NCBI GenBank assembly: GCA_965197475.1
Contig: CBDANF010000003.1
Coordinates: 3,840,001-3,904,000 of the forward strand
DNA length: 64,000 nucleotides
Origin: Candidatus Poribacteria bacterium
Lineage (GTDB): Bacteria > Poribacteria > WGA-4E > WGA-3G
Reading direction: 5' to 3'
Program-made: the position numbers and the translations under genes
Notes under the pieces: generated by a model
Seen by the model: the letters and a program-made list of their open reading frames with translations, nothing else
Told to the model about the DNA's origin: nothing
The model's database searches: none
Shown: positions 1 through 64,000 of the stretch, in pieces
Position numbering within the stretch: the first letter of the stretch is position 1
Layout of the letters: each line of letters begins with the position of its first letter

Positions 1-612
1 AAAATGCGTAATACGCTCGGTGCTTACGTCAGTGAGACAGGTCTAACGCAGTTCCGGTGTGCCGAAACGGAGAAGTTTCCACATGTTACCTTCTTTTTCA
101 ATGATTACCGAGATGAGCCAGACAAAGGTGAAGAACGTCAAATCATAGCTTCTCCACGCGAGGTTACTACCTACGATCAGAAGCCTGAGATGTCAGCTCC
201 CGGTGTTACAGATGAGATGTTGCGCCGAATTGCTTCTGACAAATATGATCTGATGGTTTTAAACTACGCCAACGGCGACATGGTAGGACATACCGGTTCA
301 CTCTCTGCTGCTATCAAGGCTGTAGAGACGGTAGATATAGGTGTAGGAAAGATCGTTAATGCTGTTCTAAAAAAAGGTGGTGCACTCATCGTCACAGCAG
401 ATCACGGCAACTGTGAGCAGATGATTGACCCAGAGACCGGCGGTATTCATACGGCACACACCACGTATGATGTTGATCTAATTGTTGTTGATGACCGATA
501 CAGCGGATATAAACTGCGGACAGGGGGACGGCTTGCCGACATTGCACCGACCGTACTTCGTCTCCTCGGTTTACCACAACCTTCTGAAATGACAGGTGAA
601 TCCCTGATCTAA
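1..612 (+). CDS. gpmI: 2,3-bisphosphoglycerate-independent phosphoglycerate mutase, C-terminal part (start lies upstream of the window)
   Basis: Motifs [48 protein letters not shown]. Confidence 0.95.
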
Positions 613-682
613 TTGTGTCTACCAAATTTGTGAAAAACTAATACAATTTCTCGTTGCTATAAATTACTAAGGAGATTTTGGC

Positions 683-1684
683 ATGTCCATATTGATAGAC
701 CAAAACCAGCAAGTTCGCAACGATTTTAGGCTATTTGCCGGACGCGCGAACCCGGCTTTGGCAAAAGAGATCGCCGCGATTATAGGCGTTGAACTGGGTA
801 AAATTACAATCGGTCCATTTCCTAACAGCGAAACAAAAGTACAACTTGAAGAAAGTGTTCGGGGAACAGACATCTATCACATTCAACCTACGTGTGAACC
901 CGCTAACGAAAACCTGATGGAACTTCTCCTCACGATTGATGCGATGAAACGCGCATCGGCACGGCAGATCACCGCAATTATTCCATACTTCGGGTATGCC
1001 CGTCAAGATCATAAAACGACAGGGCGCGAACCAATTAGCGCGAAGCTTGTAGCAAATCTAATAACCACTGCAGGTGCAAGTCGTGTCATGGCGATCGATT
1101 TACACGTCCCACAGATCCAAGGTTTCTTTGATATTCCGATGGATCATCTCACTGCCCTAACAACTTTGGCAAATTATTTCCGTGAAAAACAGATTGAAAA
1201 CGGCGTGATTGTTGCACCTGATGTTGGGCGTGCAAAGCTTGCAGAAAAATACGCCAAAATTCTTCGTCTCCCATTAGCCATTATGCATAAGCGGCGGAAC
1301 GGTGCTGATGGACAAGATGTCGAATTCGTTGAACTTGTTGGTGACGTGAAGGGTAAAACCCCGATTGTTATTGATGATGAAATTGCAACGGGAGGTAGTA
1401 TTTACGAGCAAGCACAAGCGTTGGCAGCAGCGGGCGCAAAACCTGCTTATGTCAGCATCGCACATGCAGTGCTCGTTGGTCCCGCATTGGAACGACTCAG
1501 TCATCCTTCAATTCGTGAAGTGGTCACCACAGATACAATTCCTGTCCCAGCTGAAAAGCAACTTGATGGGAAAATCAAAGTGCTTTCCATTGCCCCACTT
1601 CTCGCTGAAGCCATTCTCAGAGTTCACCAACACAGATCCGTGAGTCAAGTTTTCAGAGATCAACATCTCGATTTTCCGGTGTAA
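683..1684 (+). CDS. prs: Ribose-phosphate pyrophosphokinase
   Basis: Motifs IPYFGYARQD, DLHVPQIQGFF, VAPDVG, IDDEIATGGS; AAGGAG RBS upstream. Confidence 0.96.
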   Translation: MSILIDQNQQVRNDFRLFAGRANPALAKEIAAIIGVELGKITIGPFPNSETKVQLEESVRGTDIYHIQPTCEPANENLMELLLTIDAMKRASARQITAIIPYFGYARQDHKTTGREPISAKLVANLITTAGASRVMAIDLHVPQIQGFFDIPMDHLTALTTLANYFREKQIENGVIVAPDVGRAKLAEKYAKILRLPLAIMHKRRNGADGQDVEFVELVGDVKGKTPIVIDDEIATGGSIYEQAQALAAAGAKPAYVSIAHAVLVGPALERLSHPSIREVVTTDTIPVPAEKQLDGKIKVLSIAPLLAEAILRVHQHRSVSQVFRDQHLDFPV

Positions 1685-1715
1685 TCAAAGAAATCGCTCC
1701 TACTGATAAAAACAG

Positions 1716-2828
1716 ATGATTCATATACTTTACCTTAGTCATTGTGGATCAAACGTCGGTGGGGGCGAAAAACAACTTTTTTACCTTGTTACACATCTGG
1801 ACAGAAAACGTTATCAACCGATCATTGTCTGTCCAGACGACGGTATATTCACTGAACAATTAAGGGAAGCGAATATCCTCACCACTGTTCTCAATCTTCC
1901 CCCATGGCGTCGAGTTATATCTCGTTTTACTCGCCACACCGCTGCTGCTAAGTTAACCGACCTCGCAATAAAGCACAATATACAATTAGTCCATACCTCC
2001 GATTCGTGGCTCAACTCGTATATGTTGCAAGTTAAAAATCAACTGAACATTCCTGTTATTTCGCATGTGCGGAATCTTTTAACACCTGCACAAGTTGCAA
2101 AGTATGAATTTGATCGTGTCAATCGCATCATTGCGATCTCTGAACAGAGTAAAACTCCACTTATTCAAGCAAGTATTTCTTCTGAAAAAATTGATGTTAT
2201 CTTAAACTGTGTTGATCTTTCCGTTTTTCAACCTGATCCTATAGATAATAAACAATCGGAACCTTTTGTGGTCGGGATAGTAGGTAGGATTGAACCCTTT
2301 AAACGCCAAAAAACTTTTGTTGAGATAGCATCTCAGGTTGTCAAGCAGTGCCAAAACGTTCGATTTCACATCATTGGTGCTGCGCTTGATACACCTGAGC
2401 ATCGCGCTTATGATAAAGAGGTTCGTCAATTGGTATCCCAATATAAGTTAGAAGAGGTGATACATTTCACGGGACATCGTAACGACATGCCCTGCGCAAT
2501 GCGAGAACTTGACCTATTGGTTACATTATCAGCTGGGAGTGTCATCGCTGAAGCGATGGCATCGGGTAAACCTGCCATCGGCACGCCAATCGGTAGCACC
2601 TCTGAAATGATTGTAGACAGTGTAACAGGATATGTTATACCTTTAGACTCAATTGAGGCAATCGCAGATAGGATTGTTCAACTTGCTGGAAATCCTGCGC
2701 GCTGTGTTCAGATGGGTGCTGCAGCCAGAAAACATGCAGAGAATGTTTTCTGCGTTGAAAAGCATGTCCAAAAGGTGCAGAACATATATGAAAAACTAAT
2801 TGAAACTAATAATGAGAATAGTGTATAA
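1716..2828 (+). CDS. Glycosyltransferase family 4 (GT-B fold)
   Basis: N-terminal GGGEKQ, GIVGRIEPFKRQ, FTGHRND, EAMASGKP. Confidence 0.9.
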   Translation: MIHILYLSHCGSNVGGGEKQLFYLVTHLDRKRYQPIIVCPDDGIFTEQLREANILTTVLNLPPWRRVISRFTRHTAAAKLTDLAIKHNIQLVHTSDSWLNSYMLQVKNQLNIPVISHVRNLLTPAQVAKYEFDRVNRIIAISEQSKTPLIQASISSEKIDVILNCVDLSVFQPDPIDNKQSEPFVVGIVGRIEPFKRQKTFVEIASQVVKQCQNVRFHIIGAALDTPEHRAYDKEVRQLVSQYKLEEVIHFTGHRNDMPCAMRELDLLVTLSAGSVIAEAMASGKPAIGTPIGSTSEMIVDSVTGYVIPLDSIEAIADRIVQLAGNPARCVQMGAAARKHAENVFCVEKHVQKVQNIYEKLIETNNENSV

Positions 2829-2857
2829 TTATGTCATAATATCATGGAGGGATAGAA

Positions 2858-3280
2858 ATGCCAACACTTGAAGTTACTAATATCAAAGCTACTAATATCG
2901 CAGAAGTTGATGAAGCCCTGAAGCATTTTGATCATTTTCATGATGATTACGTTGCGGGGATCGAAATTAAGTTTGAAAATTACAAAGGCTTAGATGAGAA
3001 TGGCGAGGCTACAGGAATCGGAAGTGCTGATAAGACAATTATTCTCACGATCAACTACTACCCTTATGGAAAAGAACATGAACAGTTCGTTTGTGTCGAA
3101 TTTAAGGGTGTCAAATCATTTGAAATATCATCGGCACTGCAGGATTATGGACCAACATGGGGAATTGATTCCGTATTGACTCAATCTGAAGGAATAGATA
3201 TAAAATGGGAATTTTATTGGATATGTGGTGAGACGAAGTTTATAGTCGTTTGCACAGAAATAGTTTTTTCTACCCAATAA
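2858..3280 (+). CDS. Hypothetical protein with weak resemblance to Imm50-type immunity proteins
   Basis: 140-aa ORF with GGAGG RBS; FHDD motif followed by beta-strand pattern VEFKGVKSFEI. Confidence 0.55.
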   Translation: MPTLEVTNIKATNIAEVDEALKHFDHFHDDYVAGIEIKFENYKGLDENGEATGIGSADKTIILTINYYPYGKEHEQFVCVEFKGVKSFEISSALQDYGPTWGIDSVLTQSEGIDIKWEFYWICGETKFIVVCTEIVFSTQ

Positions 3281-3403
3281 AACCTCATTTATGATTTTAA
3301 TAGAACCCGACGCGAATAATTAGAGGAAATGAGCAGCCCCGCATTGCGGAAGAAATTTTCCAGGAACTTGCGTAGAATAGCAACATCACATCAAGGAGAC
3401 GAC

Positions 3404-4267
3404 ATGATGCTTACACAGGCACAACTTGATTTTTATGAAAAAAATGGCTATCTCGGTGTTGAGGCTGTGTTAACCGATGCGGAGGTAGCAGCACTTCGTC
3501 GTGTTACCGATGAATTTGTTGAAAAATCGAGAGAAGCCACAGAACATAACGACATTTTCGATCTTGAACCTGGACACTCCGCTGCAAACCCACGCGTACG
3601 CCGTATCAAAAATCCATGTCTATACCATACAGTCTATGACCAGACCTTACGCCATCCTAATATCCTTGGCATTGTTGCCCAGCTCATCGGAGATGGGATT
3701 CGGTATAACGGACACAAACTCAATATGAAATACCCTGAATTTGGTAGTCCCGTTGAATGGCATCAGGATTGGGCGTTTTACCCACACACGAATGACGACC
3801 TGCTTGCAGTTGGCGTAGTTATTGACGACATGACTGTAGAAAATGGAGCACTGATGATACTTCCGGGTTCCCACAAAGGACCAACCCTGAATCATCACCA
3901 AAACGGTGCTTTTATTGGTGCTGTTACCGACCTCGATTTCACGCCAGATGGTGCTGTGCCTATTGAGTTGAAAGCAGGTGGAATTACGATCCATCACGTT
4001 CGAGCCTTACACGGATCTGCGCCAAACACCTCTGACAAACCTCGCCGCTTGATGCTTTTCCAGTATTGTGCTGTGGATGCTTGGCCGCTGAAAGGCATTC
4101 CAGATTGGGATACATTCAACGACTTCATTATTCAAGGTGAACCCACAAACCAACCGCGTATTGTCCCTACGCCAGTACGTATGCCCGAACCTTATTCCGA
4201 AAAGAAGGGTTCAATCTATGAAGTTCAATCTCTCCTTGAAAACCCAATTTATGCGAAAGAGCAGTAG
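3404..4267 (+). CDS. Phytanoyl-CoA dioxygenase (PhyH) family Fe(II)/2-oxoglutarate dioxygenase
   Basis: FYEKNGYL, WHQD, ENGALMILPGSHK, HGSAPN, RR; start moved to ATG 3404 after AAGGAG. Confidence 0.92.
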   Translation: MMLTQAQLDFYEKNGYLGVEAVLTDAEVAALRRVTDEFVEKSREATEHNDIFDLEPGHSAANPRVRRIKNPCLYHTVYDQTLRHPNILGIVAQLIGDGIRYNGHKLNMKYPEFGSPVEWHQDWAFYPHTNDDLLAVGVVIDDMTVENGALMILPGSHKGPTLNHHQNGAFIGAVTDLDFTPDGAVPIELKAGGITIHHVRALHGSAPNTSDKPRRLMLFQYCAVDAWPLKGIPDWDTFNDFIIQGEPTNQPRIVPTPVRMPEPYSEKKGSIYEVQSLLENPIYAKEQ

Positions 4268-4469
4268 TTAGATTAAGGTTTCCCAAAAACCCACGTAATC
4301 CATAATTCAGATAACATACATCCCATAAAATACAGATGCGTTTTTAGCTGACATCTCTTAGATCCACTACGTCCCGACTAATCTAAATCTATTACGTTCC
4401 AATAGCTATAGTCAAATCTAAATAGTATACAGAGTGTGTCAAATTAAGAAATTTTGTTGCGTAAATTTA

Positions 4470-4535
4470 ATTTTAACGTTAAAATATAAACAAACTAAAC
4501 TAAACATTACTTTTGTTTTAACGTTAAAATATAAA
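4470..4535. promoter_or_regulatory. Two copies of palindrome TTTTAACGTTAAAA within a 20-bp direct repeat; putative operator pair
   Basis: TTTTAACGTTAAAATATAAA at 4471-4490 and 4516-4535, immediately upstream of ATG 4560. Confidence 0.6.
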
Positions 4536-4559
4536 TAGGTAACAGTATTTCTAAAGAGG

Positions 4560-5186
4560 ATGCAGATCGTGCTGTATTTGGACACATTCGAAAACCGAAC
4601 AACAAATGACACGCATAATAAGTTCCTTATCTGCCATCAAAAAGTGGAAGGTATCAGAGCAATACCTGAACTCACACCTTCTGTGTCTTTGTTGGAAAAA
4701 TGGGAGTCGCGTGTTATTGGATGGGATGAGTTTCAGCAAAGGTTCAAAGCTGAATTGCGCCAGGAATACGGAAAAGGTGATATTAGTCTGCTCAAAAGGC
4801 TCGCGAATTATTGCATCCGAAACGAAGTGACGCTTTATTCTCCTGAACCTCCCGGTGAACAAACATATCGCGCCATCCTGGCAGAGGTTTTTAACAAAAT
4901 ATGGGCACGATTTGGAGAGAAAAAACGTGCAATAGACCTTGCCGCTAAATCTTGGTTGAATAACATCGTTTTCCAAACACATCTAAACGAGATGGGTGAA
5001 ATAGCGAACAGATGCGCGCATTTTCAACCTATTCCTGAAACTCGCCTTTTTTACTCTTGTCTACTTTGTGAACATTTAGATGCGCGCATTTATGCATGCA
5101 AAAAATTGGGGAAGCCAGTTATTAACTATAGATGGAGTTCGGAATGCTATTCCAAAAATTCGGCAATAATAGGTGGGACTAAATGA
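4560..5186 (+). CDS. DUF488/YeaO-like protein with Cys-rich C-terminal tail
   Basis: ELTPSVSLL...WDEFQQRFKAEL and VTLYSPE...YRAILAE resemble DUF488; tail has C...CLLCEH...C. Confidence 0.6.
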   Translation: MQIVLYLDTFENRTTNDTHNKFLICHQKVEGIRAIPELTPSVSLLEKWESRVIGWDEFQQRFKAELRQEYGKGDISLLKRLANYCIRNEVTLYSPEPPGEQTYRAILAEVFNKIWARFGEKKRAIDLAAKSWLNNIVFQTHLNEMGEIANRCAHFQPIPETRLFYSCLLCEHLDARIYACKKLGKPVINYRWSSECYSKNSAIIGGTK

Positions 5187-5878
5187 GAGATGATATCTCC
5201 CTCCGCTATTCGCTGACGCACCTCAGTGGAGGAAACTTCTGCATAGAAATCTGGAAGTATTAGGTGTGCCACAGATAAACTGTACGGTTGAAGTTTGGGT
5301 TGAGCAAGGAATTGTTTTATCGTTTCTATGTCCACATGGTCACGATTTGCCACAATGAAACGGCACTGCGAAAAAAGATGCTGTAATTCTGCATGCACAT
5401 CCGCGTAGTATTTCGGATCAAAAATCCGTACCAGCGTATCGTAACCAATAATAAAATGATACTCAGTTTCGGCAGGATACACCGCTTTTAGAGCCGTGAC
5501 TTTGTCAATGTATCGACCATGACTGGATATACCAACTGAAACATCGTTTTGATTTTCCGCATAACGTTTGAGTGTCAGAATTCTGCCAGCTAACGGCCAC
5601 CCAAATATGTCTTTATCAACGTTTGCCTTAGCAAGAAGCAAAAGCAGTTCATCAAGTTGAAAACGCTCGCGTGCTTCCTCAACCATTTTGATGTGCGCTA
5701 CAGTAAGCGGATTAAAAGAACCGGAAAAGATACCGAGTTTTTTACCTGATTCACAAATGGGATCAGATGTTCGATGTACAATTACTACCTGTGGTGGTGC
5801 GTTCGGATCCAATTCACTGATAAGCTGGGAATACTTTTCATATTCTGGGTAGGTTCGAAACTTATCAAGGGCTTTCAT
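5147..5878 (-). CDS. NadD-like nucleotidyltransferase (cytidylyltransferase superfamily)
   Basis: GIFSGSFNPLTVAH, FIIGYDT, VSSTEVR. Confidence 0.8.
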   Translation of the reverse strand: MKALDKFRTYPEYEKYSQLISELDPNAPPQVVIVHRTSDPICESGKKLGIFSGSFNPLTVAHIKMVEEARERFQLDELLLLLAKANVDKDIFGWPLAGRILTLKRYAENQNDVSVGISSHGRYIDKVTALKAVYPAETEYHFIIGYDTLVRIFDPKYYADVHAELQHLFSQCRFIVANRDHVDIETIKQFLAQPKLQPYSLSVAHLILPDFYAEVSSTEVRQRIAEGDIISHLVPPIIAEFLE

Positions 5879-6684
5879 GGTTCATCTTTTTTGACATCTT
5901 CCCAAATTTCGTCAAGTTCTGCAAGTGTTTGCCCGGCAAAGGTTTTTCCCTGTTTTTCAAGTTCTGCTTCCATTCGTTTAAAACGCGCGATAAACTTACG
6001 GTTTGATTTTCGCAACGTCTCTTCGGCTTGGAGATCCACAAAACGACACAAATTTACAACAGCAAACAGAAGATCCCCGATTTCCATCTCAACTGCGTCA
6101 GGGTGATTTTCGTTCAGGCTTTCCTTGACCTCTGCTAACTCTTCGTCCACCTTCGCAAGCACATCAGCGATGTTATCCCAATCAAAACCGACTCGCGCTG
6201 CCCGTTTCTGTATTTTCTGACTACGCAGCAAAGCAGGAAGCGCATTCGGAATACCATCAAGCACAGATTTTCGATCTTCGTAACCAGTCTCTTGGCGTTT
6301 AATGGCTTCCCAGTTTTTAACGACTTCTTCAGCGTTATCCACATGAACATCGCCAAACACATGCGGGTGTCTTCGAATTAATTTTTCTGTTAACGAGTCA
6401 ATCACATCGTAGATGTCAAAATCTCGGTTTTCTGCAGCGATCTGTGCTTGGAGCATGATGTTCAGCAAGAGATCACCAAGTTCCTCTTTTAATTTTCCTG
6501 GATCGCCAGAATCAATTGCTTCAACTGTCTCATAAGTTTCCTCAATCAGCGTGGGTTTTAGCGATGCATGCGTCTGTTCCCGATCCCAGGGGCACCCGTT
6601 TTCACCTCTTAATGTCGCTATAACTTCGACGAGTGATTCAAATAGTTCTCTCTGCATAAAACGAATTCCTTTAATCAGTTTCAT
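5875..6684 (-). CDS. mazG: Nucleoside triphosphate pyrophosphohydrolase MazG (true start may be the second Met, MQRELF)
   Basis: GCPWDREQT, EETYE, EELGDLL, KLIRRHPHVF, GFDW, EIGDLLF; two MazG domains. Confidence 0.95.
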   Translation of the reverse strand: MKLIKGIRFMQRELFESLVEVIATLRGENGCPWDREQTHASLKPTLIEETYETVEAIDSGDPGKLKEELGDLLLNIMLQAQIAAENRDFDIYDVIDSLTEKLIRRHPHVFGDVHVDNAEEVVKNWEAIKRQETGYEDRKSVLDGIPNALPALLRSQKIQKRAARVGFDWDNIADVLAKVDEELAEVKESLNENHPDAVEMEIGDLLFAVVNLCRFVDLQAEETLRKSNRKFIARFKRMEAELEKQGKTFAGQTLAELDEIWEDVKKDEP

Positions 6685-7372
6685 TTTCTTGTAGGTTTTC
6701 TAACTGGATAATCAGTTGCCCGAGTTGGAACCGTAGTAACATGGTGTAAATTTGCATCAGTAATGTTATTTGAGCTTCAGTGGTAAAATCACTAACCTGG
6801 ATGAGTTCTATAAACTTTTCTGCGCGTTCCCGAATCCTTTCAGACTGTGCCACATCAACTGGTTCTGATTGTTGTTGACTCTCTTTGATGAACTGCCAAA
6901 TCCTATCCTGAATCTCAAGCATATAATTTTTTGTCAGCGCAGTGCGTGCCTTCTTAGCAGAATCTACCCAGATAGTATTCGCCTTCCAATTTAGCATAAA
7001 AGCGATACTGTTGATAATCACATCCCGAAGCGTGTCCTCGCCAGAGAGGAGTTCTTCTAAGTTGGTTACTCCTTCTGCTTCTGCGGAGAAGGTGCGAACG
7101 CGCGTAAAATCTTTCAAGTTCGTCAGCAGCAATTCGTTTTCGGCGATTAGGTGCCAAAAACTTGCACTCGTTGAAAGCATTACCTCAACTTGATTGCTAA
7201 TCTCATCCGACAGTTGTGCACGAAGACAAAAGTTGTGGATGCTATGCAAACGACTACGAAATTGGTGCAACTCAGTTACTGACTGGAACTCAGTAAGGCT
7301 TGCAACCCGTGGCAGAAGATGTTGACGAATCTGAGTGAGTAGTTCGTCTATAGCGGTTGGTTCAGCGTTCAT
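6671..7372 (-). CDS. Hypothetical all-helical protein
   Basis: 233-aa ORF directly upstream of, and overlapping, mazG. Confidence 0.7.
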   Translation of the reverse strand: MNAEPTAIDELLTQIRQHLLPRVASLTEFQSVTELHQFRSRLHSIHNFCLRAQLSDEISNQVEVMLSTSASFWHLIAENELLLTNLKDFTRVRTFSAEAEGVTNLEELLSGEDTLRDVIINSIAFMLNWKANTIWVDSAKKARTALTKNYMLEIQDRIWQFIKESQQQSEPVDVAQSERIRERAEKFIELIQVSDFTTEAQITLLMQIYTMLLRFQLGQLIIQLENLQENETD

Positions 7373-7513
7373 AAGTGAAATACCTTTACAAGATAACTAT
7401 TTCAATATAATAACAAATTTTTTCGCTGATATCAACGCAAAATTAGAGGTAATGTTTTCCAGAGCCATTCAATGCTCCAGTAGTTACTATTTTCTGCTCA
7501 AGATCCCTCCTCT

Positions 7514-7597
7514 GTAGGAACGACCCGACAAATGCCACACGATAAGTGCCATACACGCACTTGTCGTTGATTTGACGCATTTAGCGTTGATTCACCG
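7514..7597 (-). repeat. Dispersed intergenic repeat (AATCAACG...TGCG-x-GTATGGCA family) with GTAG-type end, copy A
   Basis: Reverse complement CGGTGAATCAACGCTAAATGCG...TGCGTGTATGGCAC...TTTGTCGG...TCCTAC aligns with 27951-28032. Confidence 0.7.
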
Positions 7598-7667
7598 GTC
7601 GCGACTTTACGCCTAAAACGCACAAAAAACCGAAAACTGAATAGCTCTGAATATTTTCCGTCACTAC

Positions 7668-7697
7668 TTGACATCAATTTACCAGTTATGCTAAAAT
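7668..7697 (+). promoter_or_regulatory. Sigma70-type promoter TTGACA-N18-TAAAAT with extended -10 TG
   Basis: TTGACA at 7668-7673, TAAAAT at 7692-7697, ATG at 7704. Confidence 0.65.
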
Positions 7698-7703
7698 ACA
7701 AAT

Positions 7704-8234
7704 ATGATGAAAATAGCCACATGTCTGTTCATTTGCATTATGTTAGTAGGTGTTGCAAGCTTTGCGAAGGATAAACCACCAAAAATGGGTGATGCTGCAC
7801 CGGATTTTACACTTCAAGATGCTGAGGAGAAACAGCATCATTTAAAGAAGTTACGCGGAAAACTTGTTTTTTTGATTATGGGCAATCGGAAAATTCGGAA
7901 GGAAGATGACAAATGGGCAGAAGCATTCCAAAAAGATTATAATAAAGATAAGCGAGTAACTGCTTATATTATTGGTGATTTGCGAAGTGTACCAGGATTT
8001 ATACCCAAACGGTTTATCCGGTTTCAATTGAAGAGAAAACCACCACCCGTGACGTTCCTGCTTGATTGGAAAGGGGAAGCACATCAACGTTATCATACAG
8101 AAAAGAAGAAGCCGAATCTGTATCTGATTTCATCACAAGGAAAAATCGTGTTTCATCGAAAAGCGAATTTCAAACCAGAGATTTATGTGGAACTCAAAAA
8201 ACAGATTGATGTTCTATTAACTGAAAAACCTTAA
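7704..8234 (+). CDS. Secreted thioredoxin-fold (redoxin/AhpC-TSA-like) protein lacking catalytic Cys
   Basis: Signal peptide; GDAAPDFTLQD, LRGKLVFL, FLLDWKG, PNLYLIS..GKI; no Cys in the mature chain. Confidence 0.75.
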   Translation: MMKIATCLFICIMLVGVASFAKDKPPKMGDAAPDFTLQDAEEKQHHLKKLRGKLVFLIMGNRKIRKEDDKWAEAFQKDYNKDKRVTAYIIGDLRSVPGFIPKRFIRFQLKRKPPPVTFLLDWKGEAHQRYHTEKKKPNLYLISSQGKIVFHRKANFKPEIYVELKKQIDVLLTEKP

Positions 8235-8288
8235 TCTGTGATTCCACATAATGGACTAAGGTATTATACGACCCAAAGGAGAGAAAAA

Positions 8289-9200
8289 ATGGATTCCAAA
8301 GCCAAAGGCGAAATCACAAAATACTTGTCCTTTCCAATGGTTCTCATAGGCAGCGGTTCATTTTTCGGTGTAATAGGATGGCTGGGATTGGCTCAAGCAG
8401 CGGGAAGCATCATATTTTTTATCGGTTCAATGCTCCTCTCATTTTCAGGTTCAATGGTGACTTTATGTGGCCTCATGAGTCTGGAAAGAGCTGCGCCAAG
8501 TCATCTGAAAGTCCGTAAATTGAAAATTGAGATTTCAAAGAATCTTAAGATTGAGTACCCATCCTATATCTTAAAAGTTGAAAAACTGAAGCAGAAATAT
8601 CGGGAACTCCATGGCAAACTTCCTGATTTTCGTGTCTATTGTGAAGAATTTAGACAGAATATAAGAAATCTACGATCAGAATTAGCGAACTTAGAAAAAC
8701 AACTTCAGAAAAATCTTAGAAACCACGCACCTGTAATTGACAACAACAGCGCGGATGGCATCGCAAAAAAGATACTCTGGTCTGAAAAGCAAATTCAACT
8801 TACTGAATTGAGTGAAACTTTAGAGAAACTCTCTGACTTTTTTACTACTGCAGACTTAGAGCGGTATCGTATTGAACTAACTTATGTAAGCGGTGGTTTG
8901 TCCAAGTTAGATCGAGGAATAGGATTTTTCCGAGAACTAATGATACTTTGCAACAAGCCGGACGCTAATTATGAAAATATCATACGCATTAAGCAGAAGG
9001 TTGATAGAACTAACAATTTAATGGCACAGCAGGAACCGAGATTGCAAGAACTTGGAACAGAAATGGAGACGAAGTGTGAAGAAGCAAAAATGGAACTATC
9101 GCTTTTTCTACAGCAGATTGATGATTTCATGGCAGATGGTGAGTGGACGCATAACCATGAGATTGTTTCTGAAGATATGCCAGAAGGTGGCGCAAGTTAG
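8289..9200 (+). CDS. Hypothetical protein with two N-terminal TM helices and a long coiled coil
   Basis: Hydrophobic N-terminus, heptad-rich remainder; start moved to ATG 8289 after AAGGAG. Confidence 0.7.
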   Translation: MDSKAKGEITKYLSFPMVLIGSGSFFGVIGWLGLAQAAGSIIFFIGSMLLSFSGSMVTLCGLMSLERAAPSHLKVRKLKIEISKNLKIEYPSYILKVEKLKQKYRELHGKLPDFRVYCEEFRQNIRNLRSELANLEKQLQKNLRNHAPVIDNNSADGIAKKILWSEKQIQLTELSETLEKLSDFFTTADLERYRIELTYVSGGLSKLDRGIGFFRELMILCNKPDANYENIIRIKQKVDRTNNLMAQQEPRLQELGTEMETKCEEAKMELSLFLQQIDDFMADGEWTHNHEIVSEDMPEGGAS

Positions 9201-9224
9201 TTCAGATGAATTAATGAGGTTGGT

Positions 9225-10196
9225 ATGAAATATCTTGTCACAGGATGTGCTGGATTTATAGGGTGGAAAGTTACCGAATTTCTAATAGCAGACGGACATA
9301 CCGTAGTAGGCATTGATAATCTAAATGATGCTTATGATGTGACAGTTAAGAAATGGCGACTTGCCCAACTCCAAGAGTTACCCGAATTTCATTTTCAGTC
9401 TGTAGATATTTGCGATTATGCGTCTTTAGATTCAATATTTAACATATCTTATGATGCGGTAATTAATCTCGCAGCGCGTGCCGGAGTTCGGCAATCCGTT
9501 GAAGATCCGTGGGTTTACATTGATACGAACGTGACAGGCACCTTAAACTTGTTGGAACTCTGTCGTAAAACTGAAATAAAGAAATTTGTGTTGGCTTCTA
9601 CCTCAAGCTTATACGGGGCAAAAAATCTGCTTCCGTTCAGTGAAGAGGCAGACACAAACGGTCCACTGTCCCCCTATGCTGCTTCAAAAAAGGGAGCAGA
9701 GGCACTCTGCCACAGTTACCACCATCTCTACGACATTAACGTAACTATTTTTCGTTTCTTTACCGTCTACGGACCTGCTGGTCGTCCAGATATGAGCGCA
9801 TTCCGTTTCGTCCAATGGATTAGTGAAGGGAGACCGGTAATTGTTTACGGTGATGGCAAACAATCCTCACGCGATTATACCTATGTTGAAGATATTGCAC
9901 GCGGTGTGATAGCAGGGTTGAAACCGCTTGGATATTCGGTCATCAATCTCGGTTCAGATAATCCAATTGTGTTAATTGATACTATTAGACTGATAGAGGA
10001 ACTTGTCGGCAAGAAGGCGGAACTATCACATAAACCGTTCCATCCTGCGGACGTGCGTGCTACGTGGGCAAATATCCAGAAAGCTGAACAACTTTTAGGG
10101 TGGCGACCACAAGTCAGTTTCCGAGAAGGGATAACAGCACTTGTTGAATGGTATCAGGAGCATCGTGACTGGGTAAAGGATATTCCAACCAGTTAA
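9225..10196 (+). CDS. NAD-dependent epimerase (UDP-glucuronate 4-epimerase-like)
   Basis: TGCAGFIG, NLAARAGVR, YAASK, RFFTVYGPAGRPDM. Confidence 0.9.
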   Translation: MKYLVTGCAGFIGWKVTEFLIADGHTVVGIDNLNDAYDVTVKKWRLAQLQELPEFHFQSVDICDYASLDSIFNISYDAVINLAARAGVRQSVEDPWVYIDTNVTGTLNLLELCRKTEIKKFVLASTSSLYGAKNLLPFSEEADTNGPLSPYAASKKGAEALCHSYHHLYDINVTIFRFFTVYGPAGRPDMSAFRFVQWISEGRPVIVYGDGKQSSRDYTYVEDIARGVIAGLKPLGYSVINLGSDNPIVLIDTIRLIEELVGKKAELSHKPFHPADVRATWANIQKAEQLLGWRPQVSFREGITALVEWYQEHRDWVKDIPTS

Positions 10197-10756
10197 GCAG
10201 CTGTCAAGATTTCCACCGCTTTTTCTAACGCACCCTCATCCACTTTCAGTTTGGCGTTTTCTACCTCGCGTTTTACATAAGTCAAAGTATGCGCGAGGTT
10301 CATAGGAGTTGCTATGTCCTGAATAATTTTGTGTAAGCGTTTGACATCGGTTTTCTTAATCCCCGTCTGCTCTTCCACACGAGTATGTAATTCTGCTGGC
10401 GACTCAGGTTCTTTTGTGGATTTATCCGGTTTAGTTGTTGTCTCCTTTGAACCTGAATTCAGCGGTTTCACCGTGTGAGTCCGTTTTCGGGATGTCGTTT
10501 TCTGGATTTTTCCCGCTTTCAACGCTTTAAAACCGCATTCCTTGCACAATTTAGCTGTAACATCAGCCAACGTCATCGTTACAATCACTTCACTGATAGC
10601 ACCACAGAGTTCGCATTCAGTTAGACTTTCAATGCTGGATAGGATATCGGTGTGTAGTGCCAGCATCTTTTGCTTATCGGTCTTTGTTGGTTTCTCTTTT
10701 TGGCACAGCGCGATAAGTTTCTGTGCATCCTTCTCAATTTGATCTAAATTTCCCAT
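10193..10756 (-). CDS. Hypothetical protein with CxxC...CxxC zinc-binding motif
   Basis: CELC and CKEC; GGAGG RBS; own promoter upstream. Confidence 0.75.
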   Translation of the reverse strand: MGNLDQIEKDAQKLIALCQKEKPTKTDKQKMLALHTDILSSIESLTECELCGAISEVIVTMTLADVTAKLCKECGFKALKAGKIQKTTSRKRTHTVKPLNSGSKETTTKPDKSTKEPESPAELHTRVEEQTGIKKTDVKRLHKIIQDIATPMNLAHTLTYVKREVENAKLKVDEGALEKAVEILTAA

Positions 10757-10783
10757 GTTACACCTCCAATAAATGTTATAATT

Positions 10784-10812
10784 AGTATAACATTTGCGAA
10801 AATTACTGTCAA
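10784..10812 (-). promoter_or_regulatory. Sigma70-type promoter TTGACA-N17-TATACT
   Basis: TGTCAA at 10807-10812 and AGTATA at 10784-10789 on the + strand. Confidence 0.6.
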
Positions 10813-10845
10813 GGAAATTTAGGGTTACATGTCAGTCGATTGGAT

Positions 10846-12417
10846 TTACCGTACCGAATCTTTGTCTTTGTACAGCTTATATTCAAAACTATCAATCAGA
10901 GCCTCGTAACTTGCCGATATGATGTTCTCTGAAACACCGACAGTCCCCCAACTCGTTTCCCCATCGCTTGCTTCAATAAGCACTCGCACCTTTGAACCGG
11001 TACCAGCTTTGGTGTCTAGTACCCGAACCTTGTAGTCCATCAATCGGACTTTCTGTAGGGCAGGGTAGAACTGTTCAAGTGCCTTTCTGAGTGCGGTATC
11101 CAGCGCGTTGACGGGACCATCACCATCCGCTGCAGTGTGGGTAGTAGCATCATCTGGTGTTGTGACCTTCACTGTTGCCTCTGAACGCATAGTGTGGTCG
11201 GTGAATTTCTCGATAATGACGCGAAAACCGAAATGTTCAAAAAAGGATTCATATCCATTAAAGACTTTACGTGTCAAGAGCTCAAAAGAGGCTTCAGCGG
11301 CTTCATATTGATATCCATCGCTTTCGGCTTCTTTGAGGCGGTTGAAGAGTTCCAGTACCTGTGGAGAGTTTTTGTCGTAATTCGGATACTCCATCTCAAT
11401 TTTTTTCATGATGGTGCCTCGCCCCGCCTGGTCGGAAACAAGAATGCGTTGCGCATTACCAACTTTTTCAGGGACAATATGTTCATACGTGAGGCGGTTT
11501 TTACGGATCGCATCCGTGTGTAAGCCACCTTTGTGTGCGAAAGCGGAACGCCCAACATACGGCTGACGTTCATCATGCGGAAGGTTTGCTAACTCACTGA
11601 TTAACCGAGATACGTTCGTCAATGCTTGTAACTGGGTATCGCTGATACACTCAATACCTAACTTCAGCTGAATTGTGGGGATGATAGAGGCAAGATTGGC
11701 ATTTCCACATCGTTCACCGTAGCCATTGAATGTTCCCTGAACATGATTTGCACCGGCTTGCACGGCTAAGACAGAGTTGGCTGCGCCCATACCCGCGTCA
11801 TTGTGTGCATGAATCCCAATAGGTAAAGGGAGTGCCGACATTGCTACTTTAACACCTTCCTGAATTTCTAAGGGCAGTCTGCCTCCGTTCGTATCACACA
11901 GGACAATACATTTTGCACCACCTGCTGCAGCAGCACGTAGCGTCTCAACTGCATACTCTGAGTCGTCAGCGTAACCATCAAAAAAGTGTTCCGCATCGTA
12001 AATCACTTCACGGCCGTTTTCCACGAGATACTGAACAGAACTCTCAATTAATTCTAAGTTCTCTTCTGGTGAAACCCGTAAGACATCAGTTGCATGGAAT
12101 CGCCAACTTTTACCAAAAATCGTAACATTTCTTGTGCTTGTATCAAGCAAAGCAGACAGGTTGGGGTCATCCTCTGGATCATAGGAGGGATATCGAGTAC
12201 TACCAAACGGCACAATTGTTGCTGTCTCTAATGTCATACCTTTTACGCGCTTGAAAAATTCTATATCTTTGGGATTCGAACCGGGATAACCACCTTCAAT
12301 GTAGCGGATTCCTAACTTATCAAGTGCCTCTATGATGATAAGTTTATCTTCTACAGAAAATGCTACGCCTTCAGCTTGGCTACCATCCCTGAGTGTTGTA
12401 TCGTAAAATTCAACCAT
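10846..12417 (-). CDS. cimA: Citramalate synthase
   Basis: DTTLRDGSQAEG, YDAEHFFDG, HAHND, GYGERCGNAN, AFAHKGGLH, C-terminal regulatory domain with GPVNALD and DYKVR. Confidence 0.92.
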   Translation of the reverse strand: MVEFYDTTLRDGSQAEGVAFSVEDKLIIIEALDKLGIRYIEGGYPGSNPKDIEFFKRVKGMTLETATIVPFGSTRYPSYDPEDDPNLSALLDTSTRNVTIFGKSWRFHATDVLRVSPEENLELIESSVQYLVENGREVIYDAEHFFDGYADDSEYAVETLRAAAAGGAKCIVLCDTNGGRLPLEIQEGVKVAMSALPLPIGIHAHNDAGMGAANSVLAVQAGANHVQGTFNGYGERCGNANLASIIPTIQLKLGIECISDTQLQALTNVSRLISELANLPHDERQPYVGRSAFAHKGGLHTDAIRKNRLTYEHIVPEKVGNAQRILVSDQAGRGTIMKKIEMEYPNYDKNSPQVLELFNRLKEAESDGYQYEAAEASFELLTRKVFNGYESFFEHFGFRVIIEKFTDHTMRSEATVKVTTPDDATTHTAADGDGPVNALDTALRKALEQFYPALQKVRLMDYKVRVLDTKAGTGSKVRVLIEASDGETSWGTVGVSENIISASYEALIDSFEYKLYKDKDSVR

Positions 12418-12639
12418 GTTGCGTCTAACAGCAAGTTTTGGCTTGCAAACTTCGCCCTACAACGCCAAAATTCAATGTCTCCTTTATGTGGCAATACCCG
12501 TTTAATTCTTTATTGGAATTCTATCACATTTCAGGGAAAAAGTCAAGATTATTGTAATCGTACATTTATCTTGCAACTCTTGTAAATTCACAAGATGTTT
12601 TGCTTTCATAATCTAAAAAAGTATGCTACTATTAAAATC

Positions 12640-13905
12640 ATGAGAAGCAATAATATCTTTCTTATCTGCTGCGTATTGTTGTTTGCAAGTTGTGGGATAT
12701 TGACAACAAAACCGATCGAAACCCCACCGCCAACAACGCCTTGTGACTCACTCGAAAAACTACATACTGATATAGATACTGTTTTGCAGGACGTGTTGTT
12801 TACAACTGCAAGTATCGGCATAAAGGTGGTTGCAGTTGAAACAGGTGAGGTGGTTTACGCTAAAAACGCGCAAAAATTACATCATCCCGCTTCTACGACG
12901 AAACTCTTTACGGCAGCAACTGCTCTGGCGAAACTGGGATCGGACTATCAGTTTGAAACAACGCTTTATATTGATATGGCTACAGACGCACAAATGGTAG
13001 AAAATGTCTATCTCAAAGGCAGTGCTGATCCGGTGCTTCAGTCTGAAGATATAGTAAAATTGTGTGATGCGTTAGTTCAATCTGGCATAACCTCAATAGA
13101 GGGTGACATTGTTATTGACGAAACCTACCTTGACACTGTTCGGGAAGGTCCAGGATGGATGTGGGATGATAAACTACTTCGGATTAGTGCTTTAAGTATC
13201 CGAAGCATTGAACCTGATACGAGCATGGAAAGTAGAGCCATCGCATGTGGACATCTTCTGAAAACCACACTGATGCAAAAAGGCATTAATGTAGTAGGAC
13301 AGGTGGTATCGGGAAAGGTGCCATCAGATGCACGTAGTGTCGCTACACATCTGTCGCCGCCACTTGCCGACATTATCAAATTGATGAATAAACCGAGCGA
13401 CAATTGGATTGCGGAGTTCCTTTTCAAAACAATTGGTGCTGAAGTGAAAGGCGAACCGGGAACATGGAAAAAAGGGAGAGAGGCTGTCACTGAATTTTTA
13501 GGTGAAATAATGGGTGAACCACCTGCACACCGATTTGTTGATGGTTCTGGACTTTCTCGGTACAATCTCCTCAACACTGAATTGCTCACAAAGCTGCTTG
13601 TTTATATGTATCACAATTTTGAGTTGATGCCAGAGTATATGGCATCGCTGCCGATTGCTGGTGTTGATGGCACGTTAAAAAATCGGATGCAAGGGATGTA
13701 TGCTGAAAAAACATTGCGTGCAAAAACGGGGACGTTGAGTGGTGTTTCCGCGCTTGCTGGCTATACCAAAACAGCGGAAGGTGAAGTATTTGCATTCGGT
13801 ATTCTTATTAGCCATTATGTTGGATCGGCGACATCAGCGCGGGGTATTCAGGATAAAATTGGGAATTATCTAGCTCGGTTTAGTCGGCATTTGACTAAAG
13901 AATAA
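12640..13905 (+). CDS. dacB: D-alanyl-D-alanine carboxypeptidase/endopeptidase (PBP4, peptidase S13), lipoprotein
   Basis: PASTTK (SxxK), SDN, DGSGLSR, KTGT; lipobox LFASC; start moved to ATG 12640. Confidence 0.9.
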   Translation: MRSNNIFLICCVLLFASCGILTTKPIETPPPTTPCDSLEKLHTDIDTVLQDVLFTTASIGIKVVAVETGEVVYAKNAQKLHHPASTTKLFTAATALAKLGSDYQFETTLYIDMATDAQMVENVYLKGSADPVLQSEDIVKLCDALVQSGITSIEGDIVIDETYLDTVREGPGWMWDDKLLRISALSIRSIEPDTSMESRAIACGHLLKTTLMQKGINVVGQVVSGKVPSDARSVATHLSPPLADIIKLMNKPSDNWIAEFLFKTIGAEVKGEPGTWKKGREAVTEFLGEIMGEPPAHRFVDGSGLSRYNLLNTELLTKLLVYMYHNFELMPEYMASLPIAGVDGTLKNRMQGMYAEKTLRAKTGTLSGVSALAGYTKTAEGEVFAFGILISHYVGSATSARGIQDKIGNYLARFSRHLTKE

Positions 13906-14104
13906 TTCCTGAGAGAGTATGAGTAAAGAAAGTGCTGTTCTATCAAAGCATTTTGCTTGTTCTTTAGATTCTTGTATGCTATAATAATTGAGAATTGTGA
14001 CGTAGATCCAACAAGATAGTGAAATGCATTGTCTCCAGGGTTTCATCCGCCATTGAAAATAGATACATCTTTTGAGACAGTATACATACTATACGACTAA
14101 TTTT

Positions 14105-14425
14105 ATGCGAATAGTTCGAGAAAATGAATTAACGAAATTTGCTATACGACATCCTAATACACGAGATTCTCTTAACCGTTGGACACAATTGATGAGGGAA
14201 GGAAATTTTAAGTTAATTATTGAGTTGCGTGAAACGTTCGGACGCGTTTCTCCAGTGAAGGTTCGTCCTCAAAGATTTAATCGCAACCCAATTACACTGA
14301 CGGTTTTCAACATTAGTGGAAATGATGCTCGCCTGATTACAGTTGTTCAGTACACAATGCAGGTTGTGGTTATTGATCAGGTGTTAACTCATAACGAATA
14401 TGATACAGGAAATTGGAGAAAATGA
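14105..14425 (+). CDS. higB: Type II toxin HigB (RelE superfamily mRNA interferase)
   Basis: MRIVRENELTKF..HP...SLNRW...ELRETF...VFNISGNDARLI...VLTHNEYD matches the E. coli-type HigB pattern; extended -10 TGCTATAAT at 13977-13985. Confidence 0.9.
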   Translation: MRIVRENELTKFAIRHPNTRDSLNRWTQLMREGNFKLIIELRETFGRVSPVKVRPQRFNRNPITLTVFNISGNDARLITVVQYTMQVVVIDQVLTHNEYDTGNWRK

Positions 14426-14428
14426 ATT

Positions 14429-16525
14429 ATGTTAACTGAGATGTCTATTGGACAAAAATTGTCACAAACATCAACATATTCAGAATCTAATTTCTCCCTT
14501 GATTACACTGAGATTAGCACTTTACTCCAAAAAGAGGCAATTGCTGAGTTCAGTGTGAAGCAGCTGAATATGATGTCGGAATTTGCACCTGAAATTTTGA
14601 TGTTTCCTTCTGAACCAAAGCATACCTCTACACAACAAATTGAATTTGATCCTTACCCAGAAAGCGATTACGAATGGCTTGAGGAAGTTCTAAAAGGGTT
14701 AACTGACTTAGTAATGCAAAACGAGAATCATGATTTTGCCTCATTGACAAAAACTGATTATAAAAGACTTGATGAAACGTTGAAAGAGTTAATCTATATC
14801 GTCGGTGATAATGATGAACATCCCTTGGCATCATTGATGGATTTTATCGGTGTTCTCACCACAAAGTATGAAAATGATCATTTTCCAAAACTGACAGATT
14901 TATTTCCTGAACTAATGGAAGGAGTAAATCCGAACTACATGAAAGATGAGGATAAAAGGGAAAATCCTACCAGTGCATCTGAAAAATCCATAAACGCTTT
15001 AGCCGCAGAGGCTTTTTTCTCCATCGGAAACCTTTTTTTGGAAGGAGGTAAGAAAAAAGATGCAATTTCTGCTTACGATCAGGCAATACGTTTGCATCGA
15101 AATTACGCTATGGCTTTCTACTATCGCGGCGAAGTTAAACGGGCACAGAGAAATTATGAATCTGCAGTTGACGACTTTAATGAAGTACTTCGGATTAATC
15201 CTGTTGATATTTATGCCTACCTCAGACGTGCCAGTGTAAAATGCGCGCTGAGTCAATATGAAACTGCTATTGCTGATTTCGATGAAGTTATCCAATTGAA
15301 TTCGGATGAAGTTTGTGTTTACTCTGCTTACCTCATTCGCGGTTGTATAAATAGGGTACTTGGTCAATATGAGGCTGCCATTACTGACGTTAATAACGCA
15401 CTTCAATTAACAGTGGATGAGACCTCTGTCCATATTGCTTACGCGACTCGGGGCGGTGCAAGAAACGCTCTTGGGCAACATAAGGAAGCTATTTGTGATT
15501 TTAACGAGGTTCTTTTACACAACCCAGATGATGGAACAACGTATTTTATGCGAGGGTACGCAAAGTCAGTGCTAGGTCAACATGAGGCTGCGATTGCTGA
15601 TTATAACGAAGCATTACACTATAACTCTGACGATGCGGAGACCTACTTCAGACGGGGACTAAGTAAGGTAATGCAAGAAATGTTGGATTCTGCCATTGCT
15701 GACTTTGATGAGAGTATCCGACTTAGACCAGATTATTTCTATATTTTCCTTATGCGGGGAGTAGCGATGTTCATGAAAGGGGAACTTGAAGAAGCGATTA
15801 AAGACCTCAATATAGCCCTAAACCTAAAAGTTGATTCTGCTATAGATATGACAGATTTTGCTTATTTCCTCCGTGGAAATGTAAAAAGTCTGATCGGACA
15901 GTACGCAGACGCTATTATAGACTATAGTGAGACCATTCGATTAAAACCCAATTATCCACAAGCATACAAAAGCAGAGGGGATGCAAAGCGGGAATTAGGT
16001 CAACTTGAAGATGCTATTGTTGATTATGATAGTGCTCTCTGCTTAAAACAGGATGCTGTTACCTATTATAACCGTGGATATATAAAAGGACAGTTAGAAA
16101 GACACGAGTTTGCAATTCGTGACTACAGCGAGGCTATCCGACTCGATCCAGATTATGCGTATGCTTACCTTAACAGAGGAATTGATCAAGGTAAACTAGG
16201 TCAACTTGAAGATGCTATTGCTGACTTTGATAAGACTATCCAATTAAATAAAGATTGTATCTATGCTTACCACAATCGTGGAATTTCTAAAATCTTACAA
16301 GGTAACTATGAAGATGCTATTGCTGACTGTACCGAATCCATCTGTCTTAGTTTGGATTATGCTGAAGCCTATGATACACGAGGTAAAGCAAATCTCATAT
16401 TGGGTAGAACTCAGGAAGCAAGAATAGATTTTCAAAAAACTTTGGAATTGGCAGAACAAGAAGACAACCAAGAACTTATAGATGAAGTTAAACAATCACT
16501 GCAAGAACTTGACAACACTGAGTAG
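14429..16525 (+). CDS. HigA-like antitoxin N-terminal helices fused to about 14 TPR repeats, no HTH
   Basis: DYKRLDETLKELIYIVGDNDEHPLASLMDFIGVLTTKYENDHFP resembles a HigA N-terminus; 14 units of AY..RG...G.YE.AI.D...AI.L.P; starts 3 nt after the higB stop. Confidence 0.85.
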   Translation: MLTEMSIGQKLSQTSTYSESNFSLDYTEISTLLQKEAIAEFSVKQLNMMSEFAPEILMFPSEPKHTSTQQIEFDPYPESDYEWLEEVLKGLTDLVMQNENHDFASLTKTDYKRLDETLKELIYIVGDNDEHPLASLMDFIGVLTTKYENDHFPKLTDLFPELMEGVNPNYMKDEDKRENPTSASEKSINALAAEAFFSIGNLFLEGGKKKDAISAYDQAIRLHRNYAMAFYYRGEVKRAQRNYESAVDDFNEVLRINPVDIYAYLRRASVKCALSQYETAIADFDEVIQLNSDEVCVYSAYLIRGCINRVLGQYEAAITDVNNALQLTVDETSVHIAYATRGGARNALGQHKEAICDFNEVLLHNPDDGTTYFMRGYAKSVLGQHEAAIADYNEALHYNSDDAETYFRRGLSKVMQEMLDSAIADFDESIRLRPDYFYIFLMRGVAMFMKGELEEAIKDLNIALNLKVDSAIDMTDFAYFLRGNVKSLIGQYADAIIDYSETIRLKPNYPQAYKSRGDAKRELGQLEDAIVDYDSALCLKQDAVTYYNRGYIKGQLERHEFAIRDYSEAIRLDPDYAYAYLNRGIDQGKLGQLEDAIADFDKTIQLNKDCIYAYHNRGISKILQGNYEDAIADCTESICLSLDYAEAYDTRGKANLILGRTQEARIDFQKTLELAEQEDNQELIDEVKQSLQELDNTE

Positions 16526-16548
16526 AATAGACATCTTCATTCACACCA

Positions 16549-17307
16549 CTACGAAATATCAGGTGGCGGCTCACCCACAGCAGACTTCCCATCTTTCAAC
16601 AACGGCTCCGCACTACCCCACAAACGGCTACCATCGTGTGAAAGAAGAGGCTCTGCGGAATACTGTGCAAGGTACGCACGCCGCATCGTGTTTGTAGAGT
16701 TCGTGCCGCTACAGTGAAAATTGATACTTGTAAACACAACAATGCTCCCCGCAGGCACGATGGCAGGCACACCCTTTTCCGGACCGAAATATCCCACAAG
16801 ATCGTTGCTTTCCTCATCACGGATATGCTTCACCCACGAACGAACGCCAATGTGTGAAAACGGCATAACATATACTGTGCCATTCTCCTCAGACATATCA
16901 TCAAGCGCACACCAGCATGTTAGATAAGGTTTATGATCCGGGTAACCGACATAACCTGAATCCTGATGCCAACTAAACTTCATACCTGCCTCAGCACCTT
17001 TGACAACATACTGTTCCCAAAAAAGATAAGCGGTATCACCTAAGGTAGCACGGCATACATCAGCCATCAGATCGCTGCACAGAAATTCTCGAAGCGTTGG
17101 TTGTTGTCTGAAGCAGTTTGAAACAAAATAACGTTTGTTCCTATGATTAAGACCGAGCACATCTGTGTTTTCCCGATCCATCCGCTCATCCATCTGACTG
17201 ATGAATGTTCCGCATTCGCCACGAAGCAGCTCAGGAATCACACTCTCCAAAATGAAGTAGCCTTCTTTTTGGTACTGCTGCTTCTGTTCATCGGTTATGT
17301 TTATCAC
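16549..17307 (-). CDS. PhyH family dioxygenase
   Basis: YQKEGYF, FSWHQDSGY, ENGTVYVMP, FHCSGTN..RR; GTG start at 17307 after AGGAG. Confidence 0.9.
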   Translation of the reverse strand: MINITDEQKQQYQKEGYFILESVIPELLRGECGTFISQMDERMDRENTDVLGLNHRNKRYFVSNCFRQQPTLREFLCSDLMADVCRATLGDTAYLFWEQYVVKGAEAGMKFSWHQDSGYVGYPDHKPYLTCWCALDDMSEENGTVYVMPFSHIGVRSWVKHIRDEESNDLVGYFGPEKGVPAIVPAGSIVVFTSINFHCSGTNSTNTMRRAYLAQYSAEPLLSHDGSRLWGSAEPLLKDGKSAVGEPPPDIS

Positions 17308-17318
17308 AATTCGTTCTC

Positions 17319-18452
17319 CTATTTGATAAGAATCTTGCGGACAATCTGTCCGTTGCTTTCCCAATAGGTCTGTTTTCCTGTAATGTAGTCAGAATCAGCT
17401 GCCGGTTGGATATTGCCATCAGTATCAATTGCTCTTGAAACGATGGTGTGTTCACCTTTTAACGGATTGTCCCATTTGAGATGCCAGATTTTCCATGCGA
17501 ATTCTGCATCTTCTTCAGGGTCAATAGTTGCCTTTTGCCAAGGTCCGCCGTCAATGCTGACCTCAACTTTCTGTATAGGTGCACCCCAGGCAGCTCCATA
17601 GATACGGTATTCATCGCCTATATGTGTCACCTTTGCAGCTAAGGATTTCAATTGCGTTTTTCCGACAGAAGTTTCCATCCAGACCTCTTCACCGTCGGGA
17701 CGGGTTTCTTTACGTATTGTTACATAGTCTCGACCCATGAATCTTCCCATAAACTGGGTATCACGAACCTCAATACGTTTGAGCCATTTGACGCATGCAA
17801 TGCCATACCAACCAGGGGCAATTAGACGAAGTGGTGCCCCGTTCCCATCAGGCAAAGGTTCACCGTTCATCTCGTAACAGAGTAGGTGAGTGTCCTGCAG
17901 TGCGTCTTCAACAGACATGCTCCGTGCAAAGTTTTGCCGCATTTTGACCTTTCTCACTTCCTCCGTGCCAGAGTCGTGTCCGAAGAAAATAACCTCAATA
18001 CCTTTCTCTTGGATACCTGCCTCTTTAAGAATAGGTGCAAGGGGTGTACCGCCCCATTTTGCGTTACCGATTGCACCAGTGAATGTAGGAAAGCCGTGAT
18101 TACCGGAACATTCTAAAGTAAAGGTCACATCCTGCTTTGGTCGTGCCTTGATATCTTCAATAGTCAGCATCAGTGGATTGTCAACCAAACCACTGATTTC
18201 CAGTGTCCATGTCGCGAGATCTATTTTTGGTCTGCCGTAATGAGATACGTTAAAGAACTTATCGTTCGGTGTGATGAACGCATCCAATTCAGTCCAATCA
18301 AGCAGAACTCGCTTTGAAGATGATTCAGGCTGATCAAGAAAAGGAATGAGTTCTTCACCTTCGCGACTTGGGAAAGCGTAAACTGCCATAGGACTTAACA
18401 GTAATCCTGTAAGTGTTAAGCCACTACGTCGTAAAAAATCTCTGCGCTTCAT
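17319..18452 (-). CDS. Tat-exported sulfite oxidase family molybdoenzyme (SorA/YuiH-like)
   Basis: MKRRDFL Tat motif; TLECSGN Mo-ligand Cys; MNGEPLP..NGAPLRLIAPGWYG...KW; C-terminal Ig-like dimerisation domain. Confidence 0.9.
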   Translation of the reverse strand: MKRRDFLRRSGLTLTGLLLSPMAVYAFPSREGEELIPFLDQPESSSKRVLLDWTELDAFITPNDKFFNVSHYGRPKIDLATWTLEISGLVDNPLMLTIEDIKARPKQDVTFTLECSGNHGFPTFTGAIGNAKWGGTPLAPILKEAGIQEKGIEVIFFGHDSGTEEVRKVKMRQNFARSMSVEDALQDTHLLCYEMNGEPLPDGNGAPLRLIAPGWYGIACVKWLKRIEVRDTQFMGRFMGRDYVTIRKETRPDGEEVWMETSVGKTQLKSLAAKVTHIGDEYRIYGAAWGAPIQKVEVSIDGGPWQKATIDPEEDAEFAWKIWHLKWDNPLKGEHTIVSRAIDTDGNIQPAADSDYITGKQTYWESNGQIVRKILIK

Positions 18453-18462
18453 AATACTTCCT

Positions 18463-19188
18463 TTACGCTTTCATAGCAGCGACGTAGTTGAGGTTAACCT
18501 GTGTCCAATTGACGACTTTGCTCCACGCATCAATATAATCGGCGCGTCTGTTTTGATATTTCAGATAGTAAGCATGTTCCCAAACATCAAGTCCAAGAAT
18601 AGGTGTATGCCCCTGCATCAGTGGACTATCCTGATTCTTAGTGGCGTAAATCTGCAATTTCTTCTTATCATCAACAACGAGCCAAGCCCAACCTGATCCG
18701 AAATGCGTTTTTGCTGTTTTGTCAAACATCTCGCTGCCTGCATCAAGCGAACCAAAGGCGGATTGAATAGCTTCTGCAACTTTCCCTTTTAATTCTCTAC
18801 CGCCAGAAATCATAGCACTCCAGAATAGCGTGTGATTGGCATGTCCACCACCGCTATTAATAACGGCTTGGCGGATATTCATCGGCACTTTTTCGATATT
18901 TCGAAGCAAATCCTCAATTGACTGGTCTGCTAAGTCATGATTGTCTCCGACAGCAGCATTGAGTTTATTCACATAACTTTGGTGATGTTTACCGTGATGG
19001 ATTTCCATTGTACGTTTGTCAATATGCGGTTCAAGTGCATCATATTTATAACGTAGTTTTGGAAGTTCGTAACCGTGTTCATGCTCATCATGTTCATCTT
19101 GTTGTGCATAGAGACTAAATGGATTGGTAGCCAGAAACATTCCTGCTAATGCTGTGCTTCCAGTAATTAAAAAGTTTCTACGGTTCAT
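18463..19188 (-). CDS. sodA: Tat-exported superoxide dismutase, Mn-type signature
   Basis: MNRRNFL Tat motif; [36 protein letters not shown]. Confidence 0.92.
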
Positions 19189-19218
19189 GGATTCTCCTCA
19201 TCTTGTTGTTTTGACATT

Positions 19219-19304
19219 ATTTTAGCAAAAATTGTGGGTTTGTGTCAAGTAGTATAAATGTTTCCAAAATTCTTTTGACAATTGAGCAGATGTTTGGTTA
19301 AAAT
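19219..19304. promoter_or_regulatory. Divergent sigma70-type promoters, both TTGACA-N18-TAAAAT
   Basis: Minus strand: -35 at 19243-19248, -10 at 19219-19224. Plus strand: -35 at 19275-19280, -10 at 19299-19304. Confidence 0.6.
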
Positions 19305-19418
19305 AATAGATGTGGAAAACACAATAATGCAGATATATAACATAAACTTGGCACATACTTTTGAGACAGGGAACCGATATTATCCACAGTTGAGCGACGT
19401 TAGCAACGATTAAATCTT

Positions 19419-21746
19419 ATGATCTATAAAACCTTTTCATATTGGCTGTGGTTCACAGGTTTTGGGGTTTTAGCATTGGTACTTGCCACAGTACCACTGT
19501 TTAATATCCTTGCTTTCGAGTTTTGTGCGATTATTACACTCTGTATAACTTTTGCTGGTGCACATGTGGCAATGACCGAATTACAGGTTATGAAACGGGA
19601 TCCGGATGTTCTCACTGGATCGCCTCGTCATATAGTTCTGAGGTGTTTTTTACGTGCATTGAGGTCTAATGCTCTATTACTCATATTACCACTTACCATA
19701 ATCTTACTTAATGCGTTCCGCGTTAAAAACTGCAATTTTACCGAAGGATTTCTTTTTTTCTTCATATTGCCAATACTCAGTTGTGTTGCTGTAACGGCAG
19801 CTGGCGTGTTTTTCAATATCTGGATAGCAAAACGGTGGCTTGCATATCTGGCATATCTCGCGTTTCTGATTCTTTCATGTGTTCCTGCCATAACAAATTT
19901 GATTTTTCATCCGCCAGTATTTGCTTTTCATCCTATTCTCGGATATTTTCCTGGACCAATTTACGATTTTGTGATTCCAATTACATCTGTGCTGTTAACA
20001 GCACGAGTAAAAACGCTTTTATGGGCAATACTATTCTTAACAATTTCAATCTATGCATGTGAAGTTGGCAGGGAAACAAGTTTCGTTCCTAAACTTCGGT
20101 GGCGAAACCTTATACAACATCCTTCTGAGAATTCACTTTGGCGAATTATATCGGTATGCGTATTGGTTGTGGCAATAGTCAGTTTCGAATTTTTCTCAGG
20201 GAAATTATGGATACGTCCAACGCGTGGCGACATCGCACAAGAATTGGGTGGCTATAGAGAAACAGCGCATTTTGAAATCTTCTATGCCCGTGAACTTGAG
20301 GAAGAAATAGATCTATTTGCGGACGATTGTGAGTTTCGTTATACTCAGTTGTCTGGCTATTTGCAGACACAAATTTCAAGGAAAGTTCGCGCTTATCTGT
20401 ATGCGTCCCCTGAACAGAAAAAAAGACTGATCGGGGCTGGGAGTACATTTGTTGAAGACCCGTTTGGTTACGGATTTCACATCCATTCACTAAGTTTCCC
20501 ACATCCTGTTCTAAAACATGAACTTGTCCACGTGTTGACTGCCGATTGGTCACCTTGGAATGTTAGTTTGAACGTAGGAGTCCACGAAGGCATCGCGGTT
20601 GCTGCAGACTGGGATGAGGGAAAACTTACAGTCCATCAATGGGCTAAAGCAATGCATCAATTTAAGGTTGCACCACCCCTCTCCAGTGTCATGAGTATCG
20701 GGTTTTGGAGACACGCGAGCTCGCGAAGTTATCTGCTTGCAGGATCCTTTATCCGTTTCCTTGTGAACACTTATGGATTAGATAAGTTAAAAAGTGCTTT
20801 TCCGTTTGGGAATTTGTCGAAAAGTTTCGCGAAAGATTTGAGTGTTTTGGAGAGAGAATGGACTAAATTCTTATTAAACGAAGTGACTTTGCAAGACAGC
20901 GAGATATCTTATGTCGAACGCCGTCTAAAACACGGCGGAATCTTTGAACAAGTATGTGCTCATGAAATGGCGGCATTACGAGAGAAATCTTGGCAGGCAT
21001 TTTATAGGAAAGATTACGTTTTTGCAGCCCAAACGTTTCAACAGATGCTGTCGGATGAACCTGATAATTCAATAACATTGCGAGGATTGATGTTCAGCAC
21101 ATTTTACACCGGAGATTTTGACCTTACTATATCCCATGCAAAACGAATTATTTCTAATGAAAAAGCATCTTATAGAGCTGAGGCGGCACAACTATTAGGA
21201 GATATTTATTGGCTTCAGGCTAAACATGAAGATGCGCTATCTGCCTATACAAAAGCAGTTTTGCTCGCGCCTCGCGAAACAGTAGAACAGAATCTTTTCA
21301 AACGTAAAGCGGCACTTTCGGAAACTTATACATCTGATTCAAAAAGACGGTTGCGGCGTATTCTTATTTCAAACACTCATGCAGAACGCATTGGGAGTGC
21401 AACAAAAATGGCTTTACTACAGCAAGTTATCGGTGCTGAACCTGACGCTTGGTTAGCCTATTTTTTGGCAGGGGAGTTACTTCATAAAGAAAAGGCTTGG
21501 GAGCTAAGCACACAATATCTCCACCATGCGTTAGACTTGAGCCGAAAAAAAGATAAGGAGATAATACCACCTCAACTTGCATTGAAATCCCGTTGGTTAT
21601 TGGGGATCAATGCATTTCGCCAGAAAGATTACAAAATTGCCGAAAAAATGTTTTCAGCAATAGCGACCAATCAAACATTATCTTTGGGAACTAAACTTTC
21701 TGCACAAGATTGGATTCAACGGTGTCAGCATGCCCGAAAGATGTAG
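19419..21746 (+). CDS. Polytopic membrane protein fused to a gluzincin-type metallopeptidase domain and TPRs
   Basis: About 7 hydrophobic helices; HELVH...HEGIA zinc motif; SY..AGSFIRFL; C-terminal TPR-like helices. Confidence 0.75.
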   Translation: MIYKTFSYWLWFTGFGVLALVLATVPLFNILAFEFCAIITLCITFAGAHVAMTELQVMKRDPDVLTGSPRHIVLRCFLRALRSNALLLILPLTIILLNAFRVKNCNFTEGFLFFFILPILSCVAVTAAGVFFNIWIAKRWLAYLAYLAFLILSCVPAITNLIFHPPVFAFHPILGYFPGPIYDFVIPITSVLLTARVKTLLWAILFLTISIYACEVGRETSFVPKLRWRNLIQHPSENSLWRIISVCVLVVAIVSFEFFSGKLWIRPTRGDIAQELGGYRETAHFEIFYARELEEEIDLFADDCEFRYTQLSGYLQTQISRKVRAYLYASPEQKKRLIGAGSTFVEDPFGYGFHIHSLSFPHPVLKHELVHVLTADWSPWNVSLNVGVHEGIAVAADWDEGKLTVHQWAKAMHQFKVAPPLSSVMSIGFWRHASSRSYLLAGSFIRFLVNTYGLDKLKSAFPFGNLSKSFAKDLSVLEREWTKFLLNEVTLQDSEISYVERRLKHGGIFEQVCAHEMAALREKSWQAFYRKDYVFAAQTFQQMLSDEPDNSITLRGLMFSTFYTGDFDLTISHAKRIISNEKASYRAEAAQLLGDIYWLQAKHEDALSAYTKAVLLAPRETVEQNLFKRKAALSETYTSDSKRRLRRILISNTHAERIGSATKMALLQQVIGAEPDAWLAYFLAGELLHKEKAWELSTQYLHHALDLSRKKDKEIIPPQLALKSRWLLGINAFRQKDYKIAEKMFSAIATNQTLSLGTKLSAQDWIQRCQHARKM

Positions 21747-21824
21747 AACGAATCCTGATATAACATAGAGTAACAAGGGAGACAAAATCATCTCTACCGA
21801 TCAGTAGGAATGTAAGGAGGAATT

Positions 21825-23744
21825 ATGAAACTTTTTGTGCCAGGACGTATCTGCCTTTTTGGTGAACACAGCGATTGGGCAGCTCGTTATCGACTAAATA
21901 ATGCAGAGCTTGAGAAGGGGTATACCCTAATCACAAGCACGAATCAAGGGGTCTACGCTGAAGTACAACCGCACCCAACAAGCCTCATTTTGAAAACGAG
22001 TCTTAGCGATGGCACACGCCACGGCCCCTATACTTTGCCGATGGAACCTGCAGCATTACTTGCAGAAGCGGAAAAAGGGAGCTTTTTCAGCTATGCTGCG
22101 GGAGTCGCCTATCAGATACTCACTAATTACCGCGTCCAAGGATTAGAGATTGATAACTATCTGACAGATTTACCTGTAAAAAAAGGGCTTTCCTCAAGTG
22201 CAGCTATCTGCGTGTTGGTTGCACGTGCTTTTAACCGAATATATGACCTCAAAATGACGACGCGCGGAGAGATGGAATATGCCTACCGTGGTGAGACTAC
22301 TACCCCTTCAAGGTGCGGAAGGATGGATCAAGGATGTGCGTATCAACATCCAATCCTCATGAGTTTTGATGGAGACCTGATTGATGTTCGAGAATTCAGT
22401 GTGCCAGCGAACTTATACATGGTAATTGTTGACTTGGGGGCAGGGAAAGATACACTCCTCATATTAAATCAGTTACATCACTGTTATCCATTTGCTGAAA
22501 ATGATTTACAGAAAAGTGTCCAACACTATTTAGGTCCCTTGAGTAAGGAAATCACACACGCCGCTTATGAAGCACTTCGACAGGGAGATGCCAAAGCTGT
22601 CGGAAAGTTGATGACACGCACCCAACATGAGTTTGACAAACATCTGATACCCGCCTGTCCATCACAATTGACTGCACCAATCCTTCACAAAGTTCTAAAT
22701 TATGAACCAATTCAACCATACACATGGGGCGGCAAAGGGGTTGGTTCACAAGGTGACGGATCAGCACAATTCATTGTCAAGGACGAAGAGAGTCAAAGGC
22801 GAGTCATTGAAATCATTGAAAGAGATCTACAGATGTCGTGCCTGAAACTCGTCATTGAGGCAAGCCGACATGTTCGTAAGGCTGTTATCCCAGCCGCTGG
22901 ATTTGGCACTCGACTTTTTCCTGCTTCAAAGGCGATGAAGAAGGAGCTCTTTCCCATTATTGATCGTAATGGGCGCGCTAAACCTGCAATTATGGCAATC
23001 GTTGAGGAAGCTGTTAATGCAGGCATTGAGGAAGTGTGTCTGATTGTACAGCGCGCGGATATAGACCTATTTGAATCTTTTTTTAAAATGCCGCCTCGTA
23101 TTGAACACTACAACAAACTTAGCAAAGAAAATAAGGCTTACTGTGATTACTTAATCGAATTAGGTAGCCGAATTTCTTTTGTCACTCAGGACGTTCAGGA
23201 AGGTTTCGGTCATGCTGTCTACTGCGCTCGTGAGTGGGTTGGGAATGAACCTTTTCTGTTGATGTTAGGTGATCATCTCTACGGTTCTGATGAACCAAAC
23301 TCATGTGCCAAACAGGTCTTGGAGGCTTACGAACGAATTGGGCACAGCGTGTTAGGATTAAAAGAAACACCAATTGAGGAACTCTCGAACTTTGGATGTG
23401 TTACGGGTATATGGAAAGAAGAAGGCTCAATGCTATCAGTCACAGAATTTTACGAAAAACCGGACCCTGAATACGCACGACAACATCTACATGTTGATGG
23501 AATGGATGATAATAGTTTCCTTACAGTATTCGGTATCTATGTCATAGAACCACAGATTTTTGGGTTTCTTGAGCAGAATATTGAACACAACTTCCGTGAA
23601 CGAGGCGAATTTCAACTCACTTCTTGTTTGGATGAATTGCGAAAGGCGGATGGGTTTTCCGGTTATGTTGTGAAGGGAAAACGATTTGACATCGGGCTTC
23701 CAGAGGAATATCGCCAATCAGTGATTGACTTTAAAAATGCATAG
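21825..23744 (+). CDS. Bifunctional GHMP sugar kinase / UTP-sugar-1-phosphate uridylyltransferase (GalU-like) fusion
   Basis: N-terminal GRICLFGEHSD, PVKKGLSSSAA, GRMDQ; C-terminal KAVIPAAGFGTR, GFGHAV, LGD, EKP, GEFQLT. Confidence 0.88.
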   Translation: MKLFVPGRICLFGEHSDWAARYRLNNAELEKGYTLITSTNQGVYAEVQPHPTSLILKTSLSDGTRHGPYTLPMEPAALLAEAEKGSFFSYAAGVAYQILTNYRVQGLEIDNYLTDLPVKKGLSSSAAICVLVARAFNRIYDLKMTTRGEMEYAYRGETTTPSRCGRMDQGCAYQHPILMSFDGDLIDVREFSVPANLYMVIVDLGAGKDTLLILNQLHHCYPFAENDLQKSVQHYLGPLSKEITHAAYEALRQGDAKAVGKLMTRTQHEFDKHLIPACPSQLTAPILHKVLNYEPIQPYTWGGKGVGSQGDGSAQFIVKDEESQRRVIEIIERDLQMSCLKLVIEASRHVRKAVIPAAGFGTRLFPASKAMKKELFPIIDRNGRAKPAIMAIVEEAVNAGIEEVCLIVQRADIDLFESFFKMPPRIEHYNKLSKENKAYCDYLIELGSRISFVTQDVQEGFGHAVYCAREWVGNEPFLLMLGDHLYGSDEPNSCAKQVLEAYERIGHSVLGLKETPIEELSNFGCVTGIWKEEGSMLSVTEFYEKPDPEYARQHLHVDGMDDNSFLTVFGIYVIEPQIFGFLEQNIEHNFRERGEFQLTSCLDELRKADGFSGYVVKGKRFDIGLPEEYRQSVIDFKNA

Positions 23745-23747
23745 ATT

Positions 23748-26700
23748 CTAAACTTCTGGGAGTGCATACACACCCCATCGCACCTTTACAATCTCACCGA
23801 GTTTGGTAAGCCGCACGAGTTCATGATGTATCGCTGCTGGGTTTCCATCAATAGCTGCGATCATTTCAGCTGCTTTTTTCTCACCATTGGCGAGGAAAGA
23901 GAGGATTTGTTCGCGGAAGGTTGAATCTAGAAGCTTACCGCCCCTGAGCTTTTGTAGCACACGGTGCGCCTGCCTTTCAGAGCATCCCAAGACCTGCTGC
24001 ACTTTGTCTTTGCCGGATTCAGCCGTTAGATTGTCACGTTCCGTTTCAAAACGTTGACGTGTTTCTATCATTTTAGCCAGTCTATCTAACCCGCCAGCTA
24101 TCTCAAAATCTTCCCAATCGAAAAGAAGCGTTTCAGGTCTGTCGGTAATATCTGGCAACGGCAAGCCTGTGAGCAGCATGACTTTCTTACCGGTCTGGCG
24201 ATTCAACTGCGCGTGTCCTACAAATTGCGTGATGACCCGGACCATTGCCGCTTCATAAACACTCTGAACCCGTTCGTCTTTATAGTGATAGGGATCCGTT
24301 TCTCGGTCATAACAGAGCGGTTTGTCATCATTTCCGAACAGCACTTGCGAACGTTCCCAAATGACACCTATTGGTCGCTCCGGCAATCCGATTATCCAGA
24401 TGACATCTGCCCCTTCAGGATCGGTGTTCACACCGACTGTGCTACCGATATCGGTTAGGAAACAGACGTTCTCCGTTGCTACGATCTTCTCCAACTTATT
24501 TTGCATTAGCCAACCCGCGACAATTAGATGCTTAACGCTCGGTTCTCTTTCAATTTCTGCACGAATACCAGCAAAAATGCGTTGTCCTATTTTGGAAACG
24601 CCAATCGCCTTCCATACATTGCCGTAGTCTAAAATTGCCTCGCGTGGATAAAGACCTGTGCGAATCTGAAAAACCTGGTTTCCCGTTAGCCACGGTGTTG
24701 GCTTAATACGACTCACTTCAATATCATCATTTGGAAACGTTTTACGAAGGTGCTGCTCAGAAAGTGTTATTGCCATTAACACAAGTTTTTTTACACTCGG
24801 GTGCAGCACCGGTGGCACCCTGAATCTCAAAACTTTATGCTTCCACCACCGAATCGGTGCGTCAGCATCTCGCGTGTAGGACGCAAAAAAGCACTTGAGC
24901 TGATGCCAATACGTCCAAGTTGGATCCGGACAGACTGTCGGGAATGTCTGAATGCACTGTATGTTCTCAAGACACAAGATACCTAATTGAATTGCTTGTG
25001 CCATCGGCATCGGGATTCTCGTGTCTTCGCTTAGCACGAAATCTCGAAGTGAGAAAACAAGTAGTCCCTTCGCTGTGAGTCTATCTGCGGCGTTTTCGTT
25101 TAAAGGGATGTAAGCAGCGGCACCACCCTCAAACTCAATAGTAAAGCGCGCCAATTCCTTGTCAGTATCTTCATCAACCGTCCCCCGCTTTACCACCCTG
25201 CCCCGCACGTTGACGTGGCACATCTGATAGATAAGTTCTTTTTCTTGCCATTCAAACGTCTGTATCACAGTGCGGACCCGTTTGACAGCATCGCTATGGG
25301 TGTTACCTCTAATTTCTAAAGCATTTAGTAAGGCGTTGGCAAAGTTTCCTAAAGCACTCCCTTGCCAGTTTACAATCCACGCCTCCATTACGGTTCTTGG
25401 GAGTCTACATACCAGGAACAGATCGTACGCCTGCACATGATTGAGGATACAAACCCGATTTTCTGTTTCAAATATCTCTTCAGTCACTTTCGCGTGTTGT
25501 GGATCGAAAAAGAGTTGGGGTGACTCCAATATCTGTGTTTTGGCGCGTTGTAATGCGGCGGGTTGCGATAAATATCCACGTTCCTGACACGCTGTCCAGA
25601 CGGGACACTGCGGACATATAATCTCGCTTGGGTTTCCACCCTTTTCCTCAAGCGTTTGGCACCGTTCTGCATCCTCACAGACATTGCCGTGTTGAAACGG
25701 GTTCACTATACGCACATCAAAAGGTATATCTTTCACCTGCTCCCAGAGATGCATCCGAGGTTTCCAACGGACGACCGATGGCAGATTCTGATTTTGAAGA
25801 CGTTGTTCTGCTTCTTCCGCTAACGTGGCGGTCGGCACGTTTAGGCAGGTTACCCTGTTGTTGAGGAGATGGAATTCTGTATCATCACCTGCCTCAACAT
25901 TAAGTCCGATAATGTGTGCTTTTCTGTCAAACGGACGCTGCAGCTGCGCGGCAGTCTCTTCAGAAGACCCATAAGCGTTTTGAGGAACTTCCGGCTTATG
26001 CAGCATCGGCGCGGGACGTCTTACCGCCAATGGACTCAGTTTTCCTTCCTGCACAACGAGCATATTATCGGAGACAGGTAGTGTAGACGCGAGTGTCGGT
26101 GGCACAATACCGGTCTCGTTCCATATATCTGTTATGGGGGTTGCTTCCATAGGAAGTCCAGCATTAGGAGTTAGGGTGCGGACCCATACAGTGTCCTCGT
26201 TTTCCCACAACAGGACCTCTGTGTTGCTAACATCGCCGCCGTGTTGTGTCCAGTGGTGAAAACCGTTCTCCTGTCGTAAGTACGTGAAACCGCGCTTCAG
26301 AAACGCCTCTTTTGCGAGATCAAGATTCTGTGAGCCGAGGGATGATGGCGTATTAGTGACAATCTGTTCCTGTATGTGGTCGGAAGCTGGTTCGTGCAGT
26401 TTCACGCGGAGTGCATCAAGTGGAGCAAAGAGAACTTCCTTTGAAATCATAGGGGGGTCTAACAAATTTCCCAAGAGAATCTCGTAACGTGCATCCCAAC
26501 GGCTATATCCCTTTTCACCAAATATTTCGAGGTAAACATCTCGGTGATATGGATTTTTCAGGGTCGGTGTGTGTTTATAGGTGTACAGCTTTTCCTCTAT
26601 AGTGTCCGAATGGAGGTAATCCTGGATTCTGCAAGAGAAACGCAGCCCGCCAGACTTTGACAGCGTTAATAGCGGGTTCACAACGGAGTTGACAAGTGCC

Positions 26701-27107
26701 TCAATACAGGCGAAGACGGCATCGGGGGCGGCAAGAATCGCTTCATATTTGAAATCGATATCGTGCCATCGCGCGCTGTTGCGTTCTGAGGGGACACCGG
26801 TGTAAATCTGAATTCCCCAGGATGCGTCCCATCGTCTGGTTCGCCACTCTTTCATCCCTTGGCGTGTGAAGAACCGGTGCCCTCCAAAATCTCTGGGTCC
26901 CCTATCGTAATCGGGTGCGCGCCCTATTGGCATAAAGGAAATTTCCGCCTGCTCCAGGTCATCAAGCAGCACAGGATGCTTGTATGCGCAATAAACTTTA
27001 TACTGATGCGGATAACCTTTGCTCAACATGGCAGGTGTCGGCACCGTTTTCCGCTGCTTAAGCGATTTTTTATGCCGTTGGTGGCAGCATTCAATAATAT
27101 TTTTCAA
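23748..27107 (-). CDS. Large hypothetical protein: degenerate Prim-Pol-like N-terminus, Cys cluster, helicase-like region, C-terminal winged HTH
   Basis: 1119-aa ORF; GIQIYTG, HDIDF, SKSGGLRF, EIFGEKGY; CEDAERC...CPQCPVWTAC; LVRLTKLGEIVKVRWGVY. Confidence 0.6.
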   Translation of the reverse strand: MKNIIECCHQRHKKSLKQRKTVPTPAMLSKGYPHQYKVYCAYKHPVLLDDLEQAEISFMPIGRAPDYDRGPRDFGGHRFFTRQGMKEWRTRRWDASWGIQIYTGVPSERNSARWHDIDFKYEAILAAPDAVFACIEALVNSVVNPLLTLSKSGGLRFSCRIQDYLHSDTIEEKLYTYKHTPTLKNPYHRDVYLEIFGEKGYSRWDARYEILLGNLLDPPMISKEVLFAPLDALRVKLHEPASDHIQEQIVTNTPSSLGSQNLDLAKEAFLKRGFTYLRQENGFHHWTQHGGDVSNTEVLLWENEDTVWVRTLTPNAGLPMEATPITDIWNETGIVPPTLASTLPVSDNMLVVQEGKLSPLAVRRPAPMLHKPEVPQNAYGSSEETAAQLQRPFDRKAHIIGLNVEAGDDTEFHLLNNRVTCLNVPTATLAEEAEQRLQNQNLPSVVRWKPRMHLWEQVKDIPFDVRIVNPFQHGNVCEDAERCQTLEEKGGNPSEIICPQCPVWTACQERGYLSQPAALQRAKTQILESPQLFFDPQHAKVTEEIFETENRVCILNHVQAYDLFLVCRLPRTVMEAWIVNWQGSALGNFANALLNALEIRGNTHSDAVKRVRTVIQTFEWQEKELIYQMCHVNVRGRVVKRGTVDEDTDKELARFTIEFEGGAAAYIPLNENAADRLTAKGLLVFSLRDFVLSEDTRIPMPMAQAIQLGILCLENIQCIQTFPTVCPDPTWTYWHQLKCFFASYTRDADAPIRWWKHKVLRFRVPPVLHPSVKKLVLMAITLSEQHLRKTFPNDDIEVSRIKPTPWLTGNQVFQIRTGLYPREAILDYGNVWKAIGVSKIGQRIFAGIRAEIEREPSVKHLIVAGWLMQNKLEKIVATENVCFLTDIGSTVGVNTDPEGADVIWIIGLPERPIGVIWERSQVLFGNDDKPLCYDRETDPYHYKDERVQSVYEAAMVRVITQFVGHAQLNRQTGKKVMLLTGLPLPDITDRPETLLFDWEDFEIAGGLDRLAKMIETRQRFETERDNLTAESGKDKVQQVLGCSERQAHRVLQKLRGGKLLDSTFREQILSFLANGEKKAAEMIAAIDGNPAAIHHELVRLTKLGEIVKVRWGVYALPEV

Positions 27108-27146
27108 GATGTTTATCTCATTGACATATTTTTGTTAAAGTTTCAA

Positions 27147-27178
27147 TGTTGGGTTTCGCTGCGCTCTGCTCAACCTAC
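27147..27178 (-). repeat. GTAG-type REP-like palindrome
   Basis: Reverse complement GTAGGTTGAGCAGAGCGCAGCGAAACCCAACA; same arms at 42137-42154 and 42227-42240. Confidence 0.7.
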
Positions 27179-27291
27179 ATCTGTATTGTTTATTTTCCGA
27201 TCTACACACGCTAAACATAATATCACAAATCCTCTGCTTAGTCAAGTGTTCGCATCTTCCCCAATCTATTTATTTTCTACTCTCTAAAAAA

Positions 27292-27415
27292 TCAGGACTT
27301 ACGCAATAGGTTCAAAAGTCCCCTTGTAAGGGGGATTTAGGGGGTTAAAAACACCGAAATAACGACTTTTTAAGTCCAATACTTCCTTTTTCTCCCCAAT
27401 TTGCGTAAGTTCTGA
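27292..27415. mobile_element. MITE-like element, 124 bp, with 15-bp terminal inverted repeats
   Basis: TCAGGACTTACGCAA (27292-27306) and TTGCGTAAGTTCTGA (27401-27415), 1 mismatch; internal CCCCTTGTAAGGGG hairpin. Confidence 0.7.
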
Positions 27416-27554
27416 AAATGTATAAATACTATATTATGACATATAAAAAAAGTAACTTAATTATCAATAATTGACATATCCTATATTTTGAAAAGAGAGA
27501 ATTTAACAATGAACTATCAAGTTTTCATCGTGAATCTAATAAGGAGAAAAAGAA

Positions 27555-27797
27555 ATGTGTGAATCTAATTATGATAATATGCGCCTGTTGGCAATCGGCA
27601 TTGAAACAGCGCAATCCATCGACCCTGTCGCGGTTCGCGATGCAATTGCCGCTATCACCGATTACAGTGGTGCAACTCTTATTTCACATTTTGACGAGAA
27701 ACGTAGAGCAGTCAAAAGTGCAGGCATTTTGGTGATTCGTAACGGCATGCCACAACCTTATTCAGTTGTCGCACCCGACACGGATGCGCCTGAATAA
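27555..27797 (+). pseudogene. C-terminal remnant of a branched-chain amino acid (LivJ-like) ABC substrate-binding protein
   Basis: YD...LA..IE.A.S.DPVAVRDAIAAITDYSGAT..SHFD...AVKS matches the last ~75 aa of that family; N-terminal part absent. Confidence 0.65.
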
Positions 27798-27876
27798 CAC
27801 TGATCGACAACTGCGGTTAGAAAACCGCATCGGGCTTATACAAGTTGGCAGCCAACAGTCGGTAAGATTTCTTTGG

Positions 27877-28032
27877 GGAGCACTTTGTAAGCGCGATATA
27901 TCGGCGTTGCAAACGCCTCCCACAAGAGCGTCTGTTCGTTTTCGGACAATAGGAGCGGTGAATCAACGCCAAATGCGCCTGGCAGAATACGCGTATGATA
28001 TTCTGCATGATTTGTCGGAAAATCGCTCCTAC
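27877..28032 (+). repeat. Cluster of REP-like palindromes containing dispersed repeat copy B
   Basis: GGAGCACTTTGTAAGCGCGAT (compare 50770-50793) and AGGAGCGGTGAATCAACGCCAAATGCG...ATCGCTCCTAC. Confidence 0.65.
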
Positions 28033-28128
28033 CGAACAGAATAAGAAAACGACTTGGCATACCAGTATACGGTGCTGAACAAGCAAACGATTTCATAATA
28101 TTATTCAACATAAGAGAGGACAGGTCAG

Positions 28129-28941
28129 ATGAACGCAAAAAAAGGTTTGATTTTGGCTTTAGCGATCTTGGTTTTGCAGACTAATCCCCTTGAAAGCCAA
28201 GTTGTTAAAGACAGACTAGTTAGTTACTGGAGTTTTGATGTTGCAGATGTTCAAGGCAATACCGTTAAAGATCGTGTAGGAGGCAATGACAGAACGATTG
28301 TAGGTGCACCTCGGCATATCAAAGGCAAATTCGGTGAAGCGTTTGAATTCGGAGGGGAACCAGACGCGATTGATGTTGTCTCGCCCGCCAATGGTAGTCT
28401 GGATTTTGGCGATGACAAAGATTTCTCGATGATGGCATGGATCAAAGTTGACAAACCACCAGAATTGGACGGAGCACAGTCTACAATTGTTAGTAAGGGA
28501 GATGGAGGCGGCAACGGCAGGATCCTCTGGAAAATCAGGACGACTCAAGTGAGTGTGACGATTGCGAACGAAGGCGGTGCCGGTCCGATGCTCGACTTTA
28601 TTTCAGCCGGGGAAGTGGTTGATGGAAAATGGCATCATGTCCTCTTTATTGCAGATAGATCGGATACGACTCGCATCTATATTGACGGTAAGTTCGACGC
28701 TGAGGGAGGAGAGACTGAAGGCACAGATATTACCACAGAATCTCCCTTGTTCATTGGCGCATCTGTCCGAATCAACAAAACCACTCGTAGATATTTTGAA
28801 GGGCTAATAGACGAGGTGGGTATCTATAATCGTGCGCTAACAGATGATGAAATCGAACGGAACTTCAATTCAAAAGGACTTGCTGTTAGTCCTCAAAAGA
28901 AACTTGCTATCGCATGGGGAGAGATAAAGGTTTCAAGGTAA
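28129..28941 (+). CDS. Secreted LamG/concanavalin A-like protein with C-terminal WGxIK motif
   Basis: Signal peptide; LVSYWSFD, GKFGEAFEF, FSMMAWIK, DGKWHHV, FEGLIDEVGIYNRALT; tail AVSPQKKLAIAWGEIK. Confidence 0.9.
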   Translation: MNAKKGLILALAILVLQTNPLESQVVKDRLVSYWSFDVADVQGNTVKDRVGGNDRTIVGAPRHIKGKFGEAFEFGGEPDAIDVVSPANGSLDFGDDKDFSMMAWIKVDKPPELDGAQSTIVSKGDGGGNGRILWKIRTTQVSVTIANEGGAGPMLDFISAGEVVDGKWHHVLFIADRSDTTRIYIDGKFDAEGGETEGTDITTESPLFIGASVRINKTTRRYFEGLIDEVGIYNRALTDDEIERNFNSKGLAVSPQKKLAIAWGEIKVSR

Positions 28942-29045
28942 CTAAAGTTTGGACGATTTTTAGATTTTTGTTTAGTTGCTTGGTTATAGTGAATTCCCAT
29001 AATACGTTGATACTATCAAGAACCAAGATCATTCAAAAGAACCTC

Positions 29046-30031
29046 CGCTCATGTCAAGAGTAAGTGCTTTTGACGAGTTTTGCTATAAAATCAACACTGA
29101 CAGCTTTTAGATTCATGACGAACTCACAGATTGCGACGTAACCGGCGAGGAACTTTTTATGAACGCCACGAAAGGGACGAAGGAAGTTTCGCAGCGTCGT
29201 CCAGGCACCTTCAATCGTCCTTGTATGGATCTCGTAAAGACCATCACCGTCTGCGTCTCTTGCCCACTCGCCATCCTTATGGAGAACAATCTCACGGGCG
29301 CGCTGAATACGGTTATAGCCACGCCAACCATCCGTATACACCGTTGAAGTCGGCAACGTCCACTGATGAACGTGTGTTGAAAGCGTCGCAGAATCGGTGT
29401 GCCGCACAACACGTAATCTCAGGAGACCGCTTTCGCGACCTTTCGTCCCAACAATAGGCGGACGATCATTGTCATAAGTCCCATGTCCCCTGCGTTTATT
29501 GCCACGCCGACGCGGCGGATCCGAAGCATCAACGTGCTTATCGCCTTTTTCACCGGCGTTTTGAAACATCTCATCTGTTTCGACTTCAGCATCAGGTAAA
29601 GCAGCTTCGGGTTGTATCTGCTCTGCCGAAGTTTGGAGTTTACGTCTTATAGAAAGAACGGTTTGACGACTTAGACCCAGTTCACACCCGAGTTGTGCAC
29701 TTGAAACACCTTGACAGACACCGCGCAAAAGCAGAACGACCTGTGAGGGACGAAACTGCGTGCCAGCAAAGACCGTCCCGGTATAGAGGTTGTAGATGCT
29801 CTCACAGTGTTTGCAGCGATACACTTGTAGACCACTTGTTTCAGTCGGACGGAACTTGCGTGCCTCCGCCACGCTCGCTTGGCATTTTGGGCAACACAGC
29901 CCTTGAGGGTGGAAATGATCCAACACCCACGCTTGAGTTTTTTCTTCATCCAGGAGAGATTGTATTGGAAAGTCCATAGGTAACACGCTAACATAACTTT
30001 GAAAAAATAGCACTTACTTTTTACATGAGCC
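29046..30031 (-). mobile_element. IS1595-family insertion sequence, copy 1 (986 bp)
   Basis: TIRs CGCTCATGTCAAGAGTAAGTGCT and AGCACTTACTTTTTACATGAGCC; 7-bp direct repeat GAACCTC at 29039-29045 and 30032-30038. Confidence 0.95.
29054..29977 (-). CDS. IS1595-family (ISXO2-like) DDE transposase
   Basis: Zn ribbon CPKC..CKHC, HTH, ETDEMF, VYTDGW, TIEGAW..R.F.GV; probable start MDFPIQ. Confidence 0.93.
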   Translation of the reverse strand: MDFPIQSLLDEEKTQAWVLDHFHPQGLCCPKCQASVAEARKFRPTETSGLQVYRCKHCESIYNLYTGTVFAGTQFRPSQVVLLLRGVCQGVSSAQLGCELGLSRQTVLSIRRKLQTSAEQIQPEAALPDAEVETDEMFQNAGEKGDKHVDASDPPRRRGNKRRGHGTYDNDRPPIVGTKGRESGLLRLRVVRHTDSATLSTHVHQWTLPTSTVYTDGWRGYNRIQRAREIVLHKDGEWARDADGDGLYEIHTRTIEGAWTTLRNFLRPFRGVHKKFLAGYVAICEFVMNLKAVSVDFIAKLVKSTYS

Positions 30032-30040
30032 GAACCTCTT

Positions 30041-30340
30041 TAGTCCTGTAGGGACAGGATGTTTATAGAAACGTGTTGTTACGATATCTTTAGCTCCGTA
30101 GAAGCGGTATGTGAGTGCCAATTGTGTTTTCGGACAAGGATAACCTATTTATAGACATATCGCCCCGCTGGGGCTGTCCAAAGTATTTTTCAACGACTTC
30201 TGTCAGTCCGTAAAATCGCAGAAAAATATAAGTTTTACAAGATTAAACATTAGCCCCAGTGGGGCGACAGGTGTATCAAACTCTGTAGCGCAAACTTTTA
30301 GTTTGCGTCTAATAGGGCACAAACTAAAAGTTTGTGCTAT
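30041..30340. repeat. Array of REP-like palindromes
   Basis: AGTCCTGTAGGGAC, AGCTCCGTAGAAGCG, ATATCGCCCCGCTGGGGCT, AGCCCCAGTGGGGCGA; inverted pair GTAGCGCAAACTTTTAGTTTGCG (30285-30307) and CACAAACTAAAAGTTTGTGCTAT (30318-30340). Confidence 0.7.
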
Positions 30341-30415
30341 AACGCGCCAGCGATTCAGACAAGCGACAGTTCCTAAAATTGTCCAAACTTTAATATTTTA
30401 CACTGGAGGAAAAAG

Positions 30416-31222
30416 ATGAAATTTAGAATCCAAATTAAACACATAGCAGTTTGTTTAACTGTTATCATTTTCACGGTGTCAATTACCGGTATCAGCCATT
30501 CTGCCGTGATTGACGGGGACACTATTGAGTTCGCCTATCTCTTTGACGATGGAAACGAAAACGTTGCCAAAGACTTCTCTAATAATGGTCGAGATGGTGA
30601 AATCATTGGGGCAAAATACGTTGAGGGTGTCTTTGGGACCTGCCTGGAATTCGATGGGGATGATGATAACGTCATTGTCACAGGTTACAACGGCATCGGT
30701 GGCTCTGAACCACGAACGACTATTTTCTGGTTTAAAACTACAGTTGTAAGAGCTCATTCCTTGGTTAAATGGGGAGTGAATAGTTCGGGACAAAAATACT
30801 ACATCCGGGCGCACCCATCAGGCAATGAATGCTTTTTGCGGGTGGAAGTCAACGGTGGTAACGATATCGGTACAGACAACATCTGCGATGGCGAGTGGCA
30901 CCACATAGCTGTCGTTTTGCCAATAGGGTCGGATGCTGTGGAAGCTCACGACCTATATATAGACGGTGAACTTCAGGAAACAACGGGAGTCAAACACGCC
31001 ATGGGCACGAACATTGAGACGCAAGCGGTCAATATTGGTGCAAAGTTGACAGGTGGCACCCACGCCTTTATGCTCGGTTCATTTGATGAAGTCGCTATCT
31101 TCAATGTTGACTTGAGTTTGAGTCAGATTGATGCCATCCGACAGAACGGATTAGAAGGGGCCACCAGTGTAGACCCACAAGGTAAATTAGCCACAAGTTG
31201 GGGGATGATTAAGAAATATTAA
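30416..31222 (+). CDS. Secreted LamG/concanavalin A-like protein with C-terminal WGxIK motif
   Basis: Signal peptide; YLFDDG, GVFGTCLEFDG, DGEWHHIAV, GSFDEVAIFN; tail SVDPQGKLATSWGMIK. Confidence 0.9.
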   Translation: MKFRIQIKHIAVCLTVIIFTVSITGISHSAVIDGDTIEFAYLFDDGNENVAKDFSNNGRDGEIIGAKYVEGVFGTCLEFDGDDDNVIVTGYNGIGGSEPRTTIFWFKTTVVRAHSLVKWGVNSSGQKYYIRAHPSGNECFLRVEVNGGNDIGTDNICDGEWHHIAVVLPIGSDAVEAHDLYIDGELQETTGVKHAMGTNIETQAVNIGAKLTGGTHAFMLGSFDEVAIFNVDLSLSQIDAIRQNGLEGATSVDPQGKLATSWGMIKKY

Positions 31223-31376
31223 CCCATCTTCTGTAGAGTGACCTCTTGGAGATTAAAGTCTGTTGGTGTAATAACATTGGCAGAGAACGGCAGATATCAA
31301 ACACTTTAAGGTCTCGCTATGAGGGAGGGCGTGTAGAGAAAATATTCCCAACCTGAAAAATGCTTATGTTTACAAC

Positions 31377-31495
31377 CGTCCTGCGGGAAGACGTAAAACT
31401 CACGCACGTCTATGACGTGACTTTCATAGACAGATATGACGTGACTTTCATAGACAGACTCCTGCGTCCTGCGAGGAGACGTTAAAACCCTCACA
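31377..31495 (+). repeat. Two related pseudoknot-like motifs flanking a perfect 24-bp tandem duplication
   Basis: CGTCCTGCGGGAAGACGTAAAACTCACGCA (31377-31406), CGTCCTGCGAGGAGACGTTAAAACCCTCACA (31465-31495); TATGACGTGACTTTCATAGACAGA twice (31411-31458). Confidence 0.7.
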
Positions 31496-31626
31496 CTTAC
31501 CATAAATGGAGGTGGAAAAAAATGAGATTATTACTGTAAGCACAGTTGGAAACAGCGCATACCGAAGATGTCCGAGCTGGTAGGTCCGGTTTCTAACCGC
31601 ACCGAAACAAAAATAGGAGAAATAAA

Positions 31627-32181
31627 GTGAAAACAAGTTTTATGTTTCATGTTTCAGTTCTTTTGATGGCAGTGCTGATTTTCAGCACGTCGTTTACCAC
31701 GCTCGCGCAACAGGTTCCGCCGCAGACTCAAACAGAATCTGCGGCGGCACGAGATACAAACACTATGCGTCTTGAGATAAAAGCCGCTGCAGAACAGGAT
31801 GCGAGTAGCGATATCAATAGATTTTTGTGGTTCGGGACAGGTGTAGGTATTACTGTCCTTAGCTGTACAACCGGTATGATCGTTGGGTTGGCTACAGGTT
31901 CAGAAAGTGATTATTTCGGTTACGGGTGCATTGATCCTAATTTGTTTGGAGTGTTTGGATGTGCCGTAGTTAGTCTCTTCGTTCCATTCACTGCGATTTA
32001 TAACTCTCAACCCAATCTGTCCCTTGAACGTTTGATCGGAAAATCGCCTGAATATGTTAAGTTTTATACAGATGCCTATAGGACAAAAGTTAGATCCCTC
32101 CGGACAAAGTGGGCAGCAACGGGGACCGGGACTGGATGCGGGATAATGGGAGGCTATTTAATATTGTTAATTTCGCAATAG
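31627..32181 (+). CDS. Hypothetical membrane protein with signal peptide
   Basis: GTG start after AGGAG; signal peptide and about 3 Gly-rich hydrophobic helices. Confidence 0.75.
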   Translation: MKTSFMFHVSVLLMAVLIFSTSFTTLAQQVPPQTQTESAAARDTNTMRLEIKAAAEQDASSDINRFLWFGTGVGITVLSCTTGMIVGLATGSESDYFGYGCIDPNLFGVFGCAVVSLFVPFTAIYNSQPNLSLERLIGKSPEYVKFYTDAYRTKVRSLRTKWAATGTGTGCGIMGGYLILLISQ

Positions 32182-32255
32182 TGCAGGTCAAGTAGAGCAC
32201 ACGTAAAACTCGACACGTCTGAACCAGGATTCACAAGATTAGCGGATTACAAGGG

Positions 32256-32582
32256 TTGTTGCCTTCTCTTTGTAACGCAAACTGTATGAAGTGTAAAAAT
32301 AAAATTCCCGACCGTCGTATCCTGATTTATAATGATTTTGAGGATGCTCAGCTGCTCAACTTGCCAATACTTGTAGAAGCACACAAGTTAGAATCAAAAG
32401 TAGAGATTTTAGTCGAGGATGGAATTGATAAAAAACGGTTCGCTAGTCTTATGATGCGTGTCCGTAAAAGTGCACCGCATTTAAAATTCAAGGAGTTTGT
32501 GGAAATACCAACAGAAAAGATGAACGAGGTTGAACGCCAACAGGAAGCTTCCGGCAGCACCGTCATTGTATCCGAATTTTGA
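32256..32582 (+). CDS. Hypothetical protein (start uncertain, possibly 5'-truncated)
   Basis: 108-aa ORF with protein-like composition; no clear RBS. Confidence 0.5.
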   Translation: MLPSLCNANCMKCKNKIPDRRILIYNDFEDAQLLNLPILVEAHKLESKVEILVEDGIDKKRFASLMMRVRKSAPHLKFKEFVEIPTEKMNEVERQQEASGSTVIVSEF

Positions 32583-32645
32583 CACCGGTAAGAACGATTT
32601 CCAAATCGTGATGATATTCAAAATAAGCGTTCACTCCTACCGATT

Positions 32646-32993
32646 ATGAAAAAAAATAATATGAAAAAAACAGAAAATAAAGTAGTCTATTTTGTCGGTG
32701 CTTCGGGTCAGGCATATCCGTTTACGCTTTACCCTTTACACGCGGATTTACCTGATATTGGCGCAGTTTATATCTTCACACGGGTAGAAAATGGACTATA
32801 CATTTCATACGAACCTTTGTATATTGGCGAAACAGGTAGGCTTACGAGTTGCTTACAGAATTACGAGAAGTGGGTATGTGTAAGTAGAAGATTCGTTAAT
32901 TCTATCTGTGTCTATTTTGAGAACGATGCGGCTTCTCGGCTTCGGATGGCACGCGATCTTATCGATCAACAAGATCCGCCATGCAATCGGTAA
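32646..32993 (+). CDS. Small stand-alone GIY-YIG-like protein
   Basis: GAVYIF...PLYIGETGRL and C-terminal DLI....PPCN. Confidence 0.65.
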   Translation: MKKNNMKKTENKVVYFVGASGQAYPFTLYPLHADLPDIGAVYIFTRVENGLYISYEPLYIGETGRLTSCLQNYEKWVCVSRRFVNSICVYFENDAASRLRMARDLIDQQDPPCNR

Positions 32994-33117
32994 ACACAGT
33001 GGGGTACAAAATTACTAATGAAAGCAATTCTTAAAATAATCGTAAAATGCTGCCATACACCAAGCATGGTGCAAAATTCCGTGGATGAACTTCTTCCAAT
33101 TGTGCTAAACTCCCGTT

Positions 33118-36100
33118 CTATTCAGATATAGATAGCCGTCTGACCACAACAAGTGTTAAATCATCGTACTGTTCAGCTTCCTTAACGAAACTTTTAACAT
33201 CATCAACGATACGTTGAATCACCTCTTCAGCACTGCATTCATTAGGTATTTGGGCAGCCAACTCTTTGAATCGTTCGGTTCCATACATATCGTGATCAGC
33301 GTTAAGAGCTTCTATCAAACCATCCGAATGGAAGATAAGAAAATCCCCCTCATCTAAATCTAAAGTGATAGATTCATATTGTACGCTTTTCATACTTCCC
33401 AAGGGGAGGTCACTATTTTCAATTTCAATAATTTCAGATCCTCTTTTGAGAATTGGGTAAGGTTGCCCGCCGTTAGCGTAGTCAACTTGTTTTTCAGATT
33501 CGTTAAGGACTGCCAAGTTGAGCGCAATAAAACTGGGGCCGTACATTCGGGGAGCCAATCCTGCATTGAGGTCACTCAGGATAACATCAGCTTCTGACTT
33601 AAATCGGGCAACTTCATGTAACATGCCATTTGTAAGCACAGCATTCATTGCACCGCGTATACCTTTTCCTGCTGCATCTGCGACAGCAATGGCAGTTTGC
33701 CCGTTCGCCACAGTTAAGTAATCGAAAAAATCGCCTCCTACCTGCGTGGCAGGAATTGACATTCCTGCAATATCAAAATCTGGCGTATGTGGTGCTTGAT
33801 CAGGCAAGAGCCCCATTTGTATATTTTGTGCTTCGTTCAACTCAGCACGGATTCGCAGCATATCGGCTTCTTCTTTTTCTCGCATTTCAAGGCGTAACTG
33901 TGCTGTCTGTTTTCGGTTTATAATCAATCTAAAAAGCAGGGACCCCGCAGCTGCGAGTAAAATTAGAGAGGGTAGGAAATTACGCCATCGAGTCCAAATA
34001 GGTTCATCAATCGTAAAATTCAAAACCGCTGGTTGTTGTGTATAAGGCCACCCTTCACGAAATGCTTTTATCAAAAAGGTATAATTCCCTGATTTTAGAC
34101 CTTCATAGCGAATTTGCGGTAAACTTTTGGATGTTCCAACTTCTTCCGGAGTATAAGCATATGATGATGAAACACCCTTGAATGGGTTGATATTAAGTCG
34201 CTTGATACCAGACGGAATTGTTTGCCATGTCCAATTGTAAAAACCGAGTAATCTATATCTGTATTCCACATCATCTCTAAGTGGATTGATCCCCTGATAA
34301 CTGATAGTAATGCCTTTGATCCGGGCAGGTAGTAGTTCCTTTATCTCCGTAAATGTACGTTTGACGGATTCTGCCATAAAAGGTTCTGTGAAAGATTTTC
34401 CCGCGTCAACAGAGATGATTCGGCAAAATGGAAGTGCTCCAAAACCTGCTCGATACTGTGTAGCACCACCTTCCGTCCCAAACCATAGTTCTTCCTCGTT
34501 AGACGCATGAATGCTTGAAACATTGTTATGAATTAAGCCGTCCTTGGTCGTAACAGATTGAAAAAAGTTGCCATCGTATCGGACGACACCACCACCCCAC
34601 GTAGCAAACCATAAGTTGCCCCAATGATCTTCATGCACATCACGTAAATCATCAACAAGGAAGCCATCTGCTGTTGAATAAGCGGTGACTTCCGCACCAT
34701 CATACCGAATTGCCCCCTGAGAAGTGGCTAACCAGAGATCGCCATCAGTGGAAGTAAGTGCGCCTCTGACCTTGTCAAGTTCAACAGATACAGCGTTTTT
34801 CAACTCGGTACCGTGGTATGTCTTGATACCATCCTCAAAAACAAAAGTAATCAGTTCTAATTCATTATTTCCGAGTTCTGTAGAATTATTTGGCTGCAGT
34901 TCTGTTGAAACGGTAGAAGTTTGCACAGTTAAGAGTGGTGGCCCACTTGCTGAGCCTGGAAGCTCAGTTAGCGTATTTCCAATGTCAGGATTCTCCCAAT
35001 ACATTAACTGCCCACTGACAGTGTTGTAGAACCATTTTACAACTTTTCCTTCAGCAATACCTAAGACCGGAACCACCGATTTTAGTGGAAGTACTTCAGC
35101 ACGAATTCTACCGCTTGTACGAATATTCGAAAATCGTTTCACTTCTCCTGTTTCAAAATAACACCACAGTCGGTTTTGACTGTCGATATGTAGTGCTGTA
35201 ATATCTGCGTTCGCAGGCGGTAAAGATTCGATCGTTTTAAAAGCGATAACTTTCACGGCAACGTCTGATGAGAAACGATGTAACCCGTTGCTCCTTGGCA
35301 GGAAAAGCCAACCACCTAAAGCGATCCAAGGATTAGTACTTGAAGACACAATTGGTTCTGAATCGTTGTAGATGGTCTCTCCACCGGGACCAATTTCAGC
35401 CTGAATATTAAGAGAAAGGTTCTCAAATTCTCCATTCCTATAGCGGAAAATTCTGAAAATGGTAAAACCCTCTTGGTGCTGAATAGGCTTATCCAAAAAC
35501 CAAATATCACCATCAGTCTCAAAAATTTTGATTATCTCAGTGCGTTTATTTACTCCCTGGATTTTAAGGTTGACCTCAAATTTGAAACTATCGGTTTGCA
35601 CAGCAATGTTTGGAATGTCTGCTAATGGATATTGATAGAGTTTATCCTCTTTTGCAACGTATCGGGCAACACCACCAGGAATGCTAAGCCAGAGCGCGCC
35701 AGTGCTATCCAAATACATCATCCGAACACTATTGCTTCCTAAAATTGCACGGGTTGTATGACTAACGATTGCTGGTTGCGGTTCAAAAACCGTCACACCG
35801 TTGTCGTGACCAAACCAGATTTTACCGTCCATCGATTCAAAGATAGTCTGAATATTATCACTACCGAGTCCATCGTCAACCCGGTAAACTTTGTATGCCA
35901 ATTCTGATGAAGCCGTCAACAGGGATTCCAAGTGAAAAATACCTGCAGCTTCTCCTTCAAAATATTTGTCTTCGTATAGATGCGCACCAGTTTCACTGGC
36001 AAACCAGAGTTTGTTCCATGCATCTTCAATTTCAAAGGAACCATGCAGATAAAAATCTTGGTTTGCTTCCAGTGTTAAATTTCTCAATCGGTGAATATTA

Positions 36101-37077
36101 TTACCTTCCCAGCAACTCAATTGTCTATTATCGCTAAACCATATCCTTCCTCGTGTATCGCTTTTAACAGATACATTTCCTTTTTCCAAAAAGCTGATAG
36201 CCTGAAGTGTACCACTTTGTCTGCTGGGCCCTGCGGTAGTAGTGTCCAATACTTGTTCAAATTGCGTGCCATCATAGCGAAGAAGTAGCGATTGTCCACC
36301 GAACCAGAGGTTATCGTCAGAATCTTGCGCGATCGCATGAATAGCGCGGTCTTTGGGAAGATTTGGTAGGTTGTCCACACGTTGTAGGTTTGCACTTTGC
36401 CAAACGTTTACGTCACCATCAAAACGTATAATAAGTACACCTTGTGCATCGTTTCCGCCTATCCATATTGTGCCGTCTCGACTTTGGAAAATGACGTTTA
36501 TCTTCGCAACGGATGCCCCACCGATGTTAAGTTGGAATGGTTGGGGGGCATCTTGGCTATTTAGAGCAGTATATCGGATTATAAAATTATTGCCTCCGAC
36601 CCATACATTTCCTTCATTATCAACTGTAAGACAGTTACCATCATTAAAGTATTCAAAAGCATCCCCGTTATATCGACTGACAACGCCTACGCCTTCAGAT
36701 GGGTGTTTACTTAAAAACCAGATATGCCCCCACCTATCTTCAACGATGTCTATTGTTCGACCACGAAAAGCTTTTGAATCGCCAGAGTAGGGATCAAAGG
36801 TATTTCCATCAAAACGGCTTACACCACCCCTATCAGAACCGAACCACAGCACTCCTCGGCTATCCTGAAAGATAACGGGTACTATCGGGCCTACAAGACC
36901 GTCTGCCACAGTATAGGTTTTCATCTGTTCATACGCTATAACGTGTTCAACCAATCCAAGGCAGAAACTCAAGATTAAGATGAAAACTATTTTTTTCAAA
37001 CCATTCACAACAAACCACCTTTTATAGTTAGGGTCATTTAGTTCTCCTATTGTTTTGATCTTTAGCATAAAGCACAT
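33118..37077 (-). CDS. Membrane sensor: two-component-regulator beta-propellers, Y_Y_Y domain, TM helix and PP2C/SpoIIE phosphatase (true start probably a little downstream)
   Basis: Repeated DGL..N.V..I.ED..G.LWFGT.GG; GNYTFLIKA; TM helix; VGGDFFD, VADAAGKG, HSDGLIEA, QYDDLT. Confidence 0.9.
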   Translation of the reverse strand: MCFMLKIKTIGELNDPNYKRWFVVNGLKKIVFILILSFCLGLVEHVIAYEQMKTYTVADGLVGPIVPVIFQDSRGVLWFGSDRGGVSRFDGNTFDPYSGDSKAFRGRTIDIVEDRWGHIWFLSKHPSEGVGVVSRYNGDAFEYFNDGNCLTVDNEGNVWVGGNNFIIRYTALNSQDAPQPFQLNIGGASVAKINVIFQSRDGTIWIGGNDAQGVLIIRFDGDVNVWQSANLQRVDNLPNLPKDRAIHAIAQDSDDNLWFGGQSLLLRYDGTQFEQVLDTTTAGPSRQSGTLQAISFLEKGNVSVKSDTRGRIWFSDNRQLSCWEGNNIHRLRNLTLEANQDFYLHGSFEIEDAWNKLWFASETGAHLYEDKYFEGEAAGIFHLESLLTASSELAYKVYRVDDGLGSDNIQTIFESMDGKIWFGHDNGVTVFEPQPAIVSHTTRAILGSNSVRMMYLDSTGALWLSIPGGVARYVAKEDKLYQYPLADIPNIAVQTDSFKFEVNLKIQGVNKRTEIIKIFETDGDIWFLDKPIQHQEGFTIFRIFRYRNGEFENLSLNIQAEIGPGGETIYNDSEPIVSSSTNPWIALGGWLFLPRSNGLHRFSSDVAVKVIAFKTIESLPPANADITALHIDSQNRLWCYFETGEVKRFSNIRTSGRIRAEVLPLKSVVPVLGIAEGKVVKWFYNTVSGQLMYWENPDIGNTLTELPGSASGPPLLTVQTSTVSTELQPNNSTELGNNELELITFVFEDGIKTYHGTELKNAVSVELDKVRGALTSTDGDLWLATSQGAIRYDGAEVTAYSTADGFLVDDLRDVHEDHWGNLWFATWGGGVVRYDGNFFQSVTTKDGLIHNNVSSIHASNEEELWFGTEGGATQYRAGFGALPFCRIISVDAGKSFTEPFMAESVKRTFTEIKELLPARIKGITISYQGINPLRDDVEYRYRLLGFYNWTWQTIPSGIKRLNINPFKGVSSSYAYTPEEVGTSKSLPQIRYEGLKSGNYTFLIKAFREGWPYTQQPAVLNFTIDEPIWTRWRNFLPSLILLAAAGSLLFRLIINRKQTAQLRLEMREKEEADMLRIRAELNEAQNIQMGLLPDQAPHTPDFDIAGMSIPATQVGGDFFDYLTVANGQTAIAVADAAGKGIRGAMNAVLTNGMLHEVARFKSEADVILSDLNAGLAPRMYGPSFIALNLAVLNESEKQVDYANGGQPYPILKRGSEIIEIENSDLPLGSMKSVQYESITLDLDEGDFLIFHSDGLIEALNADHDMYGTERFKELAAQIPNECSAEEVIQRIVDDVKSFVKEAEQYDDLTLVVVRRLSISE

Positions 37078-37173
37078 TGCTGCAGCTATTGGAAGGCACG
37101 CTTTCTAAGCGCACCGATCAAAGGTATATCACTAATTGTATAACCTACTATGATAGATATGCAATATAAAAAC

Positions 37174-38358
37174 TTATAATGTCTTTGCAGAAAAATCTCG
37201 AATTCGAGAAATAGCTTCGTCAATCACCTGATTAGGATAAGTAAGAGAAATCCTGAAATAGCCTTCGCTCCATTGTCCATATCCGAGTCCGGGCGTTACG
37301 ACAACACCTGCTTCTTCAAGAAGTGCTGTGGCAAATGCGCGACTTGAGCCATTAAAACGTTCTGGTACTGGTGCCCAGACGTACATCGTGGCTTTAGGCT
37401 TTTCAAGGAGCCACCCACTATGTGTCAGTGCATCAACCACCATATCTCTGCGTTTTTGATAAATTACGTTCAGTTTAGGTATGATTTCATCAGCAATTGA
37501 AAGTGCTTTCGCACCAGAAAATTGTAAAGCACGTAGCGATCCATTGTCAATATTATCTTTAACCTTTTTCACTGCGTCAACGACTGACGGATTGCCGACT
37601 ACAAATCCTAATCGCCAGCCTGTCATATTGAACGCTTTGCTCAAGGAAAAGAACTCAACAGCAACCTCCTCAGCTCCATCTACCTGCAGAATACTCGGCG
37701 ACCGATAACCGTCGTAAGTATTTTCACTATAAGCGTTGTCGTGTGCGATGAGGATGTTGTTTTGCCGACCAAATTCAACAGTCCGTTCAAAAAAGTCCAG
37801 ATCGGCAATTGCTGTCGTTGGGTTGTTCGGATAGTTAATCCATAGGACTTTAGCGAGACGTTTCACTTCATCTGGAATCGCATCTAAGTCAACATAGAAA
37901 TCGTTTGCCCGTAAGAGCGGTGCATAATATGTCGTTGCACTCGCAAACACATGTCCAATATTATATGTAGGATAACCCGGGCTTGCAGCGATACCGATAT
38001 CACCAGGATTCAGTATGCCCAACGCCATTTTGACAATTGCATCCTTACTGCCGAGCGTAGTGACAATCTGATTTTCAGACAAAGAAACCCCATAGCGGTG
38101 TTGATAAAAATCGCGTACTGCCTCAGGAAATTCGGCAACAGGATTGTCGCACCCATAACGGTGTCTATCAGGATCGTCTGTATTTTGAATTCTGCTACAC
38201 AAGGTATCCACGACCAAATCAGGTGTTGGAAAATCAGGGTCCCCAATGCCAAGGCTTATGACATCAACACCTCGCTCTTTGGCAGCCGCCATTTTTTGGC
38301 GCAAATCCACAAAAAGATACGGTGGAAGTTTCTGTAACCGTTCTGCGAGTGTAATCAA
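37174..38358 (-). CDS. Class I/II PLP aminotransferase, LL-diaminopimelate aminotransferase-like
   Basis: RLQKLPPYLF, LGIGDPD, NYPNNPT, DNAY, SLSKAFNMTGWRLG; TTG start at 38358 after AGGAG; same run of genes as dapB. Confidence 0.85.
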   Translation of the reverse strand: MITLAERLQKLPPYLFVDLRQKMAAAKERGVDVISLGIGDPDFPTPDLVVDTLCSRIQNTDDPDRHRYGCDNPVAEFPEAVRDFYQHRYGVSLSENQIVTTLGSKDAIVKMALGILNPGDIGIAASPGYPTYNIGHVFASATTYYAPLLRANDFYVDLDAIPDEVKRLAKVLWINYPNNPTTAIADLDFFERTVEFGRQNNILIAHDNAYSENTYDGYRSPSILQVDGAEEVAVEFFSLSKAFNMTGWRLGFVVGNPSVVDAVKKVKDNIDNGSLRALQFSGAKALSIADEIIPKLNVIYQKRRDMVVDALTHSGWLLEKPKATMYVWAPVPERFNGSSRAFATALLEEAGVVVTPGLGYGQWSEGYFRISLTYPNQVIDEAISRIRDFSAKTL

Positions 38359-38414
38359 GATTGTATTTTCTCCTATGTATAATATTGCCCTGCGGTGGGC
38401 GGGTTTCACCAAAT

Positions 38415-39158
38415 TTATTTTAATTGAAGAATCGCTTGCTGCGTTTCGTTGAGTTGATTCATTATGTTTGGACTAAAATGTAATCCCTGACCACCCCAAT
38501 CCGGCATATAACCGATACTGTAGCAGTAGTAAAGGGTTCTGCGCGGTTTTCCTGAGACATTGATGACGGAACCGTGTGTGAGTGCCTCTGTGAAAATGAT
38601 CGCATCTCCCGCTTTAGCCGGTATAGGCGTAACCACAGGATTTTCATCGGGATGATTACCCCACGGCTTAGGAAAATTGCTTTTATGTGCACCGGGTATT
38701 ACTGCGAAACACCTGTCTTCAACATCACAATCAAGCATTGGAAAAACAGCTTTCGTCAATGTAGAAACCATCTCTCCATTTTTGCAGTGATACTGACACT
38801 TAGGAATAATTGGCGTTCCATGCATGTGTAAGCCGGTATAACCGCCGCCCCAACGATAAATTGTATAGGTATGATTGAGTCGATACGGTCCACCGGTCAC
38901 CCCTTCAACTACGTCTAACACCTCTGGAATGTCAACAAGCGCACTAAATACACAATCTGCCTCCAGAATGTTTGAGATATAGAGTTCTTTCTCTGTTCGC
39001 TTTGTGCCGAGGCATAACGGCGGCGGGTAATCGTTGGGGTTCATCTTCTCATACTGATCAAGCACAGCGTTGCACGATTCAATGACTGTAGGCGGGACAA
39101 CATCTTTCAAAACGATAAAACCTTGCAAATCAAATAGATATTTTTGTTCGCCTGTCAT
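38415..39158 (-). CDS. PhyH family dioxygenase with atypical metal motif
   Basis: YLFDLQGF, LHMHG, VIPGAHK, KAGDAIIFTEALTHG, RR. Confidence 0.85.
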   Translation of the reverse strand: MTGEQKYLFDLQGFIVLKDVVPPTVIESCNAVLDQYEKMNPNDYPPPLCLGTKRTEKELYISNILEADCVFSALVDIPEVLDVVEGVTGGPYRLNHTYTIYRWGGGYTGLHMHGTPIIPKCQYHCKNGEMVSTLTKAVFPMLDCDVEDRCFAVIPGAHKSNFPKPWGNHPDENPVVTPIPAKAGDAIIFTEALTHGSVINVSGKPRRTLYYCYSIGYMPDWGGQGLHFSPNIMNQLNETQQAILQLK

Positions 39159-39168
39159 ATTTCTATCC

Positions 39169-41259
39169 TTATTTAAGCACTTCAACTTCATATTTTAGAA
39201 TCGTTCCACCCTGTCCTGTCACTAATCCGCTTTGAGGACTACTCATGTGAATTGATGTCAAATCTGTCTGGGTATCGGTTCGCTGCGGTCTCCAGTTTTC
39301 ACCGCTATCTTTAGTGTGTAGCACTATCCCCTCTTTTCCAACCGCCCATCCTTCTAATTCAGAAATAAAAAACACATCGTAAAGGAAGTTTTGGGTGTGG
39401 CTCTCTTGGCGAAACCAACTTTTTCCGCCATCCTTCGTATGGAAAATAAACCCATCTTCACCAACAACCCACCCTATTTTTGCAGAAACAAAATAGACAG
39501 CATTTAACCAGATATTTTTGTTTCTGTCCATTTTCGTAAGTTGACGACTTAAAGTTGAAAGTTGCCATCGATTTCCGCCATCAACAGTGTATAAAAGCGT
39601 TCCAAATAGCCCAACTACCCATCCTTCTCGTTTTGATGTAAAGTGAATATCAAATAGGTTAGAAGTAACCCCACTCTGTTGACGAGACCAAGTTTTGCCA
39701 CCATTGGAAGTGTGGACAATTTCACCCGCATTCCCTACACACCAACCGGTTTCTTCATCTACAAAGAAAACAGCGAATAGGACTTGCTTCGTATTAGAGG
39801 TTTGTTGCTGCCAAACTGCACCACCGTTTGTTGTCCGCAGAATAACACCTGCCTCCGCGACTGCCCACCCTTTTTGAGGTGATACAAAATGAGTGGCACC
39901 GAAGCATTCAGCGGTACGGCTATCCTGTGCTTGCCACTTAGTACCACCGTCGTGGGTTTGTAGAATCGCACCCCGATCACCGACAACATACCCCTTATCC
40001 TTTGAAACTATACAGACATCATAAAATAGATGCGTTGGACTTGATTGTGCCTCCCATGTTAAACCACCGTTGCGAGTATGTAAAATAGTGCCATTTTCAC
40101 CAACCGCCCACCCTATTTTTTTTGAAACAAAGTCAACCGCTAATAAGAGATCGTCAGCACTGTTGTGAAAACGTGGGCCGCCGCGCTGGTGTTTCCATAC
40201 GCTACTACCATCTTTTTTGATACCAGTTGCAGTATGAAGGATAACACCTAAATCCCCTACAATCCAACCGTGCTGATTATCTGCGAAGTCAACATCGTAA
40301 AGGGTAAAAGTATGTAAACCTTCTTTGCCGAGATAATCAGGTTGACCGTATTTTTCCTTGTGACGTTGGCTACTTCCGTCAGTGACAAATTCCCAATTTT
40401 TTCCGCCATCTGTTGTAACATAGAGGCTGCGTTGATCTCCTACCACCCAGCCTGCCATCTTGTCAACAAAATGTAAACTAAACAGCGCGGATTTTGTCGA
40501 AAACTGTTCTTCCCATGTCTGTCCACCATCCGTGGTATGGTAGATATAGCCTGAGTTTTCTGTGTCATTAGGGGTGCTGTAGGTAACAATCCACCCATGG
40601 GAGTTGTCAGTAAAATGAATATCTTTTAGTGATTTTTCTTCAAAAACATCTCCATCAACTTTTTGATATGTTTTGCCACCATCAGTTGTTTTGAGAAGTG
40701 TGCCCCAATCACCTACGATCCAACCTGTAACTTCACCAAGATATAGACTGTGTAGATTATATTGTGTGCCTGTTTCAAGCTGTTCCCATGTTTGTCCACC
40801 ATCGGTTGTGTGTATGACAACGCCTCCCTCACCTACACACCACCCTTCAGATGCATTCCGAAAAAACACATCTCGCAGCGGTTTTCCATAAATTCCGCTG
40901 TTTTGTCTGTGCCAATTCTTACCACCATCTGCTGTATGCAGGATAATGCTCTCTGCACCTTCGGTATAAGATCGGTCTGTCTCATCAACACCATGACCAG
41001 AAAACACACCAACCGAATTCCCAACTGCCCAGCCGTGTGTTTCAGAAATAAAGTGGACCCCGTATAGATGTGCACTCCAATCACCTTTTAGGACGGTTTT
41101 CCACACACCTCTCGTATTTTTGGGTGTGTTGGAACAACCAATGATGGATAAAATCGTAACAAGATTTAAGAGAAGCAGAAATGAAAGTGTCCGATTTGCC
41201 CATCTATTTTTTATTCTCAAAAAGGACTTCGCTGACATCGTGTAATCCTCGGGCAGCAT
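39169..41259 (-). CDS. YCF48/BNR-type beta-propeller repeat lipoprotein (start uncertain)
   Basis: Many L..V.F.....GW.VG..G.ILHT.DGG.TW repeats; lipobox IIGC. Confidence 0.88.
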   Translation of the reverse strand: MLPEDYTMSAKSFLRIKNRWANRTLSFLLLLNLVTILSIIGCSNTPKNTRGVWKTVLKGDWSAHLYGVHFISETHGWAVGNSVGVFSGHGVDETDRSYTEGAESIILHTADGGKNWHRQNSGIYGKPLRDVFFRNASEGWCVGEGGVVIHTTDGGQTWEQLETGTQYNLHSLYLGEVTGWIVGDWGTLLKTTDGGKTYQKVDGDVFEEKSLKDIHFTDNSHGWIVTYSTPNDTENSGYIYHTTDGGQTWEEQFSTKSALFSLHFVDKMAGWVVGDQRSLYVTTDGGKNWEFVTDGSSQRHKEKYGQPDYLGKEGLHTFTLYDVDFADNQHGWIVGDLGVILHTATGIKKDGSSVWKHQRGGPRFHNSADDLLLAVDFVSKKIGWAVGENGTILHTRNGGLTWEAQSSPTHLFYDVCIVSKDKGYVVGDRGAILQTHDGGTKWQAQDSRTAECFGATHFVSPQKGWAVAEAGVILRTTNGGAVWQQQTSNTKQVLFAVFFVDEETGWCVGNAGEIVHTSNGGKTWSRQQSGVTSNLFDIHFTSKREGWVVGLFGTLLYTVDGGNRWQLSTLSRQLTKMDRNKNIWLNAVYFVSAKIGWVVGEDGFIFHTKDGGKSWFRQESHTQNFLYDVFFISELEGWAVGKEGIVLHTKDSGENWRPQRTDTQTDLTSIHMSSPQSGLVTGQGGTILKYEVEVLK

Positions 41260-42013
41260 TCACCACCCATCTCGCCGCTCGAATAGCACCCTTTGCAAAC
41301 GCTTCAGGGCTGTGCGCGCGGTGTACTACACTTAACTGTTCACCTTCAGTCGCAAACATGACAGTGTGATCGCCTGCGATGTCACCACCGCGAATCGCGT
41401 GTATCCCTATCTGTTTCTGTGGCCGTGGTCCGATGATGCCGTGCCGACCATAGATACCCACTTCTGCCAAATCACGGCCAAGTGCTGTGGATACAGTCTC
41501 TGCTAATCTGAGAGCGGTACCACTGGGTGAGTCCGCTTTATGGTTGTGATGTGCTTCTATCACCTCAACGTTATAGTCATCACCGAGTGATTTGGCAATT
41601 AATTCAAGGGCCTTGATCATAACGTTAACACCGAGACTCATGTTCGGTGCCATCACACATCGAATCTTTGATGCAAGTTCTTGGACTTCGGCTAACTCGT
41701 CAGTGCTAAATCCGGTCGTTGCAATTACCATCGCTTTATCTGCATCTACAACTTGTCGCAGATGCTGCAACGTGGCATCCGGTTTTGAGAATTCAATGAT
41801 AACATCTGCACTTGCAATAACATCTTTGAGTTCACTTGTGATTATAACGCCAAGTTCACCTATACCTGCAACAACACCGGCATCGCTGCCTATTTGTGGA
41901 TGCGATGCAAATTCAATTGCTCCAACAAGTTCCATATCATCTTGTTGCGCAACGCCTTGGATAATCAGTCGTCCCATACGGCCGCATGCGCCATTTATTA
42001 CTACATGAACCAT
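41204..42013 (-). CDS. dapB: 4-hydroxy-tetrahydrodipicolinate reductase
   Basis: GACGRMG, ATTG, APNMSLG, EAHHNHKADSPSGTA, RGGDIAGDH, FAKGA. Confidence 0.96.
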   Translation of the reverse strand: MVHVVINGACGRMGRLIIQGVAQQDDMELVGAIEFASHPQIGSDAGVVAGIGELGVIITSELKDVIASADVIIEFSKPDATLQHLRQVVDADKAMVIATTGFSTDELAEVQELASKIRCVMAPNMSLGVNVMIKALELIAKSLGDDYNVEVIEAHHNHKADSPSGTALRLAETVSTALGRDLAEVGIYGRHGIIGPRPQKQIGIHAIRGGDIAGDHTVMFATEGEQLSVVHRAHSPEAFAKGAIRAARWVVNAARGLHDVSEVLFENKK

Positions 42014-42103
42014 GATTTTTCCTTTTTTACGCTTTTGCTTGTTATTTCTGACAACGAGGTTTATTGGGTGCCTTGCGGCAATAAAGTATCTGTTTTTATG
42101 TTA

Positions 42104-42383
42104 ACGTGAGTTCGAAATAAGAATTCAAGTGTATTTGTAGGTTGGGTAGAGCGGTAAAAAACAATCTGCTGCTACCAAGTTTTCACAGGGGTTATGCTTT
42201 TCAGCACCTATCGTATGGATAGATATAGCGAAACCCAACAATTAACCGCCGCAAACATGAAAGCGTGTTGGGTTCACGTTGTTCTACCCCGCAGCGTGCT
42301 ATACGCGCACGCTGCGTTGATTTGGACGGATACCCAAAGCGCATTCGACGTTGATTCCCTACGCGGTGTAGTCAAACTCAAGT
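42104..42383. mobile_element. MITE-like element (280 bp) with 7-bp flanking direct repeats, carrying REP-like palindromes and dispersed repeat copy D
   Basis: TIRs ACGTGAGTTCGA and TCAAACTCAAGT (2 mismatches); TATGTTA at 42097-42103 and 42384-42390. Confidence 0.7.
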
Positions 42384-42490
42384 TATGTTAGTATACCACA
42401 TTCCTGAAAAAATTCGCATAAAATTGAATTGATTTAGAGAACCATTCAATGTTCGCGAAGCATTCTTATGGGAAGAGTTATAAGCCCGAA

Positions 42491-43393
42491 CTACAACAAG
42501 CTGGATAATTGCACCTGTTCCCCCGCATGATAAGAACTTCGTACTAATGGACCCGATTCAACATGCCGAAAGCCCATCTCAATACCTGCGTCTTTAAGTT
42601 CCTCAAATTCTTCGGGGGTATAGTAGCGTTGAATCGGTAGGTGGCGTGCGGAAGGTGAGAGATATTGTCCAATAGTGAGAATATCGCAGCTTGTATCCCG
42701 AATGTCCTGCATCGTCTGTAAAAGTTCTATTAAGGTTTCACCTAATCCGACCATAAGTCCCGACTTCGTAAGCATTTCTGGATTCAAATTTTTACCGACT
42801 TTGAGAAGTGTAAGTGTTTGTTGGTAATTCGCGTACGGACGAGCACGACGGTATAGACGATGAACTGTTTCAGTATTGTGATTGAGCACTTCTGGACCTG
42901 CTTGGACGATAACATTAAGCGCGTCCCAATTCCCTTCAAGATCGGGGATAAGAACTTCTATAGTACAACTCGGACGGTGCTTTCGCGCTGCTGTGATACA
43001 ATCTGCAAATACACCTGCACCACCATCCGGTAGATCGTCGCGGTTAACGGAGGTAATGACAACATGGTTTAGCTTCAAGTAGGCAACTGCTTTGCCAAGT
43101 CTTCGTGGCTCATCTGTATCTACGGCACCACCGGGTTTGCCTTTCTTCACCGCACAAAACATGCACCTGCGTGTACAAACATCCCCTAAAATCATAAATG
43201 TAACCGTGCGGCTGTCCCAACATTCGCCAATGTTGGGACAACGCGCTTCTTCACAGACAGTGTGAAGCTGAAGATCTCGCATTAATTCTTTTAGTTCAGC
43301 ATAGTTGCCACCGCCGGGAATGCGCGCCTTAATCCAAGATGGGTGCCGCCGTTGTGAGGTGTTAGGATCAACTATCGGAAGGTGTTTTACCAT
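42491..43393 (-). CDS. lipA: Lipoyl synthase
   Basis: CEEARCPNIGEC (Cx4Cx5C), CTRRCMFC (radical SAM), RSSY. Confidence 0.97.
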   Translation of the reverse strand: MVKHLPIVDPNTSQRRHPSWIKARIPGGGNYAELKELMRDLQLHTVCEEARCPNIGECWDSRTVTFMILGDVCTRRCMFCAVKKGKPGGAVDTDEPRRLGKAVAYLKLNHVVITSVNRDDLPDGGAGVFADCITAARKHRPSCTIEVLIPDLEGNWDALNVIVQAGPEVLNHNTETVHRLYRRARPYANYQQTLTLLKVGKNLNPEMLTKSGLMVGLGETLIELLQTMQDIRDTSCDILTIGQYLSPSARHLPIQRYYTPEEFEELKDAGIEMGFRHVESGPLVRSSYHAGEQVQLSSLL

Positions 43394-43430
43394 CTCATAT
43401 CACCGTTGAAGTGGGGAACAACTATAATCA

Positions 43431-43524
43431 TGGCGGGAGAGGGTGGGAATCGAACCCACCTATCCACTTGCATGGACAAGCCGATTTTGAAGACCGGTAG
43501 AGCCACCAGGCCCTATCCTCCCCC
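43431..43524 (-). tRNA. selC: tRNA-Sec (anticodon UCA)
   Basis: 8-bp acceptor stem GGGGGAGG/CCTCTCCC, long D stem, CT-TCA-AA anticodon loop, long variable arm, GGTTCGATTCC, encoded GCCA end; 94 nt; next to selB. Confidence 0.95.
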
Positions 43525-43597
43525 ATAAAGTAGAAGCGCGTTTAGGTGTTTTATAGTAAAGTTAAAACGTCAATAACATTTTTAGGTTGACTGAATT

Positions 43598-43687
43598 GTA
43601 GTCGCGTAATTCATTACCAAATCAACGCCAAATGCCCCGAATGCGCGTATGGGCATATCGATCAGCGCGCGGACAAAACGCGCCTAC
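43598..43687 (+). repeat. GTAG...CTAC REP-like pair enclosing dispersed repeat copy C
   Basis: GTAGTCGCGTAATTCATT...AAATCAACGCCAAATGCCCCGAATGCGCGTATGGGCA...AAACGCGCCTAC. Confidence 0.6.
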
Positions 43688-43737
43688 AAACTGGTGTCTA
43701 CAATTATATGTTTCACCATCAATAACCCAATCTGATA

Positions 43738-45672
43738 CTAATTTTGCCTTGATGACAATCTACGGACGTTTCCATCGCGAATTGTAACATTTTGCGTGTC
43801 ACAATATTCAAGGAAAGGCACCGCATATTTTCTTGAAGTTCCTGCCAGTTCCCGAAATTCTGCAACCGTTATTGTCCCATTTTCACGGAGATAACTGGTT
43901 AATAATCCTTTTATCTCTTCAAATACTTCTCTGTGGATAAAGAAATTATCTGCTGTTTTGATAAATTGTCCAAGGTTCAGTAAAGCAAAAAAAGTCGATT
44001 CAATCACCTGAGGTGAATACTCTGGAAGTAGCGTTTTCAGTTCATTAAGCCCGGGTGTGTTTATTCCTGCGTCCAAAAATAATTTTTCAAGTGTTTCTTT
44101 TGCAGTTGACTCCTCTTCGGAAAATTGGATTTCATGCAAAGACAAACGGAGCAGATTCCCATCCTTCACAAGGTCCTTCAATTTAATTAGACGATCTGTT
44201 ATCTTCTCAAACGCAATCTCATCAAGTTCAAGATCGCGGCAAAGTAGCGAAGCATTTTGTCCTGCAAGGAGTGGTTCTTTTTTGTGAAATCTTGACAACG
44301 CTGTCAGCAGTTTGTCTGTTGCTTCTGCAGTACGGGCAGAATCAGATACAAGAGGTGTTCTGCCTGATTTATCCCATCGCACAATTTTCCGTTTGGATTC
44401 CAAAGTGTCCAAAATGTATTTCACTTCGGCTTGTGAATACGGCAGATAATAATAGAGAAACGATTCCACAACGCACATTGTCGGACTATTTTCTAACACT
44501 GCGTTTACGACCTGGGTATCATCCGATTCTTCCCACTGTGCCAATGTTGTAATGGTCTCTTGCGTAAAACGTTTATGTTTCGGTGCGAACGGGTTAATAA
44601 CTTCGCCGCCGCCGACAGTATGTTGTGCAGAAAAATCTCGCAAAATGATCCGGTCGCCTCTAAACGTTAAAATAGGCTGTTCCAAGCGGAGTTGTACCTG
44701 AACTCTGTCCCCCGGGAGAATTGCTTCGTCAACTAATAAAATCAATCGACAAAATAGTTCACGTGTGCCGAGATACGCGCGAAACCGACCCCAATGTTCA
44801 AGTATTCTCGGAAATGAGGATAAAACTTGCAACGACACGTCAATATTATCAGTAACTTGTGAAAAATTAATGGGACACAACACATCACCACGTTGAATGT
44901 TATGGGCAGTAGTGCCAGATAGATTGAGTGCAGTTCTTTGTCCAGCTTGCGCAACATCAGCGTGTTCGTTATGCACCTGTATACCTCGCACGCGCACAAC
45001 ATCGCCTTGCGGCAGAATGACCATTCTCTGATCACGATTAACCGATCCACCGATAAGCGTGCCTGTAACAACAACCCCAAAACCTTGAACAGTAAACACA
45101 CGATCAACATATAACCGCGGAATTCCATCATGTTCTTGTGCTTTGGTAGCCAGATCAACCTGTTTGACAATCATCCGCTTTAAGGTGTCAATCCCTTCAC
45201 CAGTTATGGAGGATACACTGACAGAAGGAATACCTTCAAGCGATGTGCCGACAAGCATCTCCTGAGTCATTTCTGTTGCTTCAGCCAATTCGTCACGGGT
45301 TGCTAAATCGGACTTCGTCATCACAAGGATGCCGTTTGAAATGCTGAGTAAATCTAAAATAGCCAAGTGTTCAAGCGTCTGTTCTTGCACACCTTCTTTG
45401 GCATCAACAACAAAAAGAACAATATCCATTCCATAAGCACCGGACAACATGTTTCGGATGAATTTCTCATGCCCAGGCACATCAACAATCCCGGCGCGTG
45501 AGCTATCAGGAAGGTCAAAATAAGCGAAACCTAACTCAATAGATAAACCTCGCTCCCGTTCCTCTTTGAGGCGATCTGTTTCAATGCCTGTGAGCGTGCC
45601 AACCAACGCAGTTTTACCGTGGTCAACATGCCCTGCTGTCCCAATGATAAGATGTCGTCTATCTTGCTGCAT
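43738..45672 (-). CDS. selB: Selenocysteine-specific elongation factor
   Basis: GTAGHVDHGKT, DVPGHEKFIRNML, DRVFTVQGFG, C-terminal winged helices ending TSRKYAVPFLEY. Confidence 0.96.
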   Translation of the reverse strand: MQQDRRHLIIGTAGHVDHGKTALVGTLTGIETDRLKEERERGLSIELGFAYFDLPDSSRAGIVDVPGHEKFIRNMLSGAYGMDIVLFVVDAKEGVQEQTLEHLAILDLLSISNGILVMTKSDLATRDELAEATEMTQEMLVGTSLEGIPSVSVSSITGEGIDTLKRMIVKQVDLATKAQEHDGIPRLYVDRVFTVQGFGVVVTGTLIGGSVNRDQRMVILPQGDVVRVRGIQVHNEHADVAQAGQRTALNLSGTTAHNIQRGDVLCPINFSQVTDNIDVSLQVLSSFPRILEHWGRFRAYLGTRELFCRLILLVDEAILPGDRVQVQLRLEQPILTFRGDRIILRDFSAQHTVGGGEVINPFAPKHKRFTQETITTLAQWEESDDTQVVNAVLENSPTMCVVESFLYYYLPYSQAEVKYILDTLESKRKIVRWDKSGRTPLVSDSARTAEATDKLLTALSRFHKKEPLLAGQNASLLCRDLELDEIAFEKITDRLIKLKDLVKDGNLLRLSLHEIQFSEEESTAKETLEKLFLDAGINTPGLNELKTLLPEYSPQVIESTFFALLNLGQFIKTADNFFIHREVFEEIKGLLTSYLRENGTITVAEFRELAGTSRKYAVPFLEYCDTQNVTIRDGNVRRLSSRQN

Positions 45673-46451
45673 CAGTTGAGTCCATGTTGTGAGTGGATAA
45701 GTTTCCCGATTCGATTGAATCGTATATTACCAATTATCTTCCACACCTCCCATATCTTTGTGCGTCGATTTTTAAAGGACCAGTATACCATGAAGGCTTG
45801 CCCTTTTATATCATCAACATTCACAGGTCCCCATGTGCGGCTATCACTGCTCTGATCTCGGTTATCACCCATCGCAAAAACAAATCCTTCTGGAACAGTA
45901 AACGGTTTGCCTTCAGGAAATTGGCGTTTAAATTGACTATCTTTCAAGATATAATGAGCGTAGATTTCATTATCCTTCATATACTCCTCTGGCAGGCGGA
46001 AAGGAGGGAAATCACCTCGTCTAATGAAACGACCTCCGACGTGCTTGGTGTACCCACTATCATCAACAGCCATTCCGTTAACATACAAGGTTTTTCCCTT
46101 TGTGTGGACCGTATCGCCTGCTACTGCCACAATGCGCTTGATGAAATTCCTATTTGTCTCATGCGGTGGAATAAAAACAAAAACATCCCCTCGGGCAGGT
46201 TTGTGAAAATCGAAAACTCTGATTTCAGTCCCAGGGATTTTAAACCCGTAGATAAACTTGCATACCAGAATTCGGTCTCCGATAAGCAGCGTATCCTCCA
46301 TTGAACCGGATGGGATTTTAAAGGCTTCTACAACAAAGGGGCGTATAAACCCGAAAACAAGAATAAGTGCAACGACAATAACTTGGGTATATTCCCAGAC
46401 GACTGTTTTTCGAAATTTCTGCCATTTTGATAATTGAACATCAGTGCTCAT
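45672..46451 (-). CDS. lepB: Signal peptidase I, paralogue 2
   Basis: IPSGSME (Ser), FIKRIVA (Lys), MGDNRDQSSDSR. Confidence 0.95.
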   Translation of the reverse strand: MSTDVQLSKWQKFRKTVVWEYTQVIVVALILVFGFIRPFVVEAFKIPSGSMEDTLLIGDRILVCKFIYGFKIPGTEIRVFDFHKPARGDVFVFIPPHETNRNFIKRIVAVAGDTVHTKGKTLYVNGMAVDDSGYTKHVGGRFIRRGDFPPFRLPEEYMKDNEIYAHYILKDSQFKRQFPEGKPFTVPEGFVFAMGDNRDQSSDSRTWGPVNVDDIKGQAFMVYWSFKNRRTKIWEVWKIIGNIRFNRIGKLIHSQHGLN

Positions 46452-46532
46452 AAAGTTTGAAACCGCTGTAATCAGACGGTATCCTTTCTTACTTTTAGAT
46501 GATTTTATTTTTAGAATTAGGTTTTCAAATCC

Positions 46533-47288
46533 TTAACGGATGAGTTTGCCGATACGATTAAAACGAATATTGCTGGCGATCTTCCATATCTCCCACAATT
46601 TTGTAGGTTGGTTGTGTATTGACCACATGACCATAAATGCTTGTCCTTTAATATCATCCACACCCACCGGTCCCCAGGTACGGCTATCGCTACTCAGATC
46701 ACGATTGTCTCCCATTGCAAAGACCATGCCTTTTGGAACCGTGAACGGTTTACCTTCTGGAAATTTATGTCTAAACTGGTTTTCCGTCAAGGTGAAATCG
46801 GTATATTGTTTGTCTTGAGGAAAATATTCAGGATTTCGGAATGGCGGAAAATCCTGCCGAAAATGACTATAAGGTAAGTGTTTCGTATAACTTTGGTCGT
46901 CAACCCGCTGACCGTTAACGTAGAGTTTTTCACCTGCGGTATAAACCGTATCACCTTCAACTGCCACAATTCTTTTGATGAAGTGAAGATTTCTCTCATG
47001 CGGTGGGATAAAAACAAAAACGTCTCCACGAGCGGGTTTGTGGAAATCAAATACCCTTAAATCTGTGCCAGGAATTTTAAAGCCGTACATAAACTTACAA
47101 ACCAAAATCCGATCACCAACGAGGAGCGTGTCTTCCATTGAACCAGATGGAATTAGATACGCATCAACTATAAATGGACGAAAGAATCCAAAAACGAAAA
47201 TAAGTGTAAATATAATACCTTTAAATTGTTGAGCTTTAGATAATTTGGATTTGGTTGAATGTGTTTGATTCGGATATTCTTTCTTCAT
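46533..47288 (-). CDS. lepB: Signal peptidase I, paralogue 1
   Basis: IPSGSME, FIKRIVA, MGDNRDLSSDSR. Confidence 0.95.
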   Translation of the reverse strand: MKKEYPNQTHSTKSKLSKAQQFKGIIFTLIFVFGFFRPFIVDAYLIPSGSMEDTLLVGDRILVCKFMYGFKIPGTDLRVFDFHKPARGDVFVFIPPHERNLHFIKRIVAVEGDTVYTAGEKLYVNGQRVDDQSYTKHLPYSHFRQDFPPFRNPEYFPQDKQYTDFTLTENQFRHKFPEGKPFTVPKGMVFAMGDNRDLSSDSRTWGPVGVDDIKGQAFMVMWSIHNQPTKLWEIWKIASNIRFNRIGKLIR

Positions 47289-47424
47289 AATAAAGTATCT
47301 ATGATGAGATACATTCTCCTACATTGAGTTTTACAACTAAATCACTTGTAGGGCGAGGTCTCTGTGCCTCGCCATTTTTGCTTATGAGATACACGCTTGT
47401 TTAAATCATAACCAATAGATTCAT

Positions 47425-48830
47425 TCACAAAAGATTGAAGCGATACGCTATTTTGCGTTTTAAATCTGCCCATCTTACCAATCGTTTTCCGTATTGTGAC
47501 ACAGCATATGGTTCAATCTGAGTATGTTCCCGTACACCCATTGCCGCAGCTGGACTATTAGCTTTAAGCCGAAAATCGCCTGAGTCGGCATCAACAAACA
47601 GAGGATCCTTATCTATGTTGTCTTCATAAATAAACTTGTCCCCATCCGCAACCAGGCCAATCCCGTCAAGCCCATCACCAATATCACATGATTTAATGAC
47701 TATACCCCTACCCAGAGCGAAAACTTCTGCATGCGTCCCATTAGATGAATTTCCCCAAACTATTGAATCGGTTAAGTTAAAACGATTTCTGCAGATAACA
47801 AGATCTCTGTGGATAATAGCAGAAATCCCACCACCTTGAGTGCCAGCCGTGTTTTCTGTAATTGTACAATGCTTGATATTTACCGCTCCTAAGATCGCCT
47901 CACACTGAATCCCTCCACCAGAGTATATTGCATCATTATATGCAATAACACAGTCAGTAACCCAAATCTCTGATGACCAATTACAGTGAATTCCTCCACC
48001 ATGTCTGGCTGTATTCCGTACAATGATCGAATTCTCAATTTTCAAAACAGTATCTTCCCAAGCTATTAAACCACCCCCAGCATTTCGTTCAATCCGACAA
48101 TTAGTAATAGGATTGCTTGTTCGTGTGTAAGAGTAAATAATACCGCGAGCACTGTTTTGAGAAACAACACAATTATTGATAATCGGGTCTACATCGTTCA
48201 TACAGTAAATTCCATTACCTGAATTCTCAGCAATCGTGTAATTTTAAGCGTGGGTTGTGTAGGGGTGTCTTTCAAAACAACCCTCTTATGTTCGGTATTT
48301 CCTGAAATGAAAATACCGCCACCAAAATTGCGTGTAATTGTGCAATCTGTTATGATTGGATCGGAACTATAGCAAAAGATTCCATCACCACCACCGTTGA
48401 TAGATTGGTTACTGTCAATCGTACAGTTTTTAATTGTCGGTGAAGCATATATAAGGTAGATTCCACCGCCAAATTTCTGGTCCCCATTCTTAATTGTAAA
48501 ACCATTTAACACAGAATCAACTGTTTCATCATTTTGGAAGATAAATCCTCTGGTTTCAAACATTTTCTCACAGTCAATAATCGTTGCCTCAGCACCATTA
48601 CGTGACTTAAGAATTATCCTTTTTCCCTTAAAATCAAGATTCACATTTCCTTCGCCTCTATAGATTCCATCATCTACCAAAACAGTGTCACCATTTTGCG
48701 CTATATCAATTCCAGATTGAATTGTAGGTTGATCTGCAGGAACATTAATCGTAGCTGCAAATGTTAGTGAACTTAAAAGAGACAGAAAAACAATAAATAT
48801 CAAATTGGAATACATTCTAATTTGTTTCAT
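47425..48830 (-). pseudogene. Secreted right-handed beta-helix (pectin lyase-like) protein with C-terminal WxxLK motif, split by a 1-nt frameshift
   Basis: Signal peptide, TIQSGID.A..GDTVLV..G.Y, GGGI repeats, DPLFVD..GDFRL; adding one A at 48242-48245 joins the two ORFs (TLKNYTIAENSGNGIYCMNDVDP). Confidence 0.8.
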
Positions 48831-48880
48831 GTCTTTCTTCCTACGGATAAGTATACTCTGCTGTTTTTGCATCTTTTGTA

Positions 48881-50686
48881 TTATTCATCAGTCGTAAGCA
48901 TTGCCGTAAATGCTTCCTGTGGAACATCAACATTCCCAATCTGTTTGAGACGTTTTTTACCTTGTTTCTGTCTTTCCAACAATTTCCGTTTTCGTGTGAT
49001 ATCGCCTCCGTAACATTTCGCAGTGACATTTTTCCGAAGTGCTCTGACAGACTCACGTGCGACAATCTTGTTCCCAATCGCTGCTTGAATTGGAATCTCA
49101 AACATTTGTCGAGGAATCAACTCTCTCAATTTACTAACCAAAATTTTTCCACGTGCTTCCGCAGTTTCACGAGGTAAAATGGTTGAAAGCGCATCTACAG
49201 GTTTACCATTAAGAAGCACGTCTAACTTAACAAGATTCTCTGTTTTGTATTCACCGATATCGTATTCCAGTGAACCGTAACCGCGAGTCAGCGATTTGAG
49301 TTTTGGGTAAAAATCCGTTAACATCTCACTCAGCGGGAGTTCATAGAGCAGCTGCACACGTGCAGCATCAAGTTGGTTCATCCGTTTATATATACCTCGC
49401 CGCTTCTGGCAAAGTTCCATCGCATTTCCGATATACTCTCGCGGCACGATAACATCAATATTGACATACGGTTCCTCAATTCGTTCGATGTTCAGGATTT
49501 CAGGGAGATGCGCGGGATTGTCTACTAACACATGCTCACCGGCCTTTAGAAAAACTCTATACATCACACTGGGGGCAGTGCGAACAAGTGAGAGTTCAAA
49601 TTCGCGCTCAAGACGTTCATGGATAATTTCCATGTGGAGTAAACCTAAAAATCCACATCGAAACCCAAATCCGAGCGCGACAGATGTCTCCGGTTCATAA
49701 GTGAAAGAAGCATCGTTTAGACGAAGTTTATCAAGTGCCTCTCGTAACGCATGGAATTGATTGGTGTCTGCTGGAAAAAGTCCGCTAAATACAAGCGGTT
49801 TAATTTCTTGGTATCCGGGGAGGGGGTCAGAGGTCGGATGCAAATGGTGTGTAATTGTATCACCGATTTTTGCGTTGTCGATGTCCCGAATGCCTGCAAT
49901 GAGATAGCCTACTGCTCCTGTCTTAAGTTCGGCTGCGGGTTGCATCTGAGGTGTAAAAATGCCAACTTCTTCAACTTCATAAGACCGTTTTGTCTGCATC
50001 AGTTGAATCTTTTCTCCCGGTGCCACGCTCCCATCAAATATACGGGTGTACATAATTACACCGCGATAGTTGTTGTAAACAGAATCAAGCACAAGTGCCT
50101 TTAAAGGCGCATCAGATTCACCTACAGGTGGTGGAATTCGGTTGACAATTGCCTCTAATATAGCAGGAATTCCGATTCCCGCTTTTGCGCTTACAAGGAG
50201 TGCCTCATCGGCCGGAATGCCGATAATCTCCTCTATCTGTCGTTTGACTTCATCAGGCTGCGCAGCGGGTAAATCAATTTTATTGATAACAGGGATAATC
50301 TCAAGTTCGCTTTCAATTGCAAGATATGCGTTTGCCAAGGTTTGCGCTTCAACACCTTGTGCTGCATCAACAATTAAAATTGCTCCTTCGCATGCAGCGA
50401 GACTACGAGATACCTCGTAAGTAAAATCGACATGCCCAGGGGTATCAATCAAGTTTAGTTCGTATAGTTTTTCATCATTAGCACAATAGTGTAGTTTAAC
50501 AGCAGTGGCTTTAATAGTAATACCGCGTTCCCGTTCTAAGTCCATCAAATCAAGCACCTGTTCGCGCATTTCTCTTTCGGCAAGCGTGTCTGTCTGCTCT
50601 AAGAGTCGGTCACTCAGTGTGCTTTTTCCGTGATCAATGTGTCCTAAAATACAGAAGTTGCGTATGTTTTGAAGTTTGGTTGACAT
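48881..50686 (-). CDS. lepA: Elongation factor 4
   Basis: [41 protein letters not shown]; start moved to MSTKLQ at 50686. Confidence 0.97.
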
Positions 50687-51407
50687 GATATAATAGTATA
50701 CTACAATTCTGCTCAATTTACCACAAAAAGATTGTTGTTCAGAACTATTCAATTCTTGCGAGGTGCTTTTGTAGGAGTGCTTTGTTAGCCCGATTTATGT
50801 GGGTAACAGCGCGTCCTTAGTGCTGATTATATGTGCAAACACGACAACTTGATGCCTCTCGGGAAATGCTAAAATTGCTTGAATTCAATCCATACGTGTG
50901 CTAAACTTCAGAATGTCCCTTGTGATTTGTATTTTGCAGGTCAACTTTCGACATGTATGCATTTTCTTGTCACCTTTTGACCTACCATTATTCTTGGACC
51001 GTTAGATTAAAACGAACGTGGGACACCCGAAAACTTAACACCCCAAGCGGAACCATCAGATGAAAAAGAGACTGTTAATCATACTGAGTTTGTTGTTAGT
51101 TTCTACTACTTTCCTACCGAACGGTTTTGCGCAAGACTTCAACCGATGGGGTTACCTGAAGGTGTTAAAGCACGGCTCGGAAAAGGGTGGCTAACGGATA
51201 TGGCGTTTTCTCCAGACGGAAACCAACTTGCCGTAGCATGTTCTATCGGTATATGGCTTTATAATGTCCGCACTGGCACCGAGGAAGCCTTCCTAAGAGG
51301 ACATACAGAACTGGTCAATTCGGTTGCCTATTCTCCAGATGGGAAAATCCTTGCAAGTGGTAGTAATGATTGGACGATTCGAATTTGGGATGTGGATAAA
51401 CGAAAGC

Positions 51408-52393
51408 GGCTCATGTAAAAAGTAAGTGCTATTTTTTCAAAGTTATGTTAGCGTGTTACCTATGGACTTTCCAATACAATCTCTCCTGGATGAAGAAAAA
51501 ACTCAAGCGTGGGTGTTGGATCATTTCCACCCTCAAGGGCTGTGTTGCCCAAAATGCCAAGCGAGCGTGGCGGAGGCACGCAAGTTCCGTCCGACTGAAA
51601 CAAGTGGTCTACAAGTGTATCGCTGCAAACACTGTGAGAGCATCTACAACCTCTATACCGGGACGGTCTTTGCTGGCACGCAGTTTCGTCCCTCACAGGT
51701 CGTTCTGCTTTTGCGCGGTGTCTGTCAAGGTGTTTCAAGTGCACAACTCGGGTGTGAACTGGGTCTAAGTCGTCAAACCGTTCTTTCTATAAGACGTAAA
51801 CTCCAAACTTCGGCAGAGCAGATACAACCCGAAGCTGCTTTACCTGATGCTGAAGTCGAAACAGATGAGATGTTTCAAAACGCCGGTGAAAAAGGCGATA
51901 AGCACGTTGATGCTTCGGATCCGCCGCGTCGGCGTGGCAATAAACGCAGGGGACATGGGACTTATGACAATGATCGTCCGCCTATTGTTGGGACGAAAGG
52001 TCGCGAAAGCGGTCTCCTGAGATTACGTGTTGTGCGGCACACCGATTCTGCGACGCTTTCAACACACGTTCATCAGTGGACGTTGCCGACTTCAACGGTG
52101 TATACGGATGGTTGGCGTGGCTATAACCGTATTCAGCGCGCCCGTGAGATTGTTCTCCATAAGGATGGCGAGTGGGCAAGAGACGCAGACGGTGATGGTC
52201 TTTACGAGATCCATACAAGGACGATTGAAGGTGCCTGGACGACGCTGCGAAACTTCCTTCGTCCCTTTCGTGGCGTTCATAAAAAGTTCCTCGCCGGTTA
52301 CGTCGCAATCTGTGAGTTCGTCATGAATCTAAAAGCTGTCAGTGTTGATTTTATAGCAAAACTCGTCAAAAGCACTTACTCTTGACATGAGCG
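51408..52393 (+). mobile_element. IS1595-family insertion sequence, copy 2 (986 bp)
   Basis: TIRs GGCTCATGTAAAAAGTAAGTGCT and AGCACTTACTCTTGACATGAGCG; 8-bp target duplication ACGAAAGC at 51400-51407 and 52394-52401. Confidence 0.95.
51462..52385 (+). CDS. IS1595-family DDE transposase, same protein sequence as copy 1
   Basis: Translation identical to 29054-30013 in the ORF track. Confidence 0.93.
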   Translation: MDFPIQSLLDEEKTQAWVLDHFHPQGLCCPKCQASVAEARKFRPTETSGLQVYRCKHCESIYNLYTGTVFAGTQFRPSQVVLLLRGVCQGVSSAQLGCELGLSRQTVLSIRRKLQTSAEQIQPEAALPDAEVETDEMFQNAGEKGDKHVDASDPPRRRGNKRRGHGTYDNDRPPIVGTKGRESGLLRLRVVRHTDSATLSTHVHQWTLPTSTVYTDGWRGYNRIQRAREIVLHKDGEWARDADGDGLYEIHTRTIEGAWTTLRNFLRPFRGVHKKFLAGYVAICEFVMNLKAVSVDFIAKLVKSTYS

Positions 52394-52668
52394 ACGAAAG
52401 CATATTAAGACACTTGAAGGTCATACGGGTAAGGTTAATTCTGTAGCGTATTCGCAGGATGGAGAGACCATTGTAAGTGGAAGTGATGATGGAATTCGGG
52501 TTTGGAATGTTGAAAACTGGAGTGATAAGATACTCTATAGAAGTGAGAATACTGGCATAGTTAACATGATGTATTCACCTGATGAAAAAACACTTACGAG
52601 TTTAAGTAAAAACGGCAAAATAGAATCATGGATTTAACAAGTGGTGAGAAGCAATGGACTATATTAGG

Positions 52669-53670
52669 GAACTCATAGCGAGTAAGAGCTAAGCATCGTT
52701 GAAAGTTCTCCGAAAGTTTATCATTGAATATGCTAAATTACGAAAACCTAAACGGGTTTCTTTCAGTTTATCATAACTAAGGGCGAGTTTCCGATAAGTC
52801 CCTTGCCAACCCAAGGTTCGCTCCACTTTATATCGGTCTTTGTCCATTTTCTTGTTAAACCACCGGAACGGACGGGCAATTACAATAGGTTCTTTGGCAT
52901 TCCGCCGGTTCGGATATATCACCGGGAGCAGCCCGTGTTGTTTGATAATTTTATGATTCTCTTTGGAATCAAAACCGGAATCCAGTGTTAGAGCGGAAGC
53001 ACTAAGATCCATTCCAATACGATTAGCAAAGGCGATAAGATCGGTGAATGCTTCGGGCAAAATCTTGTATGATGTTGGTTGACAGGTTTGATGGTTATCG
53101 GGCTGATGATGAACCCCTGATTGTCAGTGATGGTCAACTCTTTTTCACCTTTTTGATGTTTGTGGCCTGAATAACCGATGTTGTCACCCCTTTTTTCACG
53201 ACGGTATTTGACCCATCTCCATGAAGTTGAGAGGTGTCAAGTTGGTCGGTGTCAAGCACGTGTATCACTGATGCCTCAAAAAGTTTCTGATACGAGCCAT
53301 CTTTTGACCACCGATTATGCCATTTATAGATATTAGACCAATGGAGTTCAGGATGCCGGGTTCGGAGTTGATCCCATTGAATACCCGTATGTAAAACATA
53401 GAGGATATAGTTGAATATCTTGTCCAAGGAGAGTTTCGGTTTCGGGCCTTTGACTCGTTTCGCTAAATGTGGTAAGATATAACGATTGAAATCTTTACGG
53501 GAAACCTGTTTGGGAATACAGTTGTATTTTGGTGATTTTTGAGCCTCGTTTGCCATAATAACACCTTTCATAAAGTAAAGCGGTATCTGAAGTGGAAAGA
53601 AAGGGACATAAATTATACCCTTTTCTTTCCCTATTTTACCACATCCTTATGTTTTACTCAATATGACTTC
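52669..53670 (-). mobile_element. IS5-family insertion sequence with split, probably inactive transposase (ORFs 53134-53571 and 52689-53060)
   Basis: ILYVLHTGIQW, W.KDG, HGDGS, LDSGFD, RYKVERT..W; AAAAAAGGGG slippery site at 53187-53196 plus an extra frameshift near 53060-53070; imperfect TIRs at 52669-52685 and 53654-53670 (14/17). Confidence 0.85.
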
Positions 53671-53710
53671 TACAATAATTCGTTTTGTAGCACACAGTGT
53701 GTCTATTATT

Positions 53711-54925
53711 ATGATACTTAAAATTGCATTCCGAAACATCTTCCGTCAAAAACGGCGGACAATTCTTACTGCACTTGCGATGATTGTCGGGTTTACGCTA
53801 TCCTCAGTATTCATCGGCTGGTCCGACGGTGTGTATGGGGACATGATTTCGACGTTCACACGAAACCGAATCGGACACATTCAGGTACATCTTGAAGGGT
53901 ACCTTGATAAACCGTCGCTCTATAAAACGATCGACAATTCTGCTGTTGTCGATGAGATTATTCAAAGTATAGCAGGGGTTGAAGCGTGGACACCACGGGT
54001 ATATACAGCAGGACTCGGTTCAGTGGAAGAAAAAAGCACGGCAGTCCAAATCATAGGGATTGATGTGGATAAAGAGAACAAAGCCACGCAATTTAATCAA
54101 AAAGTGGTTGAGGGGAGACCATTTGCACACAACGTTTCTCATGAAGTTGTGATTGGCAAAGGACTTGAAAAAAACCTCAATGCGGGATTAGAGAGTGAAA
54201 TTGTGATTTTTTCACAAGCAGCCGATGGTTCTATTGCAAATGACATATATACAATTGTTGGTATTGCAGAAAGCGGTGATGACGCAACAGATCGGGTGAC
54301 TTGTTATTTAAACCTTGAGGCAGCACAGGAATTGTTTGTGCTTCCGGGACGCGTCCACGAAATTGTTGTGATTGTCTCAAATATTAATCAAGTTGCTAAA
54401 ATTACGGATTCGATTAGAGAAAGTCTCAGTGATTCACCACTTGAGGTTTTACCTTGGCAGGAAGTAGCCGAATCCTTTTATAAAGCCATGCAAGCCGATC
54501 AGAAGGGTGATGCCATTGGAAGGTTTGTAATTATGTTGATTGTTGCAATAGGTGTTCTTAATACTGTTTTGATGTCTGTGCTTGAACGAACACGTGAGTA
54601 CGGAGTACTGAAAGCAGTCGGCACAAAACCGATACAAGTTTTCTGGTTGGTGATCTGTGAAGTGTTCATCATCGCAATTGCAAGTATTTGCATCGGTGCA
54701 TTGTTTGGCACTCTATTCAATTACGTATTATCTATATACGGTATCAAACTCCCTCAGGAATTTACCTACGGCGGCATGAAATTTGGAACGATGCATGCCG
54801 AAGTTAATCTCCGAAGCTTAACGATTCCTGCTATCACTGTGATGTTTTCAGCCATGTTAGTAAGTCTATATCCGGCGATAAAAGCTGCCCGAATTTTACC
54901 TGCAAAGGCGATGCGAACACACTAA
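53711..54925 (+). CDS. ABC transporter permease, LolE/FtsX (MacB-like) family
   Basis: AFRNIFRQKRRT, large periplasmic domain, NTVLMSVLERTREYGVLKAVG, YPA.KAA. Confidence 0.9.
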   Translation: MILKIAFRNIFRQKRRTILTALAMIVGFTLSSVFIGWSDGVYGDMISTFTRNRIGHIQVHLEGYLDKPSLYKTIDNSAVVDEIIQSIAGVEAWTPRVYTAGLGSVEEKSTAVQIIGIDVDKENKATQFNQKVVEGRPFAHNVSHEVVIGKGLEKNLNAGLESEIVIFSQAADGSIANDIYTIVGIAESGDDATDRVTCYLNLEAAQELFVLPGRVHEIVVIVSNINQVAKITDSIRESLSDSPLEVLPWQEVAESFYKAMQADQKGDAIGRFVIMLIVAIGVLNTVLMSVLERTREYGVLKAVGTKPIQVFWLVICEVFIIAIASICIGALFGTLFNYVLSIYGIKLPQEFTYGGMKFGTMHAEVNLRSLTIPAITVMFSAMLVSLYPAIKAARILPAKAMRTH

Positions 54926-54937
54926 AGGATCAAAACG

Positions 54938-56170
54938 ATGTGGTTGATTCTAATAAAACTTGCATGGAGAAATCTTTTTCGCAATAAAAGGCGGACGATT
55001 ATCGCTGCAATAGCAATCGGTATCGGTCTGGCAGCCCTAATTTTTGTTGATGCACTTATGATTGGGATGCAAGAGAATATGATCAGAACAGCGACTGCGT
55101 CCTTCCTTGGTGATGCACAGATACATCGTGAAAGTTATCGAGATACACAAGAGGCGGAGTTGACAATTCAGGAACTTGAAAAGGTGACGGCTAATCTGTC
55201 TAAGGAGGCAATCGTCCAATATATTACCCGAAGAACATTCGCGTTTGGGATGATACGTTCCGCTGCGAATGCGAATAGTGCCATTAACCTTGTCGGTGTG
55301 AATCCATCTACCGAAAAATACTTGTCCCAAATTGATGATGCTATAATTGAGGGTGTCTATTTTGAAGGGAGCAGTGAAAGTGATATTGTGATAGGTGCTA
55401 AACTCGCGGAAGTATTGGAAGTTGGACTTGGTGACAAAGTGCCTGTGACGGTTTCGCAAGCACATACTGGTGAGTTTTCTCAAGAGAGGTTCCGTGTTTC
55501 CGGCATTTTTAAGTTTGCTGACGAAGGAATGAATAGCGGGATGGCGTTCATTAGATTACATAAAGCACAGGAAATGCTTGCAATTGGTAAGGATGTTCAT
55601 GAAATTGCGATCAAATTCACTGAAACTACGTACTCTCAAAACCGAGAGTTGCGATTTTGGGAGACATATTCTCAGTTTGGTAATAAAGCGGAAAGTTGGA
55701 TTGACATTCTTCCACAATTGACTACGATATTTGAGATGTCAAAATACAGTAAGTACATCATGGGAGCAGTATTGTTTGGCGTGGTCATTTTTGGAATTAT
55801 CAATACACTTTTTATGTCATTATATGAGCGAATGTTTGAGTTTGGGGTGTTGCGTGCCGTTGGAACACGTCCGTTTGGAATGGCGCGTGTTGTCTTATTT
55901 GAAGCGGGTGCATTGGCAATTGTAAGTATTGCTCTGGGGGCAATTCTCGGCTTCGTTTTGACAGCGATCTTTGCACGTGTCGGTCTTAATTATACCGGTA
56001 TAGAGATGATGGGTGTGACAATACAGGAATTTATCTATCCTGTCTTAGAGGCTCAACAGTTCATCATTTATCCTGTATCGGTCTTTGTTTTCACTATTGT
56101 TGCCGGACTGTATCCTGCTCGGCATGTTGCTAAAATGTCCCCTGTAGACGCAATGCGGCGCAGTTTTTAG
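54938..56170 (+). CDS. ABC transporter permease, LolE/FtsX family
   Basis: AWRNLFRNKRRT, NTLFMSLYERMFEFGVLRAVG, YPAR. Confidence 0.9.
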   Translation: MWLILIKLAWRNLFRNKRRTIIAAIAIGIGLAALIFVDALMIGMQENMIRTATASFLGDAQIHRESYRDTQEAELTIQELEKVTANLSKEAIVQYITRRTFAFGMIRSAANANSAINLVGVNPSTEKYLSQIDDAIIEGVYFEGSSESDIVIGAKLAEVLEVGLGDKVPVTVSQAHTGEFSQERFRVSGIFKFADEGMNSGMAFIRLHKAQEMLAIGKDVHEIAIKFTETTYSQNRELRFWETYSQFGNKAESWIDILPQLTTIFEMSKYSKYIMGAVLFGVVIFGIINTLFMSLYERMFEFGVLRAVGTRPFGMARVVLFEAGALAIVSIALGAILGFVLTAIFARVGLNYTGIEMMGVTIQEFIYPVLEAQQFIIYPVSVFVFTIVAGLYPARHVAKMSPVDAMRRSF

Positions 56171-56180
56171 GAAAGTTATC

Positions 56181-56882
56181 ATGGAACAGAATCAAAATAC
56201 AACTGTCATTGTTACTGAAGATGTGACAAGAGTTTATGAACCTGACGGAATACCTATCAATGCTCTTAACGGGATAGATTTAACAATCAAATCAGGGGAA
56301 TTCACTGCGTTGGTCGGACCATCAGGATCCGGTAAAACCACCTTTCTCAACATCATTTCTGGATTGGATAGTCCTACTGAAGGGAAAGTGCTGCTTGCTG
56401 GCAAGGTGCTATCAGAAATGAGCGGTAACGAACTCTCTGATTTTCGACGGGATAACATTGGGTTCATTTTTCAGGCTTACAATCTGATTCCTGTGTTAAC
56501 AGTTGAAGAAAACGTTGAATACATCATGCTCTTGGCTGGTGTTCCTAAATCAGAGCGACACGATCGTGTTACAGCAATGCTTGAAGCAGTTGGGTTAAAG
56601 GATGTTGAAGATCGGCTTCCTACGCAGCTTTCTGGTGGGCAGCAACAGCGCGTGGCTATTGCGCGCGCTATGGTGTCTGAACCCACGATTATTCTTGCCG
56701 ATGAACCGACTGCGAACCTTGACTCCAAAACAGGAGCAGACCTGCTTGAAATGATGCGTCAACTGAATTTGGAAACTGGCATGACATTCATCTTTTCTAC
56801 CCACGATCAGATGGTTATGGAAAGTGCCAGACGGTTGATTACACTTCGCGACGGTAAAGTTGATAGTGATGAAACAAAATAG
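56181..56882 (+). CDS. ABC transporter ATP-binding protein, LolD-like
   Basis: [37 protein letters not shown]. Confidence 0.95.
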
Positions 56883-56894
56883 TGGGTTCAGAAG

Positions 56895-58112
56895 ATGAGA
56901 AAAACAATCTTACTTATCTGCTTACTGACAATACCACTATTTGGTGCCGCTAACGCTGAATTCCGTGTCAGTGGTTATTACAAGAACTTTTTTACAGCCT
57001 TTGATTCCCCGCTCCCAGACACACCGGTGACGGGTGTTGTAGTCAACCGACTGCGACTAAATCTCTCTTATGTACCTACGGACTCGCTTTCCTTTGCTTT
57101 CGCCTATGATTTTACCCCGCGCGTTCAAGACCCCTCACTCTTTTCTCAATCCCCTTTTGCTATAGGTACCGCTTCTTCACGTTATCGCGTTGCAGATTTT
57201 GACTCGTTGCTTTATCCGGGTAAAGATGAACCAATGAGTAGTGTCGGTATCTATCATAATTTTGATCGTGCAGCGGTTCAGTTTAGTACGGATTTTGCTG
57301 ACATATCCATCGGTCGAGATGCAATTGCTTGGGGTGCTGCCCGGATTATAAATCCAACCGATGTTGTCGTGCCTTTTAATTATGACCAACTGGATACAGA
57401 AGATCGCGTGGGGGTGGATGCAGTTCGTATCCGTATTCCTGTTGGGATTCTGGGTGAGGTGGATACCGGATACATTTTCGGTACCAACTTTGACTTTGAC
57501 AAGAGTGCTATCTTTCTTAGGACACAATTGAATGCCGCTGAGACGGATTTCTCAATTTTACTTTTAGAATTTCAGAGAGATCTACTGGTTGGTTTAGATA
57601 TAGCACGTGGTATAGGTGGAGCGGGGTTTTGGTTAGAAACGGCTTACGTTTTTACCGATCCGTTTGATGGCGGACGCATTGCATCAGACGACTACCTACG
57701 GACATCTTTCGGTTTGGATTATAGCTTCAGCGGCGAGACCTACGCATTTATTGAATATCATTTTAATGGTGCGGGGACAGCTAAACCCGATAATTTTCTC
57801 GCCAATTTAGACCACTCTGCATATACCCGTGGCGGTGTTTATCTGTTGGGTGTCCACTATCTTGCTCCCGGTATATCACATCAACTAACACCGTTAATCA
57901 GTATCAGTGGACAGATGCTGTTTAATCTATCCGATCCATCAACTTGGATTGCACCACAGATTGCCTATAACATCGCAGAGGATATTCATCTGTCTGTCGG
58001 TGGGTTTATCAGTCTTGGAAAGCGACCTAAAGATGGTGATTTGACCCAATTGCAATCAGAGTTCGGCAGTTATCCTAATCTTTTCTTTTCCTCATTTCGT
58101 GTCTATTTTTGA
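56895..58112 (+). CDS. Putative outer-membrane beta-barrel protein
   Basis: Signal peptide, alternating aromatic/hydrophobic strands, IGRDAIAWG..NPTD, C-terminal Phe (RVYF). Confidence 0.75.
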   Translation: MRKTILLICLLTIPLFGAANAEFRVSGYYKNFFTAFDSPLPDTPVTGVVVNRLRLNLSYVPTDSLSFAFAYDFTPRVQDPSLFSQSPFAIGTASSRYRVADFDSLLYPGKDEPMSSVGIYHNFDRAAVQFSTDFADISIGRDAIAWGAARIINPTDVVVPFNYDQLDTEDRVGVDAVRIRIPVGILGEVDTGYIFGTNFDFDKSAIFLRTQLNAAETDFSILLLEFQRDLLVGLDIARGIGGAGFWLETAYVFTDPFDGGRIASDDYLRTSFGLDYSFSGETYAFIEYHFNGAGTAKPDNFLANLDHSAYTRGGVYLLGVHYLAPGISHQLTPLISISGQMLFNLSDPSTWIAPQIAYNIAEDIHLSVGGFISLGKRPKDGDLTQLQSEFGSYPNLFFSSFRVYF

Positions 58113-58125
58113 GCAAGATGTTTTC

Positions 58126-58220
58126 TTATACCAAATTAACTTGATTCGACATTTTCGGATAAAGTCGGCGCATTGCAAGGCACGGGACCTCGCGCTACAA
58201 ATCGGATTAATTGGGTATTA
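58126..58220. repeat. Small degenerate MITE-like element with REP-like core
   Basis: TTATACCAAATTAACTTGATT and AATCGGATTAATTGGGTATTA are imperfect inverted repeats; right half is homologous to 61107-61156. Confidence 0.55.
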
Positions 58221-58308
58221 GTCCGCCACCAAACCGATCATGCTACACATTGAAAGTCCCAGAAGCAACATTATTGTTCATTGAAAACGAACCTGCTTGT
58301 CGTGACGA

Positions 58309-59039
58309 CTAAGGACGTTTTAACTCTCCCCACAAAACTGCAGCCTTGCCTGTCGGACGCACACTCAAATCCCTGAACACTAGGACATTAGGACCAGAAA
58401 TTATAAAGTCATCCAATACAAAATCTCCAAACGCGTTTGCACCTACCCATACATAAGCAATTAACCCAATACAATCAATTTCCCGTAGTTTCGGGCCTCG
58501 GAATTCTGTGATCAGATTCCTCTGCGACAAAAACTCGAAATGTCCCTTACTAAAAGAAATTTCTATTTCTTTTAAGGGAAAACCACGTTACCAACATTGT
58601 TTACCAACAGTGGCGGTAATTGAATATCTGCTCCTACCCGAATTAATGTATTCAAAAAAGGGGTGTGGAGAAACTTAATAGTTTTGTTAAATATGCCACC
58701 GTGGTTATCATATTGTCCTATAAAAATTCCAATACTCCCTCCGCTTGCTTCAAGTATACTGATTTTGACATTAAGTTCTCCAACTTTAATGGGAAAACCG
58801 ATGAATTCAAGCGGATATATGCCAAAGATACCGGGACCCTCAAACGGATCTATCCAAACATCAAGGTGATCATCTTTTGGCTGCCAGATGGAGATGGATC
58901 TGAGAACATGCTCGTGTATTTTCCATGAACTAAGACGTTTTGTACTAAAATCTTCAACCCAAGTCTCGGAGAATACGCCTTGAACAGCGGCAAATATCAA
59001 CATACTGGATATTAGAAAAAGTGGATGAAGTTTGTTCAT
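58309..59039 (-). pseudogene. Secreted beta-rich protein with C-terminal WGxLK motif, split by a 1-nt frameshift
   Basis: Signal peptide and ETWVEDF; adding one base at about 58576-58582 joins the ORFs (VVFPLKEIEISFSKGHFEFLSQRN); tail SVRPTGKAAVLWGELK. Confidence 0.75.
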
Positions 59040-59149
59040 CTAAACTTCGGACAGAAGACCCCTGGTTTTCTTTAAGCAGGGAGGAATGCCCGCTCCTGTG
59101 TTTTCTTGACAATTATGTGTCAATTCTGTTATCAAATACTCCTAATGTG

Positions 59150-59197
59150 CAAGTCTAAAAACTTGGGATTCCGAAGAATCCGAAGTTTTTAGACTTG
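59150..59197. other. 22-bp stem hairpin with 4-nt loop
   Basis: CAAGTCTAAAAACTTGGGATTC-CGAA-GAATCCGAAGTTTTTAGACTTG, one G.G mismatch. Confidence 0.7.
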
Positions 59198-59739
59198 GGA
59201 ATATTTCAAAGACAATAGTCTCTGCTGACTACAACTTGCCTCACAGTATTTTCCGCGAGAGATATCCGAACAGTGTGCGATCAAAAATCACTCATTTGGC
59301 GGTTCACAATTAGCGTCCGGATAACCCGGATACGGAAAACAACTAAATCTTTCATTTGATATTTCGCCTCGTCGATCAAGAGGATCGTCTTCTGGATGGA
59401 TAACATCTTCAGACCAATCGTCACCAGTGGCCACGAGCCCCGGAATACCGCAACGTTAACAGCATCTTTGATAAGTTTGTCAATGAAAGTGTGAGGTGAA
59501 AATGACAAATGTTAGAGATATCCAGAACTTGGTTTCTTCACATTTTTCAAATTTATACGTGAACGCAGATCAAATATCGGTTGGTCTTTAGGCATCAATG
59601 AGTTCTTGGAAGAAGTCTAAACAATCTTTGCAAAGTATACAAGAAAAGAAGGATTTTGCAAGTTAAATTCGAATTTTAGAGAAATCGCAAATCCAAAACT
59701 ACTTATTGGGTAGATTTTTTCTATATCAAGGAGTTCTCC

Positions 59740-59990
59740 ATGGATATTGAACACCTTTTTTCTGATATTGACGACTTTTTTATTGGCTTCGAAAAACAAA
59801 TGGCTTCCCAACCTTTACCAGATACCGAAGCCCTAAAAAGCGTAATCGTCCCTCAAAACTTCATAAAAGTGAGGTCATGACGATACTTGTGGCTTTCCAT
59901 CAAAGTGGGTGTGGTAGCTGCGTTAATTGCGTATACATATCGGTTAAAGAAACCTTCTATAGATATTGTGGCACTTCAGGAAAATACAAA
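59740..59990 (+). pseudogene. IS982-family transposase remnant: N- and C-termini joined, core deleted
   Basis: AAGGAG then MDIEHLFSDIDDFFIGFE; shifted frame KRNRPSKLHKSEVMTILVAFHQSG; then VVAALIAYTYRLKKPSI. Confidence 0.75.
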
Positions 59991-61105
59991 TAATACCATT
60001 TCTTGTATATATTTATCCTTTTAAAAGTTTTCAATTTCTGCTACACTTTTTCCAATTATACAAATCATAGGATTGACACCAATGCACATAAAGCCTCCAG
60101 AGATTACAGAAAGTGTTTCAGAGTTGAAAAGCCTGTTGAGAAAGACACCCGTAGGTTATCAAAAGCAAAGATTGACAGCCCTTTACCTATTTCGCAGTGG
60201 TCACGCGACAACTCGCAAACAAGCAGCCGCGCTGATAGGTGTTAACCGAAAAACGATTGGACACTGGATAGCGACTTATGAGTCCGAAGGACTTGATGCG
60301 CTTTTGGATCGGCATTATTCCCCGGGGCATCCCCCTCGGCTATCTAAAGAACAACAAGATCTGTTGATAACAGACTATATTGCCGAAACCTTCGGTGTCC
60401 AAATGAACTATAAAACTGTTCACGCGTTAGTTCGCTATAAATGGAAAGCCAAACTCAAAGTGCCTCGCAAAAGTCATAAAAAAACCAAAAAGCGTGTGAT
60501 GCGTTCGCTGCCAACTTCACGATAACCGTTGAGAACGTGATTTCGCAGCACACATCATCTTTTCAAAACGCCCGACTTTTTTGCCAAGATGAGTCAAGAT
60601 GCGGTCTTTTGCCTGTGTCGTCTCGGCGTATTACTGTGTCCGGTGTCAAACCGATTGCCAACATCAATTACACTTTCCAGAACCTTTATCTATACGGTGC
60701 TGTGGAACCGATAACAGGAGAAAGTTTCTTCCTTGAAATGTCCTGGCTCAATGGTGTCTGTTTCCAAGTATTCATCGATGAGTTAGCAAAGACTTTTCCA
60801 GAGACGCTAAATATCCTTGTGCTTGATAATGGTCGTTTTCATCAGGCGAAGTCTTTACAACTTCCTGACAACATCGCCTTGATTTTTCTACCCCCTTATA
60901 GTCCAGAGTTGAACCCGATCGAAAGACTCTGGCAAGACATCAAAGCCAAATTGTTTCAGCACACATTGGGGTCAATAGAGGAAATGCAGGACAAAATCAC
61001 ACAAATCTTGAGAAAGTATACGAAGGCAGCTATTGCCCAAATCACAAATTTTAAATATTTCACGAAAGTCGCAAATGGGAATATAATTATTGAGAAATGG
61101 TATTA
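59991..61105 (+). mobile_element. IS630-family insertion sequence; transposase in two frames (60073-60525 and 60537-61106)
   Basis: Perfect 13-bp inverted ends TAATACCATTTCT and AGAAATGGTATTA including TA; HTH ORF, A7 slippery site at 60478-60484 with an open -1 frame; FCQDESR, VLDNGRFH, PPYSPELNPIERLW. Confidence 0.92.
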
Positions 61106-61208
61106 GCATCGCGAGGTACAAGGACTCCGCGCTACAATCGGGGTAATTGGATATAAGAAGTACGTTGTGGTGCAAGCTGACAGTTTTCGCTACAGAATTC
61201 ACGTTCCC

Positions 61209-64000
61209 CTACTTGAGGACCACGATCTTACCAACTTTCTGCGCGCGTACATCACCTTTGGTAGCAGTGAATTTGTAGATATAGACACCGTTGGCGAGGG
61301 GTTCACCATCTGCATCCAAACCATCGTAGTGGTATTCATTGTAAGAGGTTGCCGCATCAAGCGTATCAACAGTAGTGATAAGCTTGCCTGTAAGTGTATA
61401 TATTTTGAGGCTAACCTTGTCCGCGCTTGTCGTGAGATAGTAGGCAAAGTCTGTCCCCTTTCCTGCGCCTTGTCCAGGACGGAACGGGTTTGGAAAGTTT
61501 GCGATGTTTTTGATTTCAAATCCACCTGAAACCCTGGCTATTCGCTCGGTGTCCGCTACATTACCGTTTGCATCCTGCGCCTGCAATCGAATTCGGTACT
61601 TGCCTACTTGCAACGGATTGAGCGGTGTATAGGTTATCAGAAGTATGTTGCTGCTTGTTGGAGAAGCAGATATTGTGTACTCATCTTGTGGGACGCGATT
61701 ACCATTCTTGGTGAGAATAATATTCTCTGGACGGGGATCAATGCCGTTTGCATCCTCAATCCTTGCTGAGATTGTTGGTGTATCAGAGATATAATCCCCA
61801 TCAATAAATCCTTGATTTTCAACGGTTAATTCCATGGAGGGTCGTTCAGAATCTGTGTGGGACAGCAGTGCGAATGTGCCGGGCAGTTTTACCTCCGCAG
61901 ATATAGTTTCACCGTTCTTTATCTGCTTTCCGACCCGAATCCAGTTGCCCGTTTCATCGTCTTGCATATAAATGTGTGCCGCTTCGCTCTCGGTTTTCAA
62001 AAACGTTGCCGTGCCTGTCAATTCAGTTTGTTGGTTGAAGTCCAGCGAATATACAATAGGTGTTGTCTGTTCGGTCACTGTAGGAATGTGGATAATGTCC
62101 GGTTGGTTTGTAATGGTTAACGCTTTTGTTTCAAACGTCATTGTTGTGTGCGTTTGAAGACTCCCAGGTGGAATTGTGACGCGAAAAATCCCATCTGAAC
62201 TCTGAATTGGTTTGTTAATATTTTCAGGTGCAAGGAAGATACGATTGTTTTCAAATTTCCGTGATGCGCTGTTGTTATGCTCGCTCTGTTCAATAAGAAT
62301 ACCATCCGGCTGTTGTTCCGATGGCATATCTACAAATACCGTAACAAGGTATGTACCGGGAGCAGGTTGCCACGGCACACTTGCTGTGACACGACCCTCG
62401 GGAGGAACTTCTCGCAGTATCTGAACATTTCCAATAGGTGTCGCACTCTGAAGTGTCTCAAGCGTAACCTCTTGTGTCTCAGCATTACTAGTCGATGGCA
62501 TTTGAAAAAAACGGACAGGCACATTTTTTGCAAAAAGAGAACCTTGATTTTCGATATGTGCAGAAAGATGAAATGGCGCATCAGTGTCCCATGTGATAGT
62601 GTGTTCTAAAACGACGAGATCCGCTTTACCCACATCATAGGTGACAACTTCTGTCTGAAGTATGCGTCCAGTCTTTGGTTTCACAAGTAGGTAATAATCA
62701 ATTTGCTTATCTGATGAATATGGGGGGATAGGGTGTTCAGTTCTATAGGTTGTTCCTTCATGACGAACCATCCGAATAGGGTCTGCCTCTGTGCGACGGT
62801 CTTCTATAACATACAGACTCCAATAGAGTGTTATTTCGTCAATTGCACTTTCATTGACCACGTCAACGTAAAAATGGACAGGTTGATTGAGTGGAACGGG
62901 ATAAGGTTCAATACGGATGTTTTTGATATATCGTTCAAGCGGAATATAATCAGTATATCCTATTGCATCTTCTTTGGCATTCCATGCGTAAACTCTCATA
63001 TTCCATGCATCAAAAGCACTGTTGAAGGGGATCTGTATTTTTGCTTTGAACTTTCCATCAACTACCGCTACGGTTTCCATCCGAGGGGCATTGTCTATAG
63101 AGCGTTGAACAACCGTATCTGATGGACTGCGTTTTGGACGCCTCTTTTTTATATTTCTATCCGGCATGTTCGGAAGGACAGTTATCTCTGCGTCCCCGTT
63201 AAAATCAGGGTTAAGTAGTTTCCCAGAAACAGACAACAACGTTTCTGTCTTGAACCCATCTTGATTAACTTCCTCGTCTACATCAACTGTTACTTGCAGC
63301 TGCGTGTGTGGTAATCTCAACCGAGTCGCTGGATCCCCGAAAAGTGTGAAGACATCAGCGAGATCGAGGTATCCTGGTGCGTTAATCAGAAACTGTGTTT
63401 TCGCTTCGGCAAGGATGGCACCGACATTCTGGGTATTGTTGCTAAAGATAACCTTAAAAATCTCTTCATTGAGGATATGATCTTGCACTAATAGTCCGAT
63501 GCTGGTTCCACCGATAACGGCGATGGCACCCCCACTTTCCGAACGGAGGAATTCTTCAGCGAGGCAACCTGTGGGACTGTCAAATTCACCAGTAAAACAG
63601 GTCATACTGATAACAAAAGGCAGCTGCGAAATATTAGTTAAGTTTTTGTGTGGGTCCTCCAAATCCATCATACGGCTGGACGACCAGACACCTCCACCAC
63701 CATGACCAATATAATTAACGAGGCACGCGCCATCGTTGAACCCATCAATAACCTGTCGACCAACGGGAGTGCTGCCTTCACCTAAGGATAGTTCTTCTTC
63801 GACTGTTGGGGGCGCATAGATACGCTTAGTTTCGTATTTGGCATTGAGGCTTTTCTCATCAATTAGTCCATCGGTTTGAGCGTGAAATTCCTCGTCTGAA
63901 CCTGCAAGCATAAGTATACGTTTGTGCCAGGGCCCTATTTCAGCAGTGGTCTCATAGTTGATTGCACGTTCAACGAATATCCGGACATCTACACTATTTG
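61209..64000 (-). CDS. Peptidase C25 (gingipain/PorU-like) with Ig/CARDB domains and FlgD-Ig/T9SS-type C-terminal domain; 5' end lies beyond the window
   Basis: Frame open to the window end; VNYIGHGG (His), VISMTCFTGEFD (Cys), GGAIAVIG, LFGDP; CARDB-like EQSEHNN; NFPNPF...VSLKIYTLTGKLI...LANGVYIY...KIVVLK. Confidence 0.88.
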   Translation of the reverse strand, partial: NSVDVRIFVERAINYETTAEIGPWHKRILMLAGSDEEFHAQTDGLIDEKSLNAKYETKRIYAPPTVEEELSLGEGSTPVGRQVIDGFNDGACLVNYIGHGGGGVWSSSRMMDLEDPHKNLTNISQLPFVISMTCFTGEFDSPTGCLAEEFLRSESGGAIAVIGGTSIGLLVQDHILNEEIFKVIFSNNTQNVGAILAEAKTQFLINAPGYLDLADVFTLFGDPATRLRLPHTQLQVTVDVDEEVNQDGFKTETLLSVSGKLLNPDFNGDAEITVLPNMPDRNIKKRRPKRSPSDTVVQRSIDNAPRMETVAVVDGKFKAKIQIPFNSAFDAWNMRVYAWNAKEDAIGYTDYIPLERYIKNIRIEPYPVPLNQPVHFYVDVVNESAIDEITLYWSLYVIEDRRTEADPIRMVRHEGTTYRTEHPIPPYSSDKQIDYYLLVKPKTGRILQTEVVTYDVGKADLVVLEHTITWDTDAPFHLSAHIENQGSLFAKNVPVRFFQMPSTSNAETQEVTLETLQSATPIGNVQILREVPPEGRVTASVPWQPAPGTYLVTVFVDMPSEQQPDGILIEQSEHNNSASRKFENNRIFLAPENINKPIQSSDGIFRVTIPPGSLQTHTTMTFETKALTITNQPDIIHIPTVTEQTTPIVYSLDFNQQTELTGTATFLKTESEAAHIYMQDDETGNWIRVGKQIKNGETISAEVKLPGTFALLSHTDSERPSMELTVENQGFIDGDYISDTPTISARIEDANGIDPRPENIILTKNGNRVPQDEYTISASPTSSNILLITYTPLNPLQVGKYRIRLQAQDANGNVADTERIARVSGGFEIKNIANFPNPFRPGQGAGKGTDFAYYLTTSADKVSLKIYTLTGKLITTVDTLDAATSYNEYHYDGLDADGEPLANGVYIYKFTATKGDVRAQKVGKIVVLK

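Follow-up and report, generated by a model that had tools for sequence, protein, structure and literature searches.

What triggers type II toxin-antitoxin modules is a long-standing question, and the best-understood cases are those in which a sensing component has been added to the toxin-antitoxin warhead, as in the TAC chaperones and the fused toxin-antitoxin sensors. Ligand-switched proteins with an N-terminal effector or binding domain and a C-terminal TPR solenoid are known from the RRNPP receptors (Rap, NprR, PlcR, AimR) and the Avs/STAND TPR sensors. In HigA of Escherichia coli K-12, the N-terminal domain is reportedly the toxin-binding part, a result attributed to Yang et al. in 2016. 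In E. coli K-12-type HigA the HTH lies in the C-terminal part, and one helix takes part in dimerisation (PMC7984235). In the account of Mets et al., the third component of TAC systems governs the antitoxin, is modular and can be combined with different toxins, and that of HigBAC senses phage lambda gpV (10.1101/2024.02.24.581848). Phage defence by PD-lambda-2 (Vassallo et al. 2022) combines a HigB-like toxin with a protein whose HigA-like domain continues into an additional C-terminal domain. That protein, PD-lambda-2B, joins an Xre HTH to a peptidase, and the system also needs a third gene, which is P4-antitoxin-like (PMC9519451).

We analyzed a window of 64,000 nt from Candidatus Poribacteria bacterium, a sponge symbiont (GCA_965197475.1, contig CBDANF010000003.1, positions 3,840,001 to 3,904,000), which encodes a HigB toxin followed by an antitoxin-TPR fusion. 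With the E. coli K-12/Shigella HigB-HigA pair (YgjN-YgjM; 5IFG, 5YCL, 6KML) this module shares the toxin family PF09907, the toxin-first order with tight spacing, and a homologous antitoxin N-domain that superposes weakly on the same residues. The partner differs from E. coli K-12 HigA in having no C-terminal Xre HTH, and so no self-repression by the antitoxin, and in its duplicated first N-domain helix, 74-aa disordered leader and 14-TPR tail, while the HigB carries an 11-aa longer loop. Judged by homology, this chromosomal module falls in the E. coli K-12 HigB/HigA lineage of type II toxin-antitoxins.

The locus resembles TAC/HigBAC in combining a HigBA-type warhead with an extra protein-binding component, and its TPR family occurs with HigB-type as well as MazF-type pairs. 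Here, however, the third component is a TPR solenoid fused to the antitoxin rather than a SecB-like chaperone. No SecB-like chaperone gene was found in the module or as its neighbors (Peptidase_S13 and PhyH), and no ChAD element was identified in the fusion, which has a conserved DLFPEL motif and a disordered linker. HigB matches the PADLOC model PD-Lambda-2_A (E 1.4e-15), and as in PD-lambda-2 the second component is an antitoxin-like domain with an extra C-terminal domain. Unlike in PD-lambda-2, that component has neither HTH nor peptidase, and a PADLOC scan of the 698-aa protein returned no PD-Lambda-2 model, only a generic TPR model. The RRNPP and STAND proteins serve as a working analogy for a ligand-gated antitoxin, with no homology claimed; the fusion has no HTH, phosphatase or NTPase and comes from another phylum; no NACHT/NB-ARC NTPase was among the best 25 of 35 Pfam families listed, and the model consists of N-domain and TPRs.

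Genomic context and gene organization

Pfam annotation places the module between a Peptidase_S13 (PBP4/dacB-like) gene and a PhyH dioxygenase gene. The same flanking genes are present at four related loci (L024, L025, L026 and L010), and in three genomes (G001, G004 and G024) the module is absent and the two flanking genes lie 53–200 bp apart. As the preliminary description stated, an intact higB, ending in TGA, is separated by a 3-nt spacer from the ATG of an intact 698-aa ORF (Table 1). Within the module limits set by locus comparison, the ORF list holds no gene besides these two.

The neighbors are metabolic or housekeeping genes by Pfam annotation, for which reason a defence-island context was rejected; neither a defence-island setting nor a tRNA was found around the module. 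The locus context thus gives no support for a defence role. Viral contigs searched with the N-domain yielded no relative, by a method that detects close relatives only.

Table 1. Coordinates of the higB/fusion module and its parts within the window.
Feature	Position	Strand	Description
Whole module (promoter region, higB, fusion gene)	13892..16549	+	2.66-kb presence/absence segment
TGcTATAAT, extended -10-like motif	13977..13985	+	~120 nt upstream of higB
higB	14105..14425	+	106 aa; RelE-fold mRNA interferase family PF09907; intact
Fusion gene	14429–16525	+	698 aa
Leader, aa 1–74	14429..14650	+	Predicted disordered, pLDDT <50; poor conservation except MLTE start
HigA-type N-domain, aa 78–160	14660..14908	+	Three helices: 78–97, 108–125, 134–151
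DLFPEL motif, then disordered linker, aa 161–187	14909..14989	+	pLDDT <50 for aa 164–184
14 tetratricopeptide repeats, aa 188–680	14990..16468	+	Pfam, motif count, AlphaFold2
C-terminal capping helix and stop codon, aa 681–698	16469..16525	+	Helix 681–696; occupancy 0.86 across fusions

The toxin gene and hints of its expression

HigB matches Pfam HigB_toxin (PF09907) with an E value of 3.3e-18 and 66.2 bits against a cut-off of 27, and matches the solved E. coli/Shigella HigB chains 5ycl_B, 5ifg_A and 6kml_A at E ~2e-4. The conserved positions FNIxGN...THxEYD are retained. By homology, HigB would be the toxin of the pair, acting as a translation-dependent mRNA interferase. A loop of 19 aa, at aa ~48–66, precedes the sequence LTVFNI, compared with 8–10 aa in HigBs with other partner types. 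The ATG start is conserved in four orthologous loci, and an upstream TTG at 14072 was rejected as the start on that ground. The gene shows a dN/dS of 0.18 against the L024 ortholog, and three HigB loci are present in the same genome, which also encodes a second fusion.

An extended -10 promoter belonging to the pair had been proposed. The motif TGnTATAAT is invariant across four orthologous loci whose mean identity is ~72%; it is a consensus match with comparative backing and a putative promoter. A generic sigma-70 promoter scan listed no site there because a -35 match is missing, and no inverted repeat or operator-like site was found at 13880–14130, upstream of higB. Contigs from four sponge metatranscriptome libraries of one study span higB, the higB/fusion junction (bridged by one contig) and the TPR part at 90–99% identity, and 13500–13850, the 3' end of dacB, is uncovered in all four runs. 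This coverage is a hint of expression, as only contigs were compared and DNA carry-over is possible. The operon would probably run from the conserved TGnTATAAT promoter and, as the fusion has no DNA-binding domain, would not be autorepressed by its own antitoxin.

The antitoxin-TPR fusion protein

AlphaFold2 models the fusion (mean pLDDT 83.4) as a disordered leader, a three-helix domain, a disordered linker, 14 TPRs and a cap. The leader has an occupancy of 0.58 over 34 fusions, and the proteins P0005 and P0009 align from residue 1; no signal peptide is visible on reading the N-terminal sequence. The N-domain contains an internal duplication (aa 78–106 vs 108–136) and is the best-conserved segment of the fusions, with a majority fraction of 0.60–0.70 over the 34. 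L162 and E164, which follow it, are almost invariant in the same set.

Two profile and sequence comparisons connect the N-domain to HigA, as had been suggested. A 105-aa HigB partner that the same genome encodes as a stand-alone protein aligns over its full length with fusion aa 54–158 (40% identity, E 4e-21). By hhalign, the HTH-less N-domain profile matches that of the HTH-bearing HigAs (99.2% probability, E 7.5e-20), pairing fusion aa 104–170 with canonical HigA 30–102. The HTH-bearing profile in turn matches E. coli HigA 5ifg_B over its whole length (E 3.4e-19). Direct searches were negative: phmmer of the N-part against the PDB gave no match and a mixed N-domain profile only spurious low-complexity ones; the N-domain matched no model of Pfam, NCBIfam or PADLOC, apart from a single weak and unrelated Pfam match at E <= 10; and the ESM Atlas gave no usable match. 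Foldseek returned no match at E <= 0.001, with HigA chains ranked 2, 3, 9, 10 and 24 at a non-significant E of 2–7.

The modelled N-domain superposes on HigA 6kmq_B with a Z of 4.2 and an rmsd of 2.6 Å over 51 residues, in the same residue mapping as hhalign. Nevertheless, HigA chains reach a VIA-align Z of 3.7–4.5 compared with 5.1–5.4 for generic three-helix bundles (MIT domains), so the agreement of the model with the HigA N-domain is weak and no better than that with such bundles. By homology, aa ~78–160 would be the HigB-neutralising part.

The described array of 14 TPRs with no HTH holds as well. Pfam TPR_1 matches the fusion at E 2e-73, 13 repeats are counted by motif and the 14th by eye, and the model has 28 TPR helices (H188–H677) plus the cap (H681–696) at pLDDT >90. 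No HTH family is among the Pfam matches to the fusion, and the model leaves no space for one. By the same detection, 55 of the 10,823 ORFs of at least 80 aa in this genome are TPR ORFs.

The TPR array varies across genomes, which the preliminary description had proposed to look for. TPR1 is highly conserved, the middle repeats differ in number and sequence, and the fusions range from 214 to 721 aa. Such a varying internal repeat number is awkward for one fixed binding surface. In three pairs, identity of the N-part and the TPR part is 82% vs 44%, 75% vs 43% and 85% vs 71%; bases 14835–16234 of the window are 99–100% identical to L024, compared with 77–94% in the flanks. These alignments indicate that TPR arrays are swapped between lineages as exchangeable cassettes.

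Relatives and probable origin of the fusion

Among 100 N-domain ORFs fetched from related Candidatus Poribacteria, 33 are further N-domain-TPR fusions. A higB ORF lies -35 to +210 nt upstream in 24 of the 33, in a similarly tight, toxin-first arrangement, and 17 of these higB ORFs appear intact. The pairing thus recurs in other genomes, so that one refuting condition of the preliminary description, a pairing not conserved elsewhere, does not apply. Pfam detected TPRs in 34/34 and HigB in 26/26 cases; a single-protein scan for such loci returned three close ones only. The architecture is kept in one bacterial family, with matches in 94/99 sampled genomes, many of them long frames, although these genomes, being of one family, are not independent observations. 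Selection is purifying on HigB, the N-part and the TPR part (dN/dS 0.12–0.55 in six pairs; 0.12–0.36 for the TPR part).

The remaining 16 of the 33 fusions have no intact upstream higB (seven truncated or degenerate ORFs, six remnants, three with none), and no higB is left beside the 721-aa L026 ortholog at the same locus. In these cases the fusion protein has thus been retained in the absence of its cis toxin. That about half of the fusions persist in this way counts against a simple toxin-centred reading. In a subclade of ~360-aa proteins, a match to HSDR_N_2 at 18.5 bits, below the cut-off of 25, is a lead only.

The N-domain tree unites the fusions in a single group of three subclades (SH-aLRT 87), and the HigB tree mirrors it. 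Their sister group consists of HTH-less stand-alone 105-aa antitoxins, and the HTH-bearing HigAs form a distant clade. Of 52 N-domain genes that stand alone, 10 are followed within 1 kb by a separate TPR ORF. The N-terminus of these ORFs is conserved, and their first repeat has the motif seen in the fusion. The proposal that a TPR receptor replaced the HTH lacks support in that form: direct replacement was rejected because the tree groups the fusions with HTH-less stand-alone antitoxins, and the TPR family also occurs as a separate gene. Both findings make the likelier path one in which an HTH-less antitoxin and a neighboring TPR gene were fused later.

Some loci with a separate TPR gene carry PemK/MazF in place of HigB. 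In the MazF-linked relatives the N-domain precedes a long C-terminal tail, which may be the real MazF binder, and the N-domain there may be a TPR-docking or dimerisation module. Since a dedicated TPR family is either fused or encoded as a third gene behind HigB- and MazF-type pairs, the system is functionally tripartite.

Proposed mechanism and alternatives

We consider it probable, from homology, that the N-domain and HigB are a true neutralising pair. The three-helix HigA-type N-domain would bind and neutralise HigB, as suggested by its homology with E. coli HigA and the 105-aa partner, and a ~25-aa disordered linker would tether it to the 14-TPR solenoid. The solenoid would bind a protein or peptide, so setting the availability or stability of the antitoxin domain, and HigB would be freed once a foreign ligand, or one related to stress, occupies it, or once a ligand that stabilises is lost. 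Such gating would resemble that by the SecB-like chaperone in HigBAC systems. A sensor role of the TPRs is inferred here, and we give slightly less than even odds that the array responds to a ligand as a gate, the alternative being a passive scaffold. The reading as a whole, a type II HigBA variant within a tripartite toxin/antitoxin/TPR family whose N-domain neutralises HigB and whose TPR part controls the antitoxin through a protein ligand, is one to which we give about even credence.

A passive scaffold would have the TPR array replace the dimerisation or architectural role of the lost C-terminal HTH domain in an ordinary addiction or stress toxin-antitoxin, with no sensing; the array may hold together an assembly of the type HigB-(antitoxin)2-HigB or protect the antitoxin against proteolysis. 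In E. coli K-12-type HigA the C-terminal part bears the HTH, and one helix contributes to dimerisation (PMC7984235); loss of that part would call for another oligomerisation device. Conservation of TPR1 and the cap with a free number of internal repeats is as expected of a spacer or scaffold, and the housekeeping surroundings agree with it. We nevertheless think a scaffold unlikely: HigB also pairs with 105-aa HTH-less antitoxins that have no TPR, so a scaffold is not strictly needed; purifying selection on the 14-repeat solenoid, and its exchange as a cassette, go beyond what a dimerisation patch would call for; and members of the TPR family are also encoded separately, with a conserved N-terminal region of their own.

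In a second alternative, the TPR protein has a cellular or sponge-host-directed function of its own, HigB and the N-domain only stabilise it or hitch-hike, or the N-domain confers immunity against paralogous HigBs, and the toxin is dispensable and decays. The 16 fusions that stay intact without an intact cis toxin, including the syntenic ortholog with higB deleted, agree with this, as do the several HigB loci per genome, by which trans-neutralisation is conceivable. In search listings, papers on sponge symbionts name both TPR proteins and toxin-antitoxin systems as enriched features. A cellular or host-directed function has been proposed for the repeat proteins of such symbionts. Against these points, the higB beside the 698-aa fusion is intact and under purifying selection, toxin and N-domain co-diverge, the fusion has no signal peptide by eye, and members of this one TPR family accompany toxins of two unrelated families, which indicates a role related to toxin-antitoxin function. 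We judge this alternative improbable.

It is very improbable that the fusion arose by accident in a TPR-rich genome and that the pair is a decaying remnant that no longer works as a toxin-antitoxin. The autoregulatory domain is missing, and truncated toxins, truncated fusions and an IS insertion (L031, in the same genome) mark many related loci. Here, however, both ORFs are intact, the architecture is conserved in its family, purifying selection acts on every part, the promoter motif is kept and metatranscriptome contigs cover the locus.

Conclusions

Full-text literature searches found no description of an antitoxin-TPR fusion, and related proteins (six homologues, 10 clusters) are unnamed in their source databases. 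The kinship with HTH-less stand-alone antitoxins, the separate third TPR gene, the cassette swapping and the toxin loss in about half of the fusions are new. Extending the ligand-gated reading, Poribacteria may hold an undescribed class of tripartite systems in which the small HTH-less HigA-type domain is a portable antitoxin handle for at least two toxin folds, HigB and MazF, the TPR part an exchangeable receptor of phage or sponge-host proteins that decides on toxin release, and the HigB loop found only with fusions a second contact gripped by the solenoid; this is speculative, and we doubt it more than we believe it.

The relatives form a natural series (antitoxin alone, antitoxin with a separate TPR gene, fused TPR, strain-swapped TPR cassettes, two toxin families) in which the effect of an added protein-binding module on an antitoxin can be studied. 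They indicate that a HigA N-domain lacking the DNA-binding half can still function, or at any rate persist, and they join TPR proteins and toxin-antitoxin systems, each a genomic hallmark of sponge symbionts, in one system.

Module architecture and genomic setting

The window module consists of higB and, 3 nt after its TGA stop codon, a fusion of a HigA-type N-domain to a TPR array. The HigB product matches Pfam HigB_toxin (PF09907; E 3.3e-18; 66 bits, cut-off 27), PADLOC model PD-Lambda-2_A (E 1.4e-15) and the solved E. coli/Shigella HigB chains in the PDB (E ~2e-4), and by homology would be a translation-dependent mRNase. Wherever it could be measured, the loop before the 'LTVFNI' motif is 19-26 aa long in HigBs adjoining fusions (19 of 19) and 8-10 aa long in those with other partners (8 HigBs); the long form is probably one inherited event.

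The TPR region of the fusion extends from approximately aa 190 to 680 (Pfam TPR_1, E 2e-73), with 13 TPRs counted by motif and one more, the 14th, recognized by eye. The AlphaFold2 model, with 34 homologues as input (mean pLDDT 83.4), leaves no space for an HTH, and no HTH family is among the Pfam matches listed. Repeat count, Pfam matches and model agree with the preliminary description of 14 TPRs and no HTH. Within the N-domain, aa 78-106 and 108-136 form an internal duplication (45% identity, E 5e-7).

Features of the window module, neighboring ORFs and related loci of the source genome (G000)
Feature	Position	Strand	Remark
Whole module	about 13892-16549		between Peptidase_S13 and PhyH genes
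TGnTATAAT	13977-13985	+	invariant in 4 orthologous loci
higB	14105-14425	+	106 aa, stop TGA
HigB loop	14246-14300 (aa ~48-66)	+	basic, proline-rich; only in HigBs adjoining TPR fusions
Fusion ORF	14429-16525	+	698 aa
Disordered leader	aa 1-74		AlphaFold2 model
Three N-domain helices	aa 78-97, 108-125, 134-151		AlphaFold2 model
Disordered linker	aa 164-184		AlphaFold2 model
28 TPR helices	between linker and capping helix		AlphaFold2 model
Capping helix	aa 681-696		AlphaFold2 model
775-aa ORF	19419-21743	+	only weak TPR_12 match
1119-aa ORF	23751-27107	-	no Pfam match at E <= 1e-5
L001, third HigB locus	G000:C3:35819-39031; ORFs 1483-1770 and 1162-1479	-	
L031, second HigA-N/TPR fusion	G000:C2:841100-846900; ORF at locus 2765-4357		530 aa, subclade C

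The module occupies the same site in four other genomes, including one (L026) without higB, and is absent from three same-genus genomes in which the flanking genes lie 53-200 bp apart. No defense or mobile genes were found within ~10 kb of the module, no tRNA near it, and no inverted repeat upstream of higB. Stretches of higB, the higB-fusion junction and the TPR part are all represented (90-99% identity) among contigs from four sponge metatranscriptome libraries of a single study, which hints only weakly at expression.

Three HigB loci are present in the source genome. At L001, a 95-aa HigB is followed after a 3-nt gap by a 105-aa antitoxin that lacks both HTH and TPR. Next to this pair lies a 350-aa ORF in which a DNA-methyltransferase-like motif was recognized by eye. 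At L031, a 319-aa transposase-like ORF in the opposite orientation lies between the fusion and a truncated higB (98 aa). The three N-domain matches of this genome, all accounted for, include no HTH-bearing HigA able to repress in trans.

Relationship of the N-domain to HigA

The N-part of the fusion has no match in Pfam, NCBIfam or PADLOC, and neither phmmer nor a mixed profile found one in the PDB. The 105-aa HigB partner of the source genome aligns end to end with fusion aa 54-158 (40% identity, E 4e-21). An exhaustive HMMER search with aa 1-190 against 1.84 billion representatives (E <= 1e-3) returned 216 proteins, including many N-domain+TPR and many short stand-alone forms. Three of these (134-143 aa) carry a C-terminal HTH_3 (E 3e-5 to 1.3e-4), and two of the three align over their whole length with E. 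coli HigA (PDB 5ifg_B and 5ycl_A; E 2e-10 and 5.5e-11). A profile of 19 HTH-less N-domains, the window's first, matched a profile of 14 HTH-bearing HigAs with 99.2% probability (E 7.5e-20), pairing fusion aa 104-170 with canonical HigA positions 30-102; the HTH-bearing profile itself matches 5ifg_B at E 3.4e-19. Four sequence and profile lines, this comparison among them, concur on the HigA-like N-terminal part first noticed by inspection.

Structure comparison of the N-domain with HigA chains gave Z scores of 3.7-4.5, below those of generic three-helix bundles. The best HigA chain, 6kmq_B (rmsd 2.6 A over 51 residues), superimposes on the same residues as the profile alignment. The modeled structure is only compatible with HigA kinship. 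Yang et al. in 2016 reportedly assigned toxin binding by E. coli K-12 HigA to its N-terminal half. The HTH of this HigA is placed on the C-terminal side in passages of PMC7984235 and PMC6987408.

Distribution and pairing with HigB

The nearest named records are Candidatus Poribacteria MAGs. A profile search of 40 relatives gave 100 N-domain matches, with the domain present in 23/24 same-genus genomes. In a phylum survey of 150 genomes (E <= 1e-10), matches occurred in 94/99 genomes of the window's own family, 16/26 of a second, 1/10 of a third and 0/15 of six other families, with many long open frames (230-846 aa) across three genera.

All 100 profile matches and three named loci entered a census in which ORFs were sorted by HMM and phmmer; leaving out the window locus and duplicate fetches yielded 100 N-domain ORFs: 33 TPR fusions, 15 N-domain+HTH proteins and 52 with neither. 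Pfam confirmed TPR in 34/34 fusions and HigB_toxin in 26/26 toxin ORFs. The pairing, whose lack of conservation had been named as grounds for rejecting the system, is conserved: a HigB ORF lies -35 to +210 nt upstream of 24/33 fusions. Judged by alignment, 17 of these ORFs appear complete, and the other 7 (L007, L028, L035, L036, L039, L043, L045) are truncated or degenerate. Tblastn located higB remnants at another six fusions, including L031, and neither ORF search nor tblastn found a trace at three (L026, L037, L041). Approximately half of the fusions persist without an intact cis toxin. These many toxin-less fusions favor the alternative that the TPR is the cargo and the toxin dispensable, which we nevertheless consider unlikely.

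In an unrooted N-domain tree with 83 members (rows with <55 matched profile positions, 18 in all, left out), all 34 fusions and 3 short ORFs form one group (SH-aLRT 87) with three well-supported subclades, that of the window fusion having 6 members of 440-721 aa. The sister group consists of stand-alone 105-aa antitoxins, and HTH-bearing HigAs form a distant clade. The same pattern appears in the HigB tree (38 rows), and the pair is co-inherited.

Subclade B fusions (~360 aa; L004, L008, L009, L011-L014, L029 and others) have only 2-3 TPRs. The region that follows matches HSDR_N_2 weakly (18.5 bits; cut-off 25) and may be a nuclease-like domain. Several subclade B loci have an additional TPR gene upstream of higB. 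In metagenome representatives P0026 (165 aa) and P0027 (160 aa), an N-terminal HigB fragment continues in frame into the antitoxin N-domain; both are apparent toxin-deletion fusions.

TPR proteins as dedicated and exchangeable partners

Ten stand-alone N-domain genes have a separate TPR ORF <=1 kb downstream, 3 behind higB and 7 without it. A conserved N-terminus of ~80 aa is common to these TPR proteins, and their first-repeat motif ELAAHAWFSVG... corresponds to LAAEAFFSIG of the fusion. Chance adjacency is unlikely because only 55 of 10,823 ORFs >= 80 aa in the source genome are TPR ORFs by the same detection, although the related genomes do not count as independent cases. A PemK/MazF toxin gene directly follows the N-domain gene in several loci without higB.

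Among loci without higB, L081, L092, L094, L097, L046, L063, L088 and L091 have three-gene or related arrangements. L081-type loci encode a 220-285-aa protein in which a HigA-type N-domain precedes a tandem-repeat tail with GNE(V/I)W at its end; the next gene overlaps the end of this one in most of them. The overlapping gene is PemK/MazF by Pfam in L081, L092 and L088, and has no Pfam match in L097; L046, L063 and L094 also have such an overlapping gene. A TPR gene lies ~370-770 nt further on in most, with none detected in L088. In L077 and L078, PemK directly follows 110-aa N-domain proteins.

Conservation among the fusions is highest in the HigA core and TPR1, with majority fractions of 0.70 and 0.69. 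TPR variability across genomes, suggested earlier as a check, was observed in the middle repeats (occupancies 0.10-0.62) and in fusion length (214 to 721 aa). The TPR part is far more diverged than the N-part in three pairs (44% vs 82%, 43% vs 75% and 71% vs 85% identity), and window 14835-16234 (1.4 kb: linker, TPR1-12) is 99-100% identical to the related locus L024 between flanks of 77-94%, a sign of either recent recombination or an assembly chimera. Both observations indicate that TPR arrays are swapped as cassettes, with assembly chimerism in MAGs as a caveat.

Proposed mechanism and relation to known systems

By homology, the N-domain would bind HigB. We propose, because of the analogy with HigBAC and PD-lambda-2, that the TPR array may gate antitoxin availability via a protein ligand. 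The chaperone of HigBAC acts as a sensor of lambda gpV (10.1101/2024.02.24.581848); in PD-lambda-2, the partner of a HigB-like toxin is an antitoxin-like domain extended by a further C-terminal domain (PMC9519451). A purely passive scaffold is an improbable role for the array. HigB, the N-part and the TPR part are under selection (dN/dS 0.12-0.55, six pairs), and decay of the module is very improbable.

The module differs from canonical HigA in lacking the HTH, from TAC systems in lacking SecB and from PD-lambda-2 in lacking the HTH-peptidase. Full-text searches of the literature returned no antitoxin-TPR fusion, and database relatives of the fusion carry no protein names. We file the module with the type II HigBA/tripartite TA systems, as a new form of them.
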